This document shows positions 1-61,211 of a stretch of 61,211 bases of DNA, piece by piece. This DNA comes from an uncultured Candidatus Bathyarchaeia archaeon (lineage in GTDB: Archaea > Thermoproteota > Bathyarchaeia > Bathyarchaeales > DTEX01), in the NCBI GenBank assembly GCA_964600125.1, contig CAZRIK010000001.1, positions 5,412 through 66,622 of the forward strand, given 5' to 3'. The notes beneath the pieces are model-generated. The model saw nothing but the letters and a program-made list of their open reading frames with translations. It was not told where the DNA came from and ran no database searches. A program made the position numbers and the translations under genes. The stretch's first letter is position 1; the number at the start of each line of letters is the position of its first letter.

Positions 1-63
1 TTGGCTATCTTGGCTATCTTGGCTATCTTGGCTATCTTGGCTATCTTGGCTATCTTGGCTATC
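1..63. repeat. Tandem repeat, 7 x 9 bp (TTGGCTATC)
   Basis: Read directly. The unit repeats head-to-tail 7 times from base 1, so the array may continue beyond the window edge. Confidence 0.95.
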
Positions 64-202
64 TCCTGTATTTCATCCATGCTCTGTCGCCTCACCACTT
101 CACCCTCCCGTACATACAGGCCCTGTCCATACAGGCGTATATACCCATGCATATACCTTGGTCTGTATATATGTGCATGGATGTGTGCAGCCTAGGCTAT
201 GT

Positions 203-231
203 GGTCGTGTGTATATACGGTCGTGTGTATA
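203..231. repeat. Direct repeat GGTCGTGTGTATA x2 (16-bp period)
   Basis: Copies at 203-215 and 219-231. Each runs into a GTATAYAC-type palindrome. Confidence 0.85.
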
Positions 232-278
232 CATATATACCCTTGCCAAGATGCCCCACCCCATGCCTATTTTTTTTG

Positions 279-311
279 TGGATGGGCCTTGGATGGGCCT
301 TGGATGGGCCT
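279..311. repeat. Tandem repeat, 3 x 11 bp (TGGATGGGCCT)
   Basis: Three perfect head-to-tail copies at 279-289, 290-300 and 301-311. Confidence 0.95.
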
Positions 312-465
312 AGCAAGAAGCGTGCCAAGCCTAGGGGTTTTTGTGCATATTTTGTCAACATCTGTCTAAACTTTGGTCACCTCATCCCAAAAGTGTCTAA
401 AAAAAAGTGGCCGACTGGCCAGAATCATTCTCAGAATTTTGGCTATTAAAAAAAATTAATTTTTC

Positions 466-494
466 TTGACTTTTCAATTTTTTTACTGTACAAC
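466..494 (+). promoter_or_regulatory. Candidate sigma70-like early promoter
   Basis: TTGACT (466-471), 17-bp spacer, TACAAC (489-494). An A/T-rich tract lies upstream (446-465). By-eye match only. Confidence 0.3.
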
Positions 495-545
495 TTCGAA
501 GCCACCGAAAGCACTCACATTTCTCACAGTTTTGGAGTTTTCCCC

Positions 546-731
546 ATGCCCAATCCCTCCCTGAGCCGCCAGTATTTCCCCTGTTTCTTCCGAGCCAGCC
601 CCAGCCCCGAGCCCGTGGAGGTGCGCGGGAATGAGGTATTGACTGTGCAGGCCGATGCCCGTGACCAGTGTATATACCAGCGCAAGGGTGAGGCGTGTAC
701 GACGTATGAAGGATTGGAGACAGGGAAATGA
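546..731 (+). CDS. Hypothetical small protein (61 aa), uncertain
   Basis: ORF with GGAG 8 nt upstream of the ATG. It lies in a locally GC-rich stretch (about 540-720) downstream of the candidate promoter. No recognisable motif. Confidence 0.3.
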   Translation: MPNPSLSRQYFPCFFRASPSPEPVEVRGNEVLTVQADARDQCIYQRKGEACTTYEGLETGK

Positions 732-897
732 ATGGCAAGAACTTTGGTGAAGGCTTAATTGTGACGGCTTGGATATGTGGGTTGGCTGCGTCAGGTGTAG
801 TATTGTTTGCCCATTTTGTGATGAATATGCCGTGGGCGAATGTGTTCCCGTGAGCGCCCCCGTACTGCAACAAATATTTGAGAAAAGGAATAATTCG

Positions 898-1140
898 ATG
901 ACCGTATATACAGAACATGACCTGGACAATATGTATGAAGATTACCTAGATGAATGTTACGGCGATGTGCTGGTAACTGGCTACAAATTCCCAACCAGCC
1001 AAGCATTGCGTAAGCTTGACCCTGTGGCATATCGATGTGGATTTGTTGATTGGCTTGACTGTGAATTGAGTGACGAAATCATTTTTGAGTGGGCAGACGG
1101 TAGCTACCATGATGAAAAACAGGAAGAAGAGGGGCAATAA
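898..1140 (+). CDS. Hypothetical protein (80 aa; ORF open from 769)
   Basis: ATG at 898 preceded by AAAAGGAA. The in-frame upstream extension from 769 carries CxxC-x3-CxxC, so the longer form is possible. Confidence 0.6.
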   Translation: MTVYTEHDLDNMYEDYLDECYGDVLVTGYKFPTSQALRKLDPVAYRCGFVDWLDCELSDEIIFEWADGSYHDEKQEEEGQ

Positions 1141-1141
1141 C

Positions 1142-1552
1142 ATGAAAAAATTCAGAACTTTCAAAAAACATGCAAGAAGCCTAGTCGTGACGGCAGAAAA
1201 AACGACAGTACACTATGAAAAACTAGATAGGGATAGTGGTCAACGTATCAATTGGTCGGAAGAAATCGACCCGATAGCTGTTCAGATTGAACAGACAAGG
1301 GAATTTACCTTTTCTTTTCAATGCCTATACTTTGACGGGTATGAAATGAAATTGTTGGAGAACGTGAAAAAATTCAGCATTTATCCGGTGTCAAACGACC
1401 ATACTTTGAAAGAAAAGCATGGTGAGGCGTTTGATGTTTCACTTGCTAGGCAAAGTCTGATAGCAGACTTTGGCAATGAGTCCCGTCTAATGCTGGATAC
1501 CTATTACCTAAACAAGCCGATCGTCCAACGTAGAAAAAAAGAAATGGTGTAA
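1142..1552 (+). CDS. Hypothetical protein (136 aa)
   Basis: ATG at 1142, 1 nt after the upstream stop (TAA 1138-1140). The track ORF 1070-1552 contains this start. Confidence 0.7.
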   Translation: MKKFRTFKKHARSLVVTAEKTTVHYEKLDRDSGQRINWSEEIDPIAVQIEQTREFTFSFQCLYFDGYEMKLLENVKKFSIYPVSNDHTLKEKHGEAFDVSLARQSLIADFGNESRLMLDTYYLNKPIVQRRKKEMV

Positions 1553-1637
1553 ACTACAACAAACAAACAAGTACACATTTATCTTCCTGTTTTTCATTTG
1601 GTAGATGGAGAAAACAGGGGAAAAAGGAGTTAAAGTC

Positions 1638-2633
1638 ATGGTAAAGAATATCGGTGAATTACGTTTCGGGTTGGAATTAGAGTGTCAGAGAGCGTATGGG
1701 TACGACAAAAATCACAGCTTTTATGATGACGAAGATGAAGAAATAGATGAAGATGCAACGCAAGCTGCAATTGATGAGTCCTATTACTATCTATGTAATG
1801 AGAGGCTTGATTGGGGATTGCCTACAAACATGTTCAATCGTCTGTTAGTAGAATGGGGAAAAGAATATCCTGAAAGATTCCCTGAATGGTACGAAGAAAA
1901 TCCTAGATTTTCTTACAGTGAATTCAATGACGAATTTGAAGAATGTGATGCTGTGACTGATTTCCTGCAAGAAAAGGCCGCCGAACATACTGATACTGTA
2001 TATTTTGAGCGTGAGAGAATTGACTTTGACAGATGGGTATCCGACCAATTGCCTGCAAAGGTATCCAATATTTGGTCGACTGATTCTGATGCATCGGTGA
2101 GTGGATGTGAGTTTGTGCTAGATGGCGGCGGCATTCCATATGATGGAACGATTGACGCAATTGGTATCATCACTGATGTAGAATTACAGATTGATAGTAA
2201 ATGCAGTTTTCACGTTCATGTGTCAGAAGAAAACAGACGTCACAAATATGGCCCAAGGTTCCAGTACCTCATGTGTAAATACATTGCTGATCGTCTATCT
2301 TCCTGTCCCACTGGATTGTTAGATAGATGGAATACAGAATGGCGTACTAGATATTACGCCTTTGCAAAATCAGACAAACGCATGAGTTTTGTAGCATATC
2401 GCTCGGAACATGAATCATGGGAATTTCGATGCTTTGGCAACGTATCCACAAAAGAAGATATGATTTTTTGTGTAAACATGGCGCGTGATGCCTATATGTA
2501 TGCGCGCAATAAGGTAGCCAGTGGATATGCGTACAATGAAAATTCTTGGCCATTGTTAGTGTCAAATTTTGAATCACGATTGACGGCAGAGATAGCCAAG
2601 CGTGAGCGTAAACAATTAAGAAAGGCGGCATAA
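1638..2633 (+). CDS. Amidoligase (COOH-NH2 ligase, glutamine-synthetase/GCS2-like fold; Amidoligase_2-type)
   Basis: AAGGAG 7 nt upstream of the ATG at 1638. Family-typical motifs are LRFGLELECQ (N-terminal ExE), SFHVHVSEE, and SWEFRCFGN followed by a helical tail. Confidence 0.72.
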   Translation: MVKNIGELRFGLELECQRAYGYDKNHSFYDDEDEEIDEDATQAAIDESYYYLCNERLDWGLPTNMFNRLLVEWGKEYPERFPEWYEENPRFSYSEFNDEFEECDAVTDFLQEKAAEHTDTVYFERERIDFDRWVSDQLPAKVSNIWSTDSDASVSGCEFVLDGGGIPYDGTIDAIGIITDVELQIDSKCSFHVHVSEENRRHKYGPRFQYLMCKYIADRLSSCPTGLLDRWNTEWRTRYYAFAKSDKRMSFVAYRSEHESWEFRCFGNVSTKEDMIFCVNMARDAYMYARNKVASGYAYNENSWPLLVSNFESRLTAEIAKRERKQLRKAA

Positions 2634-2634
2634 T

Positions 2635-2994
2635 ATGCGTGATGAATCTGTGAAAATAACGTTAATTACAAAAAAAATAAAGCCGAGAGTACGGTCTGCA
2701 GCTACAACAAAAACATATCAAGTTCGGGTAAATCTTACTGGTGAAACGTGGGAAAAGTTGGACAAATTGGCTGAATTTGCTGAGATACGCACAGGACAAA
2801 AGTTACTAGAGGTCCGTGTGAAAAATTGGATAGATGCAGGATGCCCATTGTCTGAAGAAATAACAAAGAAACGTACAAATAGGGAGCATCGTGCGTTGGT
2901 GTTTTCAGTCAACCAACGTGAGGCGTTGAAGGAATTCTTGCTTGACAATGATATGTTTGTACAGGATTTGATGCAAAACTTTGCTGAAATTTGA
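2635..2994 (+). CDS. Hypothetical protein (119 aa) between the amidoligase and the GATase
   Basis: ORF starts 2 nt after the amidoligase stop. Its stop lies in the GACAGGAAAATAA motif that precedes the next gene. Confidence 0.7.
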   Translation: MRDESVKITLITKKIKPRVRSAATTKTYQVRVNLTGETWEKLDKLAEFAEIRTGQKLLEVRVKNWIDAGCPLSEEITKKRTNREHRALVFSVNQREALKEFLLDNDMFVQDLMQNFAEI

Positions 2995-3009
2995 GACAGG
3001 AAAATAAAT

Positions 3010-3738
3010 ATGTGTACAATTATGACGGTCGACAGAGACACATTTGAAGCAAATAAGACAGAATATCTCTCACGGATTGCGGCAGATGAATTAGGTAATC
3101 CACACGGCATTGCAATCATGATGTATTCGTACAAGCATGGCATGATAAAACTAGAGGCAAATGCGTTTCAGGCTGGTTTACTTTCCTGTGACTGGGATAG
3201 AGTTTGGTTGCATTGTCGGTATGGTACGACAGAAACAGACGGCATATATGGATGCCATAACTTTGCCAGCGGTGATGGTTGGTATATACAGCACAATGGT
3301 ATGGTACGTTGTGGTGACGGGTTGCCCGTGGATAGTATGGCGATTGCCCAATTAGTTAAGCTGTTAGGCCCACAAGATGCCCTGAAATCGCTTGAAAGAA
3401 CAGGAGAAACATACGCCAACACGTTCATTGTGAATGAGTATGGCGAGTATTATGTAGGTCGACTCACGTCTGGCACCCTATTCACAGACGGCAAAGGGAA
3501 CTATTCAAGCAAGCAAGTAGCTACCATTGTTTCCCCTGTCGCAACGAATAGCATTGCAGAATATACGACAGTGAATCATTCAAAACTACCCGAAAAGATA
3601 TTGACTGTGGCAGTAAAATTGGCAGAAAAAGGCATATTCCATACGTCTGAATGCAATGAAAAGACCCGTAAAAAACTCCAAGCAAACTTCAGTGAACTTG
3701 AGCTTGAACGTCTGAATGACTACCTTGCTGGCTTCTGA
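3010..3738 (+). CDS. Class-II (Ntn-type) glutamine amidotransferase-like protein
   Basis: Starts with Met-Cys (MCTIM...), the N-terminal nucleophile position. LHCRYGTTETDGIYGCHNF...WYIQHNGMV matches the GATase-II pattern R-x-x-T-x-G...hPF...HNG. Confidence 0.7.
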   Translation: MCTIMTVDRDTFEANKTEYLSRIAADELGNPHGIAIMMYSYKHGMIKLEANAFQAGLLSCDWDRVWLHCRYGTTETDGIYGCHNFASGDGWYIQHNGMVRCGDGLPVDSMAIAQLVKLLGPQDALKSLERTGETYANTFIVNEYGEYYVGRLTSGTLFTDGKGNYSSKQVATIVSPVATNSIAEYTTVNHSKLPEKILTVAVKLAEKGIFHTSECNEKTRKKLQANFSELELERLNDYLAGF

Positions 3739-3832
3739 CCTGCTACAACAAAATTTTGACCCTTTTTCGTGTACAAATTTGTACTTCTGATGTAAAGTGC
3801 AAATATCCGATAGCTAGAAAAACAGGGGAAAT

Positions 3833-4828
3833 ATGAGCAATCCACCGCTGAACGTAAGAATTGATTGGGCATACCTACTGGCGGATATTTGTATCCGGTA
3901 CGACCAAGAGGTTGCCGTGTTGCTACCTTCAAGGGCAAGCCTGATACGTTTCTTGCACGATCCCCAATATGCTGTGGATGTTCTAAAAGCGACAAATAGG
4001 CAGATCCTTTGGGCGTGTGTTTGTCATGATATTTGGAATTACTTGAAAATACCCTTTTCTACCCTGAACAAATGGCGTGTTGGAGGACACAACCAGACGG
4101 AACTAGACAGTTTTGAATCGCTTTATTGTTATGACCAGAAACCCATCAAAAGAGGCGGGAAGATATATGAAAAAGATTGCATTGATCCAAGCTGGATCGT
4201 TTCAAATATTCAACAGTGTAAAAGCTTTTCTGATGTTGCATGGATACTCGACAGAAAAAGGAAAGATATCGACAGAATTTCGGAAAGCATTCCGAGAGTT
4301 CAATTGTGTGGAGTCCCAAGCGGTATGCAGCAGCAGGGCACAGTTGGAGTACCTGAGCCAATCGGCGCTCTTTACAGGGAAAAACTTGGCAAGAAACTGC
4401 CTACAAGAATGGGATCTTTTGAGCAGTGTATCGGGTTCATCAAGCAGACCTTCAGACAGATAGATTACCATGCTGACCCAGTAGACAGGCCCGTGGTCAA
4501 GGAAAACAGGGGAAAAATAGTCCCTACTGATATTGCCATGCGTGACGTGAACACCTACTGGGAACGTGCCCCATTCAAGCTGGGTTTTGTGACAGAGAAT
4601 ACTGCGTTTGCAAAGACCTTCGACAAGATTGGCAAGAAGCCATTTATTATGTTGGCACACGCATTATCTGTAAGTAGGCGAGCACAGGCAATCATTTATC
4701 TTCCTGTTTCAAATATCTGGTTCAGTGATATTCACTTTTCTACGTTCATATTTTTCTTAAATTATACCCCAACTGATGCGGAAAAAAAGTGCCTACTACA
4801 ACGTGGTTTTTTGTATAAGAAAGAGTGA
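3833..4828 (+). CDS. Hypothetical protein (331 aa)
   Basis: ACAGGGGAA motif RBS at 3822-3830, ATG at 3833. The C-terminal ~55 aa look low-complexity but no stop occurs earlier. Confidence 0.65.
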   Translation: MSNPPLNVRIDWAYLLADICIRYDQEVAVLLPSRASLIRFLHDPQYAVDVLKATNRQILWACVCHDIWNYLKIPFSTLNKWRVGGHNQTELDSFESLYCYDQKPIKRGGKIYEKDCIDPSWIVSNIQQCKSFSDVAWILDRKRKDIDRISESIPRVQLCGVPSGMQQQGTVGVPEPIGALYREKLGKKLPTRMGSFEQCIGFIKQTFRQIDYHADPVDRPVVKENRGKIVPTDIAMRDVNTYWERAPFKLGFVTENTAFAKTFDKIGKKPFIMLAHALSVSRRAQAIIYLPVSNIWFSDIHFSTFIFFLNYTPTDAEKKCLLQRGFLYKKE

Positions 4829-5193
4829 TTATGTATGTATTTTTCAGAAACAATAGCTTCAACCCATGGGAGTTCCTTGGGTATCAAAAAGAAACGACCA
4901 CAAAGAACAACCTTGTGGAAGCTTTCAACGGTTATTATTGGTGGCCGAAACAATCAATCGTTACAAAATGCACTATTCACACAATATATATGATAATAAA
5001 GACGCATACAGGTAAAGAGTTCGTGGCCATATCCCATCGTGACCTAATCGTGCTGAAACAAATAGGTGCATACATGCCCATTGATTCATTAGGTTTCTAC
5101 ATCAACACAAACAGGGGAAAAATATGGTCAAGAAGCTCGGTAGAATTAAAAGACCTACGTTATGCGAAAATAGACGACAGCTTAGAGGAGTAG
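4825..5193 (+). CDS. Hypothetical protein (122 aa)
   Basis: ATGA-type overlap with the upstream stop. AAGAGTGA lies upstream of the ATG. Confidence 0.5.
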   Translation: MIMYVFFRNNSFNPWEFLGYQKETTTKNNLVEAFNGYYWWPKQSIVTKCTIHTIYMIIKTHTGKEFVAISHRDLIVLKQIGAYMPIDSLGFYINTNRGKIWSRSSVELKDLRYAKIDDSLEE

Positions 5194-5312
5194 TTTTCTA
5201 TGACAAGACAGGTTGGATTTATCCCGATTTGCAGGATGTGGCAAAAGTTAGCCTACTCTCGAAGGATGCGGGCAATGTTCTTTCTAGCGGCAAAAAGATC
5301 ACCGACAATTGA
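5124..5312 (+). CDS. Hypothetical protein (62 aa), overlaps the 3' end of the previous ORF
   Basis: ACAGGGGAAAAAT motif lies directly upstream of the ATG at 5124. The sequence looks protein-like, but the 70-nt overlap with 4825-5193 leaves one of the two in doubt. Confidence 0.35.
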   Translation: MVKKLGRIKRPTLCENRRQLRGVVFYDKTGWIYPDLQDVAKVSLLSKDAGNVLSSGKKITDN

Positions 5313-5405
5313 TGCAACGCTTAGTTATTTGCAATGCCGTAATCACTTCACGACAGAAATGCGTACATGTATTAGGGATATCCGATCTATGCGACAGGAG
5401 AATAA

Positions 5406-5639
5406 ATGACTACCTGTAAGTTCCCTGTCTCAAATATCGATTGGATGACCCTAGCAACTGCAGGAAAAACATATGCAGAATTGGTTGTAGAGTTAGGCAT
5501 ACCACGCTGGAAACTAATGGTGCTGGCCAATGGTGAGGACAAGCCTGCTGCAGTGAAATTAGGTATGAATGGTATCTTAAAATCAAGGAAAAACTCTAGG
5601 TTTAATAGGATACCAAAGAGCAAGAAAGGTATCGTATGA
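5406..5639 (+). CDS. Small putative HTH DNA-binding protein (77 aa)
   Basis: GACAGGAGAATAA motif RBS. KTYAELVVELGIPRWKLMVLA is an HTH-like segment, and the C-terminus is basic. Confidence 0.5.
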   Translation: MTTCKFPVSNIDWMTLATAGKTYAELVVELGIPRWKLMVLANGEDKPAAVKLGMNGILKSRKNSRFNRIPKSKKGIV

Positions 5640-5962
5640 GTACGGGTATGAAAATGCGAAGGGTGATACCTAGCTATGAGAAAATCGTTGAGTACTTTCA
5701 GATCGTAGACGGACAATTCGTATGGAAAATCAACAGGAACAGTATAGTCAAGGCTGGTATGCAAGCTGGCAGTATGAAGAAACATGGTAGAACTTCTGTG
5801 CTAATTATTGACAATGTTGTTTACTCCAGTGCTAGTGTGGCGTACTCGTATTGGTATGGAATACCTCCAACAAAAAGAGTGACGTTTGTGAATGGTGTTC
5901 GTACAGATTTTAGAAAAGAGAATATACAATTGGAGGGGATTCATCGTGAAGTTAGAGTGTAG
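5636..5962 (+). CDS. HNH-endonuclease-like protein with degenerate catalytic motif
   Basis: ATGA overlap with the upstream gene. The pattern GR.SVLIIDNVVYSSASVAYSYWYG...VTFVNGVRTDFRKENIQL resembles phage HNH_3 proteins (..HRl.w....vdHiNgd..DNR..NL), but the His and Asn positions are substituted. Confidence 0.45.
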   Translation: MSTGMKMRRVIPSYEKIVEYFQIVDGQFVWKINRNSIVKAGMQAGSMKKHGRTSVLIIDNVVYSSASVAYSYWYGIPPTKRVTFVNGVRTDFRKENIQLEGIHREVRV

Positions 5963-6149
5963 TGAGATAAATTGTTCTGAGGATAGTTGCCTATATTTAT
6001 GTGATGTGTGTGATGATACTATTTGTGAAAGTCATAGGCATCGGGCAGATTTTAATGACGACAAAGATAGTCCACAGAAGTACATACCTAACAAAAATGG
6101 TGAGCATGACCTATGTGGTTACTGCTTAGAGGAAAAGAGACAGTCATGA
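5946..6149 (+). CDS. Cys-rich small protein, putative zinc-binding (67 aa)
   Basis: GGAGGGG 7 nt upstream of the GTG at 5946. Contains several CxxC-like pairs (CSEINCSEDSCLYLCDVCDDTIC...CGYC). Confidence 0.5.
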   Translation: MKLECSEINCSEDSCLYLCDVCDDTICESHRHRADFNDDKDSPQKYIPNKNGEHDLCGYCLEEKRQS

Positions 6150-6424
6150 AAAGCTATGTTACTTATCCTGTTCGTATGAAAAATGATGAGATAGAGTACA
6201 TAAAAAACACACTGAAAATGTTGCCGCTTCACTTCATCCATGAGGCCATTCAGAAACATCTTACAGACAAGCTCAAACCCATAAAAAAAGAAAGAGATGT
6301 TGTGTTACGGCCCCATAAACATGAGGCTGTGATAACGCCAATATTCAGGGGTGTGTTCACTACTACAACACTGCACCTCACAGAAGAACAAGAGAGACAA
6401 ATTGAATTGGAGGAACAGGAGTAA
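6146..6424 (+). CDS. Hypothetical protein (92 aa)
   Basis: ATGA start/stop overlap with the upstream gene at 6146-6149. Confidence 0.6.
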   Translation: MKSYVTYPVRMKNDEIEYIKNTLKMLPLHFIHEAIQKHLTDKLKPIKKERDVVLRPHKHEAVITPIFRGVFTTTTLHLTEEQERQIELEEQE

Positions 6425-6425
6425 C

Positions 6426-6827
6426 ATGATGATTTTCATAATAGTTTTCATCGTGTTAGTGGCTTTCGCTGGTGTAATTCTTCTCCCAGTTTTCTTCTCT
6501 GAGAAAAAAATGAAAACTCAACTAAAAGACTTATGTGAAATGAAAGAGGAGCGCAAACCAACTAAAACTGTTTTCTCCCTGTATCTATCAGACAATCCCA
6601 TGCACGCACCAAGAGTGATTGAATATGAGGATAGGTTAACTTACATGGGATGCGATGAGCTCATATTACTTTCTGGAGATAGTCACTGGTTTACAAGACA
6701 ACTGAAAGATGATTCGGTGAATTTTGTGCAGTTACCTACTGATAATGGGATAGTGTATTTGAACAAGAGAGTCATTCACTATTTTACACTTGAAGTGAGA
6801 GAAATACAAGCAGAGACAGGAGAATAA
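6426..6827 (+). CDS. Membrane-anchored hypothetical protein (133 aa)
   Basis: ATG at 6426 right after the upstream stop. The N-terminal hydrophobic helix is MMIFIIVFIVLVAFAGVILLPVFF. Confidence 0.65.
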   Translation: MMIFIIVFIVLVAFAGVILLPVFFSEKKMKTQLKDLCEMKEERKPTKTVFSLYLSDNPMHAPRVIEYEDRLTYMGCDELILLSGDSHWFTRQLKDDSVNFVQLPTDNGIVYLNKRVIHYFTLEVREIQAETGE

Positions 6828-6828
6828 C

Positions 6829-7095
6829 ATGTACGAAGCATACGATTTTCACACACAACCTTGCAAGAAATGTGGTGAGATCACAAAATATGAACAATGC
6901 TCTCACTGTGGTTGGGATCATTATGGTAACAAATATGGTATAGATTATGATATTGAGAACTGCAAAAGCAACCTATCTTTCATGTTGAGGGAGATAAGAG
7001 AGCATACAAAAGAAGCAGAAAAATGGTCAAGGAAACTTGAAAAGGCATTAAATAATAAGATGGCTGGTAAGATGAAAGCTATGGAGAAGGAATAA
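6829..7095 (+). CDS. Zinc-ribbon protein (88 aa)
   Basis: GAGACAGGAGAATAA motif RBS. CKKCGE..(10)..CSHCG zinc ribbon. Confidence 0.65.
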   Translation: MYEAYDFHTQPCKKCGEITKYEQCSHCGWDHYGNKYGIDYDIENCKSNLSFMLREIREHTKEAEKWSRKLEKALNNKMAGKMKAMEKE

Positions 7096-7100
7096 TAGAA

Positions 7101-7607
7101 ATGAAAACACCACAGAGCATATATGACAGAATTAAAGTAACAAACAATTTGAAAATGTTAAACAACTTCTTCTATCTCGTGAATGCAGACATAGTGGCGA
7201 GGCAAGAGGCAGATAGTTTGAATGAACACATCCTCAAACTCAAGAACGACTTAAACGAACAAGAATTTGGCCCTGTCTTAAAAGAGCATGAGGAATTGAT
7301 AGTATCCTTGGAGAAGAAAATACAAAACATCCTCTCCCAAAAACCAGAAAGATTCCTTGGCGTATTTACTGACAAGAAAGGAGCCATAATTGTACAAGAG
7401 CAAGAAGAAGCTTGGAAGTTCGGCCCCATTGTGTATATGTCTTCACCTAAACCAATCACTTTTGAAGACTTGATGACACGTCCAAAATTTCCTCCTGATT
7501 TTGACAAGACAGTTTACGAATTGAAACAAGTGGAGATACTCTTAAATCCTGGTAAAATAGCCACACTCGTACACATATATGAAGAGAAAGGGAGTACAGA
7601 CGTATGA
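7101..7607 (+). CDS. Hypothetical protein (168 aa)
   Basis: Clean ORF whose stop overlaps the dUTPase start. Confidence 0.7.
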   Translation: MKTPQSIYDRIKVTNNLKMLNNFFYLVNADIVARQEADSLNEHILKLKNDLNEQEFGPVLKEHEELIVSLEKKIQNILSQKPERFLGVFTDKKGAIIVQEQEEAWKFGPIVYMSSPKPITFEDLMTRPKFPPDFDKTVYELKQVEILLNPGKIATLVHIYEEKGSTDV

Positions 7608-8008
7608 AACTAAACCAAATAGTCACCTACGCAACCAAAGGCAGTGCTGGCTTTGATATTGTCGCAGACGAAACCATTGTCATCAAACAAAGACATACTG
7701 CGAAAATCAAGACCACTCTTCGTATTGTTTCTGCAGAACAGGGAGAATATGTGTCCATACTCCCAAGGTCTAGCCTTTCTTCCAAGGGTATCCTTGCAGT
7801 GGATGGGACAATTGATGGGGATTATGAAGGGCTTTGGTCGGTGGTAATCCTCAACACAACAGGGGATATATACAAGATTCACGCTGGTGATCGAATTGCA
7901 CAAGGGATTTTGAGGAGGTTCAACTACATCGAAGGTGCACATGTGGCTGATCGTATTCGGGGTCAAGGCGCATTTGGTAGCACTGACCAAGTGAAACAGG
8001 AGAAATAA
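7604..8008 (+). CDS. dut: dUTP pyrophosphatase (trimeric dUTPase)
   Basis: All five dUTPase motifs are present: GSAGFDI, PRSSLSSKG, GTIDGDYEG, GDRIAQ and RGQGAFGST. Confidence 0.92.
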   Translation: MKLNQIVTYATKGSAGFDIVADETIVIKQRHTAKIKTTLRIVSAEQGEYVSILPRSSLSSKGILAVDGTIDGDYEGLWSVVILNTTGDIYKIHAGDRIAQGILRRFNYIEGAHVADRIRGQGAFGSTDQVKQEK

Positions 8009-8009
8009 G

Positions 8010-8465
8010 GTGAGCAACTTTTTCGATTTAACTAGAGAAGAGCGTGTCGTGAATCAATACACAGGCGTGGAAATATCTCACACAAAAAAGTTTACCAACC
8101 TCATCACAAACCTTGCAAAGACTAAACCAAAACATCCACTAATCCTCCTGTCTCAACAGAAACCTGAGACAATGAAGAGCGTGTTGCAAGATGAGGTGAA
8201 CGCATTATATAAGCAGATGAATAGATATAACTTGGGTATGTCAGACAGAGGTGAGCTTGTTGATCTTGAATCCTCGAAGCTCGTACATACAAACCACTTG
8301 ATGTGCCTACTGAAAAAAGACCACAGAAGTGAGCTATTCGACACATCAAAGCTCTACGAATGGTTGGTCATTGCTGCTATTGAAGGATATCAATTGGCTG
8401 TTCGTTCTCCAAATCTTCCTGCATCTGAGAGACAGGAGTTTGAAGTCGTGAACGAATATCTTTGA
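8010..8465 (+). CDS. Hypothetical protein (151 aa)
   Basis: ACAGGAGAAATAAG motif RBS, GTG start at 8010. The last ~89 nt overlap a convergent minus-strand ORF. Confidence 0.65.
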   Translation: MSNFFDLTREERVVNQYTGVEISHTKKFTNLITNLAKTKPKHPLILLSQQKPETMKSVLQDEVNALYKQMNRYNLGMSDRGELVDLESSKLVHTNHLMCLLKKDHRSELFDTSKLYEWLVIAAIEGYQLAVRSPNLPASERQEFEVVNEYL

Positions 8466-8694
8466 CACACGCTTCAACCATACTGGAAGAATATTTGTCG
8501 AGCTGAAACTGAATAGACTTACCTGCATCCTGTGTACGCACAAGAAGCAACAACCCACCATTGTTTTCCTCGGTTGGGTGTTGCCAATGACCCACATAGG
8601 CAGCGTCCACGGGGATAGGTTTGATGTCTTCGTAAGTGGCTTCGACCCACTCCAAGGTTTCTTTGACTCTGACCATAAATTCTTCTTCGTTCAT
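8377..8694 (-). CDS. Hypothetical protein (105 aa)
   Basis: The ATG overlaps the stop of the upstream minus-strand gene (8691-8694). Last gene of the minus block. Confidence 0.55.
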   Translation of the reverse strand: MNEEEFMVRVKETLEWVEATYEDIKPIPVDAAYVGHWQHPTEENNGGLLLLVRTQDAGKSIQFQLDKYSSSMVEACVKDIRSRLQTPVSQMQEDLENEQPIDILQ

Positions 8695-9094
8695 GTACTC
8701 ACCTCCGCACTACTGCCTGTTGCCTTCACATAATCTTTCAATATTTCTTTTCGTACCGTCGGCCCACACTCACCGGAAAGGATCTTCTCCGCGTAGTATT
8801 GGCGGTGCTCCTCTGGAAGCACGCTATTGAAACCACCACCTTTATCATCCTGCAGGCCCGCAACCATGAGGCATAGGGGATCATCAAGCACACCAAATTT
8901 TTGGATGCGGCCTTGACCATCCACACGGTCATTCAAAGAGACGCCCTTGTTGGTCATGAGCACATCCGTCCAGTTGCCGTAGTACGTCTCCACATCAGAT
9001 CCACAAGAGAGACAGGAAGATAGATGGCCAATGTAGTCAGGGGTGATGTCGCCACAGGAGAGGCATCGGTAATCGTGTTTGGGTTGGCTCACAG
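8691..9094 (-). CDS. Zinc-ribbon protein (134 aa)
   Basis: GTG at 9094 preceded by AAGGAAGGGAG, just after the upstream stop (track ORF extends to 9155). Contains CLSCG..(14)..CLSCG. Confidence 0.6.
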
Positions 9095-9096
9095 GT

Positions 9097-9306
9097 CTAC
9101 TCCCTTCCTTGGAGAGAGGTGTGCATACTTGTGTACTGTTGGGAGGTTTCCGCATTACTTTTCAAGTAGTTATCAATCATTGCCGTAAGATTATTTATTT
9201 CCGTGAGCAACTCATCACGCTCTTTTTCATACTTATCCTGCAACTTCACCAGCTTTTCTGTATGAAAATCCCTCGAATACCTAAGTGCCTGAATAGTGGT
9301 CATCAT
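9097..9306 (-). CDS. Hypothetical coiled-coil protein (69 aa)
   Basis: ACAGGAGGATAA RBS upstream of the ATG at 9306. Helical, charged sequence. Confidence 0.55.
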   Translation of the reverse strand: MMTTIQALRYSRDFHTEKLVKLQDKYEKERDELLTEINNLTAMIDNYLKSNAETSQQYTSMHTSLQGRE

Positions 9307-9309
9307 ACT

Positions 9310-10275
9310 TTATCCTCCTGTTTCTTCAGAGCTATGGATATTTGAGACAGGAGAATAAGAGACTCCCATGCCATACCCACGCAAGGTTTCAGGATACATA
9401 TTTGCACGGCTGGTGGCAAACTCATAGGAGTAATTCTCACACCCATCCATCTCACCACAAATTGTCTGAAACGGACAATATTTACAACCATCCCATGCAG
9501 GCGTACCAAAGATATCCACCCATGTAGGTCGTACTGGCATCATTTCTTGAGCTACCCACGACTCATCCATCAGTTCCATACCTTTGTGGAAGCCTGATTC
9601 AGTGATGATTGTCTTGACGCCATCACAATAAAGGTCATCACCTACCAATTCCAACTCCATAACATTTATGCCTGGTTCAAATGCAAGCTTTTGTTTGGTC
9701 TTGAAATCGTAGTTACTGAACCATACGGGCAGCCCATAAAGTACACTACCAATCTTTGTCTTGTGGTAAATCATTTGAGTGAGGCACTGCAACACAGCCC
9801 CAAGCTTTGGCTTACTCTGGTGAAATGCTGCACTGGCAGTATTAAAAGATTGTACGGATTTCATTTCTACGGGATATATTTTCCCTGTCGCATGGTTGGT
9901 AACATACAAGTCAGGTCGTGCAGTAAGCCCTATACCACCTGCTACAACAGGAGGAAAAATAGCCTGAGCTTGTTCTTCTTCTGTCCAAGTAATATTTACA
10001 TCAGACTTAACCAACATCTGCTTGATCACTTCCTCAAGTGCTCTACCAGTTGCCCAAGACACAAGTGATTTGATGGTTGGACGTTCTTGGATACCAAGTG
10101 CACGAAAGGCAGATGTGCGAGGACAGTGTGAGGAATCATCAGCAATGAACACACTATTTTTAATAGAAAATTGAGTAACGTTCGCACCACGAAAGGCAAG
10201 TAGTTCAGGTTGAGGGTCAAATTCCCCTACCATCTTTTCCACACCAGACAGGAGAATTAGATCTAAATCTTTCAT
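9310..10275 (-). CDS. PD-(D/E)XK nuclease, Cas4/RecB-like with Fe-S cysteines
   Basis: N-terminal Cys (DSSHCPR), D...EMK core (RPDLYV...VEMKSVQ), and C-terminal CKYCPFQTIC cluster. This matches the Cas4/DUF2800-type phage exonuclease architecture. Confidence 0.8.
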   Translation of the reverse strand: MKDLDLILLSGVEKMVGEFDPQPELLAFRGANVTQFSIKNSVFIADDSSHCPRTSAFRALGIQERPTIKSLVSWATGRALEEVIKQMLVKSDVNITWTEEEQAQAIFPPVVAGGIGLTARPDLYVTNHATGKIYPVEMKSVQSFNTASAAFHQSKPKLGAVLQCLTQMIYHKTKIGSVLYGLPVWFSNYDFKTKQKLAFEPGINVMELELVGDDLYCDGVKTIITESGFHKGMELMDESWVAQEMMPVRPTWVDIFGTPAWDGCKYCPFQTICGEMDGCENYSYEFATSRANMYPETLRGYGMGVSYSPVSNIHSSEETGG

Positions 10276-10607
10276 GGATGTTTCTCCTGATACTCACTCT
10301 CGGTAATCATATGGGCAGCATATACAGACAAATTAGAGTCAGTCTGTGAAGCCACTGCAAGGGCAAGTTCATAACTCCAAAACAATGTATCCTCTACCAC
10401 GAACATATATACAGGAGGATTACCATATTTCTCCTGTTCTTCCTCATCAGTATATACATCCTCTTCTTCATTTTCTTCTTGAGGAGACAGGAGAGTTGAT
10501 GTACTTACTTTTTCCTTTAGGGATAAGTTTTCCACCACTATCCTTGACAATTCCTCGAACATTTCTTCTAAATGCTCGTGCATCAGTTGCTCTTTTTCTT
10601 TTTGCAT
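10272..10607 (-). CDS. Acidic hypothetical protein (start uncertain; ORF open to 10673)
   Basis: Helical then Glu/Asp-rich sequence. The stop overlaps the nuclease start. The N-terminal part overlaps ORF 10468-10998 in another frame. Confidence 0.45.
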   Translation of the reverse strand: MQKEKEQLMHEHLEEMFEELSRIVVENLSLKEKVSTSTLLSPQEENEEEDVYTDEEEQEKYGNPPVYMFVVEDTLFWSYELALAVASQTDSNLSVYAAHMITESEYQEKHP

Positions 10608-10998
10608 CTTCAACTTTAACCCTAATACATTCACTGGTATCATCACTACTATCTCCTTCACTATTTCTAACAACTACACTTCTATTTCTATAAACCATCT
10701 CATACATATATATACAAACCGTATGCTCATCCCTTGGACTCAACCCATAGACTGCCCCTGCTGGTGACATGGACTCATCCTTACGACACAGGAGCCAAAC
10801 CTTCGCAAAGAATACAACGCCTCTGTCGAAGGAAGTAAGGCTGGAGGTATCGGAAGTAGCTGCACCCTCTTCATTGCCGTTCCTTGAGGCTCTAAACGCT
10901 ATTTGGAACCCTCTGGTGAACTCCTTGGCAACCTGACCATCGTGAAACCGTAACTTGAACCAAGGATACCTTCGACCTTGTGAGCGAATTTCTGTCAC
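10468..10998 (-). CDS. Hypothetical protein (176 aa), first gene of the minus block
   Basis: GTG start at 10998. The N-terminal ~110 aa look protein-like. The C-terminal basic tail overlaps the next ORF. Confidence 0.45.
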   Translation of the reverse strand: MTEIRSQGRRYPWFKLRFHDGQVAKEFTRGFQIAFRASRNGNEEGAATSDTSSLTSFDRGVVFFAKVWLLCRKDESMSPAGAVYGLSPRDEHTVCIYMYEMVYRNRSVVVRNSEGDSSDDTSECIRVKVEDAKRKRATDARAFRRNVRGIVKDSGGKLIPKGKSKYINSPVSSRRK

Positions 10999-11121
10999 AG
11001 TGTGCTCCTGCGTAAGTAAACTTTATTATTCAATCCGTTGAATAGGGGGAAATGTAGGTGACAGGGAAAATAAGGTCAAGGTGTACGAGGAGATTTTGAC
11101 GGTATGTGAGGCACTTTGTGG

Positions 11122-11157
11122 GAGACAGGAGGAATATGGCTATTTACCTTCCTGTTT
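11122..11157. promoter_or_regulatory. Conserved intergenic element, copy 1 (GAGACAGGAGGAATATGGCTATTTACCTTCCTGTTT)
   Basis: Near-identical block recurs at 55658-55694. It contains an inverted pair of the ACAGG/CCTGT motif. Confidence 0.6.
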
Positions 11158-11278
11158 CGTTGACTATGTCCATGGGTATGTTTTGTGTGGGTAAGAAGGG
11201 TACGCTCGCTTGCGCTCGCTAGGAGGAAACAGGAGGATTATGGGGTGTTATTGTTGGGGTTTTTGCTTTTAATGGGAT

Positions 11279-11355
11279 GGGGCTTTACAAAACAAAACCG
11301 GCTCTATATATAAGATACTGAGAATACCGTTTTGGGTTTGTTTTGTAAAGTCCCC
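11279..11355. repeat. Long imperfect inverted repeat around an AT-rich core
   Basis: Arms are GGGGCTTTACAAAACAAAACC (11279-11299) and GGTTTGTTTTGTAAAGTCCCC (11335-11355). The core contains TATATATAAG. Lies 20 nt upstream of gene 11375. Confidence 0.7.
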
Positions 11356-11374
11356 CAAAACGGTTGGAACCCTA

Positions 11375-12382
11375 GTGAAAGGATTCATCGTGGATGATAC
11401 TGGAGAGGTAAAATTTTTACAAGGATTACGTGATTTTTGTGCTGGTCAATGGATAATATACGAAAATCCTGAGCCAAGTAGTTTTTGTAGTGAACAAGAT
11501 CTAAACAATTGGTCTATTGTTCAAGCCCATCGGAATGGGGAAGGGTTTGAGGCTTTTGTCCAGTTTTGTCGCACATCCACAAGAGAGTTCCACGAATCTG
11601 TAAATCGTTTGAAGATGGTACAGACAAAATCAATACTAATGCAATTTATTGATAGTAAGTTTTCGATTGGTATAAAGACAATTGATACTGAGGCAATGAA
11701 AAAATCAATAAGAAAAAAAGATGAAGACTCAGAACTGATAAGAAACATAAAGATATCTGTTCAAGCACAGATACATGATACAGGTACCTCATATGGATTT
11801 TTTCCAAATTTACGTATGACATATGATATGTTACTAGCCATTGGTTTGATAAAAATATCAAATAAAATACAAAGAGGGACAGGAGAATTAGTATCCTATT
11901 TCCCCTGTCTTCCTATTTCACTTTTTCGTAAATTATTTCATTTATATGAGGATAAGATACCAAAAGAAAGATTAAACAACTTTGGAATTTTTGTTGAGTT
12001 TTCAGGGTACTCATATCTGTTCTTTAAAGATAGAGATTACCCTCCAATAAAAGTTAGAGGCGGTAGAAAATCAAATCATAATTTATTAAAAATATTAAAA
12101 GAAAAGAAAGTGAGATATTTATTCCAACCTTGTGATCATGTTGTTGCAGTTGATTTTGATATTTATGAGGCCAGTGTTTTAGATGAGTTGATTCAAAGAA
12201 GAGATAATTTATCAAAATCAAAAAGAAAATCTCACAGACTGCATAAAGATGCTCAAACATTCCCTCACCCAGAAAACCCCACCCAAACAATTACTGCCAA
12301 TGAATATGCGAAACTAAAAGGTATCTCAAGACCTACTGCATATGCTAGGTTGAGAAAATCACAGGAGTCCAACACCTCATGA
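11375..12382 (+). CDS. Putative DNA-binding protein with C-terminal HTH (paralogue of 55925-56875)
   Basis: 335-aa ORF (an in-frame GTG at 11390 has the better RBS, AAAGGA). The C-terminus TITANEYAKLKGISRPTAYARLRK is HTH-like. Confidence 0.65.
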   Translation: MKGFIVDDTGEVKFLQGLRDFCAGQWIIYENPEPSSFCSEQDLNNWSIVQAHRNGEGFEAFVQFCRTSTREFHESVNRLKMVQTKSILMQFIDSKFSIGIKTIDTEAMKKSIRKKDEDSELIRNIKISVQAQIHDTGTSYGFFPNLRMTYDMLLAIGLIKISNKIQRGTGELVSYFPCLPISLFRKLFHLYEDKIPKERLNNFGIFVEFSGYSYLFFKDRDYPPIKVRGGRKSNHNLLKILKEKKVRYLFQPCDHVVAVDFDIYEASVLDELIQRRDNLSKSKRKSHRLHKDAQTFPHPENPTQTITANEYAKLKGISRPTAYARLRKSQESNTS

Positions 12383-12457
12383 AAAACTAACCCATATTTC
12401 CCCTGTTTCTCTAGTAAATGTGTGAATGTATGTACAACATGAAAGGAACTTTTCGAT

Positions 12458-12784
12458 ATGAGTGAGAGTAAAATACTGACGTTTGGTGAGCTATGTGAAG
12501 CTATAATTGAAAACCAAGATATTGAAGTACAGTCGCCGCTGTTTAGTGACAAATGGATACCGTCTATATTTATAGACGATACGGAATTAGGGTGGATATA
12601 TCTACAGTTTAAGAGAAGCAAATACCGTATCAAGCCAGCCCCCATTAAAACCTACCAGTGGCTGATAAAAGATCCAGGGCATGGCTTTTTTATCACTGCA
12701 AACTGGCACACAAGAGAACAGGCAGAAAGGCAATTTGGCTTTTATTTAGCTGAGCCGTATTTACCGAGTGAGAGGGCATTATGA
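12458..12784 (+). CDS. Hypothetical protein (108 aa)
   Basis: AAAGGAA upstream of the ATG. The stop overlaps the next start. Confidence 0.65.
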   Translation: MSESKILTFGELCEAIIENQDIEVQSPLFSDKWIPSIFIDDTELGWIYLQFKRSKYRIKPAPIKTYQWLIKDPGHGFFITANWHTREQAERQFGFYLAEPYLPSERAL

Positions 12785-13134
12785 CTAGAGAATTTCAAGT
12801 AGGCGAAAAGGTTTTTTCAACGACGTACGGTATTTTAGAAGTTATCGAGGTCGGCTCTGGCAATGTATTTACAGGGCTAAATCCTCGATGTATGTTTACA
12901 CTGGACGGAAAAGTTAATTACAAGTGTAAATACCCAGGCATTTACCACCTCGATGAAGCACTAAAACTTTTCCCGCAGTGGCTTGAGGAAGTGGAGGAGG
13001 AAATAGTCGAAGTTATGTGCCTGAATATGGAAAATCCTCCTATACATAAAATCTGGTCCCATTCGGAAACAGCAAAAACACCTAGAGAACCAGCTATGGT
13101 TGTCTATGAAATACCTGATATTAAACATGAATAA
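12781..13134 (+). CDS. Hypothetical protein (117 aa)
   Basis: ATGA overlap with the upstream gene. Confidence 0.65.
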   Translation: MTREFQVGEKVFSTTYGILEVIEVGSGNVFTGLNPRCMFTLDGKVNYKCKYPGIYHLDEALKLFPQWLEEVEEEIVEVMCLNMENPPIHKIWSHSETAKTPREPAMVVYEIPDIKHE

Positions 13135-13334
13135 TGGGAGTTTTGGGAGTGAGCGAAATAATCAATGATGAAATGAATAGATCAATTATTAATAGGGTTG
13201 TTTCTCTTGCGAACGCTGCTAAAAAACTTAAAGAAATGCCGGTTGCTGAATTCGTTGAAAGACTTGATTCGGTAGAAACTCCTAATAGCGAATCTTATGC
13301 TGGAATCGAGAGATTCATAAAAGAAGGAATGTAA
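13134..13334 (+). CDS. Hypothetical protein (66 aa)
   Basis: Start overlaps the upstream stop by 1 nt. Confidence 0.55.
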   Translation: MGVLGVSEIINDEMNRSIINRVVSLANAAKKLKEMPVAEFVERLDSVETPNSESYAGIERFIKEGM

Positions 13335-13532
13335 ATGAGAGAAAAAGACGCTGAATGGGTGGAAGAAAATAGATCATTTGCTAACGATTCGTTAGACAGA
13401 CTAGACTCTATTTTAAAATTAGACGAAATAGAACAAGAGTTCGCAGCATTGCAGGCTGAGAATGAACATTTAAAAAATTATATAAATTCCATGCAGCGTA
13501 ATCCTGCACACTATGGCCGTATTGGGAGTTAA
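13335..13532 (+). CDS. Hypothetical coiled-coil protein (65 aa)
   Basis: ATG immediately after the upstream TAA. Confidence 0.55.
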   Translation: MREKDAEWVEENRSFANDSLDRLDSILKLDEIEQEFAALQAENEHLKNYINSMQRNPAHYGRIGS

Positions 13533-13535
13533 CAA

Positions 13536-13709
13536 ATGAAATTCTACGTAGCTCTCTGGGTACTAGACATATCACCCACAGGAACAGTAATCGAATCTCC
13601 TATAGCTGCTTTGGAAAAAACAGACCTAGGAATCGAAATATATACAAAAACCACTAAACAATACTTGAGCGATTTACTCACATCAGAAGGATGGGAACCA
13701 ACCAAATGA
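13536..13709 (+). CDS. Small hypothetical protein (57 aa, below the ORF-track cutoff)
   Basis: Hand-translated as MKFYVALWVLDISPTGTV...SEGWEPTK. The stop forms an ATGA overlap with the ATG at 13706. Confidence 0.4.
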   Translation: MKFYVALWVLDISPTGTVIESPIAALEKTDLGIEIYTKTTKQYLSDLLTSEGWEPTK

Positions 13710-14431
13710 CTGTCGAATTTATCACCGAACCATCAGTACGACTCATTAGCCTTACTTCTCCTGTTTCCTTCAATCCAAAGGTAAAGACAGCAGAAGACTT
13801 GATCACCTACTGTGCACGTGTCTCCTCACCTGATCGTGATGAGCACAAAGACCCAAGCAAGCTCCTTGAATACTGCGTGAAGCACAAGCACTGGAGCATC
13901 TTTGAACAGGCGAGTATGACAATGGAAATTACCTGTCCGTTGTTTGTGGCGACACAAATACTTCGTCACAGATCACATGTTTTTCAGATGCTGAGCCAGA
14001 GATATACTAACGCACCTAACAAATGTTTCCTCATAAATCACCGTATCGCACATCCAACCAATCGCCAACTCTCTGTTGAAACAGGGGAAATAGAGTCCAC
14101 TATCCTTTGGGAGAGTATGCAAAAACTATCCATAAACATCGCCTTCCAACAATACCACCAAGCTCTTGACGCTGGTGTTGCCAGAGAAGTGGCTCGCTCT
14201 ATTCTTCCTGTCTCCACAGCCACGACCCTGATGATGACTGGTAATGTACGCTCTTGGATTCACTTTCTGGAGGCCCGCTTATATGAAGGTGCACAGAAAG
14301 AAATCCGTGATGTAGCTGAGAAAGTACAGGAAATATTCATAGAAAACTTCCCAACTGTTTCAACAGCTCTGGGCTGGTACTTGACATCCAAAACCGACAC
14401 CGATAAAGTGGCCGAGTCACCAAACGACTAA
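13706..14431 (+). CDS. thyX: Flavin-dependent thymidylate synthase ThyX
   Basis: ThyX signature RHRSHVFQMLSQRY (RHRxxSxxxxSxR). Start chosen at the ATG at 13706 (ATGA coupling); the track ORF opens at 13691. Confidence 0.9.
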   Translation: MTVEFITEPSVRLISLTSPVSFNPKVKTAEDLITYCARVSSPDRDEHKDPSKLLEYCVKHKHWSIFEQASMTMEITCPLFVATQILRHRSHVFQMLSQRYTNAPNKCFLINHRIAHPTNRQLSVETGEIESTILWESMQKLSINIAFQQYHQALDAGVAREVARSILPVSTATTLMMTGNVRSWIHFLEARLYEGAQKEIRDVAEKVQEIFIENFPTVSTALGWYLTSKTDTDKVAESPND

Positions 14432-14454
14432 TTGAATTTTTGGGAATATAAACT

Positions 14455-14811
14455 GTGGACAAGCTTGAAGTATCCCGTTTCTTTTTCGCACTGACCTTCA
14501 AGGACTATGGTCTTTGGCAGGGACAGGAAGTAGATTACTCCCTAATTCCCCTGTCTTTCACAGGTAAACAGATGGGAGATATTCTACGGCGAGTAAAACT
14601 TTCAAATTACGTCGGATGGGAGAAATTCTGTCATGACAAGTACAACAGGAAGGTAATGGTTGAGATTTGCGGTAAGGGCCTGCCCGATGAAATCGTGGAA
14701 GCTACTATTGCCGTCCTGTTGGAATACCAATCCGAGTTCGATAGATGGAAAAACGCACAAGCGAAACTAATCATTCGCAGAAAGGAACCTAGAGATGGCG
14801 ATCTCATTTAA
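14455..14811 (+). CDS. Hypothetical protein (118 aa)
   Basis: GTG-start ORF with a weak RBS. Its stop overlaps the next gene. Confidence 0.5.
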   Translation: MDKLEVSRFFFALTFKDYGLWQGQEVDYSLIPLSFTGKQMGDILRRVKLSNYVGWEKFCHDKYNRKVMVEICGKGLPDEIVEATIAVLLEYQSEFDRWKNAQAKLIIRRKEPRDGDLI

Positions 14812-15646
14812 AGACCTGAAGAAGGCATCGAAAAGTACAGTAGCACCTGTGCCTTTTTGTATACTTATTGGCCCTAGAAGTGCTGGCAAGTCGTCTGTAT
14901 TTGGAACAAGTTCCAAGTCAATTATCCTCATCACCACATCCAGCGAAAGCCATGGCATCAATGCTGCCCGTACTGCTGCTGTTCGTGCTGGCCACGGGGA
15001 TACGATTGTGGAGTATTTCATTGACCGAGACGACGAAGGTAAAGACATTGTCAGTGCCGACCTCCAACTAGCACGTCTAACTTCCCTGTTGGACTTTCTG
15101 GTTGCTTCTCCTGATACCGCCAAGGAGATAGGTAGTGTGGCATTTGATTCCCTGTCTTCTTTGGATAAGGTCATCTGCCGTTCCAAGGACGTACTGACGG
15201 CCAACACCTATGAGAAAAATAAGGTGATCATATCCAAGGCCCTGGACGTGGTTGCGAAACTTCGTTCAGTTCATGCCAAAGGTGTGGGCGTGTTTTGTAC
15301 CTGTGCTGCAAGTAGTGAAGCAGATCCAAACAGTGCAGCGCATACCCGTGTGACTCCTGTTTTAGGTTCCTACGGCTTGGTCAATGAACTGATTGGCGCA
15401 TTCGACGACGTGCTCATCATCGGCCCTGTCAACATGACAGACGACGAAGGCAAGGACGTGAAGGAATACGTATTCCAAACTGGTGGACAGATCGAACGTT
15501 CGGGCAAGACCTTCACCGGTCAACCACGCTCTCTCTCATTCAGTCCACGTATCACAGGTATCATGAGTGATGAGCTACCAATGTACATACCAGCAAATAT
15601 AGATCAACTGTTCGAGTTGAAGTCTTCCATCAACGGCACCAAATAA
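14795..15646 (+). CDS. RecA-like P-loop ATPase (Sak4 / AAA_24-type)
   Basis: Walker A ILIGPRSAGKSS, Walker B-like VAFDSLSSL. Size and position next to the polymerase are typical of phage Sak4-like recombination ATPases. Confidence 0.6.
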   Translation: MAISFKDLKKASKSTVAPVPFCILIGPRSAGKSSVFGTSSKSIILITTSSESHGINAARTAAVRAGHGDTIVEYFIDRDDEGKDIVSADLQLARLTSLLDFLVASPDTAKEIGSVAFDSLSSLDKVICRSKDVLTANTYEKNKVIISKALDVVAKLRSVHAKGVGVFCTCAASSEADPNSAAHTRVTPVLGSYGLVNELIGAFDDVLIIGPVNMTDDEGKDVKEYVFQTGGQIERSGKTFTGQPRSLSFSPRITGIMSDELPMYIPANIDQLFELKSSINGTK

Positions 15647-15657
15647 GGAGAAATGCC

Positions 15658-16446
15658 ATGGGAATGTTTGATAGTTATAAAGCGGATTTTGAACCAGTAT
15701 CAGAGGCTACACTTGCAGAGATCAACAAAAAGATGGTTGCTCGTATGGGTGAGGGCGTACATAGCGTTATGTTGAAAGGCTTTGGCGAGCAGAAACAAGA
15801 TGATGGTAGTTTACATATCTTCAAGATGAGTAAAGAAGATGTAAATTGGGGTATGATTAAGCCTATCTTTATCAATGCAGCAGGAGAAGAACACTCTGCT
15901 ATTGTTATGTTTCCTCTAGGCAATAACGACGTTTCCAGAATTATGTATAAAGGCGAAAAGAAAGCCTTTATGTGTAAGAACATCTCAACTATTTGTGATG
16001 CAATTGCCGTCGGTATCGATAAACTTCAGACAGCAGTTACCAGTTCCGATGCCAAAGCATTGAATGAATTGATTGGCATGACTTTGCAATTGAACTTGCA
16101 GTGGAAGAAAAACACTTCACATCTTCAGTATAGTGCTGAAGAAAAAGTAAGCTACCTTATGGACGACCACAACAACATCGTTTGTGCCGAACCATTTATC
16201 ATTCCTAAAGAAGGTAAATTCGAGGACAAATATTCAGAAGTAATCACCACAGCAGCAACCTACAATAAACCTTTCAACAATAACATCGAGTGTACCATAT
16301 CCATGGATGACCAAGACAACACAGGTTATGGATTGAAAATTGTAGAGTTTGCAAAGCCAAAACCAAAACCTACATTGTCTTCTTTCGCAGCTTTGAAGAA
16401 GGCTCCTTTGGCAAAAAAACCTGACCCAGTGGTTGACGCTGAGTAA
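15658..16446 (+). CDS. Hypothetical protein (262 aa); possible ssDNA-binding role from position only
   Basis: AAGGAGAAA RBS. Sits between the Sak4-like ATPase and the DNA polymerase. No motif recognised. Confidence 0.6.
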   Translation: MGMFDSYKADFEPVSEATLAEINKKMVARMGEGVHSVMLKGFGEQKQDDGSLHIFKMSKEDVNWGMIKPIFINAAGEEHSAIVMFPLGNNDVSRIMYKGEKKAFMCKNISTICDAIAVGIDKLQTAVTSSDAKALNELIGMTLQLNLQWKKNTSHLQYSAEEKVSYLMDDHNNIVCAEPFIIPKEGKFEDKYSEVITTAATYNKPFNNNIECTISMDDQDNTGYGLKIVEFAKPKPKPTLSSFAALKKAPLAKKPDPVVDAE

Positions 16447-16556
16447 AGGTTATGCTACCCTGAGTGTAATAACTCCTAAACAAAATGTGTATTTTTCAGC
16501 GTAAGTGATACTACCAAGCAAATACCACTTACGCTTTTTTCTTAGGAAAATCATCA

Positions 16557-18587
16557 GTGATAACTGCACTTGATATAGAGACTTACGGAAGTTTATACCC
16601 TTGGGGTGGTGAGATTGTAGGCGTCGGAATTGCATCTGACGTAAATGATTACAACGAAAGCACCTATACGACAGGGGAAAAAAACATAGAAGAACTATTA
16701 ACTTCCCTGTCTCAAAAACAAACACCACTCATTGCCTATAACTTACAGTACGAGATGTTGTGGTTTAACTACAAGTACCCACACCTAAAATTCAATTGGG
16801 TAGGTGACTCTGCAGTCATGGCTCTACTGGAGAACAATAGTGACGAAGTGGGCGAAGACGAACAGAACCTTAAAAGCACTACACAAAGAATGTTCTGCGT
16901 AGAACCTTATGAGAAAGAACTCAAAGACTACATACGCAGTACATACAAATGCAAAGTGTCCGAGTGGGGTAAATACATCGGTATTTCTCCTGTCGATTTA
17001 GTAGGACAGTATTGTAGAAATGACTGTTGGTATACGCTGAAGATTTGGAACAACTGTTCTTACCTATTAAACGGTAGAGAGCATCTCATGAAGTTCTGGA
17101 TTGAGGAAATTGAAGCTACAGTTTGTCAGAATATGTATGGCTGTCCAGTGGATAGACCGCTTGTGTTGGCAAACCTAGAGCAGGTACAAACACAAATTAG
17201 AAAAGCATATGCTGTATTTTTTGAGAATGAAATCGTAAAGACTCACATGCCTACAGTCAGTATAACTAGGTTCCTAAAGGATGAGTACTACGGTAGATAC
17301 ACGGGATTGAAAGCATTTGAAAAGTTCCCACTCACTCCTGAAGAATTTATTCAAGAATGTAATGCAGGTACTTTTAAAGCTAAGTATGGGGTTTCTGGTA
17401 AGAGTATCGAACAATATATACAAGAAAATCCATTCAATCCAAACAGCACCACTCAACTTCAAATGTTCTTTGAAGAGACTAAACTATTCTGGGACGAGAA
17501 ACATCAGCGTCATATATGGCCTTTGCTTACAGAAAAAGGTGCTGCATCTTTTACTGAAGATAGTATATACAAGTACGGGGAAGTTGGATACATCCTTCAC
17601 AGTGCCATCGAAGTGAAAAAAGTATCCGAGAAGTTGGTAAAATTGGAAGAGGATTCCAGGCATCAGGACACGGCTCACTTCTCCATAAATACTGTTGCTA
17701 CAAAAACAGGGAGAATATCAGGCAATGGTCTGAACATTCCTGCTTGTCCATTCGACAATCCACTGTTTGGTTCCTGTCTCATCAGCGGTGAAGGTGCCTC
17801 TATTGTGTCCGTAGACTATGCAAGTTTGGAACCATTTCTTGCTGCTGTTTTGAGCAAAGACCCATTACTTCTGTACGCAATTGATGGCGGTATTGGTAAG
17901 TCACCCTTCACAAAAAATGGCGTACTTATGATTGACGATCCATACATCATGCTTGGCTCAGTCATAAAGAATTTCCAGGCAAAGATTGAGGATTTAGTCA
18001 CACCAGAGGCTTGGCTTGCAGATAGTGAAGCAGTGAAGAAACTACTCAAGGCTGAGAGATTTATTATGAAAGTAACCTTCCTGTCATCTCTATATGGAGC
18101 CCAACCACCAAAGGTATTGGAGACTCTTCTAAAAGAGGGTGTGAAGATTACATTCAAAGAAGTGAGCAAAATTGTTGATGATATGAACTCTCTTTTTGCA
18201 GGCTTGACCCTATTCAAACATCAGGTAAAACAAAAAGCACTGTACCAAGGTTTCATCAATAATCCACTTGGTTTCCCCTGTCATGTGCAGAACACCGCAT
18301 CACATAAAATATTCAACAAATACATTCAATCCACTGCAGCTATGGTGATGAAGTTTACAGTAAGTAGTCTTTGGTCACGCATAAAGAACAGGGAAGAAGA
18401 TATGTACCCGTTGATTATTAACCTACATGACGCATTCTTTCTTAGGGTTCGTGACGAGAATATTGACGAAGTAAAATCAATCATCTTCGACCAAGTGCTA
18501 CCAGAAGTGAATGCTGGCTTGGATTTCTGTGCAAATCTTCGCATGTCTATTGATATTGGAAAGAACTTCTATCAAGTAAAGGGATGA
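16557..18587 (+). CDS. Family-A DNA polymerase with 3'-5' exonuclease domain
   Basis: Exo I ALDIETYG, motif A VSVDYASLEP, motif B RFIMKVTFLSSLYG, motif C INLHDAFF. GTG start with a TAGGAAAA RBS. Confidence 0.9.
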   Translation: MITALDIETYGSLYPWGGEIVGVGIASDVNDYNESTYTTGEKNIEELLTSLSQKQTPLIAYNLQYEMLWFNYKYPHLKFNWVGDSAVMALLENNSDEVGEDEQNLKSTTQRMFCVEPYEKELKDYIRSTYKCKVSEWGKYIGISPVDLVGQYCRNDCWYTLKIWNNCSYLLNGREHLMKFWIEEIEATVCQNMYGCPVDRPLVLANLEQVQTQIRKAYAVFFENEIVKTHMPTVSITRFLKDEYYGRYTGLKAFEKFPLTPEEFIQECNAGTFKAKYGVSGKSIEQYIQENPFNPNSTTQLQMFFEETKLFWDEKHQRHIWPLLTEKGAASFTEDSIYKYGEVGYILHSAIEVKKVSEKLVKLEEDSRHQDTAHFSINTVATKTGRISGNGLNIPACPFDNPLFGSCLISGEGASIVSVDYASLEPFLAAVLSKDPLLLYAIDGGIGKSPFTKNGVLMIDDPYIMLGSVIKNFQAKIEDLVTPEAWLADSEAVKKLLKAERFIMKVTFLSSLYGAQPPKVLETLLKEGVKITFKEVSKIVDDMNSLFAGLTLFKHQVKQKALYQGFINNPLGFPCHVQNTASHKIFNKYIQSTAAMVMKFTVSSLWSRIKNREEDMYPLIINLHDAFFLRVRDENIDEVKSIIFDQVLPEVNAGLDFCANLRMSIDIGKNFYQVKG

Positions 18588-18590
18588 AAT

Positions 18591-18860
18591 ATGGGCAAGA
18601 TGTCTGAGTTACATGAACAACAAATCGAGCGAAACCATCTCGAAGCACTAAAGCGTGATGAAATACACATGCGGGCCTCTGACATGATTGACTTCATGAA
18701 AGACTACCGATTGGAGTCACGGAAAATGTTAGACTTCTGCTTGGGTGAAGAGGACGCAGTTCATCTAAGGAGTTTTCGCATGGGTATCGAGGCTGCAATC
18801 CGAGTCTTTGATAACTTACTTATAGACCATGACCTGAAAAACTTAGTCAAATATAATTAA
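18591..18860 (+). CDS. Hypothetical protein (89 aa)
   Basis: ORF 3 nt after the polymerase stop. Confidence 0.6.
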   Translation: MGKMSELHEQQIERNHLEALKRDEIHMRASDMIDFMKDYRLESRKMLDFCLGEEDAVHLRSFRMGIEAAIRVFDNLLIDHDLKNLVKYN

Positions 18861-18870
18861 GACAGGGGAA

Positions 18871-19719
18871 ATGAAGCATATGGATAGCTTCGCAGAGTTT
18901 TCATGGAGAGAGAAAAGGATCTGGCTACGATCCCAAATCATTCCCACTTGGGTGGATTTCGGAAGCACGGATTTTCCACTAAACAAAAACTGTCATATCA
19001 GTTTGTACGGGTTCAAAGGGGAGGACATACATGAGCACCTTAAAGAGAGAGGACGAAAGCTCAGCAAAAAATACGACCACTACAGCTCAACCATCATCAT
19101 CGACTGCGAAGAAGAGCAATCCCTCCGAGCCGTCCTATCAATACTCGATGAACAGCAATTCGGGTATTCGCTCTATAAGACGGGAGGTCGAGGATTCCAC
19201 GTCCATCTTCCGAGAATCGCCAATCCGAGCAATCACCTTTACACGCAAGACAGAACCTTCCTTTTGCAGACGTTTGGGCACATCCCGTTCGTTGACCACG
19301 GAATCTACAACTCGCCGATGCACCTCATCAGATGCCCAGGACGGGAACACGAAACCACAAGGCAAAAAAAGGAACTCGTGGGCCAACAAGAGGGACAGTT
19401 CCAGCCGGACTTGAGAGAGCTAGAACCGCTTGATTTTTTGATGAGAAGCCACAAAAATTGTGATAACTTCAAACCGCAATTCGAGTGTAAAAACACATGG
19501 TCATATATACAGAACCGTATAGCCTATCATTCTCCTGTCTCTACAGGACAGGTGAGATACACCGCTCTATTTACTGTCGCAAAAGACCTAGCGAAAGTAG
19601 GACTTCTTCAAGATACTATTCTTGACCTACTCACCTATCTAAACTCCAACAACGAAAATCCACTAGAAGATAGTGAATTTGAAAGGGCAGTGTGCGATGG
19701 TATTAGGGCAGCAAAATAG
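18871..19719 (+). CDS. Archaeo-eukaryotic-type primase (AEP / prim-pol-like)
   Basis: GACAGGGGAA motif RBS. TIIIDCEEE acidic motif and GGRGFHVHLP (the sGxGyHv AEP motif). Confidence 0.65.
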   Translation: MKHMDSFAEFSWREKRIWLRSQIIPTWVDFGSTDFPLNKNCHISLYGFKGEDIHEHLKERGRKLSKKYDHYSSTIIIDCEEEQSLRAVLSILDEQQFGYSLYKTGGRGFHVHLPRIANPSNHLYTQDRTFLLQTFGHIPFVDHGIYNSPMHLIRCPGREHETTRQKKELVGQQEGQFQPDLRELEPLDFLMRSHKNCDNFKPQFECKNTWSYIQNRIAYHSPVSTGQVRYTALFTVAKDLAKVGLLQDTILDLLTYLNSNNENPLEDSEFERAVCDGIRAAK

Positions 19720-20227
19720 ACCATTAAATAACTTACATCTTGCTATTGACCCATCAAGTAATTGCATGGGTGTGTCGCTGTGGTTTTCGGATGGTACTTT
19801 CTTTTCTAGTTCGCAGATAACTACGCCGACTTGTGTGTACCTCTCTGAGAGATTGTATCTACTGAGGAAAAAATTCGAGGAATGGTTTCAGAAAACTGCT
19901 CCAAATGGCTTTGTGACTTCTGTTGTAGTGGAGCGTATATCACAAAGACAAATGAGCTATGCCCTACTCTACAGTGCAGGGGCAGTCTTGGCATTACCTT
20001 TCATCAAAGCCAAGGTAGGAGTGAAGGATCAGCTTGTTCCTCCTGTCTGGAAGAAGCATGTCAGGCTGTGGGGAAGTCATATGTCTGACCCTAAAGGTGT
20101 TCCAGCCCTAAAAGGAATCGGTTGGAAAACCAATCTTGCCACCTTGACAGAAGACGAAGCAGATTCCATTATGCTTTACCTCGGATGGCGGGCCGAGAAC
20201 AAAATGCCCGTTAATTTCAAGCAATAA
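19697..20227 (+). CDS. RuvC-like Holliday-junction resolvase
   Basis: LAIDPSSNCMGVSLW (first catalytic Asp), VVERIS (Glu), EDEADSIML (C-terminal acidic pair). ATG at 19697 within the track ORF 19673-20227. Confidence 0.65.
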   Translation: MVLGQQNRPLNNLHLAIDPSSNCMGVSLWFSDGTFFSSSQITTPTCVYLSERLYLLRKKFEEWFQKTAPNGFVTSVVVERISQRQMSYALLYSAGAVLALPFIKAKVGVKDQLVPPVWKKHVRLWGSHMSDPKGVPALKGIGWKTNLATLTEDEADSIMLYLGWRAENKMPVNFKQ

Positions 20228-20243
20228 TTGAAGGACTTTTTCG

Positions 20244-21902
20244 ATGAGCAAAGAAACTATAAAACTCACTCGTGACTATTTTCCCAAGCCTCACCAGCCT
20301 AGGGAAGAGCAAGAAACTTTTCTAGAGTTTCTTGATAAGACTAGAGGAAATGGCAAAAAATACAAAATTGCCATGTTACCTACTGCATTGGGAAAGAGCT
20401 TCCTTGCAAAGACAATCATTGAGAGAAATGCTGCAAATGGTATACGCACCGCAATCACAACTCCACAGAATATTCTCATCGATCAGTATATACGTGACTT
20501 TCCTGATTTACCCAATCTGAAGGGACAGGGGAATTACCCATGCCTCGTTTTTGGTGATGGGACTGCCTTTGGAAATGATGGTAGTTTCTCATACCACGAT
20601 GCGGTAGAGGCAAAACTTTGTCTTCATAATAAATGCCCCGTATTTCATGAGTGCCCATATGCTGTTGCCCAGACACAAGTGGTACTCAGTCCGTATGCAC
20701 TGTTTAATCCCCTGTCATACACATACAGTAAGCTATCCTATGACAGCATAATCATCGATGAAGCTCATGGCCTCAGTGATATGTTGCTTGGCACCTATGA
20801 GGTAAAAATCTGGCAAAGGGACGTAAATTGGGACGCCTCACTAGCAATGAACGTGGTAAAGTTACTAGAAAAAATACGAGAGCGTCAGATTGTTCTTATG
20901 GCTTTTTTGAAAAACGTAATCTCCAAAGTAAAGGTGGGAGAACCACTTCCTGTGAGTAAACGCAAGGAAATCTCCAAACTAAATAGAGAAATTCATACGC
21001 TTTCTCGCATCCATACTGACTTTTTCATAGAGCATAGAAATCTTGTCGTTGAATACGTCACCCAGAAATACAGGGGAGTTGATGAGAAATGTTTCCTCAT
21101 TCGTGCGGCCCGTCTACCAGAAAAGGTGAGTAAATCCTTTTTTGTGGGTGCGAAAGAGATCATTCTCATGTCTGGTACAATCATGCCTCACACCCTCCAA
21201 GACCTACGCATTGACCCAAGCGAGTGTGATTTCTTCGAGGCCGACTCACCCATCCCCGCAAAGAATAGAAAATTCAATGCGCTCAGTCGTGTGAACAATG
21301 TCTTTGCAAATAAGGAAGCGGTGATTCCAATCATTGCCCAGAACATTCAAGAAATTGCCAACAACTACCCAAATGAGAGAGGCTTCGTCCTCGCTACCTA
21401 CGATCAGGCAGAAAAGCTAAAACCTCTCCTCCAAAGTGACCCTAGATACATTTTCCATGACAGAATAAGCAAAAAAGATGCGTTTCAGGAGTTCCTAAAC
21501 TCAAAATCAAAAAACTGCATTGGTGTGTTCAGTGGAATGAGTGAAGGGGCTGACCTGAAAGATGACCTTGCTCGATTCTGCATTCTCACAAAAATGATGT
21601 TCCCTCACCTTGGCGATGGTGTGGTGAAAAAGCGCATGGACAACAATCCCGAATGGTACAGCGGGCATACTCTCATGCAAACCATCCAAGGAGCTGGTAG
21701 AATTGTCAGAAACGAGAAGGATTTTGGCAGCGTGTATATATTAGATACAAACTTCACTCGTGTATATGCCTCCAACAAGAAGTCTTGTCCAAAGTACTTC
21801 ATGGATGCGATTGAAATTTTCTCACAGACAGAACCCCTATCAAAAATTCTTTCCAAGACTAGACAGGAGTATGAACAGTGGCGGTCTTCAAAAAATATTT
21901 AG
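20244..21902 (+). CDS. SF2 helicase of the XPD/Rad3/DinG type with a putative Fe-S cluster
   Basis: Walker A-like PTALGKS, DEAH box IIIDEAHGL, four Cys between them (PCLVF...CLHNKCPVFHECPY), motif VI QGAGRIVRNEKDFGSVYILD. Confidence 0.8.
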   Translation: MSKETIKLTRDYFPKPHQPREEQETFLEFLDKTRGNGKKYKIAMLPTALGKSFLAKTIIERNAANGIRTAITTPQNILIDQYIRDFPDLPNLKGQGNYPCLVFGDGTAFGNDGSFSYHDAVEAKLCLHNKCPVFHECPYAVAQTQVVLSPYALFNPLSYTYSKLSYDSIIIDEAHGLSDMLLGTYEVKIWQRDVNWDASLAMNVVKLLEKIRERQIVLMAFLKNVISKVKVGEPLPVSKRKEISKLNREIHTLSRIHTDFFIEHRNLVVEYVTQKYRGVDEKCFLIRAARLPEKVSKSFFVGAKEIILMSGTIMPHTLQDLRIDPSECDFFEADSPIPAKNRKFNALSRVNNVFANKEAVIPIIAQNIQEIANNYPNERGFVLATYDQAEKLKPLLQSDPRYIFHDRISKKDAFQEFLNSKSKNCIGVFSGMSEGADLKDDLARFCILTKMMFPHLGDGVVKKRMDNNPEWYSGHTLMQTIQGAGRIVRNEKDFGSVYILDTNFTRVYASNKKSCPKYFMDAIEIFSQTEPLSKILSKTRQEYEQWRSSKNI

Positions 21903-21922
21903 GGATTGAAGAGTATTTGAGC

Positions 21923-22141
21923 ATGAGTTTAGAAGAAAAAAAGGAAGTGTTTCTTCTCCTGTCTCTCGAATTACTACGAGAGAAAGAGGCAGAAGACGCT
22001 GACCATGTTCTCAAAAAAGCAAAAACTACCTATGAGGATCTCCGTGAACCATACAAAAATAGACAGAAATCTGTCAAACAGCGTATAAACACACTATTGT
22101 CTATTTGTGACTTAGATATGCCTTTTGTGACAGGGGAATAA
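21923..22141 (+). CDS. Hypothetical protein (72 aa; ORF open from 21878)
   Basis: First ATG after the helicase stop. Its stop lies in the GACAGGGGAATAA motif. Confidence 0.5.
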   Translation: MSLEEKKEVFLLLSLELLREKEAEDADHVLKKAKTTYEDLREPYKNRQKSVKQRINTLLSICDLDMPFVTGE

Positions 22142-22143
22142 CA

Positions 22144-22833
22144 GTGCAATATTTATCCATACGAGACACCGAAACTGCCGTATCCTTGATGACCTTACCT
22201 GAGAAGCTCGAAGTCATGAAAAAACACCCTCGAAAGATACTCATCAATTTTCTAGGTGGTTCTTGTTGCGGTAAATCAACTGTGGCGGCAAAACTCTACG
22301 CTTATCTGAAACAAAAAGAAATCCAGTCATACCTGATTCAGGAGTATGTCACTCGATTTTGGGTAAACGAAGGTCGTGATGTGGGCCAATACGACCAACT
22401 ACTTTTTGCTGCTACTGTTGCCCGTGAGGAATACACATGCACACAGAAGTACCAAGTTTGTGTGAACGATTCTCCTGCACTACTGTGTCTTTTGTATGCG
22501 CATTTACGCCAAAAAGAAAATGCAGACATGCTAGAAACACGCTCTATTACTGTGATGTTGAAAAATCACTGGGAGTATATGCGACAGAAAGAAATCACCA
22601 CACTCAACTACATATTGCCATTTAATCCCCTGTTGTTCAGTGCAGAAAATAGGTACGAAAAAGATGTTGTAGCTGTGCAAAATGTATCCGATTCCTTGCG
22701 ATTGCTCCTACGTGACCTAGAGAGAGAAGGACAAGCACATTTCTTGAAGCGTACCTTCATTGACGTAACTGACAGCATGGAAGACATTTTCGACAACATT
22801 ATCTCCAGTCTTTTGTGGGAACAGAGCCAATGA
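22144..22833 (+). CDS. P-loop NTPase / nucleotide-kinase-like protein
   Basis: Walker A FLGGSCCGKSTV near the N-terminus. About 230 aa, a kinase-like size. Specificity unknown. Confidence 0.6.
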   Translation: MQYLSIRDTETAVSLMTLPEKLEVMKKHPRKILINFLGGSCCGKSTVAAKLYAYLKQKEIQSYLIQEYVTRFWVNEGRDVGQYDQLLFAATVAREEYTCTQKYQVCVNDSPALLCLLYAHLRQKENADMLETRSITVMLKNHWEYMRQKEITTLNYILPFNPLLFSAENRYEKDVVAVQNVSDSLRLLLRDLEREGQAHFLKRTFIDVTDSMEDIFDNIISSLLWEQSQ

Positions 22834-23261
22834 GTATTATGTATCCATTCCTAAAAATAAACGTTTACCGAAACAGTCTATTTCCTCTGGAAGAATACCT
22901 TCGCTTGTATCTTTGGACTGACAAGTACGAAAAGCTTGTCCATCGTGTGGCAAAGGTCACAGGCACTACTGAAGGTGTCCTAAATCTGGACTGCAGGGAA
23001 CCAATTCTTCACGAGAAACATAAGTTTTGGGGAGAAAACAGGAAGATAATTCTCGTTGATAAGCACGTCAACTTCACGCTTGGGGTTCTCAGCGACATAA
23101 ATTTCGATACCGTAAGGATTTTGGATGTGGCTGAAAACAGGTTTAAGAACGTCAATAACATGGGGTTGACTTTGCCTTGGTATACCATGGGGGCTAGGAA
23201 GCCTAGAATCCCTAGGGCCAGAAAATCAGCCAACATCCCCAATCCCAGCACCATCCCCTAA
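22830..23261 (+). CDS. Hypothetical protein (143 aa), last plus-strand replication-module gene
   Basis: ATGA overlap at 22830-22833. The 3' end overlaps convergent gene 23226-23528 by 36 nt. Confidence 0.6.
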   Translation: MSIMYPFLKINVYRNSLFPLEEYLRLYLWTDKYEKLVHRVAKVTGTTEGVLNLDCREPILHEKHKFWGENRKIILVDKHVNFTLGVLSDINFDTVRILDVAENRFKNVNNMGLTLPWYTMGARKPRIPRARKSANIPNPSTIP

Positions 23262-23528
23262 GTATATACGATCACAGAACAATACCAACACATTTTTAGG
23301 CAATCCAACTGTTATCTTCCTGTCTCGTGAAAGATACCCGTCCATAAATACAGTTTCACCAATTTTCACATTTCTCAACGTATATTGTACTGCCCCCTCA
23401 TGAAGTAGTACATAAATAGGCTGATTATTTGCCATAACAGTGATGCACAGCGTGTCACCACCTTTGGCATTTTTGCGTAGTTCACCAATATCTGTAAGCT
23501 TTCCACATATTATAAATTTTGCAATCAT
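23226..23528 (-). CDS. Small OB-fold, SSB-like protein (100 aa)
   Basis: The pattern FIICGKLTDIGELRKNAKGGDTLCITV...IYVLLHEGAVQYTLRNVKIGETVFMDGYL resembles the SSB OB-fold core (viL.G.L..dPel.....G...). No acidic C-terminal tail. Confidence 0.45.
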   Translation of the reverse strand: MIAKFIICGKLTDIGELRKNAKGGDTLCITVMANNQPIYVLLHEGAVQYTLRNVKIGETVFMDGYLSRDRKITVGLPKNVLVLFCDRIYLGDGAGIGDVG

Positions 23529-26500
23529 TTCTTCTTACCCTTTGGCTGGATGCCCTTGTTGTATGCGTCCCTTACATCTGCAGGAAGAGCTTCAGGAACT
23601 AATACAGGGGCAGTCATTTTATCCCTAATTCGCTTATCTTCAATTTCTTTGTATCTTGCTTTCAGTTCTTTATTCGAATCTACGCTAATAATACCTAATT
23701 TTTGCAGTCCATCAACAACTTCGCCCATAGTTTGTAAACGTGAGCCCACACCATCAGGTAAATCGCTGTAAGTTAGCCCGTTATTTTCTAGGATATTTCG
23801 TACAGTATTTGGGTTAGTTTTTTCATCACCTTGTCTACCGTTTGCAGCAAGAACATCCAAGTAAGAATAAGTCTTCAATTCTTCCTCGTATGCGTCCATA
23901 GCTGCATGGAACATTTGCGGTCTTACTGTCACCCAAGCAAGCATGTTGAGTGGATTTCCCTTATACAAACCTTCCCATAATTCATTGTACAGACTCAAAT
24001 GATGCGCAGTCATAGCCTCATGAATTTTGTCCCATTTTTCGCTTGCTTTCTCTGGAGCTTTTTCAGAGAGTTCTGCAAATTCAGCAAATCCTTCAGGGTC
24101 AAAACTTGCCATGTGATCTTTTATTTCTTTTTGTATTTGAGCTTCTATCGTAGAATCTTTCAAGCTTTTCATCTGTTCAGTAAGGTTTTGTGCTGCTTGA
24201 GCGTGGTACTCTTTCATACCAATTTTCAGCAATTCAAGTATTTTTCCTACGATTTCCACAGAACTACCGACACCAAGAATAGCTCTTCCAGGCGCAGTAC
24301 CTAAATCAAGTCCAGAATGACTCTTGAACATCTCTCCAAGATCTGTTGAAAGCACGCCAAAAGGAGAATAAGAACTCATATCTAATCCTCCTGTCACACC
24401 ATGTCGAGCGACATTTTTCAAGAGGTGTTTCAGCATACCTTCTTCAGATATGGGAGTCTCTGCTCCAAATAATTCTTCACCACCTAAGTCAGACAATCCA
24501 TTTTGCAACAGGGGAAATAAGGCCATAGTTGCGCCCATACCAAACAACACTTTCAACGCATGTGGGTGTAGTTCATTAGGCATTACCGCAAGACCTTCTT
24601 TTGGAAATACCCCTTCTAATGCTCTACTCACACCGCCAGAAGTAGCGTTAAATAAGCGCATCCACATCATAGTTTTCGCAGTGGCAAACATTGTTGCGCC
24701 TGGAAGGAATCTTCTCCAAGATTGAATAAAAGGAGATGCGGTAATTGGGCCGAACATACCTATAGTGGAGTCAATATACTGAGTAATAAATGGGGCGGTG
24801 ATATCCTTACCAGCCTTGGCTTGAGCATACCACTGAGCAGCACTTGCAGTGGTAATTCCTTTGTTTTTCGAGTTGAGGAATTGAATTGCCTCTAACTCAG
24901 GCCCATTGTGTACTTTATCTAAAAATTCTCGGTAAAGTGTGAGTCCTTTTTGTGCTTGCCCAGTGGTCATGGAAAGTTCAATATTTTCTTTTCCGTATAT
25001 ATTTACCTTATCGTTGAACCATTTTATAGCCTGTTCTGCTTTTTGAGTAACAACGTGATGACCTTCTTCTGCAAAAGTACCATTTCGTGCACGAATGAAG
25101 CCTTCTTTTGCTTGGTTGCGCATACGAGAGTCGATATATTGCTCAACAACACTACTAACAATCTTATTGTCTGCTGCGTTTATTCCAAATGCTGCAGTCC
25201 TATCAACTCCACTGTGAATGCTTCTTACAAATACCTTTGCTATGTCAAATGAGTCTGCATACAACCTAGCAGATAAGTATGATTGGAAGACGTTTTTTAT
25301 CATACTTTTTGGCGTAGAGAGCGTGTTCAATGGCATGTATGCTAATTGCCCTGTTGCATTTAGTAAGTTGTGTACAGAAATCATCACACTATGGGTGATG
25401 GGGTTGTTTGCATTTAGGCCAATACTACCAACAATCTCTCGCATCAAGTCCAGTGCATTTGGGTCAAAGTTTGCGCTCTCAATCACATTGTCTACGAGAT
25501 TTTTCTCATAAGCAAAACCCATCTGATTCAACAAAGTACCATGATTTATCAAATACTGTTGGTGTAATCCTGTGGCACCCTTAGTGATGTTCTTTTGAGA
25601 CAGGGAGATAATAGCTTCAGCAGGTGATTTTAGCTCTGATATCTCAAATCCGTAAGTCTTACCCAACTGGCCTTCTCTAGAAGAGCCATGAAATTTAGAT
25701 GAACTTATTGGGTCTCTATCCCAGTTTCTAATGTTCTGGAAAATGTTCACGTTGTGGTCTTTTGGCTTCATCTCCACATATGTGTAATCAACTCTCCTGT
25801 CATGCCATGGTAAATCTGTATCATAAATGCTTGAGTATTTTCTACTGTTGTCGAAATTCAGTCTTTCACCCAACAAGTCAGAGGCTCTAATTGTGTTGTA
25901 ATAGTCAAGAGCCAGTTTAAAAGCTTGTTTGAAATGGTCTTCAGGTAGTTCAGGAATCTCAATATCGTTTAGATGCTTTTTCACGATTATTTCAGCCAGT
26001 TTCTCAGTAGTCTCTACACCATCTACAGGTTTAAAGTTGACTCCAGAATTACTTATCTGATTGTGCGTATGAATGATACGCTGATCCACATCCAAATCCG
26101 ACAGGGATTGTACAAACTCATGGTCTGTTAATATGCTGCGGGAAATCTCGCCCACCTGTGTGAGGTATGCTTTGTTTGTTTTCTTGTTCACTTCTACATA
26201 AGTCGTGTCTAATTCATGTGCAATTAGTCTGTTTGTGGAGTTGTTAAAATCTTGACTGTTCAAGTAAGTATATTTTTTGAATACTTTTGCTAGATTTTCA
26301 TTATAAAACTTATCCGTAACTGCCTGCGCAATTCTCTTACCGATGTTCAATAAGTTATACGCTGAGCCTTTTATCGCAAGAAGTGTCTTATTTTCTACAC
26401 GTTTTTGTGAGTGTTCTGGCCCCTCAAGTAGAGACATAAGCTTCGTAAATACAGTAGGATCTTTTCTCAATGCTTTTGAAAATTCCCTCACATCATTGTG

Positions 26501-29434
26501 AAGTACGCCAGCCGCATCCCAACCAGTCTTTGGATTGAACAGGAAACCTACAATAAATGAATCGTCCACAGGCATTCCAACAACCTTTTCAACTCCTGTC
26601 TGAAGTTCAGCGAGTGTTTGTTTGCCAAAGAACTGGTATGCGTGGAGAATATTGTCAAAATGTTCTGACAGTTCCACTACTCCTGGATATACAAGAGAGT
26701 TACTAATTTTCTCTTCTACGTTACCTGTGAGAAAATCAAACAAACTATCCCGCAAAAGGAAAGGAATGTTTGTGGATTCTACGGAATGGTCGAATACATT
26801 CTTCGCCAAAGGCATAGTCTTTTCGATGGTGCTTTTCATCAGCTCATTTGCTATGCCAAACCGAGCATCCCTTATGGAAGACAGGAGGTTTAGAGTACCT
26901 TCCGCTATTTTGTCATTCTTCAATTGGTTCATTGATTTACGAACACGTTCAACATACTTGGCATCTTTTTGCAGGGAAGTAAGCGCCATTCTGGATGCCT
27001 TAACTCTCCTGTTTTTCGGCTCAACTATTTCAATCTCTTTTAATGCGTTAATTGTTGGCGTAAAATCTACACCAAACGCATCACCACTACGGATTTTCTG
27101 AAACTGTTGAGCTACATATTCCCTGTCCACGTCAATTCCTTCAAGTGCTTTGACGGGATCTTGAGTGAAGTCCGAAATGACTCTCTTCATTGCTTGAGAG
27201 ACGTTCTGGGAAGGTGGAGTGACGTTTCTTGCAGGTCTGCCAAGTGCAAGTGGCTCTCTTGTGGCCTTGTCAGTGGCATACACTGCTGCTGCTTGTTCCC
27301 TTCGTAGTTTGTCCAATCGTCTGGCTTGCGTATCAATAAATTCCTTTGCAGCAGCTTTTTCCTCTGGTGCGAAGTCTTTGATGACCGACTTTGTGTCCTG
27401 CCCAACAATGGAACCTTCAGTCTGGATACGGTTTTGCATCCTGTCTTTAAAATTCAAAAATTCCTCAGAAGGGTTCTTTACGCTCGAAATCATCTCTTCC
27501 AGTCCACTAAGGGCTTCCTTCGTGGAGAGGGCAACTTCTGCATTTTTTGCTTTCAAAATAGCATGTTCTGCTCGCCCACGGTTGATTGGGTTGTTCATAT
27601 TCGTGGGATCGAGTTCTGCCGTAGCGAGATTTTTGCTCATTCGTGAGTAGTCGGCAACAAGAGGAGAGTTCAGGTCGTTCTCTCCACGCTCAATGATAGT
27701 GGATTTTCGCCCTACTTGAGATTCAGGTATATACTGGATTCCTCGTGAAAGCCCTACATCACTTGTATTTACACCTTTAAGTCTTTGCTCGAGTGCAGGA
27801 ATACTTACTTTGCGTGAGCCATCTGGGTTGGTATTTATACGCTCTATCTCTTTTAAGAGTAGTTCTGGGTCGTGTGCAAATGGTCTTATTTGTTCTTGGA
27901 TTCCCTTGATTCTCTCGTCCACAATTCTGTTGTGGTTTTGCTGGTCAATCGTGGTTGGTTTTTCAAACTTGTGCATAGATTCAGAAAGAGCACTGCCCAC
28001 TTCTTTCAGGTTCTTATTTATTGTGGGATTCTCACCACCAACTGCAATACTCTCAGCCATAGCCTGTGGAGTTGTTTTTTCTTTTGAGTTGAGCAGTTCT
28101 TGTACTTTTGTGAATATTACTGGATTTGCCCTACGCTCGTTTGCAATTCTCTTACGCACATTTTCAAACTGTTTCTGTGTGGTGACTGCCTTTGTCTCAG
28201 GAAGCAGATCATCATAGTTTTTCTGTATCTCAATCTGGTACTTGTGTGCTGCAGCTTCCTCTGGTGGTAATTTCCTATACCAACTGTCGGATACTTTTTT
28301 CCCTGTTCCCAAATCACCAACATACTGCTTTGCAAGTTTGGCATTCTTACCAAAAATATGCACAAGAGCAGGAATAGTAGCGCCTAAAACTGCACCAGTA
28401 ACTACACCCTCTAGTGCAGCTTGTCCCCTATCAACTCCAATACCTGCACTGGCTGCACTCTGGGCTGCGTTTGTTGCCGCATCAGCTCCCATTTCCACAG
28501 CGTGGGGTAGGATTTTTTGTGCTGTTTTCCCAAGTCCTGCGAAGTATTTTGATGCTTTAAATGCACCTGCAGCGCCTCGACCAATCGCACCTGTGAGAAC
28601 GGTTTCGGCCCAATCTGACACAAGAGTATTGGATGGGTCTGCAGCCATTTTTTGAGCAGCAGCAAATACTGTGTCTTTGTGGTTGTCGTAAAGTCGAGCA
28701 TTAAGTGATTTAGGAGTTTCACCTTTTTGGATTTCAATACCAAAAGATTTTGCCAGTTTAGGGTCAGCAATTAGTTTACTTGCAACATCTTCTTCAAGTA
28801 AATATACATTGTCTGACTTATCCAACAACTTGTCCATTTTCTTTTTTAAAACAGACTGAATAACATTTCCTATGGTAGATCCACTTGTGGTGATTGGCTT
28901 ACTACCACCAAATAAAAAATCATCTTTCTTCTCTAATCTTCCCAAATCTCTACTCGTACCACCAGACAGGAAGTTAGCAATCTCCTTATCTGTGGCAGGA
29001 CTATCTTGTAGGAAGGGTAATTGGCTCTTCAAAAATCCAGCAGCAACTTTCACCTTATCGGCCATTGGCATGGTGGATTTGGCAAACCGTTCAACAGGAA
29101 CATCAATGGTCTTGTCAGGATTTTCCACTGAATTTAGGGGTTCTTGTCGAGTGCTGGTGGTATCAACTCCAGGAAGAATATCTATCACATTCCCAATCAT
29201 CCAGTACGGAGAAAACACTCTACTCCACATAATATTACCTTCGTCTTCTTTAGACTTACGAAGGTTGGCCCTTAATTCCCCTGTCGGATCAGTGGTATCG
29301 TTGAATTTTAATGTGGGATTGAATTCAAGTTTTTTGCGTGTGTCAAAGTCATCCCAAGAAAGCGGCTTCTCTGTAGTTTCATTTTTTGGTGCACTCTCAA
29401 AATCATCCCAAGTAAGTTCAGCCATCTCATACAT
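23525..29434 (-). CDS. Giant virion protein (1969 aa), putative internal/ejection protein
   Basis: Uninterrupted 5.9-kb ORF, coupled to neighbours at both ends. Ala/Gly-rich hydrophobic segment near residues ~290-360. Role inferred from size and position only. Confidence 0.6.
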   Translation of the reverse strand: MYEMAELTWDDFESAPKNETTEKPLSWDDFDTRKKLEFNPTLKFNDTTDPTGELRANLRKSKEDEGNIMWSRVFSPYWMIGNVIDILPGVDTTSTRQEPLNSVENPDKTIDVPVERFAKSTMPMADKVKVAAGFLKSQLPFLQDSPATDKEIANFLSGGTSRDLGRLEKKDDFLFGGSKPITTSGSTIGNVIQSVLKKKMDKLLDKSDNVYLLEEDVASKLIADPKLAKSFGIEIQKGETPKSLNARLYDNHKDTVFAAAQKMAADPSNTLVSDWAETVLTGAIGRGAAGAFKASKYFAGLGKTAQKILPHAVEMGADAATNAAQSAASAGIGVDRGQAALEGVVTGAVLGATIPALVHIFGKNAKLAKQYVGDLGTGKKVSDSWYRKLPPEEAAAHKYQIEIQKNYDDLLPETKAVTTQKQFENVRKRIANERRANPVIFTKVQELLNSKEKTTPQAMAESIAVGGENPTINKNLKEVGSALSESMHKFEKPTTIDQQNHNRIVDERIKGIQEQIRPFAHDPELLLKEIERINTNPDGSRKVSIPALEQRLKGVNTSDVGLSRGIQYIPESQVGRKSTIIERGENDLNSPLVADYSRMSKNLATAELDPTNMNNPINRGRAEHAILKAKNAEVALSTKEALSGLEEMISSVKNPSEEFLNFKDRMQNRIQTEGSIVGQDTKSVIKDFAPEEKAAAKEFIDTQARRLDKLRREQAAAVYATDKATREPLALGRPARNVTPPSQNVSQAMKRVISDFTQDPVKALEGIDVDREYVAQQFQKIRSGDAFGVDFTPTINALKEIEIVEPKNRRVKASRMALTSLQKDAKYVERVRKSMNQLKNDKIAEGTLNLLSSIRDARFGIANELMKSTIEKTMPLAKNVFDHSVESTNIPFLLRDSLFDFLTGNVEEKISNSLVYPGVVELSEHFDNILHAYQFFGKQTLAELQTGVEKVVGMPVDDSFIVGFLFNPKTGWDAAGVLHNDVREFSKALRKDPTVFTKLMSLLEGPEHSQKRVENKTLLAIKGSAYNLLNIGKRIAQAVTDKFYNENLAKVFKKYTYLNSQDFNNSTNRLIAHELDTTYVEVNKKTNKAYLTQVGEISRSILTDHEFVQSLSDLDVDQRIIHTHNQISNSGVNFKPVDGVETTEKLAEIIVKKHLNDIEIPELPEDHFKQAFKLALDYYNTIRASDLLGERLNFDNSRKYSSIYDTDLPWHDRRVDYTYVEMKPKDHNVNIFQNIRNWDRDPISSSKFHGSSREGQLGKTYGFEISELKSPAEAIISLSQKNITKGATGLHQQYLINHGTLLNQMGFAYEKNLVDNVIESANFDPNALDLMREIVGSIGLNANNPITHSVMISVHNLLNATGQLAYMPLNTLSTPKSMIKNVFQSYLSARLYADSFDIAKVFVRSIHSGVDRTAAFGINAADNKIVSSVVEQYIDSRMRNQAKEGFIRARNGTFAEEGHHVVTQKAEQAIKWFNDKVNIYGKENIELSMTTGQAQKGLTLYREFLDKVHNGPELEAIQFLNSKNKGITTASAAQWYAQAKAGKDITAPFITQYIDSTIGMFGPITASPFIQSWRRFLPGATMFATAKTMMWMRLFNATSGGVSRALEGVFPKEGLAVMPNELHPHALKVLFGMGATMALFPLLQNGLSDLGGEELFGAETPISEEGMLKHLLKNVARHGVTGGLDMSSYSPFGVLSTDLGEMFKSHSGLDLGTAPGRAILGVGSSVEIVGKILELLKIGMKEYHAQAAQNLTEQMKSLKDSTIEAQIQKEIKDHMASFDPEGFAEFAELSEKAPEKASEKWDKIHEAMTAHHLSLYNELWEGLYKGNPLNMLAWVTVRPQMFHAAMDAYEEELKTYSYLDVLAANGRQGDEKTNPNTVRNILENNGLTYSDLPDGVGSRLQTMGEVVDGLQKLGIISVDSNKELKARYKEIEDKRIRDKMTAPVLVPEALPADVRDAYNKGIQPKGKKK

Positions 29435-29436
29435 CC

Positions 29437-31860
29437 TTATCTAGAATTTGCAGTGGTTTCTTTAGTGGGTTTTTTTGCAGGCTCTGCTGCAGGTTTTTTC
29501 ACACTTTCAGCCACTTTACTTGAGAGTGATTTCTTCTGAGCGGGATTAGCTTTTGCACCTGTGTTTGCCTTTGGCCATTTAGTTTCTGGCACATATGTGT
29601 TTGTCCCACTTACTTTTAAATATCGAATACCATCTTTCTTGTAGACAGTCCTTCCATTGACTTGCTCTTGCGTAGGTACATACCCGCCTGTGCTTGTCTC
29701 TGGCTGTGCGACAGGAGAAGAAGGAGTAGTTTGTGTTTGTGGTTGGGTTCTCGTACCAGTTGTTACTGCAGGTCTGGATGTTCCCGTTGCAGGATCGTAG
29801 GTAATGTTCTTACCCAGACCAAAAGCTGTTCTGAAAGCATCATTTGCACGTTCACGAGGTGAGTCTTCAAAAGGCTCTTTAGATAAGTTTTCCATGATCT
29901 TCATAAACACGCTACCAGCAGAAAGCCCCTTGAAATCAGGGTCATTTGATCTGCTTAATTCTTCTGATTTTGCCCAAAGGTCATTTACGGTCGCTTCATT
30001 CATTTTGAAGTAATTCTGTACTTCCTGTTTGGTTAGCTTATCGGATGTGATTGCGCCCATAGCTCTTGTTTTGAAATCGTCACGTCTCTTAAAGAAATCA
30101 TCCCAAGGTTTCTGCTCGGCTTCTTTATGCTGCAGTGGCATTGGCCTACTACTTGCACCACCAGCATTGGGATCACGTATCTGGATTGTTTTCAAAGTCT
30201 GTTTCAAGGAATCTGTTACTTTACTATCGCCTGATTTTTCCGACCATTCAATCATCTGTTTCAAGCGATCTTCAAGGTCTTTCGTATTTTTGTATGGCTC
30301 TAGGGATTCTTTGAGCATATCTTTCGAGGAAGTCATCTCACCTGCACGACTTGCTTGGCTTGCTTTTATGGTATCACCATACACATTCGCAACATTCTCT
30401 TGTTGTTTTTGGTAATCCATCAGAGGTTCATACTTCTGCATGTTACCGCCAACGTTTAATTCATTGACATTTCCATACAGACCGCCAGCAATTCTACCAA
30501 TACTATCAATCACCCTGTCCCACATTTGATTCTTCTGTGAGTTGAGAGTCTTTTCTTCATAATCTGTTCCAGCTTTTGCAAGCCTATCATCTATTGATTT
30601 AAGCACTCTCTGTAAGTCGCCCTTACTCTCTGAGGTGAGAATTTGACGCATCATCTTGTTGGTGCCGTATTGTTTGTCTATGTTAAATGCACCTAACATT
30701 GATTCGCTGATTGCTTTTCTTTTTACTTCGTCTGGAAGTTTTCTAGTTTTTTCATTCTTAGTATCGGTCTGAACATCTCTCACAAGTAGGGTAGTTCCTG
30801 GTTTAAATACACCTAGGTTTTTTACAATGCCAGAAGGGGGTATATCTTTTTCAGGTACAGCAACAACTTCTGCACCATAAAGATTGTTCATAATTCCGTT
30901 GTATTTTTTAATATCATTCTCTAAGGATGCACGCATTATTTTCTTCTGTGCGTCATTCATAGGATTTTCAACATCTAAATCAAAGTCAGATAGGCGTTGA
31001 TTTAAAGCAGCAATTTGATAAGTAAGTGCATCCATTGTGAGAGGAAATCTACCATCTTCACGAATGATTTTTGAAGAAATATCTTTTGATGCACCTGTGA
31101 CTCGTTGTCTTGCAGGTAAATGATTGCCATCTTTTTCAAATATTTCAATGATATCTGGTTTGTATTTATCACGTTCAGTGTAGTGTGACGCTACAAAGTT
31201 ACGTGATTTTCTTGCCTGTTGTGCAATACTTGGATTAGAGCTTTCCAATGCTTGATTGAACAACTCCCCTTCCATATACTCTGCTTTTTCCAACGCTTCT
31301 GGATCATATTGAGAAATGGAATTAAGCCATTCTTCTGTTGTTTGGGGTGTTTTAATTGACTGTACGTCTGGTGAAACTCCAAATTTTTGGTCGCCTGGAG
31401 TGGAGGTTTCTGCGGATTTTATTGCAGGGGTAGTAGGAGTTTCTGTAGGAACAGGAGAATTAACGTTTGATTTTTTGTTTATGTCTTTCAACTCTGCTGT
31501 ATCTTTTTCCCAAGTTTTTGTAGAGGTGTCTACGGGATCGTACAGTGTTCCTGGACTTGGGCCTGCCTTATCATCAGACCAATCCCATGATTGGTATCTT
31601 GGTGGCTCTAGATCTTCCATATCCGTAAAAGGTATTTTTGCAAAATCAGTCACAGGTTGTTGAGGAACCATATCATTTTCTGGGGTATTTTCCGTAGGTA
31701 TTTCTACCTTGGGAGGCAATCTAAATTGCTCAAACCCAGGGTCAATACTCGGTTGAGCAGCAGTAAATTCCTGCATATCTGCACGTTCCTGCTCAGTTAA
31801 TTGCTCGCCTCTTTTCTGCTTCTCAACCAACTGTTCTGCCTGTTCTCTCGTAATAGCCAT
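29437..31860 (-). CDS. Large virion protein (807 aa)
   Basis: Long ORF in the structural operon. Pro/Thr/Gln-rich N- and C-termini. No catalytic motif seen. Confidence 0.6.
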   Translation of the reverse strand: MAITREQAEQLVEKQKRGEQLTEQERADMQEFTAAQPSIDPGFEQFRLPPKVEIPTENTPENDMVPQQPVTDFAKIPFTDMEDLEPPRYQSWDWSDDKAGPSPGTLYDPVDTSTKTWEKDTAELKDINKKSNVNSPVPTETPTTPAIKSAETSTPGDQKFGVSPDVQSIKTPQTTEEWLNSISQYDPEALEKAEYMEGELFNQALESSNPSIAQQARKSRNFVASHYTERDKYKPDIIEIFEKDGNHLPARQRVTGASKDISSKIIREDGRFPLTMDALTYQIAALNQRLSDFDLDVENPMNDAQKKIMRASLENDIKKYNGIMNNLYGAEVVAVPEKDIPPSGIVKNLGVFKPGTTLLVRDVQTDTKNEKTRKLPDEVKRKAISESMLGAFNIDKQYGTNKMMRQILTSESKGDLQRVLKSIDDRLAKAGTDYEEKTLNSQKNQMWDRVIDSIGRIAGGLYGNVNELNVGGNMQKYEPLMDYQKQQENVANVYGDTIKASQASRAGEMTSSKDMLKESLEPYKNTKDLEDRLKQMIEWSEKSGDSKVTDSLKQTLKTIQIRDPNAGGASSRPMPLQHKEAEQKPWDDFFKRRDDFKTRAMGAITSDKLTKQEVQNYFKMNEATVNDLWAKSEELSRSNDPDFKGLSAGSVFMKIMENLSKEPFEDSPRERANDAFRTAFGLGKNITYDPATGTSRPAVTTGTRTQPQTQTTPSSPVAQPETSTGGYVPTQEQVNGRTVYKKDGIRYLKVSGTNTYVPETKWPKANTGAKANPAQKKSLSSKVAESVKKPAAEPAKKPTKETTANSR

Positions 31861-31905
31861 ATCAAACTACCCCTTATCTTCCTGTTTCTCACAAATATAA
31901 CAAAG

Positions 31906-32661
31906 TTAAGCCAAAAATGCTGCCGTACCCAGCTTCACAACACCGCCTAAAATAGCTGCAGTGTTTGCCCCTTTTGCTGCTGCAATTGCGGCCTTCTTCT
32001 GGTACTCCAACATTTTTATAATATTGGCTTTCGTCACTTCTATACTAGCTTCAGTCTGTTCAGTATTAAAGTTACCTTCGATCAGAGCCATTAATTGGCT
32101 TGCCTGATTGGAAAATTCTTGTTGCTGCTTTTGGAATTCTTGTTGTAGTTGTGTAATCTCTTTCGCATTAACTCTGCCAGCTTCGTAGTCAGAAGTTAGT
32201 TGCTCAAAGGCCATATCTGCAACCTGAACATTGTTATGAAAGGTGAGTTCCTTAGATTCCATGCCTAAATCAAATGCTCGTTTCGCTACTTGTCGTGCAG
32301 CATCTTCTTGTTTAAGTAGCATGTTTTGCTGGAATTTACCCAACTGTGCAGTCTGAGTTGCGCCTATTATTCCCTGTTCTTGTTGAGCACCTTGTTGGGC
32401 TAGGGCATCTTGTTCGGCTCTCATTTTTGGCATACTTTCACCAATCTGAGAGGCAATTTGTCCTTGGATATTTGAGACAGGAGCAGTACCGTACCTCTGT
32501 GCACGGAATAGGGCCTCACCACCGCTGAGCATTTGTGCTCGTTTACCGGCTTCGAGTGAGTTGTCCTTTGCTACCGACACATTTCCAAAGCTATCTAAAG
32601 CTTGGCGTCGGTATTTAGTACGCTCTTCGGGAGTCATTTCATAGATGTCTGTATCGGCCAT
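31906..32661 (-). CDS. Structural-module protein (251 aa), Gln-rich coiled coil with hydrophobic C-terminus
   Basis: ORF starts 1 nt inside the upstream stop. The C-terminus is AAILGGVVKLGTAAFLA. Confidence 0.65.
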   Translation of the reverse strand: MADTDIYEMTPEERTKYRRQALDSFGNVSVAKDNSLEAGKRAQMLSGGEALFRAQRYGTAPVSNIQGQIASQIGESMPKMRAEQDALAQQGAQQEQGIIGATQTAQLGKFQQNMLLKQEDAARQVAKRAFDLGMESKELTFHNNVQVADMAFEQLTSDYEAGRVNAKEITQLQQEFQKQQQEFSNQASQLMALIEGNFNTEQTEASIEVTKANIIKMLEYQKKAAIAAAKGANTAAILGGVVKLGTAAFLA

Positions 32662-33020
32662 TAGTAATTACCTCGCAACATTCCCTTTTTAGATGCGCTT
32701 ATGTCAGGGAAATTTGTGTCCATACTTGCACGAGACATGTTTAAGTATCTTTTACGTGCATTGAAAGGTGTTTCTCCCTCTGTGGGAACAGGAGGATTAG
32801 AGCCCAACATCCTGTTGGAGTAGCCTTCCATGGCAGCTTTATTGATTGGAGTGTTCTTTTTAGGTGCCTTTAAGTCAGGTGGAATAAATGCAGAAGGGTT
32901 GCCCTCTGGAGTGTTTTCTTCCTGTTGTCCTAGAGGATCCCCCACTTGTTGGCGTGGCCGTAGGATGAATGAAGGGTCTTCCATGAGTGTGAGTATTCTT
33001 TTCAATCTATCTAGTGCCAT
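32661..33020 (-). CDS. Structural-module protein (119 aa)
   Basis: ORF in the operon, coupled to the downstream gene. Confidence 0.6.
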   Translation of the reverse strand: MALDRLKRILTLMEDPSFILRPRQQVGDPLGQQEENTPEGNPSAFIPPDLKAPKKNTPINKAAMEGYSNRMLGSNPPVPTEGETPFNARKRYLNMSRASMDTNFPDISASKKGMLRGNY

Positions 33021-33035
33021 GGTAGTTTGCTCCTA

Positions 33036-33749
33036 TTATTTATTGTATTTCTTAATTCCAGCAACACCAACTCCAGTGAGTCCATCGACAATAGCTGCAG
33101 TGTTTTTGGACATTCTCTCAAAGGTATCTTTTGTTCTCATTGCACTTATATCTTGGTCGTTTTTCCAAGTGCTGAATGAGTTTTTCATATCATTTATCAG
33201 GTCTTGGAAATAGTTCTGAATGTCCATGATTTTCAACTTACCTTCAGTGGCCGAATTAAGTATATCCATTTCCGCATATCCTTTGGCATATGCAGCAGAC
33301 ATTGCATCAGCACGGTCAGAGCCATTTTTATAAGCAGTGAAATCATTCGTCTTGAGTTTGTTTGTATAGTCTTCGTTTATTTGAGATTTCTGTAGGTCAT
33401 CTGCTCTGTTTGTCTGGTATTGAGCATCTTGCATCTCATTACCAAATGCACGATCCTTATTCAACAGGGCAGTTACTTGGTCAGCAATTCCAGTCCTACG
33501 GGCATCAATTCCTGCACCATATTGTTGTTGGAATTGGCTAGCTTGTTGACGTCTTGCAACATCACCCTGGTCAAATTTTCGCTGACCTTCTGCTTGTTGC
33601 CCGTAGGAAACAGGAGAAATAGGCGTACCACCACCGAAGCCTTTACCTAAAGTCTTGGCATAGTTCTGTACCCCAGAAAGGGTGTTGGCGTATTCATTCG
33701 GGTCTTGTTGTTTGGTCTGATTCCATACGTCTTTTTGATAGCTTGGCAT
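33036..33749 (-). CDS. Structural-module protein (237 aa)
   Basis: GAGACAGGAGGAATAC RBS upstream of the ATG at 33749. Confidence 0.65.
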   Translation of the reverse strand: MPSYQKDVWNQTKQQDPNEYANTLSGVQNYAKTLGKGFGGGTPISPVSYGQQAEGQRKFDQGDVARRQQASQFQQQYGAGIDARRTGIADQVTALLNKDRAFGNEMQDAQYQTNRADDLQKSQINEDYTNKLKTNDFTAYKNGSDRADAMSAAYAKGYAEMDILNSATEGKLKIMDIQNYFQDLINDMKNSFSTWKNDQDISAMRTKDTFERMSKNTAAIVDGLTGVGVAGIKKYNK

Positions 33750-33769
33750 GTATTCCTCCTGTCTCTTTA

Positions 33770-36484
33770 TTATCTATTTCTTCCACGGTCACGTTCTGTT
33801 GGCATTGGCGGTGCTTTTGGCGTTGCCACAGCTTTTGGTGGTGGTTTCGTAATAACTGCATCTTTAATTGCTGTCTCAATTTGCTGGTACTGTTGCTTTG
33901 CTTCAGTCATAAGTCTCAACAACACATCGTTTTTAGCTTTGATTTCTCCATATTTCTCTGCAGTATCAGTACCAGCAGGTATGGATTTCTTCAGGTTGAG
34001 TATTTCAGCAGCTAATTTACGAACATCATAGATTTTTGCTGCATAAGCATTGTCCAAATTGTGGGCAACTCTCGCTTTAGCTTGGTCAAAGTTTGCTCCT
34101 TTTGGCCAAAGTTTTTGCGTAGGTAGTATACTTGTATCGGAGATGATTTTACGTGCATCATTTGTAGTGTTTTCAACAAAAGTACGTAAATCGTTTCTTG
34201 TTGAATTGCCTAACGTCTCCACCTCACCACCAAAGTCTTTTGCTCTTTCTGCAGAGGAGGTATTAATATCTGCAGTAGTTGTGCCAATATCCCTAGAGAA
34301 CCCCTTCAGACCTTCATTGAAAGCGTCCGAGGCAGATTGTACATTCGCACCACCACCCATGTTCAAGTAGTTTCCAGAAGCAGCAATCTTTTCCTTGCCC
34401 ATAACTGCAAGCTCAGCTTGGATTGACTCATCGGTAATTGATTTTCCCTGTTGTGCAAGTCTACCCACAGCAAGTGAATAGTTCGCCACGTCACTAGAGT
34501 CGAAGTTGATTCCTTCAGATATTTTCTGTGCAAGTATTTCAATATCCTGGCCAGTTTTTTCCAAAGCAATATTGCGGTCATCGAGAGATTTTTTATACAT
34601 GTTGAGATTGGATAATTGACCATTGAGTTTTGCTTTCAGTGCAGCCATTTCTGAGGGTCTATACTGAGCAATGTTTTTGTCATTGACAAGCTTACTGAAT
34701 ATCGTCGTAATAGAGCCAATTTTTTGTTCTACTGCAGCTTTTTCTTGATTTACTCTATTGACTTGCTCAGCCACACGAGCTTTCTGTGCAGCAACTTGAC
34801 CATCCACGATTTTCTTTTGGGCTTCAGCAGCAGAGTTGACTGCCTTCTCACCAATCTTTGGATTCTTGGTTAATGTATCGGTTAGTAGTTGTTGTTGCTG
34901 CTCTTTACCTAAACTATTCCACTTGTCGTCTGGAATGCCAATGTATTTTCGTACAGCAGTTTCAGTAGATGAATTAATAAAGGTAGCCATAGATGTTTTA
35001 AATGATTCCTTTAGTACATCTATTCCTTTGGTAAGATCACCCGAACGAATATTGGCCAGTGCGTTGTTTATACCGTCACCAAAATGACGAGAGTTGATAA
35101 TTGTCTGAAATGCTACTCCCTTATCTGGAGCTTGGATTATGGACAACTTTTCTTCTGCTGTCGGTTCAAACGTAACTTCATTGCCATTCACATCGTCGAA
35201 TGTTAGCTTTCCGGTATTCTGAAGCGAAGTGAGCCAGCCAACTATCTTGCCTGAACTGCCGCCCATCATATCCCCGATGTATCCCTTCAAAGTTTTTCTC
35301 TGCTCTACACTCATTCCGCTTTTCTCATCATAAATTGCGTTCATGAGTCCTTTGACAGGATCGCCACCAAATTGATTTGAGAACCACTGAACAGCAGCTT
35401 TATTGTTCGGGTCTTTCTTTAGATCATCGAAGATACTAGAAGAGACTTCTTTAAGCGCACCGTTCAGCTTATCCCACTCACCTTTGAAATCTTTTTGTGT
35501 TTTTGTAAAATATTCCTTACCGCTGTTGAATAAGTCTTCATTTAATTTCTTATTTCTTGCAGCAGCTTCCATGGCTACTTTGCTCTCTTCATCTGCCTGT
35601 TTCTTCACAGAAGAAGAATAAGTATCACTGAAAATGCCTTGTGAGGATTTAGCCTTTTCAACCTGGTCTTTTATGTCGCTATCTGACATGTTTAAAAAGT
35701 CTTGCAAAGTGAAAGCTTCTCCACTCTCACCTGACCAACTCTGATTGTATTTATCGTCGTCCGCCACACCAAGCATACGTTCGTAGTCTTGTTTTGCTTG
35801 ATACAGGCCAGTTACAATCCCACCGACATCGTCACGTTTGAGTTGTTGGCGTAGTGCTTGAGCTTCTGCAGATTGCCCATTGCCCATGGCTTCAAGGTTG
35901 TTTATTTTTTCTACGATATTTAGTAGACCATCTACACGAGGATCTGCACCAATTCCCGTATCTTCTTTGACAATATCTCTAAAATCACGGGCAGTATATT
36001 CGCCTGTGGTAGGGTTTTTCTCAAAGAATTTATCGCCAAATTCGTTGGCCATTTCATTGCGCTGGGCTATTTTCGCATCAGCAAATCCAGAAGAATCTGT
36101 ATCAAATGAGCCAGTGGTCTGGAAGGTGCCATTACTAAAAGTAGTGCCGTATTGACCGGTCTGACCTAAGCTCGTGTTGGTATTACCCTTCAAGTATTTG
36201 TTTACCTGAGCTTGTACCTGCAACGCGTATGTACCTAAACTCTGCTGTATACGCACAGAAAGAGGATCAGTTGCAATCTGTTGCTTTTCCACAGGTCGCT
36301 GTTGAGGTTGGGTCTGGTCACTTGCTGCCTGAGCGCTCACCTCATTTTGGTTGTTGTTGTTCATCGGATTGCGGGCATTGCTCATATCTTGTTGTTTAGG
36401 AGTGAGCCCTTCTGGTGTCGCAGGAGTTGAAGTCTGTGTAGGTGAAGAACCCCATCCGCCCGATTGTCCCCAATTGTTTGCCAT
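33770..36484 (-). CDS. Large virion protein (904 aa), Gln/Asn-rich N-terminus and extended coiled coils
   Basis: Long ORF. Composition is typical of internal-core or tape-measure-like proteins. Function not established. Confidence 0.6.
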   Translation of the reverse strand: MANNWGQSGGWGSSPTQTSTPATPEGLTPKQQDMSNARNPMNNNNQNEVSAQAASDQTQPQQRPVEKQQIATDPLSVRIQQSLGTYALQVQAQVNKYLKGNTNTSLGQTGQYGTTFSNGTFQTTGSFDTDSSGFADAKIAQRNEMANEFGDKFFEKNPTTGEYTARDFRDIVKEDTGIGADPRVDGLLNIVEKINNLEAMGNGQSAEAQALRQQLKRDDVGGIVTGLYQAKQDYERMLGVADDDKYNQSWSGESGEAFTLQDFLNMSDSDIKDQVEKAKSSQGIFSDTYSSSVKKQADEESKVAMEAAARNKKLNEDLFNSGKEYFTKTQKDFKGEWDKLNGALKEVSSSIFDDLKKDPNNKAAVQWFSNQFGGDPVKGLMNAIYDEKSGMSVEQRKTLKGYIGDMMGGSSGKIVGWLTSLQNTGKLTFDDVNGNEVTFEPTAEEKLSIIQAPDKGVAFQTIINSRHFGDGINNALANIRSGDLTKGIDVLKESFKTSMATFINSSTETAVRKYIGIPDDKWNSLGKEQQQQLLTDTLTKNPKIGEKAVNSAAEAQKKIVDGQVAAQKARVAEQVNRVNQEKAAVEQKIGSITTIFSKLVNDKNIAQYRPSEMAALKAKLNGQLSNLNMYKKSLDDRNIALEKTGQDIEILAQKISEGINFDSSDVANYSLAVGRLAQQGKSITDESIQAELAVMGKEKIAASGNYLNMGGGANVQSASDAFNEGLKGFSRDIGTTTADINTSSAERAKDFGGEVETLGNSTRNDLRTFVENTTNDARKIISDTSILPTQKLWPKGANFDQAKARVAHNLDNAYAAKIYDVRKLAAEILNLKKSIPAGTDTAEKYGEIKAKNDVLLRLMTEAKQQYQQIETAIKDAVITKPPPKAVATPKAPPMPTERDRGRNR

Positions 36485-36494
36485 ATGATTGACC

Positions 36495-37016
36495 TCAATA
36501 GATTGCTACTTCAATGTTTTCTTCAAACAACGAGATAATATCACTCTCTGGCAATATAATCTCGGCATCCAGACGGAAGGAAGAATTTTCTATCCTTTGT
36601 ATTGTACGCACCTGACCACCTATCAGTATACGATCTCTCTCACGAAACAGGGAAATATCTGTTACTTGTACGACATATGTAGATGACCCTATTTCTCCTG
36701 TCTTTCTATTCGTAGAAATCAGTAGAGGTACTACCGTGACAGACGTAGAATCAGAGGCGGTTTTTGACCACACAACTACACGTCCAGTCACATTAACTAT
36801 GGCAGGATTACTGTTTAAATTGTGTGCTATTTTCTTTGGTTGTTTGTGCTGCACAACTACAGTGTTTGTACTTCCTACCAAGTTTTCACGAATACTTATA
36901 CCCTGACTTGTGAAGCCAGACACGAACTTAATCACTTGGTCGTAGTGCTTTTTGAACTCCTGAAACCAATCAGGAGAGTTCTTTGGATCAGGAATGAAAG
37001 TAAATCCAAACTTCAT
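36495..37016 (-). CDS. Structural-module protein (173 aa)
   Basis: Start overlaps the stop of the 1982-aa gene by 1 nt. Confidence 0.65.
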   Translation of the reverse strand: MKFGFTFIPDPKNSPDWFQEFKKHYDQVIKFVSGFTSQGISIRENLVGSTNTVVVQHKQPKKIAHNLNSNPAIVNVTGRVVVWSKTASDSTSVTVVPLLISTNRKTGEIGSSTYVVQVTDISLFRERDRILIGGQVRTIQRIENSSFRLDAEIILPESDIISLFEENIEVAIY

Positions 37017-40000
37017 TATTTCACACTACCTTTCTGTCCAACACTTCTAGTATTTCCTAGCTGACCTTCTACATACACACCGAATAACTCAAACGGTTTG
37101 TCGAGTGTACTTTCAGACAGGAGAAATGAGACTTGCGCCACTCTGCTTGGTGAAAGTGTTCGGCGTACAGGAGAGAGATGTTTGTTTGCCCCGTAGGTTC
37201 CTCGACCATATTCTGCAGTACCAAACTTAGAGCTGTTCGTGATGATGAGGGAAAGGTTGGCGTAGTCTTTCAGGTAATCCCAAGCATACTTGATATCTAA
37301 TGTGCTGGAATCACTTTGACCAATTTGAACAATAATATTCCTGTAGAATTTGAATGCCACTACTTCTTCTGTGGTAAGGAATCTTGTTTGCAACAGGAAG
37401 GTAATAGGGTCATTGAAGTCGGCGTATTTTGTGTTACCATTTTCGTTACGGACTGCAAAAATACGACCGTCAAACCCACCGAAGAAGTACCTATTGTTTA
37501 ATTGTTCCCAACAATTAGCAGGATAGTTTGTGTTAACTGACCAGCCCATGATGTTTTCATTATAGTTGAAAACAAACTGCCCATCTACATAAGGTGCAAG
37601 GGAGTTGTCTTCACGGGAGTAAGGAATGCCTAGGTGAACTTCCTTGTCCAATTGGTTGTGATAGCCTGCAGTGAGTGGGAAAAGGGATGAGTTTTGTTTT
37701 ACCCGATTGTCAAAAGGTCTATTCAAAACAACCTGTGGCTCAACCTTGTATCCATTCGTGACGTATGCACCAGTCGGATGGATGAAATGACACTCATTGT
37801 CTGTGGTAATTAAGTTACGAGGAGACATAGAACCAACAGTAGACTGAGCACGATTTATGTCAGTTAATCTCCTGTTTTGGTCAGAACCTACTCGGTAGAT
37901 TGAGCTTGGTTTGAAGAACAGAAGGATGTTTTGGAACGGTACAAATCCGCTAATACCTTCACCATCGCTATTACCAAATTGATTATTGTTGTTCTCCTGA
38001 AAGGAAGGTAACAATCTGTTGTCTTGGTTGGAGATCACTTCCCGCATCCACCAGAACTTATTTGGGTAGTCAATTGAGATTGGTACAGGCGAATATGTTG
38101 TAGTAGGGACAAGCTCATTTTCAGAGACAGTCACTCGACCAGAAGAGGAATACACCCCTCCTGTCACCTTATAGTAGGGTTTTTGTGTACGATTCGCTAA
38201 GTTTTGTTGCGTGATAAATAAGGATGGGAACCGTCTTGGGTACGAATCACCTAAACTATTTATCGGTAAAAACAGGGAAGTAAAGTTCCCTAATTGTGAG
38301 TTTCTTACCTTGAAATCACAGAAATTCACTGGATAGATGTGAGGGACGATCCTATATCCAATTGGCAAGGGAGTGGCAGTAGTTGTGCTGCGAGTTCCCC
38401 AATAGGCAAAGTATGTGGATGCACAGGTTGCGTTGAGGGCATCTGCGAATCTCTTTGAATAGCTGGAAAGGATTGTTCGACTCAGCGTTGCATCTGTCTG
38501 GAATAGTGGGCCAGCAAGGTCATCAAGTCGCTGTTGGACACCACCTCCATTGGAGCTGATCAGTTTGCTTGCTGGATCGCCATAGGAAATAGGAGTTGGT
38601 ACGGGGCAAATTTTCTCTGCATAAGTACGGCTCACACTCGGCTGATACACGGCCACAACACCACTGAGCACAAGGCCAGAGGAGAGATTTGTGATTGTGT
38701 TCACAAATTGTTTATTCAAGTTGGTGTCTTCAAACGCCAAAGTGAAGTAGCCATTTCCTGTGGTAATTACCTTGAACCATCCAGAAAGTTGTAGGGAAGT
38801 TGATGAGAAATCCGCACCACGAGTAGAGAGATACACCCAGTCGTTTGGCAGAATCGCATCATATGTGGTTGGGTTTCCCGTGACGTTTACTTTGAGTTGG
38901 CCTGCAGTGATGGTGTATATACTGGAAAAAGCGTACGCAATTGGGTAACCAGACGCAAAAGTAAAAAATCTTGGGTCGCCTGCAAGTAGCACGCCATTGC
39001 CTGGGGCGTAAGGAACTTCTACCACAATGGCAGTAGAACCTGGAGCACCGGCAGTGTACACATAGGACACTACTTTGAATGAGCCATTGAACTGAGGGAA
39101 TTTATTGAATGAGTTTCCCTTACCATCTACGAAGATGTACTCTCCAACGACAGGAGCGAAATTACCACTCACAGTGAGGGTTGCTGTTTTCGGTACTGTG
39201 GAGAAGCCAGAAATAGCACGAGTTCCTGCAGCCAGTGTGAATATTGTTACTGTTCCTGTTTCTTTTTTGGAGACACCTGCAGAAGCACTTTTGAAAGTCA
39301 CGTCCACGAATCCAGTTGAACCGTCAGACAATTGCGGTACTAGAATATAAGTCCCTGCAACAGGAATAGAACTAACTCTCCAGCACAAATCCCTATCCCA
39401 AGAAAGAATGATATTGTCTGAAACTGTGAGCTGGCCGAAAGTATTCAGACCATCAATAATCATCACATCACCCACAACAAATGCAGGTGCAGTGCCAGAA
39501 ACAAGGCTTACTTCTACCGTACCACTGCTGTTTGAGTTGACAGTAATGTACTGTGAGGAACTTAATGTGAGTATTCTCGCGCCTGCAAATGCAAGCACTT
39601 TTGATGCGTAATTCGAGATAAGGTCAGGAATACCGGTACCACTTAGGTTTTCGTATGTCCACCGATTTATCTTAGAGTAAAGAGCGTTTGCAGCAACATC
39701 AAAGATCTCTCCCTGTAAATCAATAGGAAGATTCTTTGACAATCCACGAATAATAAATCGTAGTTTTGCAAGTGAGCCAGTAAGACCTGCACCACTAAAT
39801 GAGAAACTGTTCGACAGGTCATTGAAGTCTACTCTGGTGATGTTGTAAGTCACAGAGGGTAAAACTGGGAACCATTGGGCCTGTACTTTCCCTGTTACAC
39901 TGGTGTTGTTTGCATTGTAGTCTGCGTTTGCAAAAGCTTCTGCAACCACTGCATTGTCACGCACACCAAAAGATACAGGAACAAGCTTCATATAGGAGTC

Positions 40001-42964
40001 GTTTGTGCGAGGAATCACTTTTTCGATGAAAGCGTTGTATTCGTACTTGGGAGTAGTCCCGTGTGAATAGGTTCGGTTGTTCGTCTCGAATCCTTCATAA
40101 CACTCTACATCGATGTAGCTATCTTCTTGGCCATTGGCGGCAACAACTCTATTATCATAAACTTGCAGGTACTTCGCCAAGGGTGGATTTACGACAGGGG
40201 AATTGAAAATATTCTGGTCACGATCGGTGCCAAAGTCGGTAGAACTGGTCAAATCAAGGGGTATTCTGTCATCCAGACGAGCATCCGTGCCCAAATAAGC
40301 CACGATGAAGGAGTTGTCTGGATTGTTCAGGATGGATGTGTCGAGGTAGAACTCGCTATCTAAAGCCGTCCAACCGTTTCTGTATATATTGATGGACACT
40401 CTATCAGCACTAACTCCAATATCTCTAGGCAAGGTTTGCACTTGTACTTCTACAAGCTCTGATTGGTTCGTACCATCTTGTGGTGCATTTGCCGTGATGA
40501 CACAATCACTTGGGTTGCTTGCAGGACTTTCTACACGATTGCCAAAATCATCTAAGTAACTATAAGTAACTGCAATGCTAATTGGCTTAGTTACTCTCCT
40601 GTTGTCTGAAGTAAGAGTCGTAGGGAGTTGACCTCTGGAACCCAACACAGAACGAACATGTGGGATTGGTGGTTGAGGAATCTTTATACTTGTAAGGGAT
40701 CTACCATCAAATCTCCAGATGCCGTTCTCACCAGTAGCGATATATACAGTCCTGTCTAAAGTCACAGAACTGATTTCCTGATTTATGTTGACAATTCGTG
40801 ACCTGTTTATTGGATTGTAGTCAGGAATAAATCCCCCATCAGTACGATAACTTCCAGGGCGAACGGGAGTCCAAAATGGTCTTTTATAGAATACCGTATC
40901 GCTGTTCCAAGTTACCTGTCGGTCTAACGCCAAATAATAAAAACTGAAACCTCCATCGGCAAACATATTCTTGATTAGGTAAGTAGGATTTTCCCCATTC
41001 ATCGAGACAGAAGAACCAATCAAATTCTCTAAAGGGATATTTCCTGATTGGAAGAATGATTCAATTGTAAAGTTGTTCTGTAAAGTTGTTTTTATTAGGT
41101 TGCTAGTTTTTTGTATTTTCAGCATAGAACCAATGGATATTTCAAAAGGGTTTAACTTACCTTGAATTTCTAACTCTACACCAATTACGGTTGGTGATGT
41201 TATTTGGTCGAAACCAACAACAGTAAAGAATGAACTTGCTACGTTATCTAAGTAAACTGTCTCTCCAATATTGTATATATTGACCGCATTGAGGTTGTTT
41301 GAAAACACAGTGAAAGTGCTTTTCCCAGTAATGCTACTGAAGACAGGAGTAATGACAATCTTTCTATTGGTGGAACTGATAACTTCACACAATAATACTC
41401 CCTGCAAAGGCTGGAAAGAGACAGAGGGAATATCTGACAGTTTATATAGGGAACCATTCGACACACAGCATAGATTTGGGCGGTCTAAGTCTCGGTCGTA
41501 GTATTCTTTCACCGTATCGATTTGGCCGTTGTTTATGTTCGTGCCGTATAGATACAGGGGATTGGTGAAGTCATTTCTCTTCGTGCTGCGGATAAGTGAG
41601 TTGGCAAACTCATTCTGAATTGAGTTTGGTGAGTGAAAATTTGTTCGTAATGCTTCTTGATAGTGGTTGTATATTTTTGTGCTTCTTATCCCGCTGTTTC
41701 TATCGAATACTTCAATACCTAAGCCGAAAAAAGAGCAGTAACGAATCTTGAGTAAGTGAGTTGGAAAATTTCCTGCACCTACTTCTGGTTTCTGTTCTAG
41801 CACACCAAAAACACTTCTAAAAGTGAGAACAAGTTGTCCATATTGATCTGCTGTAGACCCAGCAATTATTTCCAACAAACCAATTTCAGAATCAACTGTA
41901 TATTTTAAGGTGACACCAAAGCCACTCCAAACCGCAGTGTATTCATATTTTGTCGGTGTTAAAACAACAAAAGAGAAAATATCAGCTTGAGTACCCAAAT
42001 ATATCGGTGCAGTTGCTAAGCTTAAATTTATTAAACCAGCCAAAGGAATGGTGGTAGTTTTTTGAGAGGAAGCTAAAAAAGTAGAGAAATCAAATATGTG
42101 TACTATTCTTTTATTGTTGTTCACAGCCGTGGTGATTGAGTCTTCAATCGCCCCGTTTACTGTATTAACAGACATTTTCTTTTTATCTACAGGATCAACG
42201 TAACCAACCCCTGTCACTGTTTTGAAAGAGGATGCCCCAGATTGTTCTGGTAACATTGATTCGAACAAGAAAGAGAATCTATCTACATTATTCGGTAAAT
42301 CACTATCAAAAAAAACTGTAACAAAAGAACCAGATATTTCCACACTATCAATTGAGTAAGGTATGCGAGGAAAGGTTTGTCCAGAACACAGGGAGATAGT
42401 TCCATCAGTAATGTCGAATCTACCTAGCTGATCAAACGTACTGTTTGCTCCATTTATTGCCACATATCCTTCGAGTATCTGCTTGGATGCGATAAATGTG
42501 GTGGCATTTATTACCTTGAGAGGAGTGAAGAAAAGGCCACTTTTTATCCCTTCTCTTCGCTTGAACAATGTATCTTCTGTAAGTTCTATAGAGACAGGGA
42601 AATTAGGGATACTCACGATGATTGCATATCGGTGATCCCAATCAGTAATTCCTATATCTTCTGTGGTGAAATATCGGATTGTTTCTTGGCTCAGGTAATA
42701 ACATTGCAAATCGACTGCACAAATCTTGGAATAATCTAACCCAATATATTCCCTGTCTCCATCTTCATCCACATAGGCTTTTACAGGTATTTCTCCACCA
42801 AATAGATTATATCCAGTGCGCTTTCTAATCACGCCTGCAGTACCTAAATCCACATTTTCAGCAAGAATACAATTCTCTGGCTTTATGTCCTGAATAGATG
42901 AGCTACCATCGATACCTTTATTTGACTTTATTTCAATAAGTCTATTATTATTCCCCTGTAGCAT
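37016..42964 (-). CDS. Giant tail/adsorption-apparatus protein (1982 aa), putative
   Basis: 5.9-kb ORF rich in Gly/Ser/Thr/Asn/Val, beta-like composition. Lies downstream of the head genes. Assignment by position and composition only. Confidence 0.55.
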   Translation of the reverse strand: MLQGNNNRLIEIKSNKGIDGSSSIQDIKPENCILAENVDLGTAGVIRKRTGYNLFGGEIPVKAYVDEDGDREYIGLDYSKICAVDLQCYYLSQETIRYFTTEDIGITDWDHRYAIIVSIPNFPVSIELTEDTLFKRREGIKSGLFFTPLKVINATTFIASKQILEGYVAINGANSTFDQLGRFDITDGTISLCSGQTFPRIPYSIDSVEISGSFVTVFFDSDLPNNVDRFSFLFESMLPEQSGASSFKTVTGVGYVDPVDKKKMSVNTVNGAIEDSITTAVNNNKRIVHIFDFSTFLASSQKTTTIPLAGLINLSLATAPIYLGTQADIFSFVVLTPTKYEYTAVWSGFGVTLKYTVDSEIGLLEIIAGSTADQYGQLVLTFRSVFGVLEQKPEVGAGNFPTHLLKIRYCSFFGLGIEVFDRNSGIRSTKIYNHYQEALRTNFHSPNSIQNEFANSLIRSTKRNDFTNPLYLYGTNINNGQIDTVKEYYDRDLDRPNLCCVSNGSLYKLSDIPSVSFQPLQGVLLCEVISSTNRKIVITPVFSSITGKSTFTVFSNNLNAVNIYNIGETVYLDNVASSFFTVVGFDQITSPTVIGVELEIQGKLNPFEISIGSMLKIQKTSNLIKTTLQNNFTIESFFQSGNIPLENLIGSSVSMNGENPTYLIKNMFADGGFSFYYLALDRQVTWNSDTVFYKRPFWTPVRPGSYRTDGGFIPDYNPINRSRIVNINQEISSVTLDRTVYIATGENGIWRFDGRSLTSIKIPQPPIPHVRSVLGSRGQLPTTLTSDNRRVTKPISIAVTYSYLDDFGNRVESPASNPSDCVITANAPQDGTNQSELVEVQVQTLPRDIGVSADRVSINIYRNGWTALDSEFYLDTSILNNPDNSFIVAYLGTDARLDDRIPLDLTSSTDFGTDRDQNIFNSPVVNPPLAKYLQVYDNRVVAANGQEDSYIDVECYEGFETNNRTYSHGTTPKYEYNAFIEKVIPRTNDSYMKLVPVSFGVRDNAVVAEAFANADYNANNTSVTGKVQAQWFPVLPSVTYNITRVDFNDLSNSFSFSGAGLTGSLAKLRFIIRGLSKNLPIDLQGEIFDVAANALYSKINRWTYENLSGTGIPDLISNYASKVLAFAGARILTLSSSQYITVNSNSSGTVEVSLVSGTAPAFVVGDVMIIDGLNTFGQLTVSDNIILSWDRDLCWRVSSIPVAGTYILVPQLSDGSTGFVDVTFKSASAGVSKKETGTVTIFTLAAGTRAISGFSTVPKTATLTVSGNFAPVVGEYIFVDGKGNSFNKFPQFNGSFKVVSYVYTAGAPGSTAIVVEVPYAPGNGVLLAGDPRFFTFASGYPIAYAFSSIYTITAGQLKVNVTGNPTTYDAILPNDWVYLSTRGADFSSTSLQLSGWFKVITTGNGYFTLAFEDTNLNKQFVNTITNLSSGLVLSGVVAVYQPSVSRTYAEKICPVPTPISYGDPASKLISSNGGGVQQRLDDLAGPLFQTDATLSRTILSSYSKRFADALNATCASTYFAYWGTRSTTTATPLPIGYRIVPHIYPVNFCDFKVRNSQLGNFTSLFLPINSLGDSYPRRFPSLFITQQNLANRTQKPYYKVTGGVYSSSGRVTVSENELVPTTTYSPVPISIDYPNKFWWMREVISNQDNRLLPSFQENNNNQFGNSDGEGISGFVPFQNILLFFKPSSIYRVGSDQNRRLTDINRAQSTVGSMSPRNLITTDNECHFIHPTGAYVTNGYKVEPQVVLNRPFDNRVKQNSSLFPLTAGYHNQLDKEVHLGIPYSREDNSLAPYVDGQFVFNYNENIMGWSVNTNYPANCWEQLNNRYFFGGFDGRIFAVRNENGNTKYADFNDPITFLLQTRFLTTEEVVAFKFYRNIIVQIGQSDSSTLDIKYAWDYLKDYANLSLIITNSSKFGTAEYGRGTYGANKHLSPVRRTLSPSRVAQVSFLLSESTLDKPFELFGVYVEGQLGNTRSVGQKGSVK

Positions 42965-44208
42965 TATCTACTCCTTCTTAATGGACGCACATATTCAGGG
43001 CCTTGTAGGAATGTTCGCTCCACAACGATACCCATCTGTCGTCCAGCAGTATCAGATTTCACTTCTAACATTGCTTCTTTTAATGAATTTAGCAATTCTG
43101 GGTCATTTTCATTTAGAGAACTACGAATAAGTAGTGTCGCATAGTTTGTGTAAAACGTATTGAACACATCAGAGGTGATTGGTTTGGCTACAGAGATACC
43201 TGCAGAAACCGAGTCATCAACTCCAGGGGCCTTTATATTATCTACAAGAGTTAGGTTCAAAGTCGCAGGGGTGTTTGTGAATACAAATACTTGACCTGCA
43301 GCGATGTATGTAGCTGCTTCAGTTGCGGTCATACTTACATAGAAATCAGTAACATCATCGTACACTATTTTCCCTGTTATGCTGTTCTCGTATGTGAGAG
43401 AGTTTGTCCCTGCACACACTTCTACGGTACTACCAGAAGCGGGATTTACTGGGCCTTTTGTTATTTGTAGCGCACTAAGAGGTACAGAATAACCAACTGC
43501 AACAAGACTATACTTAGTAACAGAAACGACAGGGTAGCCAATATGAGTGACTTTATTGGTTGTTGTAAGCTCAAGTACATTATTCTGAAACGATCTATAC
43601 GGGAATACACACTTGTGTTCTCCTGTTTGAAAGTCACTTACACTGAAGTAATTGGCATCTGTCTTGGTTAAGTTCTCATCTAATTGGTCAGAGTTTGCTT
43701 CATCTAATTGAATACGATCTCCACGGGCCTCAACAATTCGTCCTACATGTAGAGACAGGGGAATTAGAGCTTCAGTCACAATGATGCGTGCTGCGTATCC
43801 ATTTAGTGGAGGTGGGGCAATCATTATTTTATTTCCTGCTTGCGCCCATGCAAGAGGAAGCCATGTTTTTAGTCTTGGTGAGTCATATTTATGTAGTCTT
43901 TTTACTTCGACTTTATCAATCGAAAGCCATGCCCATGGATTGTCTGCAGCATAAGGTGGGCTAGGAACCTCAAGCTGTTCGATTCTTTTACCCCAAAGAT
44001 TCTTAGGTAAATTGTACACACCAACTCCGGTAGCAAATTGAATTGGTATGAACTTCGCAAACATACTGTCGTTTGATTTCACGGTATGTGTATACACAAA
44101 CCGGTAAGCTTGATTCAATTTTTCCATTATCAGTGAGTCACTAATCGGATGTATGTCAAATTCAAGTAAGCCAAATCTGACTGATTCGACAAGTTCTTTA
44201 GTATTCAT
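42964..44208 (-). CDS. Structural protein (414 aa), possible adaptor/tail component
   Basis: ATG at 44208 with a GGAGAAG RBS just downstream of a terminator. The track ORF extends to 44262. Confidence 0.6.
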   Translation of the reverse strand: MNTKELVESVRFGLLEFDIHPISDSLIMEKLNQAYRFVYTHTVKSNDSMFAKFIPIQFATGVGVYNLPKNLWGKRIEQLEVPSPPYAADNPWAWLSIDKVEVKRLHKYDSPRLKTWLPLAWAQAGNKIMIAPPPLNGYAARIIVTEALIPLSLHVGRIVEARGDRIQLDEANSDQLDENLTKTDANYFSVSDFQTGEHKCVFPYRSFQNNVLELTTTNKVTHIGYPVVSVTKYSLVAVGYSVPLSALQITKGPVNPASGSTVEVCAGTNSLTYENSITGKIVYDDVTDFYVSMTATEAATYIAAGQVFVFTNTPATLNLTLVDNIKAPGVDDSVSAGISVAKPITSDVFNTFYTNYATLLIRSSLNENDPELLNSLKEAMLEVKSDTAGRQMGIVVERTFLQGPEYVRPLRRSR

Positions 44209-44222
44209 GCTTCTTCTCCAAC

Positions 44223-44250
44223 AAAAAACCCCTGAACAGATGAACAGGGG
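44223..44250 (-). terminator. Rho-independent terminator
   Basis: Minus strand reads CCCCTG-ttcatctgtt-CAGGGG followed by TTTTTT. Lies between genes 44283-44624 and 42964-44208. Confidence 0.6.
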
Positions 44251-44282
44251 AAGTAGTGACACACTGATTTATTAAGATGGTT

Positions 44283-44624
44283 TTACTGAAATAGCTTGTC
44301 CATCTTGCTCTTTGGTTTACTTGGAGCAGGAAGCGGTGAAGCCTCTTCTGTCCCTAGTTCCATATCAGGTGTTTCTCCGCCTGTACCTGAATCAAGAATA
44401 CCTTTAATTTGGTCTAATTGCTCTGGTGTTGGGTTATAACCTGCCTGTTCCAAGGATTTTTCCAAAGGATCTTCCATTCCTTCGTCTTCTTCTTGGACTT
44501 CTTCGTTTTCAGCTTCGCCGCCGAAAAGGTCTTCCATGGGGTCTTTTTTAGGTGCGGCAGATTCCATAGGGCCTCTACCCTTTTTCAAGAAACTGTCCAT
44601 GCCTGCTGAGCTTAATCCAGCCAT
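44283..44624 (-). CDS. Acidic small structural-module protein (113 aa)
   Basis: Glu/Asp/Pro-rich ORF in the operon. Confidence 0.6.
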   Translation of the reverse strand: MAGLSSAGMDSFLKKGRGPMESAAPKKDPMEDLFGGEAENEEVQEEDEGMEDPLEKSLEQAGYNPTPEQLDQIKGILDSGTGGETPDMELGTEEASPLPAPSKPKSKMDKLFQ

Positions 44625-44626
44625 AT

Positions 44627-44926
44627 TTAGGCTCCTGTTTGAATTGTTCCGTTAATTTTTACCACGTCTCCCGAAGTGCCGCCTCGACCGATATCAATAA
44701 TAAGCGAGCCGTCTGCTTGGGGAGTGATCGTAACACCTTCAACAAGAACTCCAGAACTCAGACGGGTACGAATACCCATACTGGAGCCAGAGCTAGTTTG
44801 GTTGCGAAGAATCTCGGCAAGCAAATCAATTCGACTATTGTTGAAAACTGAGTCTTGCAACCAGCTTTCGTCTCCAAGAGTGACGTTCCGCAATCCCAAA
44901 TATTTTGTGACAGAGGAATAGGCCAT
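44627..44926 (-). CDS. Structural-module protein (99 aa)
   Basis: GAGACAGGAGAATAAGAG immediately precedes the ATG at 44926. Confidence 0.65.
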   Translation of the reverse strand: MAYSSVTKYLGLRNVTLGDESWLQDSVFNNSRIDLLAEILRNQTSSGSSMGIRTRLSSGVLVEGVTITPQADGSLIIDIGRGGTSGDVVKINGTIQTGA

Positions 44927-44945
44927 CTCTTATTCTCCTGTCTCA

Positions 44946-45776
44946 TTAAGCACGAGGAATTGAAACCATCAATGTATCTACATCAACAGAAAGTGCAGTA
45001 CCTACACCAACATGTCCTGCACGAGCAAGGACTTGTAGAGCCTGTGTAAGCTTGGTTGCGCTTACAGAAGATACGAATTTTCCATCAACAGAGAAGTTTG
45101 CAGTCTGCGCTCTTGCAACATAGTCGATACGGAAACTAACTTGGCGTGAGCCTAATTGTGTCCAACCGCTATATACTGCAGAAGTAGCATCTCCACATAC
45201 TAAACGTGCACGAGAACCAGAAATCTCAACAAATAAATACTGAGCTCCAGGACGATTTGCAACGCCGCCTTCAAGGCTATTCATCAACAAAAGGTTTGCA
45301 CCTTTAGCAGACATAACGCCGATTTGTGCAAGTGCAACTGTGTTTACTTGAGATACTCCAACAGTGTTGGTGACTTCAAAACACATGGTGAAATCTACGC
45401 CAGCGTTGATCCAAAGAAGATCATTCTGATGTAATGCAACTGCACCTGCGCCTACACCGTCTGTTCCTAAGCGCAATGCACCACGGGAAAGAGTAGCAGA
45501 AGCATCAGGAATACCAGCATCAGCAGCGATGTTTGCAGCAGCAGCATCAACTTGCATATACTGAGCAGCGTTGGGAATTGTGTTAGAAGAAGCAGCAGCA
45601 ACTACTTGAGTAAGTGCAGCGCCATCATTTAAAATTTTACCTTGAAAATTTTCCAGAAGACCATTGCACAAAGCGTCCAGAACAAGTCCTGGGTAGCTAG
45701 GGCCATTGGTAGCGCTGGACAAGTGTCTGTCCATTGCGTCTCTCTGGAGAGCATTATAACCAACTAATGGAAGCAT
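44946..45776 (-). CDS. Structural protein (276 aa) downstream of the capsid gene, possible decoration/auxiliary capsid protein
   Basis: AAGGAGAATAC RBS. Ala/Gly/Val-rich, beta-like sequence. Function by position only. Confidence 0.55.
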   Translation of the reverse strand: MLPLVGYNALQRDAMDRHLSSATNGPSYPGLVLDALCNGLLENFQGKILNDGAALTQVVAAASSNTIPNAAQYMQVDAAAANIAADAGIPDASATLSRGALRLGTDGVGAGAVALHQNDLLWINAGVDFTMCFEVTNTVGVSQVNTVALAQIGVMSAKGANLLLMNSLEGGVANRPGAQYLFVEISGSRARLVCGDATSAVYSGWTQLGSRQVSFRIDYVARAQTANFSVDGKFVSSVSATKLTQALQVLARAGHVGVGTALSVDVDTLMVSIPRA

Positions 45777-45794
45777 GTATTCTCCTTTTTCCCT

Positions 45795-45833
45795 AAAAAA
45801 CCCCTATCCATTCTTCCATGAATGAGACAGGGG
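45795..45833 (-). terminator. Rho-independent terminator after the major capsid gene
   Basis: Minus strand reads CCCCTGTC(T)CATTC-atggaa-GAATGGATAGGGG followed by TTTTTT. About 13-bp stem with one bulge and one G-U pair. Confidence 0.7.
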
Positions 45834-45854
45834 AAATACAGTTTAGACCTACTC

Positions 45855-47561
45855 TTAGTAAGTCTGAATTGTAAAGTTACGAACAGCAGCAGCGTCACGA
45901 GGAGCACGCATCAACATTTCGCCCATAACAGTATTATAGGACTCAACTGCATTGATACGACGGTTCATCGTGTTGTGCAGAGCCAAGAATTCTTTTCCAG
46001 CGTCTGTCGCAACAGGGTCAATAGTACCGCCGTGCATTTCAATACTGCCTTTAGGCAAGCAGAATACTCGGTCGCCACGCATGAATGTTTCCATTTCCAT
46101 CTGGTAATTCTTGCCGCCCATCTTAACGATTTTAGCGCCATCTTCACCACGAATACCCTTGCCTTCTGTGATCCGGCGATCCATTTCAGACAGGGAGATT
46201 AGGGACGAATAAACCATTGGGTTCATCATACAAACATTCCAATCGGCAGCCATTGCACGATTACGGTTGAAATGCTCAGAGATTAGGGCAAAGAACGTGT
46301 TGAACGTCAAAGGACGACCTTGGTTGTCTTTGATCGTTGGTAAGTATTGCTGAACTGCAGAACGAGGAATGCCGTGAACGGTATTCGTGTTGTTCATCAA
46401 CAAAGTTTCAACACCAGTCATCAAGTAAGGGTTCAACATGGATACGTCAGTTGCGCCTGTCCAGTTTAAGCCTAACAACATTTGACCGATTTGGTCACCA
46501 GTTTTTGCAACAGCATTGTATGCGGAGAAGTCTTGGTTTCCGATTGCCCAAGAGGTAGATCCACTTGGTAAATACAGAGGGTGTACCAAATAACAAGCAG
46601 TTGTCTTTGCAGTAGGTGCAAATACAGCGTTGAAACCATTGCTCAAAGTAGCAGCAGAAGCAGCAGCTTCGTAGCTATTTGTGAAGCCTTGGAAAGGAGA
46701 TACGGTAGAAGCAGTTACGTTCGCAACTGAACCAACCCAGTATCCTTGCTGTACATATGCCCCAGGAGTCGTTGCACCAGCAGTGTATACACGGCCAGGG
46801 AATACATAAACTGCATTCTCTTCTTGTGCTACTTTTACTACGCGGAATGCGTCATATTTAACAGCAGGTAAAACGCCGTCATTGAAATTCAACACTAATA
46901 AACGAGGTTTACAAGTGGTTTCAGACAGGTCATAAGAACCGTTATTGTCGTCGTCATAAGATGCGAAAAAGAACGATACCATCGATCCTTCCATCAAATG
47001 AGCAGCGGAACCGATAGCTGTGTCCAAGTTGGATAACTTGATCTTCATTGGAGATAAGTTAGCCTGTGTGAAGGAAGCACCAGTTGCAGTATCAGCAGCG
47101 CCTAATCCAACAGGAGTAGCAAAGCGGCCAGTACCATCACCTAATTGCTGCAAATTCATGAACGATTTTGCAAAAGAGGTTTTTTGTTCGAATTCTTGCT
47201 TAACAGAATTGATGTACGCCTTAGCAGACGAGTTCGTCAATTTGTTCAGGAAGCGTTCATAATAAACTGTGAAAGCCTGATATTTAGGAACTGCCCGACC
47301 TTGGATTCCAAAGGTAGGATCGTTAGGGGCAAACATGCCGCCATTCAAGTCAATACCCGAAAAAGCTCCACCACCGGCATCAACTGTCAAGTGATAGGTA
47401 ACTTCTTTTCCACCTTGCCATTCGGCTTTCTTCGTGATGGCGTCTAAACCATTCACTTCTTTCCACAAGGTTTTAGAGCCGTTTTCTTGTACAAATTTAA
47501 GCAAATCTGACAAGGTAAATTGGGCATTAGAGAACTGTGCATTCTGCGGTGCTGCTGGCAT
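45855..47561 (-). CDS. Major capsid protein (568 aa), putative
   Basis: Follows portal and scaffold in canonical order. Strong TAGGAGG RBS and a strong terminator directly downstream. No motif-level proof. Confidence 0.65.
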   Translation of the reverse strand: MPAAPQNAQFSNAQFTLSDLLKFVQENGSKTLWKEVNGLDAITKKAEWQGGKEVTYHLTVDAGGGAFSGIDLNGGMFAPNDPTFGIQGRAVPKYQAFTVYYERFLNKLTNSSAKAYINSVKQEFEQKTSFAKSFMNLQQLGDGTGRFATPVGLGAADTATGASFTQANLSPMKIKLSNLDTAIGSAAHLMEGSMVSFFFASYDDDNNGSYDLSETTCKPRLLVLNFNDGVLPAVKYDAFRVVKVAQEENAVYVFPGRVYTAGATTPGAYVQQGYWVGSVANVTASTVSPFQGFTNSYEAAASAATLSNGFNAVFAPTAKTTACYLVHPLYLPSGSTSWAIGNQDFSAYNAVAKTGDQIGQMLLGLNWTGATDVSMLNPYLMTGVETLLMNNTNTVHGIPRSAVQQYLPTIKDNQGRPLTFNTFFALISEHFNRNRAMAADWNVCMMNPMVYSSLISLSEMDRRITEGKGIRGEDGAKIVKMGGKNYQMEMETFMRGDRVFCLPKGSIEMHGGTIDPVATDAGKEFLALHNTMNRRINAVESYNTVMGEMLMRAPRDAAAVRNFTIQTY

Positions 47562-47576
47562 GTGTGCCTCCTATAA

Positions 47577-48713
47577 TCAGCGAGAAAGTTTCAATGAACC
47601 GTTTTCCACCATATCTCCAAAGAAATCGAACATTCCTGCCGTATCTCCAGATTTCGTAAGTTCTTGTAACCGATTATTTCTCGCAGATGGCTGTACAACT
47701 CTGCCTGCCGATGATTGCAATTTAGAAAGAGATTGTTGTCTCTTTGCGTCAGTTGCTTTCCCTATTTCTTGCCTTACTTGGTTGGGAGTTGCCCTACCTA
47801 ATACAGGCTTAATCTGTGTATGTAACATTCGTGACAAATCTTCAAAAGTAACATCATCCCCATTATCCATGATTTGTCTAGACTTTGCAACGACGTATTT
47901 GATCTGTTCATCAACCCAACCTTTGTATTCGGCAGGTAGCTTGGCAGAGTATTTACTGAACTCACTATTTGCCCAAGAAGAAAGTTGTTGCTGTTCGGAT
48001 TTTAATCGAACCTCTTCTTGTTGCTGCATAAGGCGTTCGTGACGTTGAATGTCCATTTGTTTTTCTTGACGGATACGTTGCGCATCACGAAGAATACGAT
48101 CACGTTCACGGTCAACTTTTGACTTGCGTAAATTGTCAGCCTGCACAAGAAGCCAATCAGCGAATTTTTCTTCCTGTTCCTCAGTCAAATCCTCGACTAG
48201 ATTGTCCATAAATTTGATGGGGTCTTTTTCTGTGAGCTGGTCAATTTGGTCAAGTAACTCTGCTTTTTCTTTGTATGTACTCAGTTCAGCAGACATTTTC
48301 TTGTGTTCTTTGTATAGGTCTTGAGCAGCAATTGCCTTGGAGATCATCTTGTCTAGTTGTGCTTTGTCTTGGATATCAAGCACAATATTTTTCTCTCCAA
48401 CCAAACCTTCAAACTGATATAGAGGCAAATCCTCATCATCATCACTGTCGGTGTTGCTGCCTAATTCCTTCACACCTTTTACGTCATTTTCCTGCTGTTT
48501 CGCCACATCATTTCCAATGGGGCTATTTATACTATTCACAAGGTCGTGCATATCTACAGAGGGTGAACTGTCATTATCCTGTGGCGCTGAGAAAAACTGC
48601 TCAGCCTGACTAAATAAATCAGCAACTCCCATAACACCTTCAGATTGTCCTGGCATTGTGTTGGTTACTGGTGCGGATTCTACTACGGGTGCGGGTGCAA
48701 CTACATCTGGCAT
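47577..48713 (-). CDS. Scaffolding protein, putative (378 aa)
   Basis: Between portal and capsid genes. Highly charged with long coiled-coil-like segments (QEKQMDIQRHERLMQQQEEVRLKSEQQQ). Confidence 0.6.
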   Translation of the reverse strand: MPDVVAPAPVVESAPVTNTMPGQSEGVMGVADLFSQAEQFFSAPQDNDSSPSVDMHDLVNSINSPIGNDVAKQQENDVKGVKELGSNTDSDDDEDLPLYQFEGLVGEKNIVLDIQDKAQLDKMISKAIAAQDLYKEHKKMSAELSTYKEKAELLDQIDQLTEKDPIKFMDNLVEDLTEEQEEKFADWLLVQADNLRKSKVDRERDRILRDAQRIRQEKQMDIQRHERLMQQQEEVRLKSEQQQLSSWANSEFSKYSAKLPAEYKGWVDEQIKYVVAKSRQIMDNGDDVTFEDLSRMLHTQIKPVLGRATPNQVRQEIGKATDAKRQQSLSKLQSSAGRVVQPSARNNRLQELTKSGDTAGMFDFFGDMVENGSLKLSR

Positions 48714-48753
48714 ATCTATTTCTCCTGTGTGAAAAAACCAATTTCAAAACAAC

Positions 48754-50727
48754 TTATACTACGGGGCCACTTGAAGGATTGACTGGAGGAGGTTGTGCTG
48801 GCCCTCCGCCTGAAGGAACAGGAGGATTAGATTCTCCCCCTCCTGTTGGTGGTTGAGTAGGTGCTCCAGTTTGTTGAGCATCTGCCTGTAATTTTGCAAG
48901 TACTTGAGTATGAGCTTTTTTATGGGCGTCAATTTTTTGTTTGAGTTCGGGTTCAAGATTTTCAAAGAACTCTGTCTGTTGGAACTCTTGGATGGACTCA
49001 ATATGGGAGAGGTGTTCGTGCCAATCTTCCACAGGTATATCTTGTCCATCTATCATACGGGTAGTCTCGTTATCCTGTACGATTTTCGCCTTCTCAAAGT
49101 GGTCACGAATGTCAATCATGTCGCCATCCACAAGGATAGATACAAGCTTGCGCATATTACCACCAGCTTTTTCAAAGATACCAGACTTGACTAGCTCAAG
49201 AATTTGTTGCTTACGAGCAGCAGGGTCAGCAGGTAAATACATTCCATAATCCACAAATATTCCATAATCACCTTCGAGTTCTAGTGAAGAGAAATACTGT
49301 TCACTGGCAAGGTTTTCTTGACCAACAATCTTTAACTTTCTCTTTTCCACGACGAACTGTTTTGTGATGGATAGGATTTTCTCGTACATACCTTTGATGA
49401 GTTTTTTCTTTTTATTGAAAAGGCGTATACGGAATTTATCGTCAGTTTCGATAGACATCTGCACAGCATATGAGGAAAGTTCACGAGGGATTTGACCTTG
49501 GGAAAACTCACTCATACCGTATAGACGCTCAATGTTGCTATTCCAATAGTCTCGCAATCTCCAGATGTCTGAAGTTACGGGTGATGGTCGTAGGTAGTCT
49601 GGTTTGCCATTCGTAGCAGCGTTGAAAAAGATCACATCTTTAGGATTGTTGGTGGATTTGTCAGAAAGCCCACCTTCAGGCAACAGGAGCTTGAGTGACC
49701 CATGGAGTTCTACGTTCTGCATGACCAAACTATAAAGTGTGTTGCAACAATCCTGCAATGGAGCTGCGTATATATTACGGCTCATACCGTATGCGTTTCT
49801 TTGCACATCGATATCTGTAATCACATCATAGGGAAGTTCGCCATGATTGTAGGGGTTTTTCTCACGCTTCAATAGTTTTGGTTGTTTCTTGTCGATAAAT
49901 ACAACGTGAGAGCCAAGCATCGCATTCCAAGGACGAGCACGTTCCCAATAGTGGTACAACACAACATCTCGTACATTTTCTTCTGTAATTGCAGGGTCGA
50001 TTTCTTTTACGATGTTCAGACAATCTTCTGTTTTCATCCAATCACGAATGGCTTCTTCATGTTCTGGGAAGCTTAATATCGCCTGTTTGAAAGGTAGAAT
50101 TACTTCTTCCACGCAATCATCAGCTTCATAAAAAGACGTTGCAGAAGGATTGATGAGAAAACGCCTAGGATCAACAGAGCGAACGTCGTAATCTCCCTGC
50201 ATTGTGAATTCGTCACGGTCGGGATCAAAATCTTTAGGTACGTCCAAAACCTCTCCAGCATTACTGTCCCATCCTGTATATACGACGCCAGTCCCACAAA
50301 CAACCACATCTAAGTATGGGCCGCTTTCTAGTTTTTCCTGCATGTCTGTATGATTACGGACATGAAGAATCACGTTCTCTGCGTATCTAGCACCATTTTT
50401 ACTGGCCACATCATTTGAGTATGTACGTGCAGTAACTACAGGGTCAGAGATACAAAGCTTAGAATGAAGGAATAAGTTTGCACGAATTAACTCAATACAA
50501 TCTATACGCACATCATCATCTGTTGAGGCTTTTGGGCCAGACAGGAGATAAGAGAGTGCACCTACGTCCAGTGCAGTCCCTTTCAAGGAATTTTGCACTC
50601 CCTGATAGATGTCTCTACTAGCGTCAAACTCCACCTTTAATCGGTGCATCATTTTTGCGCCAGAGTCCATAAATGATTTTAAATTGTGGGCCATCTCACC
50701 ATCAGTGAGTGTGCGTACTTTTGCCAC
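48754..50727 (-). CDS. Portal protein, putative (657 aa)
   Basis: Size and position directly after the terminase gene. GTG start with a GAGGTAA RBS. Pro/Gly-rich C-terminal tail. Confidence 0.65.
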   Translation of the reverse strand: MAKVRTLTDGEMAHNLKSFMDSGAKMMHRLKVEFDASRDIYQGVQNSLKGTALDVGALSYLLSGPKASTDDDVRIDCIELIRANLFLHSKLCISDPVVTARTYSNDVASKNGARYAENVILHVRNHTDMQEKLESGPYLDVVVCGTGVVYTGWDSNAGEVLDVPKDFDPDRDEFTMQGDYDVRSVDPRRFLINPSATSFYEADDCVEEVILPFKQAILSFPEHEEAIRDWMKTEDCLNIVKEIDPAITEENVRDVVLYHYWERARPWNAMLGSHVVFIDKKQPKLLKREKNPYNHGELPYDVITDIDVQRNAYGMSRNIYAAPLQDCCNTLYSLVMQNVELHGSLKLLLPEGGLSDKSTNNPKDVIFFNAATNGKPDYLRPSPVTSDIWRLRDYWNSNIERLYGMSEFSQGQIPRELSSYAVQMSIETDDKFRIRLFNKKKKLIKGMYEKILSITKQFVVEKRKLKIVGQENLASEQYFSSLELEGDYGIFVDYGMYLPADPAARKQQILELVKSGIFEKAGGNMRKLVSILVDGDMIDIRDHFEKAKIVQDNETTRMIDGQDIPVEDWHEHLSHIESIQEFQQTEFFENLEPELKQKIDAHKKAHTQVLAKLQADAQQTGAPTQPPTGGGESNPPVPSGGGPAQPPPVNPSSGPVV

Positions 50728-50732
50728 GATAA

Positions 50733-50939
50733 TTACCTCGCTTGGCGTGTAGATACTCTAAATTTAGTTGCTTGCTGCAATATGCCTAAATGCTGTTCGT
50801 ATTCTGCTAACACTTTTGCAAGGGTGTCAACCTTTACTTCGAGACTCTTTATTTCCCTGTTTTGTCTAAGCATAACTACAGTAAAATATGCAGTCACTAG
50901 AACAAACAACAGGAGGATAACTATTTCAAAATTCGTCAT
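50733..50939 (-). CDS. Small membrane/coiled-coil protein (68 aa)
   Basis: N-terminal TM helix IVILLLFVLVTAYFTVVML. Start overlaps the TerL stop by 1 nt. Confidence 0.55.
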   Translation of the reverse strand: MTNFEIVILLLFVLVTAYFTVVMLRQNREIKSLEVKVDTLAKVLAEYEQHLGILQQATKFRVSTRQAR

Positions 50940-52453
50940 TATCTCGATCCCCTTGAGCGGAGTGAAGCCAACGATCCAGACCTACTGAATCGAGGTATAT
51001 TTCTTGAAGAGTCGTTCTGACTGATTCTATTCGCATCTTCTTGCTTTTTCAAATGGTTTGCCCACAGCTCGTGCTTTTCTGTCCAATTTATATTGTGAAA
51101 TTTCTTTGAGACAGGAGAAGGAATCTCCCTACTAAAATACATTACACAGTCAAGAACGTGGTCATTTACTTTATTGATTGTGCCGTTGTCTTTGTAGTGG
51201 TATTCGCCAAATTGTTTAATTGCCAGTGCTGCACCTTTTGCGAAAAACTTCAGGCGGCCTTCTGCAATGACAGTACGTAACCCCATCTGGGCCTGTTCAC
51301 GATTCTTTAAAATACAAGGAGTAAAACCTACAGCGGCTGCGTAGGCTCCGAACCATGCTTCGTGGTTATCGTATCGGGACAAGGCGTACACGAATTCTGG
51401 ATAGGGTTTATACTTTTCAATCTCATCCACAATCGTTTCAGCCTTTGCACGTTGGTCTTTCCACTCAAGCTCCACGCCCTTATGACAATACCAAACACCG
51501 CTGTCAGGATCTTCTGCAAATAAAGCAAGACCAGTAACCCTAGCAGCAGGGTCTGTAAAACGTACCTGCCTCCAGTACGGAGGAATAGGAAAGTCAGGTA
51601 CAACATCAAGATCAAGACCAGCAAACACTCGCCCGTGAGCGTGTTCACGATACCATTCTCCTGTTTCACGAGATTCCCTTTCTCCTTTTGGAAGGTGTTT
51701 CCACGCATCCAAGGCACGTTGAAGTCGTTCTGGCTCATCTCTAAAGTGTGGATTATCCCGCAGTGACCACTGGAAGACAATGACTTTTTTGTTTTCTTCG
51801 ATGAATTTTTCAATCTCTTCTACGGGATTTAGTGGCGTAAATCCAAGGGACACTTCACCATCTAGGTCAAGAGTACGAGTGATGATTTCGCCAATTAACT
51901 TCACGTTTCTAGGCATTTCATCAAGCGTAACGTGGTGAATTGCCTTACCCATAAGAGAGGTGAGGTTCTGGTCGTATGATTTGAATTTTAGTTGGTCGCC
52001 ATTACGAAAGGTAACTGTGTCAATATTTCCCTGATTGGTTTTGTCAATCATGGGTTTGTTTAGTATGGGGTCAGTGTAGTACCATTCTGGAATGAACTTA
52101 CTGAGATATTTGTCCCACATAACCTCATTACAAAAGGTATAGTCAGGCCCAATTCCCCAGAACTCTTTTGGCTTCGAGGAGTCGTAATGCTCTTTCCACT
52201 TCTTGTTGTATGGGTGGTTTCGCATGAGCTTCCATGCAAGATCACGCATGGTGGAGAATGTTTTACCTGCACGGTTTCCACAACGAGCCATCTTAATGAA
52301 AGCGTCACATTTGAAAAATGCAAGCTGCTGGACAAAAGGTGTTTTTGTGGGTTCGCCTGGAATGAACTGGTCTTTATTTCTGTCGCGGTGGTATATACGC
52401 TGACGTTCTAATTCATCAAGCAAACTTAGCTTGAGTCCTATATCATCACTCAT
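50939..52453 (-). CDS. terL: Terminase large subunit
   Basis: Walker A CGNRAGKTFS, Walker B IHHVTLDEMP, and a C-terminal nuclease-like region with conserved Asp residues (FAEDPDSG, NDHVLDC). GACAGGGGAATTAG RBS. Confidence 0.85.
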   Translation of the reverse strand: MSDDIGLKLSLLDELERQRIYHRDRNKDQFIPGEPTKTPFVQQLAFFKCDAFIKMARCGNRAGKTFSTMRDLAWKLMRNHPYNKKWKEHYDSSKPKEFWGIGPDYTFCNEVMWDKYLSKFIPEWYYTDPILNKPMIDKTNQGNIDTVTFRNGDQLKFKSYDQNLTSLMGKAIHHVTLDEMPRNVKLIGEIITRTLDLDGEVSLGFTPLNPVEEIEKFIEENKKVIVFQWSLRDNPHFRDEPERLQRALDAWKHLPKGERESRETGEWYREHAHGRVFAGLDLDVVPDFPIPPYWRQVRFTDPAARVTGLALFAEDPDSGVWYCHKGVELEWKDQRAKAETIVDEIEKYKPYPEFVYALSRYDNHEAWFGAYAAAVGFTPCILKNREQAQMGLRTVIAEGRLKFFAKGAALAIKQFGEYHYKDNGTINKVNDHVLDCVMYFSREIPSPVSKKFHNINWTEKHELWANHLKKQEDANRISQNDSSRNIPRFSRSGSLASLRSRGSR

Positions 52454-52467
52454 CTAATTCCCCTGTC

Positions 52468-53133
52468 TTATTCAGCTAGGAGGTTGAATTTCTTTAGCGT
52501 GTCTCGGCTGATAGTATCAAAGCCTTCTTTATTTGACGAGTTTAGTTTCTTTAAAAGTTGACTGAGCTTGGATTTGCTCATCGTGGATGCAAGTTCACCC
52601 TTCTCTGAAACAAACGAAGTCTTACCTCCAGGCACTTTTGCTGTGCGTAATCCGATGGACAACTTACCACCAGTAGAAGGATTTACCTTGTCTAATACTT
52701 CGTCTCGAACAGTCTTGCTCATTTTGGATACACGTTCTGGAGTAACTTTACCTTCCAACAAATCCCTTGAGATTGCTTTTGAAACAGGAGGAATAGAGGT
52801 AGCTACTTTGCTGGCCACAGATTTACCAGCAGAACGACCCAGCAACTTAGCAATACCCAAGCCAAGACCGCCTGTGCCGAGATCCATAAGAGTGTCAGAA
52901 ACAATATCACCTTCAATGACACCATCATCTTTTTTGGACATCTTCTCTTTATGTAATTCACTTAACATTCCTGTTGCGTCTTTGCCTGGCTCTGTATACT
53001 CAATCTTTTTCTCTACGACTTTCTTAGGTGCAATCACTTTTTTCTTCTCAGGTTTATTGCTGAGAGGTGCAAGCAAATTGTCCAACTCTTCTAAGTCGTA
53101 ATACTTACCACCAATGGAGATGCCGTTTGCCAT
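52468..53133 (-). CDS. Hypothetical protein (221 aa); possible small terminase from position only
   Basis: Immediately upstream of terL. Lys-rich and flexible. No motif. Confidence 0.4.
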   Translation of the reverse strand: MANGISIGGKYYDLEELDNLLAPLSNKPEKKKVIAPKKVVEKKIEYTEPGKDATGMLSELHKEKMSKKDDGVIEGDIVSDTLMDLGTGGLGLGIAKLLGRSAGKSVASKVATSIPPVSKAISRDLLEGKVTPERVSKMSKTVRDEVLDKVNPSTGGKLSIGLRTAKVPGGKTSFVSEKGELASTMSKSKLSQLLKKLNSSNKEGFDTISRDTLKKFNLLAE

Positions 53134-53135
53134 GA

Positions 53136-53435
53136 CTATTTTCCTTTTTTAAATCTGTCAGAAAACTTCTTTGCACGTTTCGTATTACTCTCTGCCGTAT
53201 TTTCTGCACGAGATCCCCAATCAGCAGCCCCACCATTTTTTTCAAAATGAGAACCACTGCGTTTGTGCATGGCAACAGTATCTACACCAGGGTCTTTACC
53301 TAGCTTCTCCATAAGTGCTTCACGGGCTTTGGATACGACTTTTCCGTATCCGTCCTTACCTTTGGCAATTTTGGATCTCACCATACCGTAAGCAACGTTA
53401 CCGCCTCGACCTGTAGTACTCTCACGAATAGCCAT
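53136..53435 (-). CDS. Basic hypothetical protein (99 aa)
   Basis: Lys/Gly-rich ORF in the operon. Confidence 0.55.
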   Translation of the reverse strand: MAIRESTTGRGGNVAYGMVRSKIAKGKDGYGKVVSKAREALMEKLGKDPGVDTVAMHKRSGSHFEKNGGAADWGSRAENTAESNTKRAKKFSDRFKKGK

Positions 53436-53565
53436 AACTCACCCGCAATTCTTTAACTGTAATCTGCGAGACAGGGGAATAAATGCTCCCTTGGATTCTT
53501 TTTTCTCGTCTTTATTTAAGTGAGAGATAAGCTTATTTTCCAGCTTCTTACTCATCTTTTTAGGT

Positions 53566-53769
53566 TCAGTTTTTTTCATGGGGATTCTCGCATTTAGCGT
53601 CGATACATGGCCTACCACTTACAAGCTTTTCAAGGCTAGCTAAGCGAACACTATGCTCCACGTTGTTCAAAGATAGGTGCTTTATTTCGGTACGTATGCC
53701 TCTCAGCTCGACCCAAATAAGACCTGCCATACCTCCAATTAACCAAGTCAATAGCTGTTCACTCATCAC
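53566..53769 (-). CDS. Small membrane protein (67 aa), holin-like candidate
   Basis: GAGGTGA RBS. One N-terminal TM helix LLTWLIGGMAGLIWV. Close to the endolysin gene. Confidence 0.45.
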   Translation of the reverse strand: MMSEQLLTWLIGGMAGLIWVELRGIRTEIKHLSLNNVEHSVRLASLEKLVSGRPCIDAKCENPHEKN

Positions 53770-53781
53770 AATTCACCTCAA

Positions 53782-54132
53782 TTAGCGAGGGCCACCTAAG
53801 CGGCCTCTACTTAGTTTTTGATAAGCTTCTTCAGCTTTTACTCTTGGATCTTTTCCACCGATTACTTTTTGCTCGCCCATTCCATCACTAGAAGGTACGT
53901 TACCCAGTGGACTTGGAGTTCCCCAAAGCTTGTTGGAAAATTCTTCGTCTGTGACTCTACGAGGTATTTCATGGCCAGTTCCGTCACCAGTTTCAGAAGG
54001 AACCTCATCACCCATTGGCATACGACTTCTCATACGACCACCCATGTTGTTGAACTGACTCAACATGTGACGTGGGATTTGGAACTTGTTACCGTTTGAG
54101 TCAAAAACCATTACCATATCTGGATCAGCCAT
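53782..54132 (-). CDS. Hypothetical protein (116 aa)
   Basis: ORF between the endolysin and the holin-like gene. Confidence 0.55.
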   Translation of the reverse strand: MADPDMVMVFDSNGNKFQIPRHMLSQFNNMGGRMRSRMPMGDEVPSETGDGTGHEIPRRVTDEEFSNKLWGTPSPLGNVPSSDGMGEQKVIGGKDPRVKAEEAYQKLSRGRLGGPR

Positions 54133-54151
54133 AACCTTAACTCTCCTGTAT

Positions 54152-54766
54152 TTACAGCGGGAATAATCGTATAAATCCTACTTCTTTCATCTTACCAACG
54201 CCGCCTTTTGCACGACTGCGTCTGTATACACCTTGACCATCTCTGTCTATATTCTTACCCGAAGAAGTATTTCCTTCTACTGTGATAAGGTTTCCCTTGC
54301 TATCCACATCAACAACAATACCGCAATGACCATTAGTTGTGGGTCGGTTGGAGGAATCATAGTGTTGCCATATAACTACACATCCTTTTTCTGGAGTAGT
54401 TAGCCTTTGATTTGCCGGTGTTCCTTCCCAAACAGTCATACAATGTTCTGAAGGAAACAGGGGAAATATGTTGTATTGTGAGTCGACTTTTCCAACAATG
54501 AAGCGCATACTTTTGACGAAATACTGAACTGCTGCCATGCACCACGCCTCACCATCAGCGCTACCATCAACAGCTTTTTGGAAATAATTAACCAACTGTC
54601 CTTGATTATTACCGCCTTGTTCTTGTGCTCCAACCCAACGTTCAGCTTCATAGGTCAATACATCAATGGCGATTTTTCGCATATCAAGTGCAGGTGCTGC
54701 TGGTTGTGCAGGCGGTGCAACAACAACTGGCTGAGTAGCTACTGGGATTTTTTTCCAGATAAACAT
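54152..54766 (-). CDS. CHAP-domain peptidoglycan hydrolase (endolysin)
   Basis: Catalytic Cys context GEAWCMAAVQYF and His context NGHCGIVVDVD, followed by EGNTS. ATG at 54766 (the track ORF starts at TTG 54772). Confidence 0.8.
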   Translation of the reverse strand: MFIWKKIPVATQPVVVAPPAQPAAPALDMRKIAIDVLTYEAERWVGAQEQGGNNQGQLVNYFQKAVDGSADGEAWCMAAVQYFVKSMRFIVGKVDSQYNIFPLFPSEHCMTVWEGTPANQRLTTPEKGCVVIWQHYDSSNRPTTNGHCGIVVDVDSKGNLITVEGNTSSGKNIDRDGQGVYRRSRAKGGVGKMKEVGFIRLFPL

Positions 54767-55026
54767 TTCCAATTCCCCCGTGGATGACTGAATGAAGTCA
54801 AGATTTCAATATCGATACGCATTCGTCTGTAGGTTGTCCTACACAGACCCAACAATCTCGCACCTTTTGAATCAAACTGCTTGCCTTGGGCATATGCAGA
54901 AGTCAGAAGATCACGGACGGCATTTCTCATTGTCTCAACTAATGGTTCAATTTTCAATGGATCACAGTGACGTGAAATGAGTAAGGCAAGAATTTCTTCT
55001 TCTTTCTCGGTAAGGGGTCTATACAT
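54739..55026 (-). CDS. Fis/NtrC-type HTH (HTH_8-like) DNA-binding protein
   Basis: KGARLLGLCRTTYRRMRI closely resembles the Fis-family motif (A)ARLLGISRTTLYRKLK. ATG at 55026, 9 nt after GGAGAGGAG. Confidence 0.6.
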   Translation of the reverse strand: MYRPLTEKEEEILALLISRHCDPLKIEPLVETMRNAVRDLLTSAYAQGKQFDSKGARLLGLCRTTYRRMRIDIEILTSFSHPRGNWKCLSGKKSQ

Positions 55027-55151
55027 CTTGACCAACTCCTCTCCCAGAAAAAAACATACCCCACAGATAATTGTGAGGTACGCAAAGGAACTTTTTCGAT
55101 AGGCCTAGATTATGCCTGAGACAGGAGAAATAGGCTACCTTATTTCCCCTG

Positions 55152-55478
55152 TTACTTTGGGTAAGCTTGGATAGTACGATAAATCGCAATACCAGCCTTC
55201 AAACATTCCGATGCAAATCCCATCCACTCACCACCGATGGAAGGTAGCTTCGCAAGGATATGGTCTTTGATCGTTTCCAGCTCAACAGCATCAATGTCAG
55301 ACAGCTCGGTAGGGATTTGGTCGATTCCTTCGATTGCAGGCATCAGGACAGTGAACAGGGGAAATAGGTTAGGCACGTCAACCGAGTCAATCTTACCGTC
55401 CTTCAGGGAAGCTACAACAGCGCCTGAGAGGGCAAGTCCAAGGTCAATTACTTCAAGGGTCTCTTTAATCGTAGCCAT
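55152..55478 (-). CDS. Hypothetical protein (108 aa), first gene of the long minus-strand operon
   Basis: ATG at 55478 with an AGAGGTGA RBS. The track ORF extends to 55544. Confidence 0.6.
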   Translation of the reverse strand: MATIKETLEVIDLGLALSGAVVASLKDGKIDSVDVPNLFPLFTVLMPAIEGIDQIPTELSDIDAVELETIKDHILAKLPSIGGEWMGFASECLKAGIAIYRTIQAYPK

Positions 55479-55657
55479 GGCGTCACCTCTAAGAAAAAAT
55501 AATGGCGGGTATTGGCTGGCCTTATTGCTTACTTCCTTCGCCATTGGCTAGAACAGGTCGGTATGTGACGAAATGGTTGCGGAGAGTAAGAATAAGGTCA
55601 GTGTACCCATGGATATGGTTGCATAGATGGATGGGTAGTTCAAGGGTGTGGAGGAGA

Positions 55658-55694
55658 GAGACAGGGGAAATATGGGTGATTTACTTTCCTGTTT
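55658..55694. promoter_or_regulatory. Conserved intergenic element, copy 2 (GAGACAGGGGAAATATGGGTGATTTACTTTCCTGTTT)
   Basis: Matches 11122-11157 with a few substitutions and a 1-nt indel. Confidence 0.6.
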
Positions 55695-55765
55695 TTTGGG
55701 GACAGGAGGAATGACACCCATCCCTTGCGAGGATGTGCCCAGATTTCAGATGACCTTTGAAAAAT

Positions 55766-55871
55766 GCCCAGGAGCAGATGACCGAGTCTCTTATAGTATT
55801 ATATTTATTAAGATTATTTGACTTTAAGAATAGAATCATTTAGATAAAGAGTCGGTCATCTGCTGCTGGGC
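55766..55871. repeat. 23-bp inverted repeat (21/23 match) flanking a 60-bp AT-rich core
   Basis: Arms are GCCCAGGAGCAGATGACCGAGTC (55766-55788) and GAGTCGGTCATCTGCTGCTGGGC (55849-55871). Extra GATGACC copies lie at 55749-55755 and 55890-55896. Confidence 0.85.
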
Positions 55872-55924
55872 ATGGGGCTCAGAACAAATGATGACCGAAA
55901 AATCACCACAGACTGGAGAGTACC

Positions 55925-56875
55925 ATGGGTTTTATGTCTGAGCAAGAAGTCAAAGAAGAAATTTCTAAAGCTGCGAAACAGGGAGATAACCATTATTCCT
56001 CCTGTCTTAAAAATCCTAACTCCCCTCTAGTGAAACCTACATTGAAAAACACTAGAGAAGAGGTGATGTTTTACTCGGCTAAAAATTCAGTAAAGAATAA
56101 AAATGCTAAGAGCTTGAAATACTCCATAAATAAAGTGAGAGAACTTGAAACAGGGAAGTTAGAGGATGATGTTTATTCTCCTGTTTCCCTAGATCAAATT
56201 GAAATTCTCCGACTTGTGACTGTCAGTGGGACAGACAGATCAATCCTTTACAATTCACTACGTGCAGCTTGTGATCGTTGGTATGAATCAGAAGATTGTA
56301 AAATGGGATTGTTGCCGCCTTTGGAAGAGATGGTTCCAATTTTAAGTTCAATGGGTGTGATTGAAGTGACCGAAAATTGTCTCATCTTTCCGAATATTTA
56401 TCTTGAAACTTTTCGTAGAGCTACTAGAATTTCTAGAAAGAAAATTCCCACTAAACTTTTGTGTGATTATGGTATCCAGATCGCAAGAGTAAGAGATAAG
56501 AAGATTTATGTTTCGGCTGAGAAACAGGGGAATAAGAGGGTAAATGTTCGTATTGTTATGGACAATGTTACGGAAGCAGATGAGTTAGTCCACGAGCATA
56601 ATCTCTCTGCTCCTCAAGAAAAAATGATAATAGACGTTGAAGAAGTGTACCAGTGGGTTGGTTTTGATGCGAATCAATATGGTGCGAAACGCCTAGAGGA
56701 TTTTGAGAATTTTATTATGGGTTGGGCAACAAAAACTAAAAAAAGTAGAGAGAGTAATCCAAATTTGAAACAATACCTCGATCCCCACACCGGTAAAATC
56801 ACCACCACAAAAGAATACGCTGAGACATACAACGTAGATAGAAAGACCGCCTACCGTCATCTCAACAAAAAATAA
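55925..56875 (+). CDS. Putative DNA-binding protein with C-terminal HTH (paralogue of 11375-12382)
   Basis: 316-aa ORF with a GGAGAG RBS. The C-terminus ITTTKEYAETYNVDRKTAYRHLNKK parallels the C-terminus of the 11375 gene. Confidence 0.65.
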   Translation: MGFMSEQEVKEEISKAAKQGDNHYSSCLKNPNSPLVKPTLKNTREEVMFYSAKNSVKNKNAKSLKYSINKVRELETGKLEDDVYSPVSLDQIEILRLVTVSGTDRSILYNSLRAACDRWYESEDCKMGLLPPLEEMVPILSSMGVIEVTENCLIFPNIYLETFRRATRISRKKIPTKLLCDYGIQIARVRDKKIYVSAEKQGNKRVNVRIVMDNVTEADELVHEHNLSAPQEKMIIDVEEVYQWVGFDANQYGAKRLEDFENFIMGWATKTKKSRESNPNLKQYLDPHTGKITTTKEYAETYNVDRKTAYRHLNKK

Positions 56876-56880
56876 GCGAT

Positions 56881-56907
56881 GCCTAAGAATATTTTCGGTT
56901 CTTAGGC
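56881..56907. terminator. Perfect 9-bp hairpin, possible bidirectional terminator
   Basis: GCCTAAGAA-tattttcgg-TTCTTAGGC, 5 nt after the stop of 55925-56875. A T-run follows only on the minus strand (ATCGCTTATTTTTTG). Confidence 0.5.
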
Positions 56908-56924
56908 ATCTAGCCCCTAGGGCG

Positions 56925-57120
56925 GGACTGCACAGACCATACACTATCTCAACAAACAACCCAAGTCAAAATAATTTCTCAGGACCAGGCTCTAAAGAAC
57001 CTGGCTTGAAACCTGAGAAATCTTAATACTATCTAAAAGATTACTATCTTTCAAAGTATTGTTAAGGCTGTTTTGCCAGCCTTTTTTCGCTATATTTCTA
57101 GCGGCGTTCAGGTCACGATC
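56925..57120 (-). ncRNA. Candidate TnpB guide (omega/reRNA) region; boundaries approximate
   Basis: In characterised TnpB systems the guide RNA overlaps the 3' end of tnpB and the right end. Here there is a nested hairpin, TTTCTCAGG...[CCAGG-ttctttagag-CCTGG]...CCTGAGAAA (56975-57020). No RNA evidence. Confidence 0.35.
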
Positions 57121-58235
57121 TAACGTGAAGCCACAAGAAATACAGTCAAAAACTCTATTAGAAAGCTTAAGACCTTCCTTAATCAACTCGCAATTACTGC
57201 ATGTTTTAGAGGTATAAGCTTCATTAATTTCTTCAAAATACCTACCAGCACTTTCAGCCAAGTATGATATTTTACACTTGAGATTTCCGATTGCGATGTC
57301 GGAGGCACATCTTGCCAATCTTCCTGATATCAACCATTTGGGAGACACATTCCCGACAAAAATATATTCGCTTGTCTTGACTATTTTCGTGGCGAGCTTC
57401 CAGTTATAGTCTTGCCTTCTCCTTGCTATTTTCCGATGAACGAAAGGCAATGCTTTCCTGTCTTTGTTGGAGGCATTCTTCAATGACAGCAAGTTTTTGT
57501 CGTCTAGAAACTTCTTCCGCTCAGGCTGAACGACAAAAGACCCTTCGATGTTTGAAGCATTTATCGTATGTTTCAAGCCAAGATCTATTCCTAGAATCTT
57601 ATTTGTAGCTGCGGGATAGGATACTTTTTTGATGTTGTTTGTTATGATACAAGCCCAGTAGTCTCCGCATGTGTCGCATTTTATCGAAACTTGTTTGATC
57701 GTTCCTTCGATTGTTCTAGAATCGCCGGTTCCTCTTACCTTCCCAATTCCAGGGATATTGAGAGAGATCTTGTTGCCAAATTGCTTGACCGGCTGGTTTG
57801 TTTTATGCGCAGAATAAGAGAAACTACTTCCTTTTATCTTCTCCGTTTTAAATCTTGGCCTTCCAAGTCTTTTCCCTTTCTTATCCCAAAACTTATATCT
57901 TTCCGCAGCCTTGTGGGCTCTAGCGCACATGTTTTGAGAAATCCAGGCTGGCAAGCTGCTTGTTTTATAAAGCATGTTTATGGAAAACTCTGGAACTAGA
58001 GTGTCCTGCGAAAGCAAGATTTCAAGAGATGTGTTGAAAATATCTATACTTTCAAATATGTAGTTATCAACTTGCTGTTTTTGATTTTTGTTCAAGTTGA
58101 GCTTTACTTTGAAAGACTGCATTAACATCTCCTTTCCTCTAGGTTATATGCCTTTTCTTCTTGTTTCAAGACCTATCGAATTCTGAGAGAAAATTCATCC
58201 TGGAGCTAAAGCACCAGGTCTTCTTTTCTAAGATA
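56940..58235 (-). mobile_element. IS200/IS605-family, tnpB-only element (ends approximate)
   Basis: tnpB is flanked on the same strand by similar subterminal hairpins, CCTGG-tgctttagct-CCAGG (58199-58218) and CCAGG-ttctttagag-CCTGG (56985-57004). No tnpA. Inserted between the terminators of two convergent genes. Confidence 0.6.
56992..58128 (-). CDS. tnpB: TnpB (IS605 OrfB-type RNA-guided nuclease)
   Basis: RuvC I ILGIDLGLKH, RuvC II EEINEAYTSKTCSNC, zinc finger CSNC...(15)...CISCG, RuvC III LDRDLNAARNIAKKG. 378 aa. Confidence 0.9.
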   Translation of the reverse strand: MLMQSFKVKLNLNKNQKQQVDNYIFESIDIFNTSLEILLSQDTLVPEFSINMLYKTSSLPAWISQNMCARAHKAAERYKFWDKKGKRLGRPRFKTEKIKGSSFSYSAHKTNQPVKQFGNKISLNIPGIGKVRGTGDSRTIEGTIKQVSIKCDTCGDYWACIITNNIKKVSYPAATNKILGIDLGLKHTINASNIEGSFVVQPERKKFLDDKNLLSLKNASNKDRKALPFVHRKIARRRQDYNWKLATKIVKTSEYIFVGNVSPKWLISGRLARCASDIAIGNLKCKISYLAESAGRYFEEINEAYTSKTCSNCELIKEGLKLSNRVFDCISCGFTLDRDLNAARNIAKKGWQNSLNNTLKDSNLLDSIKISQVSSQVL

Positions 58236-58238
58236 GGA

Positions 58239-58273
58239 TAAAAACCCCGCAAAAGAACCATTCTCTTGCAGGG
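58239..58273 (-). terminator. Rho-independent terminator after gene 58297-58557
   Basis: Minus strand reads CCCTGCAA-gagaatggttct-TTGCGGGG followed by TTTTTAT. Confidence 0.65.
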
Positions 58274-58296
58274 CATATGCGTGAACCAACATGAAC

Positions 58297-58557
58297 CTAC
58301 TTATTAGCATCTTCACCCAACTTACGCAAGGCTTTCACATCCTCATCCAAAGTTTCACGTAAATGCTTCTCATTCTCCTGTTGTTCATTTGCTGCACGAA
58401 TAGCCTCAATTGCTGCCTCTAACTGCATGGCTTCATCCGTATGTTTCCTTGCAAGCTCCAACTCCTCCGCAGCAAGCTTCTTTGCACGGTAGTAGCCAAT
58501 GATGGTGTTTATAAGCGAGAGTAATGGCCCCAGAAACTTTAACAACAAACTAATCAT
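58297..58557 (-). CDS. Membrane-anchored coiled-coil protein (86 aa)
   Basis: N-terminal TM helix ISLLLKFLGPLLSLINTIIGYY followed by a charged helix. A lysis or superinfection role is possible but unproven. Confidence 0.6.
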   Translation of the reverse strand: MISLLLKFLGPLLSLINTIIGYYRAKKLAAEELELARKHTDEAMQLEAAIEAIRAANEQQENEKHLRETLDEDVKALRKLGEDANK

Positions 58558-58584
58558 ACCGTATTTCTCCTGTTTTAAAAATAA

Positions 58585-59412
58585 CTACTTACACCTAAAT
58601 GAAGATGCTTCCTTCGACCAAGCATAACCGCAATTGTCGATTGTTGTAGCTGTGGTGGCGTCAAAAGGCCAACGCCAATCTTTACCGTTCCACACTGGCT
58701 TGGGTAGTAGATCTTCCCGTGAGTAGGTACGAAACACAAGGGTGGAGTTTCTTTCTCCTGTTTCGTCAACTATCCTTACTCTCATCTCACAATCTCTTGC
58801 AGGAAATTCTTTTGAAACAGGAGAATTAGAGGTTACCTGTTCCACTGAGTCCGTCTCGCAGCCAATAAACCGTACCACAGCGGGGACAGATTTGGGTGCC
58901 ACAGTCAATGTGATGTTGGCTTTGACTGGAAAGGTGCAAGCTCCCACACCTGTTCCAGCACTGAACTTGGAGTCCCCTAGCTTCGTGGTGTTCCCTTGGC
59001 AGGAGTAACTCAGCTCGTCGGCTCCAATCGGATTGGGTGTGACAGGGAGATAATAAATATCCGCTATCTGTTTGCCCGTTTGAGCGCTGGCAAGGCTCAC
59101 TACATTCGGCAGGTAGGGTTTCTCCCCTACTGGAAGGCCCACAGTCACCTTGCCATTCTTTTGAACGCTCTCTCTCCACCATAACATCCCCTTTTGCTCA
59201 GGTGTGCCGTCGAAGTCATAGACCTCGAAGATTTGGTTTATGTTTTGGGCAATGTATTTACCACGAACAGGAGGAGTAAGTAACGTAACTTCCCTGCTTC
59301 TGGTGGGCTCTGCACAGACAAAAAGTCCCTCAGAGGTGTATGAGCGTGGTAGTTTAAGCGGGCCAATTAACTGAGTGGCACCACAGACAACTGTGATCAA
59401 TAGTGGATTCAT
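58585..59412 (-). CDS. Putative secreted protein (275 aa)
   Basis: Signal-peptide-like N-terminus MNPLLITVVCGATQLIG. The rest is beta-rich. Confidence 0.6.
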   Translation of the reverse strand: MNPLLITVVCGATQLIGPLKLPRSYTSEGLFVCAEPTRSREVTLLTPPVRGKYIAQNINQIFEVYDFDGTPEQKGMLWWRESVQKNGKVTVGLPVGEKPYLPNVVSLASAQTGKQIADIYYLPVTPNPIGADELSYSCQGNTTKLGDSKFSAGTGVGACTFPVKANITLTVAPKSVPAVVRFIGCETDSVEQVTSNSPVSKEFPARDCEMRVRIVDETGERNSTLVFRTYSREDLLPKPVWNGKDWRWPFDATTATTIDNCGYAWSKEASSFRCK

Positions 59413-59636
59413 AGGTCTTCTCCTGTGAGGTTGTTCTCATTGAGTGTGCGATAGAACAATCTACGAACTGCTTCCCAACTGACTGACTTCTCATCACTGT
59501 ACTTACACTTACTGCGTAGAAATTCAGACATGTCCCAGAGAGTACGTCTGTATTTGTCTGCCTTGGTGAAGGTTTCGTAGGCTTCTTGGTCGTCTTCACC
59601 TGGGCCTATTTTGAACTCAAAGATTGCTTTGGTCAC
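59409..59636 (-). CDS. Hypothetical protein (75 aa)
   Basis: The stop overlaps the next gene's start (ATGA-type). Confidence 0.55.
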   Translation of the reverse strand: MTKAIFEFKIGPGEDDQEAYETFTKADKYRRTLWDMSEFLRSKCKYSDEKSVSWEAVRRLFYRTLNENNLTGEDL

Positions 59637-59653
59637 ACCTATTTCTCCTGTAT

Positions 59654-60442
59654 CTATATTCCATTTATTGCTAGGTTTGCAAGGTACAGTTCTAATTGCC
59701 CATTACTTGCAGACCGTTTCATATCACTGCATGAATCACTAAACAACCACCGTGTCTTGTGTGGATTTGGTTTGGTGTTGATATTGTCTAGAGCGAAGGA
59801 ACCGTATGCGAGGAAACGGAAGTAACTGTTACATCCCTGTCTCCTGTAGAGGTTCTTTGCAATCTTACTCGTGATATTTACACCGAGTTTTCGATAGATG
59901 ACCACTTCATCAGCAATCAATCGAAGCTGGTAGCCTTCTGGTGCAGTGAGTGAGGCAGTCAAAAGTGTGCTGTTGATTACACTCGAATGCAGTGCGCCAG
60001 AGGTTACAACTCCAACTCTGCGTAGCAAATCATGGATGATAGGTGTGCGAGTACATTCGTCGAAGCAGACTGCCTTTGGATGTTTGCTGAAATATTCAGA
60101 CGCTTCCTTCCTGTATTTATTGTCATCAGTAGCAGCTAAATACGCCACTACTCCCAGCGTCATATCCCGTGAATCATTGTCACTTAAAACAGGGGGAATA
60201 CAGTAACGCTTCTCACCGGCTAAACAACCCATGCCTGCGTAAAGATTTGTATCCCCAATTCCACACGAGTTACGCCCACGATACGTCGTATTCTGTGCAG
60301 GCAATCCGTCACAAGTATGCGCCCACATTCTCAACTCATCCCGCACTCGAATAAGTTCGTCTTTATTTTGTTTAACCGGCTTATCCGAACCACACGCCGC
60401 AATTAAGCACGTGAAAATAACGATAACAATTTTGCCCACCAT
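59654..60442 (-). CDS. Putative lipoprotein (262 aa)
   Basis: ATG at 60442 with an AGAGGAGAA RBS. Signal peptide plus lipobox: MVGKIVIVIFTCLIAAC-GS. Confidence 0.6.
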   Translation of the reverse strand: MVGKIVIVIFTCLIAACGSDKPVKQNKDELIRVRDELRMWAHTCDGLPAQNTTYRGRNSCGIGDTNLYAGMGCLAGEKRYCIPPVLSDNDSRDMTLGVVAYLAATDDNKYRKEASEYFSKHPKAVCFDECTRTPIIHDLLRRVGVVTSGALHSSVINSTLLTASLTAPEGYQLRLIADEVVIYRKLGVNITSKIAKNLYRRQGCNSYFRFLAYGSFALDNINTKPNPHKTRWLFSDSCSDMKRSASNGQLELYLANLAINGI

Positions 60443-60657
60443 GCTGTTTTCTCCTCTTTGGTGTTGTCTAACTGGTCTAGAATCTCTTCTTGTGTATACA
60501 TAGGATAGTCTAGCAAGCACTCACAATTGTCTTTCGGTACTTCGATGATATACGCATCATTAAACGACACAAGATTATCGAATTTACCAGCACTTGTTGA
60601 TACATTAACCATACGTTGGGTTGTCTTAGATTTGGGCACTACAAAATACAGTGTCAT
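60403..60657 (-). CDS. Hypothetical protein (84 aa)
   Basis: ORF coupled to the upstream LamG gene. Its 3' end overlaps the lipoprotein start. Confidence 0.5.
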   Translation of the reverse strand: MTLYFVVPKSKTTQRMVNVSTSAGKFDNLVSFNDAYIIEVPKDNCECLLDYPMYTQEEILDQLDNTKEEKTAWWAKLLSLFSRA

Positions 60658-61211
60658 GGTACAACTCCCTGAATCTGGCTTGCAATCATGTTAATCATAA
60701 CACCTGTTTTGTTTGATTTAACGTCCTTAATGTTAGGAAATGTGCTGTCATCGCCCATGCGATACCAGTTGGAGCACAGTGCATAATCCGTAAATATGGA
60801 TATATCCGTAGGAACACCAGAATTATATATCTGCTCTATTTGGAAATCGGTTAAGTTTGTATAATATATGGATAATTCATCAATATTACCCTTAAAATAA
60901 TATACGCTAGCATAAGCGCCTATCATGAGAGGTACTGATGTGGTCGTATTAGCACTGCTTAGAGTGTCTGATTGTACCGTATTAGTGCTAAGAACCCCGT
61001 CTATATATATCTTCACACCGGCTGCAGACAACGACCCGTCATATGATATAGCCACGTGCTGCCAAGTGTTACCGCTAACGTCTACGGCAGAATTTGAAAA
61101 CAAAACTAGGTCATTCGTATTTTCAGCGGTTCGAATATAGAACCATATCCGCCCATCGGGGAATATGAAAAATACAGTCCCGTTAGTTCCCTGCCACTTA
61201 GATAGTATTGG
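60654..61211 (-). CDS. LamG/concanavalin-A-like lectin-domain protein, 5'-truncated by the window edge
   Basis: WQHVAISYDG...IYIDGVL...FKGNIDELSIYYTNLTDFQIEQIY is typical of Laminin_G_3. I translated 61104-61211 by hand and the frame stays open to the window end. Confidence 0.7.
   Translation of the reverse strand, partial: PILSKWQGTNGTVFFIFPDGRIWFYIRTAENTNDLVLFSNSAVDVSGNTWQHVAISYDGSLSAAGVKIYIDGVLSTNTVQSDTLSSANTTTSVPLMIGAYASVYYFKGNIDELSIYYTNLTDFQIEQIYNSGVPTDISIFTDYALCSNWYRMGDDSTFPNIKDVKSNKTGVMINMIASQIQGVVP

Follow-up and report, generated by a model that had tools for sequence, protein, structure and literature searches.

A phage-borne, tnpB-only IS200/IS605-type element with a covarying left end, a predicted omega RNA and a rearranged RuvC-II glutamate

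The DNA analysed here, referred to as the window, is a stretch of 61,211 nucleotides. It contains a 1.27-kb element on the minus strand (56965-58237), located between two genes of a phage that is otherwise unknown. The element carries only TnpB and its predicted guide RNA and is inserted immediately 3' of the motif TTTAT. The insertion point lies just past the T-tract of a phage terminator, and no gene is broken. The anatomy listed below, in the order in which the minus strand is read, was set by comparison with 12 relatives and, for the left end, with about 50 distinct examples in viral contigs.

58244-58274, minus strand: intrinsic terminator, outside the element, belonging to the upstream phage gene 58297-58557; found by terminator scan, a 14-pair stem followed by TTTTATCCTA
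58238-58242, minus strand: TTTAT, the TAM and left cleavage motif, abutting the left end and 19 nt from the hairpin foot; from family comparison
58188-58237, minus strand: left end (LE); from relatives and IMG/VR cores
58226-58229, minus strand: LE outer helix, 5' arm AGAA, followed by the loop AAGAAGA
58199-58218, minus strand: LE hairpin, CCTGG-N10-CCAGG, 5 bp + 2 bp, loop TTTA
58192-58198, minus strand: LE loop ATGAATT, 3' of the hairpin
58188-58191, minus strand: LE outer helix, 3' arm TTCT, pairing with AGAA
58143-58170, minus strand: putative sigma-70-type promoter of tnpB, low confidence; -35 region TCTTGAA, -10 TATAAC
56992-58122, minus strand: tnpB coding sequence, 376 aa; from Pfam, PDB matches, alignment of relatives and an AlphaFold model
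Catalytic residues (378-aa numbering, from alignment): RuvC-I D182, alternative RuvC-II E303, RuvC-III D339
Zinc finger (378-aa numbering, from alignment): C310/C313/C329/C332
56965-57092, minus strand: predicted omega (re)RNA scaffold, ~125 nt with four helices, in the order A-tract, H1, H2, H3 enclosing H4, and a tail ending TTGAC; from folding and covariation
57066-57081, minus strand: omega-RNA helix H1; from covariation
57025-57060, minus strand: omega-RNA helix H2; from covariation
57012-57021 / 56974-56983, minus strand: omega-RNA outer stem H3, 10 bp; from covariation
56985-57004, minus strand: H4, the right-end (RE) subterminal hairpin, of the same shape as the LE hairpin; from pattern and covariation
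56965-56969, minus strand: right-end terminal motif TTGA(C), the last bases of the element being TTGA or TTGAC, +/-1 nt
~56949-56965, minus strand: predicted guide, (C)TTGGGTTGTTTGTTGA, ~16 nt of phage DNA adjoining the right end; from where the element stops and how TnpB is known to work
56878-56910, no strand assigned: perfect 12-bp hairpin outside the element, separating it from the convergent gene 55925-56875; from the sequence

The T-tail of the upstream terminator supplies the TAM. On the other side, the hairpin at 56878-56910 is followed on the minus strand by a T-run and is possibly a terminator for both directions. The initial annotation had sited the element between two terminators without damage to any phage gene, and both structures are indeed present. 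The limits that it gave (56925-58235) needed revision at either end. The left boundary moves to 58237, with the TAM inside the terminator T-tract, and on the right the element stops at 56965/6, so that 56925-56964 is flank that includes the predicted guide. No direct repeat surrounds the element, and this absence of a target-site duplication is read from the flanks only. Rfam returned plant-miRNA matches at 55764-55873, which reflect a long inverted repeat only.

The open reading frame originally reported (56992-58128, minus strand) exists, and Pfam, the PDB and the structural model all identify its product as a TnpB. It opens with an in-frame ATG at 58128 that would give 378 aa; the ATG at 58122 is the likelier start, because AGGAG lies 6 nt upstream of it and the homologues begin MQTFK. 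Pfam finds Cas12f1-like_TNB (PF07282) at 3e-20 and OrfB_IS605 (PF01385) at its cut-off, and ISDra2 TnpB is matched in the PDB at 3e-20. The AlphaFold model (AF2) has a pLDDT of 91.8 and superimposes on ISDra2 TnpB (8h1j/8exa) with TM scores of 0.73-0.81. The promoter-like site ahead of the gene aligns to a conserved TCTTGAC...TAnnnT in the relatives L089, L092, L094, L088 and L003; a scan with a strict promoter consensus did not report it.

This protein had been described as a canonical TnpB with a RuvC D/E/D triad and a CxxC...CxxC finger. The assignment to TnpB and the finger stand and the canonical triad does not. D182, in a RuvC-I motif that reads IDLG, aligns to ISDra2 D191, and D339 aligns to ISDra2 D361. 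The canonical RuvC-II glutamate, ISDra2 E278, which lies about 50 residues ahead of the zinc finger, is replaced and aligns to Gly259/Asn260. A glutamate is found instead at position 303, with the spacing E303-x6-C310xxC313-x15-C329xxC332-x6-D339, and within NEayTsKTCSNC / NEylTtKTCSNC it aligns to Glu467 of the mimivirus Fanzor2, which is catalytic according to cryo-EM (triad from PMC11832414). E303 is invariant in 16 members of the clade. Glycine at the canonical site is combined with Glu303 in 15/15 relatives of at least 35% identity and the opposite combination occurs in 58/58 more distant homologues, a clean switch over 73 homologues. The alignment suggests that Glu303 takes the place of the missing RuvC-II glutamate in a predicted active site D182/E303/D339. 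By these sequence features the nuclease is of the already described RuvC-II-rearranged type and is non-canonical. A nuclease-dead repressor of the TldR type was considered and rejected, since D182, E303, D339 and the zinc finger are all present and the full-length protein has no C-terminal truncation.

The flanking hairpins of the initial annotation are found where it placed them, on the minus strand, CCTGG-N10-CCAGG at 58199-58218 and CCAGG-N10-CCTGG at 56985-57004. The pattern CCWGGNNCTTTAGNNCCWGG occurs at two sites in 61 kb, namely the LE and the RE, with 0.09 expected. The stem of the LE hairpin covaries over five relatives (25/25 cells paired, five different stems), and 19 different stems are present among 49 distinct LE cores from IMG/VR. 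In the same 49 cores the outer helix is 88% paired, compared with 37% for a slid control. Since the LE precedes the tnpB promoter region, its role is likely to be played at the level of DNA. Ahead of the hairpin, NTYAT (TTYAT/TCAT) is found at 14-21 nt, mostly 17-18, in 49/52 distinct viral contexts, and in multi-copy IMG/VR subfamilies the similarity of the flanks ends directly after TTCAT or TTTAT. L002, L091, L093 and L005 present the same boundary pattern, and the left terminus of the window element reads CCTATC.... A boundary about 10 nt ahead of the hairpin (after TCTTA / CCTCA) was rejected because the multi-copy subfamilies put it after TTYAT.

At the other end, the RE hairpin forms part of a strongly folded region (MFE -49.6 kcal/mol, z = -7.6). 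RNAalifold reports compensatory changes at 10/23 pairs in one group of relatives (group B) and 12/16 pairs in another (group A). In a manual register all helices reach 96-100% pairing, each of them with 5-10 different arm sequences, and compensatory changes are counted in all four helices over 11 loci. The tail of the TnpB protein is encoded within this region without conservation, and the tnpB stop codon TAG (56992-56994) falls within the loop of the RE hairpin, just as had been noted. The fold and the four covarying helices bear out the earlier proposal of a guide-RNA scaffold around this hairpin. The outer stem that went with the proposal is also real and is 10 bp long (56974-56983 / 57012-57021) rather than 9. 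Rfam families have no match within the element. In all relatives the right end is GTTGA or GTTTA, similarity stops there, and the following base varies. An end directly past the hairpin (CCTGA) was dismissed because the covarying outer stem has its 3' arm further out. With this boundary the guide is predicted at ~56949-56965, inside the interval 56908-56970 to which it had been assigned, and by analogy the target would be TTTAT followed by (C)TTGGGTTGTTTGTTGA. No second match to the guide was found within the window and none in IMG/VR. Two weaker resemblances are at chance level in an A/T-rich region: the guide region matches 57634-57649 at 14/16 positions, and 56859-56872 and 56946-56959 form a 13/14 repeat.

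The hairpins at the two ends are subterminal imperfect palindromes on one strand, without terminal inverted repeats, and insertion is 3' of a short conserved motif, all of which are features of IS200/IS605 elements. The earlier statement that tnpA is absent agrees with a profile search of six frames of the window, which makes up all but 5.4 kb of the 66.6-kb source contig; no Y1 transposase was detectable (best E 0.3) with profiles built from neighbours of other TnpBs. For this reason we regard the window copy as non-autonomous. In L087, whose TnpB is 55% identical, the N-terminus of a Y1 TnpA adjoins tnpB (E 3.5e-20, HUH motif DHIHFL, in a fragment containing MFHSGSHCKFLLCYHVIFVTKFRRK...), and it is this neighbour that places the family in IS200/IS605 rather than IS607. 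An IS607-type element moved by a serine recombinase might otherwise be suspected, because the position of Glu303, six residues ahead of the zinc finger, is that of Fanzors and of the IS607 elements ancestral to them (Yoon et al. 2023, PMC10711439), where a rearranged RuvC-II glutamate is a hallmark, and because the C-terminal half scores 55.8 bits to Fanzor2 as against 50.9 bits to ISDra2 TnpB. This assignment is very improbable in view of the Y1 HUH partner of L087, of a RuvC-I motif that reads DLG and not DPG, and of ends that are subterminal hairpins with a 5' TTYAT and no GG termini (CCTATC... / ...TTGAC). Moreover, no serine recombinase was detectable in six frames of the window (best E 0.075) or in the relatives, and several rearranged RuvC-II branches outside IS607, some of them virus-specific, have already been described (Altae-Tran et al. 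2023, PMC10691335). The original reading, a TnpB-only element of IS200/IS605 type with LE and RE hairpins, is therefore upheld by the covariation, the shared left-end architecture and the Y1 tnpA of L087.

The clade has so far been found in phage-like metagenome contigs only, nearly always without tnpA. The contexts of its members differ, some lying near a UvsX-like recombinase, others near a DNA polymerase or a tape-measure-like protein, and this variety indicates mobility. In L003, L089 and L092 the LE hairpin has been lost, so that copies of the clade can be immobile; L003/L004 and L089/L090 are each one copy recovered at one locus from different samples. There is no close relative of the TnpB in 185,579 species genomes, and scanning contigs of metagenomes and genomes with the clade alignment gave only distant TnpBs (at most 37%), back-translated patterns being generic. 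A comparison with related phages lacking the insertion had been proposed, and none was found among 50,697 phage records, by megablast of 55500-59500, or in IMG/VR. Searches with both neighbouring genes were negative, by tblastn against the same records and also against IMG/VR, and the 316-aa neighbour matched only itself among 5.8 billion proteins. An exact search for the guide plus flank in IMG/VR gave no empty site, and exact matching to the putative L003 empty junction was likewise negative. The insertion is consequently deduced from family-level boundaries and not seen directly.

Taken together, we put at roughly 0.85 the probability that the element is a non-autonomous, tnpB-only IS200/IS605 insertion sequence in which TnpB and an omega-RNA scaffold with a flank-derived guide would cleave the unoccupied site. 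The omega RNA, if expressed as predicted, would run from the last ~100 nt of tnpB through the right end, and its 3' extension into phage DNA would be the guide. By analogy with ISDra2 and the Geobacillus TnpB, the complex would cut the unoccupied site, meaning any DNA in which TTTAT precedes the guide sequence. Such a site could arise by excision, or be present in a co-infecting relative without the element, and recombinational repair from the occupied copy would then restore or spread it. Movement to new sites would call for a Y1 (HUH) TnpA supplied in trans, which would read the structured LE and RE as single-stranded DNA. The predicted empty allele has the terminator GCGGGGTTTTTAT joined directly to TTGGGTTGTTTGTTGAG.

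Two other readings bear on how such an element persists. It might be a fixed relic or a domesticated gene, which serves some phage function or is decaying, with hairpins that act mainly as insulators or terminators. The missing tnpA, the loss of the LE hairpin in some relatives (L003, L089, L092), the copies shared at one locus across samples and a GC content of 39%, near the 42 +/- 2.3% of the phage, all fit this idea. We nevertheless consider it improbable, because both ends of the window copy are intact and conform, down to the TAM and the outer helix, to the consensus of the family, the catalytic triad and zinc finger are intact, and the omega-RNA helices show compensatory selection. In addition, no T-run follows the LE hairpin, which would make it a poor terminator.

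Phage-phage competition or homing by the element, as suggested in the initial annotation, is plausible, and the idea has been discussed in the literature, together with a plasmid precedent for TnpA-independent spread (PMC13565253). The stronger proposition is that homing without TnpA from one co-infecting phage to another ("non-restorative homing") is the main way of life of the alternative-Glu clade, or else that the element is used as a weapon on competing phages. In such a gene drive among co-infecting virulent phages, TnpB would cut at TTTAT plus guide in the empty allele, the element, along with neighbouring markers, would be copied in by the phage recombination machinery, and TnpA would rarely be needed. 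The restriction of the clade to phage-like contigs, nearly always without tnpA, and the proximity of relatives to replication and recombination genes, including the UvsX-like recombinase, favor this view. However, no pair of occupied and empty alleles was found, nor, in the literature searched, any experiment demonstrating that a phage-borne TnpB homes. The LE is dispensable for TnpB but is conserved and covaries, which also suggests that TnpA-dependent transposition still shapes these elements. We therefore hold homing as the main mode of spread to be a tentative and rather doubtful idea. If it were true, the element would correspond, in RNA-guided form, to the T4 seg/mob homing endonucleases and might be an agent of marker exclusion between phages. 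The phage-only clade would be convenient for testing TnpB-alone homing between co-infecting phages, which is theoretical in the literature searched.

A phage-borne, TnpB-only element is an ordinary sort of find, here from a small variant group; a TnpB homologue is present in 385/50,697 phage records, sequenced phages with tnpB number in the hundreds, and nothing is disrupted by the element. What it offers is a compact, parsed system (a 376-aa TnpB, the TAM TTTAT, a ~125-nt omega RNA and a predicted guide) that is directly testable as a nuclease. Free-standing tnpB genes without tnpA, annotated as transposase, occur likewise in Staphylococcus phage Twort, Microcystis phage LMM01, Lactococcus phage 949 and Nodularia and Thermus phages. 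The TnpBs of cultured phages are all less than 34% identical to that of the window, and none was found in the alternative-Glu clade. With the seg and mob genes of T4-like phages the element has in common a nuclease gene between conserved phage genes that is expected to cut the allele lacking it. This is a functional analogy only, and the element differs in its predicted RNA-guided recognition with a TAM and in its transposon ends.

The closest elements are those of the ISDra2 / IS608 type within IS200/IS605, such as ISDra2 of Deinococcus radiodurans and the Geobacillus IS605 family, with which the TnpB fold is shared (TM 0.73-0.81 to ISDra2 TnpB). Also shared are a 5' pentanucleotide TAM adjoining the LE (TTTAT here, TTGAT in ISDra2), a subterminal hairpin at either end, both on one strand, and an omega RNA, predicted for the window copy, that overlaps the RE and the end of tnpB and would take its guide from the flank. 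The Y1 TnpA partner of ISDra2-type elements is present in L087 and missing from the window copy. Identity to ISDra2 TnpB is about 20%, the RuvC-II glutamate is displaced onto the strand ahead of the zinc finger, Pfam finds no match to the N-terminal HTH_OrfB_IS605, and the host replicon is a phage. The protein resembles the RuvC-II-rearranged ("Ealt", RIIr) TnpBs (PMC10691335, PMC10711439) and Fanzor2 (PDB 9b0l), which also have glycine at the canonical position and the alternative glutamate six residues before CxxC; the window TnpB fits their regular expression D{P}G...Ex6CxxCx15CxxCx6D. With the pro-Fanzors, only the alternative glutamate is common, as they carry DPG where the window TnpB has DLG, and here the ends are of the Y1 IS200/IS605 type rather than IS607 ends, in the context of a bacterial virus. 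The combination of the alternative RuvC-II glutamate with Y1-type ends adds to the evidence that the rearranged site is not limited to the IS607 / Fanzor lineage.

The minus-strand insertion is a tnpB-only IS200/IS605 element whose ends, TAM (the motif 5' of the left end) and catalytic residues are intact and whose RNA scaffold is conserved. The initial annotation had read it in the same way, and that reading is supported with three corrections, to the active site, the right boundary and the TAM. The open reading frame at 56992-58128(-) is present and encodes a TnpB, which matches Pfam Cas12f1-like_TNB (3e-20) and OrfB_IS605, as well as the solved ISDra2 TnpB structure (3e-20). An AlphaFold2 model built with 73 homologues (pLDDT 91.8, pTM 0.83) superposes over its full length on the ISDra2 and ISFba1 TnpBs, with TM 0.71-0.81. 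AGGAG abuts the first ATG (58128) and lies 6 nt upstream of the second (58122), from which homologues share the start MQTFK; because of this spacing and match, tnpB probably comprises 56992-58122 and 376 aa.

The active site had been described as a canonical RuvC D/E/D triad. Numbered on the 378-aa frame, D182 and D339 are kept and align with D191 and D361 of ISDra2, but the canonical RuvC-II glutamate, E278 of ISDra2, falls opposite Gly259/Asn260 within the motif VGNVS. An alternative, Glu303, is invariant, lies six residues ahead of the first CxxC and pairs residue for residue with Glu467 of the mimivirus Fanzor2 (NEayTsKTCSNC against NEylTtKTCSNC), which cryo-EM identified as a shifted catalytic glutamate in the triad D324/E467/D501 (PMC11832414). 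Among the 73 aligned homologues, Gly together with Glu303 is found in all 15 with at least 35% identity, and the canonical Glu together with Pro, Arg or Ser at 303 in all 58 that are more distant. Judged by its sequence, this TnpB is in the previously described "rearranged RuvC-II" or "Ealt" state; Altae-Tran et al. reported several such branches, some virus-specific, with Glu changed to Gly in the largest (PMC10691335), and the Ex6CxxC signature was defined by Yoon et al. (PMC10711439). Since a RuvC-II change of this type is regarded as compensated, the triad does not appear to carry the inactivating change that the initial annotation had named as telling against its reading. RuvC-I is DLG instead of DPG, and the protein is therefore not a pro-Fanzor.

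Both 20-nt hairpins are exactly as first described, and they are the only two occurrences in 61 kb of the pattern CCWGGNNCTTTAGNNCCWGG (0.09 expected). The tnpB stop codon does lie in the loop of the right one. The flanking structures are likewise confirmed (upstream, a terminator, 58244-58274; downstream, a 12-bp hairpin, 56878-56910), as is the position of the element after a terminator, with no phage gene disrupted. Upstream of tnpB the same shape recurs in the window and in four fetched loci (L002, L091, L093, L094), with five different stems, all fully paired.

Left end and TAM
Left end (LE), in order: AGA; 5-bp stem; one mismatch; 2-bp stem with TTYA loop; (A/T)(G/T)GAATT
58238-58242, minus strand: TAM TTTAT, 19 nt before the hairpin, within the terminator T-tail

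Exact matching of AGAC-N6-CTTYAG-N6-G-RK-GAATT against IMG/VR returned 101 loci; the unconstrained stem positions were all paired in 86/102 hits, where ~2% would be expected, and 49 distinct LE cores contained 19 different stems. The outer helix around the two conserved loops was 88% paired, compared with 37% in a slid control. Since the LE lies upstream of the tnpB promoter region, this covariation points to a DNA structure of the type that Y1 transposases recognise. In subfamilies inserted at numerous different sites, the limit of similarity falls exactly after TTCAT or TTTAT, and in 49 of 52 distinct contexts this motif precedes the hairpin by 14-21 nt (mostly 17-18). With TTTAT at 58238-58242, the LE therefore begins at 58237, rather than at 58235 as originally proposed. 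The hairpin is missing upstream of tnpB in L089, L090 and L092, which retain promoter and right end and are probably immobilised copies, to judge from these features.

Within the LE, two positions vary in step with the third TAM base (58238-58242, 58222 and 58197 in the window; 52 IMG/VR contexts). In 31 contexts TTCAT is accompanied by G at both -4 and +2 relative to the hairpin foot, and in 14 TTTAT is accompanied by A (-4) and T (+2); 4 contexts depart from this rule, to which the window clade conforms. The pattern could arise from DNA-DNA recognition of the cleavage site, as happens in IS608, or simply from the common ancestry of two subfamilies.

In all relatives the right end (RE) consists of (A/T)CAA(G/T), a hairpin shaped like that of the LE, and TAGTTGA or TAGTTTA, where similarity ends. 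The window, L091 and L093 have a further, outer stem enclosing this hairpin and followed by TTGAC; the latter two are not independent, because they are apparently one insertion in related phages.

Paired outer stems of the RE
Window: ATTTCTCAGG / CCTGAGAAAT
L091: GAAATTACC / GGTAATTTC
L093: AATCTTCC / GGAAGTTT

The sequences differ and pairing is kept in all three. The perfect outer stem first reported as 9 bp exists, with a length of 10 bp (56974-56983 / 57012-57021). The shared stem and TTGAC therefore place the RE at 56965/56966, with an uncertainty of one base, and not at 56925; on these boundaries the element spans 56965-58237 (~1,273 bp), and it has no direct repeats at its flanks. Target duplication is not expected from IS200/IS605 insertion. 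In L003 (5940-6000 and 7120-7145; the same in L004) a 53%-identical tnpB between two DNA-polymerase-related genes, without LE hairpin, has the 11-nt direct repeat TGAGATACACT on both flanks, the upstream copy being identical with nt 1-11 of the predicted guide and preceded by TTCTA(T).

Four helices are predicted between an A-tract, ~100 nt ahead of the stop codon, and the RE.

Predicted omega-RNA (TnpB guide RNA) helices
57066-57081, minus strand: helix H1
57025-57060, minus strand: helix H2
57012-57021 / 56974-56983, minus strand: helix H3, the outer stem
RE hairpin, minus strand: H4, the fourth helix

As RNA, 128 nt of the window have a folding energy of -49.6 kcal/mol; shuffled sequences give -24.2 +/- 3.3 (z = -7.6). 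With MAFFT alignments left unedited, RNAalifold found compensatory changes in 10/23 pairs among three group-B sequences and in 12/16 among eight of group A. In a hand-made register, whose choice favours the structure, pairing reaches 96-100% in each helix, across 5 to 10 distinct arm sequences. The protein tail encoded across this stretch is unconserved. The stretch thus fits an omega/reRNA scaffold, and the scaffold earlier placed around the RE hairpin gains from its stability, compensatory changes and unconserved tail. If ISDra2 is taken as the model, the predicted guide would be the ~16 nt beyond the RE, (C)TTGGGTTGTTTGTTGA (56949-56965), and the predicted target TTTAT then (C)TTGGGTTGTTTGTTGA; no second match to the guide was found in the window or in IMG/VR. 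The reverse complement of H1 and the A-tract forms a plus-strand terminator-like hairpin and T-run inside tnpB (57064-57083), which could stop transcription arriving from the convergent gene.

As had been noted, there is no tnpA: with profiles from 20 Y1 and 6 serine TnpAs adjoining other TnpBs in the fetched loci, neither a Y1 transposase (best E 0.3) nor a serine recombinase (best E 0.075) was detectable in the window. A relative with a 55%-identical TnpB, L087, encodes next to tnpB the first 71 residues of a Y1 transposase, among them the HUH motif DHIHFL (E = 3.5e-20). Taken with the 5' TAM and the hairpins at the ends, this partner places the clade in IS200/IS605, and not in IS607, despite its Fanzor-like glutamate. 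The two L087 genes (1-240) are divergent with start codons only ~13 nt apart, so that each promoter must lie inside the other gene or beyond.

On established TnpB biology (Karvelis 2021; Meers 2023, as summarised in PMC13565253), omega RNA and TnpB would cut an unoccupied site, TTTAT plus guide, and recombination with an occupied copy would restore or spread the element; new insertions would require a Y1 TnpA in trans. The clade may spread chiefly through homing between co-infecting phages that does not depend on TnpA, but we rate this as less likely than not. A 2026 review cites a plasmid precedent for "non-restorative homing" and treats it as theoretical for phages (PMC13565253).

The same LE type flanks IscB genes reading towards it (L185, L221 and many loci of sample 3300045988) and canonical TnpBs (L202, L271, L273) in other viral contigs, and is thus a widespread IS200/IS605 end type; a single Y1-transposase end type seems to be shared by three kinds of cargo there, IscB, canonical TnpB and alternative-glutamate TnpB. 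A 354-kb jumbo-phage contig (IMGVR_UViG_3300028735_000003) carries at least 9 copies (loci L193, L206, L214, L215, L217, L236, L246, L265), which suggest a burst in which a short derivative element multiplied inside the phage genome.

Jumbo-phage LE copies
(T/A)TCAT, then GAAAACCTCGCAAGGAGA-hairpin-AGGAATT, then a short ORF

Beside the element lies a 316-aa frame (55925-56875), the one plus-strand gene in a block that otherwise runs on the minus strand from 23.5 to 61 kb; a search of 5.8 billion proteins found no homologue. It weakly resembles 11375-12382(+) (E 4e-5), with which it shares an HTH-like ending, T..EYA....R.TAY..L.K. The 316-aa gene diverges from 55152-55544(-), and the intergenic region that separates them contains a 26-nt inverted repeat (55764-55789 / 55848-55873; 92% complementary, 58-nt spacer) that could be a regulatory site or origin-like structure and that produced spurious Rfam plant microRNA matches at 55764-55873. 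A 21-nt repeat, TATT(C/T)CTCCTGT(C/T)TTAAAAAT, at 55994-56014 and 58562-58582 (19/21 identical) is on the minus strand the ribosome-binding region (ATTTTTAAAACAGGAGAAATA) ahead of an 86-aa gene and of a 45-aa minus-strand ORF overlapping the start of the 316-aa frame.

The window is a very novel phage, with portal, large terminase, DNA polymerase, helicase, ThyX, primase and endolysin genes and no integrase among the ORFs scanned. In the protein database, relatives of its TnpB are all metagenomic, with 14 clusters sharing 47-59% identity and three sharing 35-37%, and lie on phage-like contigs (DNA polymerase A, UvsX-like recombinase, SMC-like ATPase, exonuclease, tape-measure-like protein); a further member with the alternative Glu (34%) is on a 40-kb IMG/VR contig. 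No match above ~37% was found in 185,579 bacterial and archaeal species (one genome each). For the alignment to insertion-free relatives proposed earlier, no related phage or empty allele was found in phage records, IMG/VR or the protein database, so that it is on family-level boundaries and the relatives' differing contexts that insertion, rather than ancestral presence, rests. Among cultured phages, 385 records have TnpB genes, every one at most 34% identical to this TnpB; TnpB-only phage elements and rearranged RuvC-II TnpBs have both already been described.
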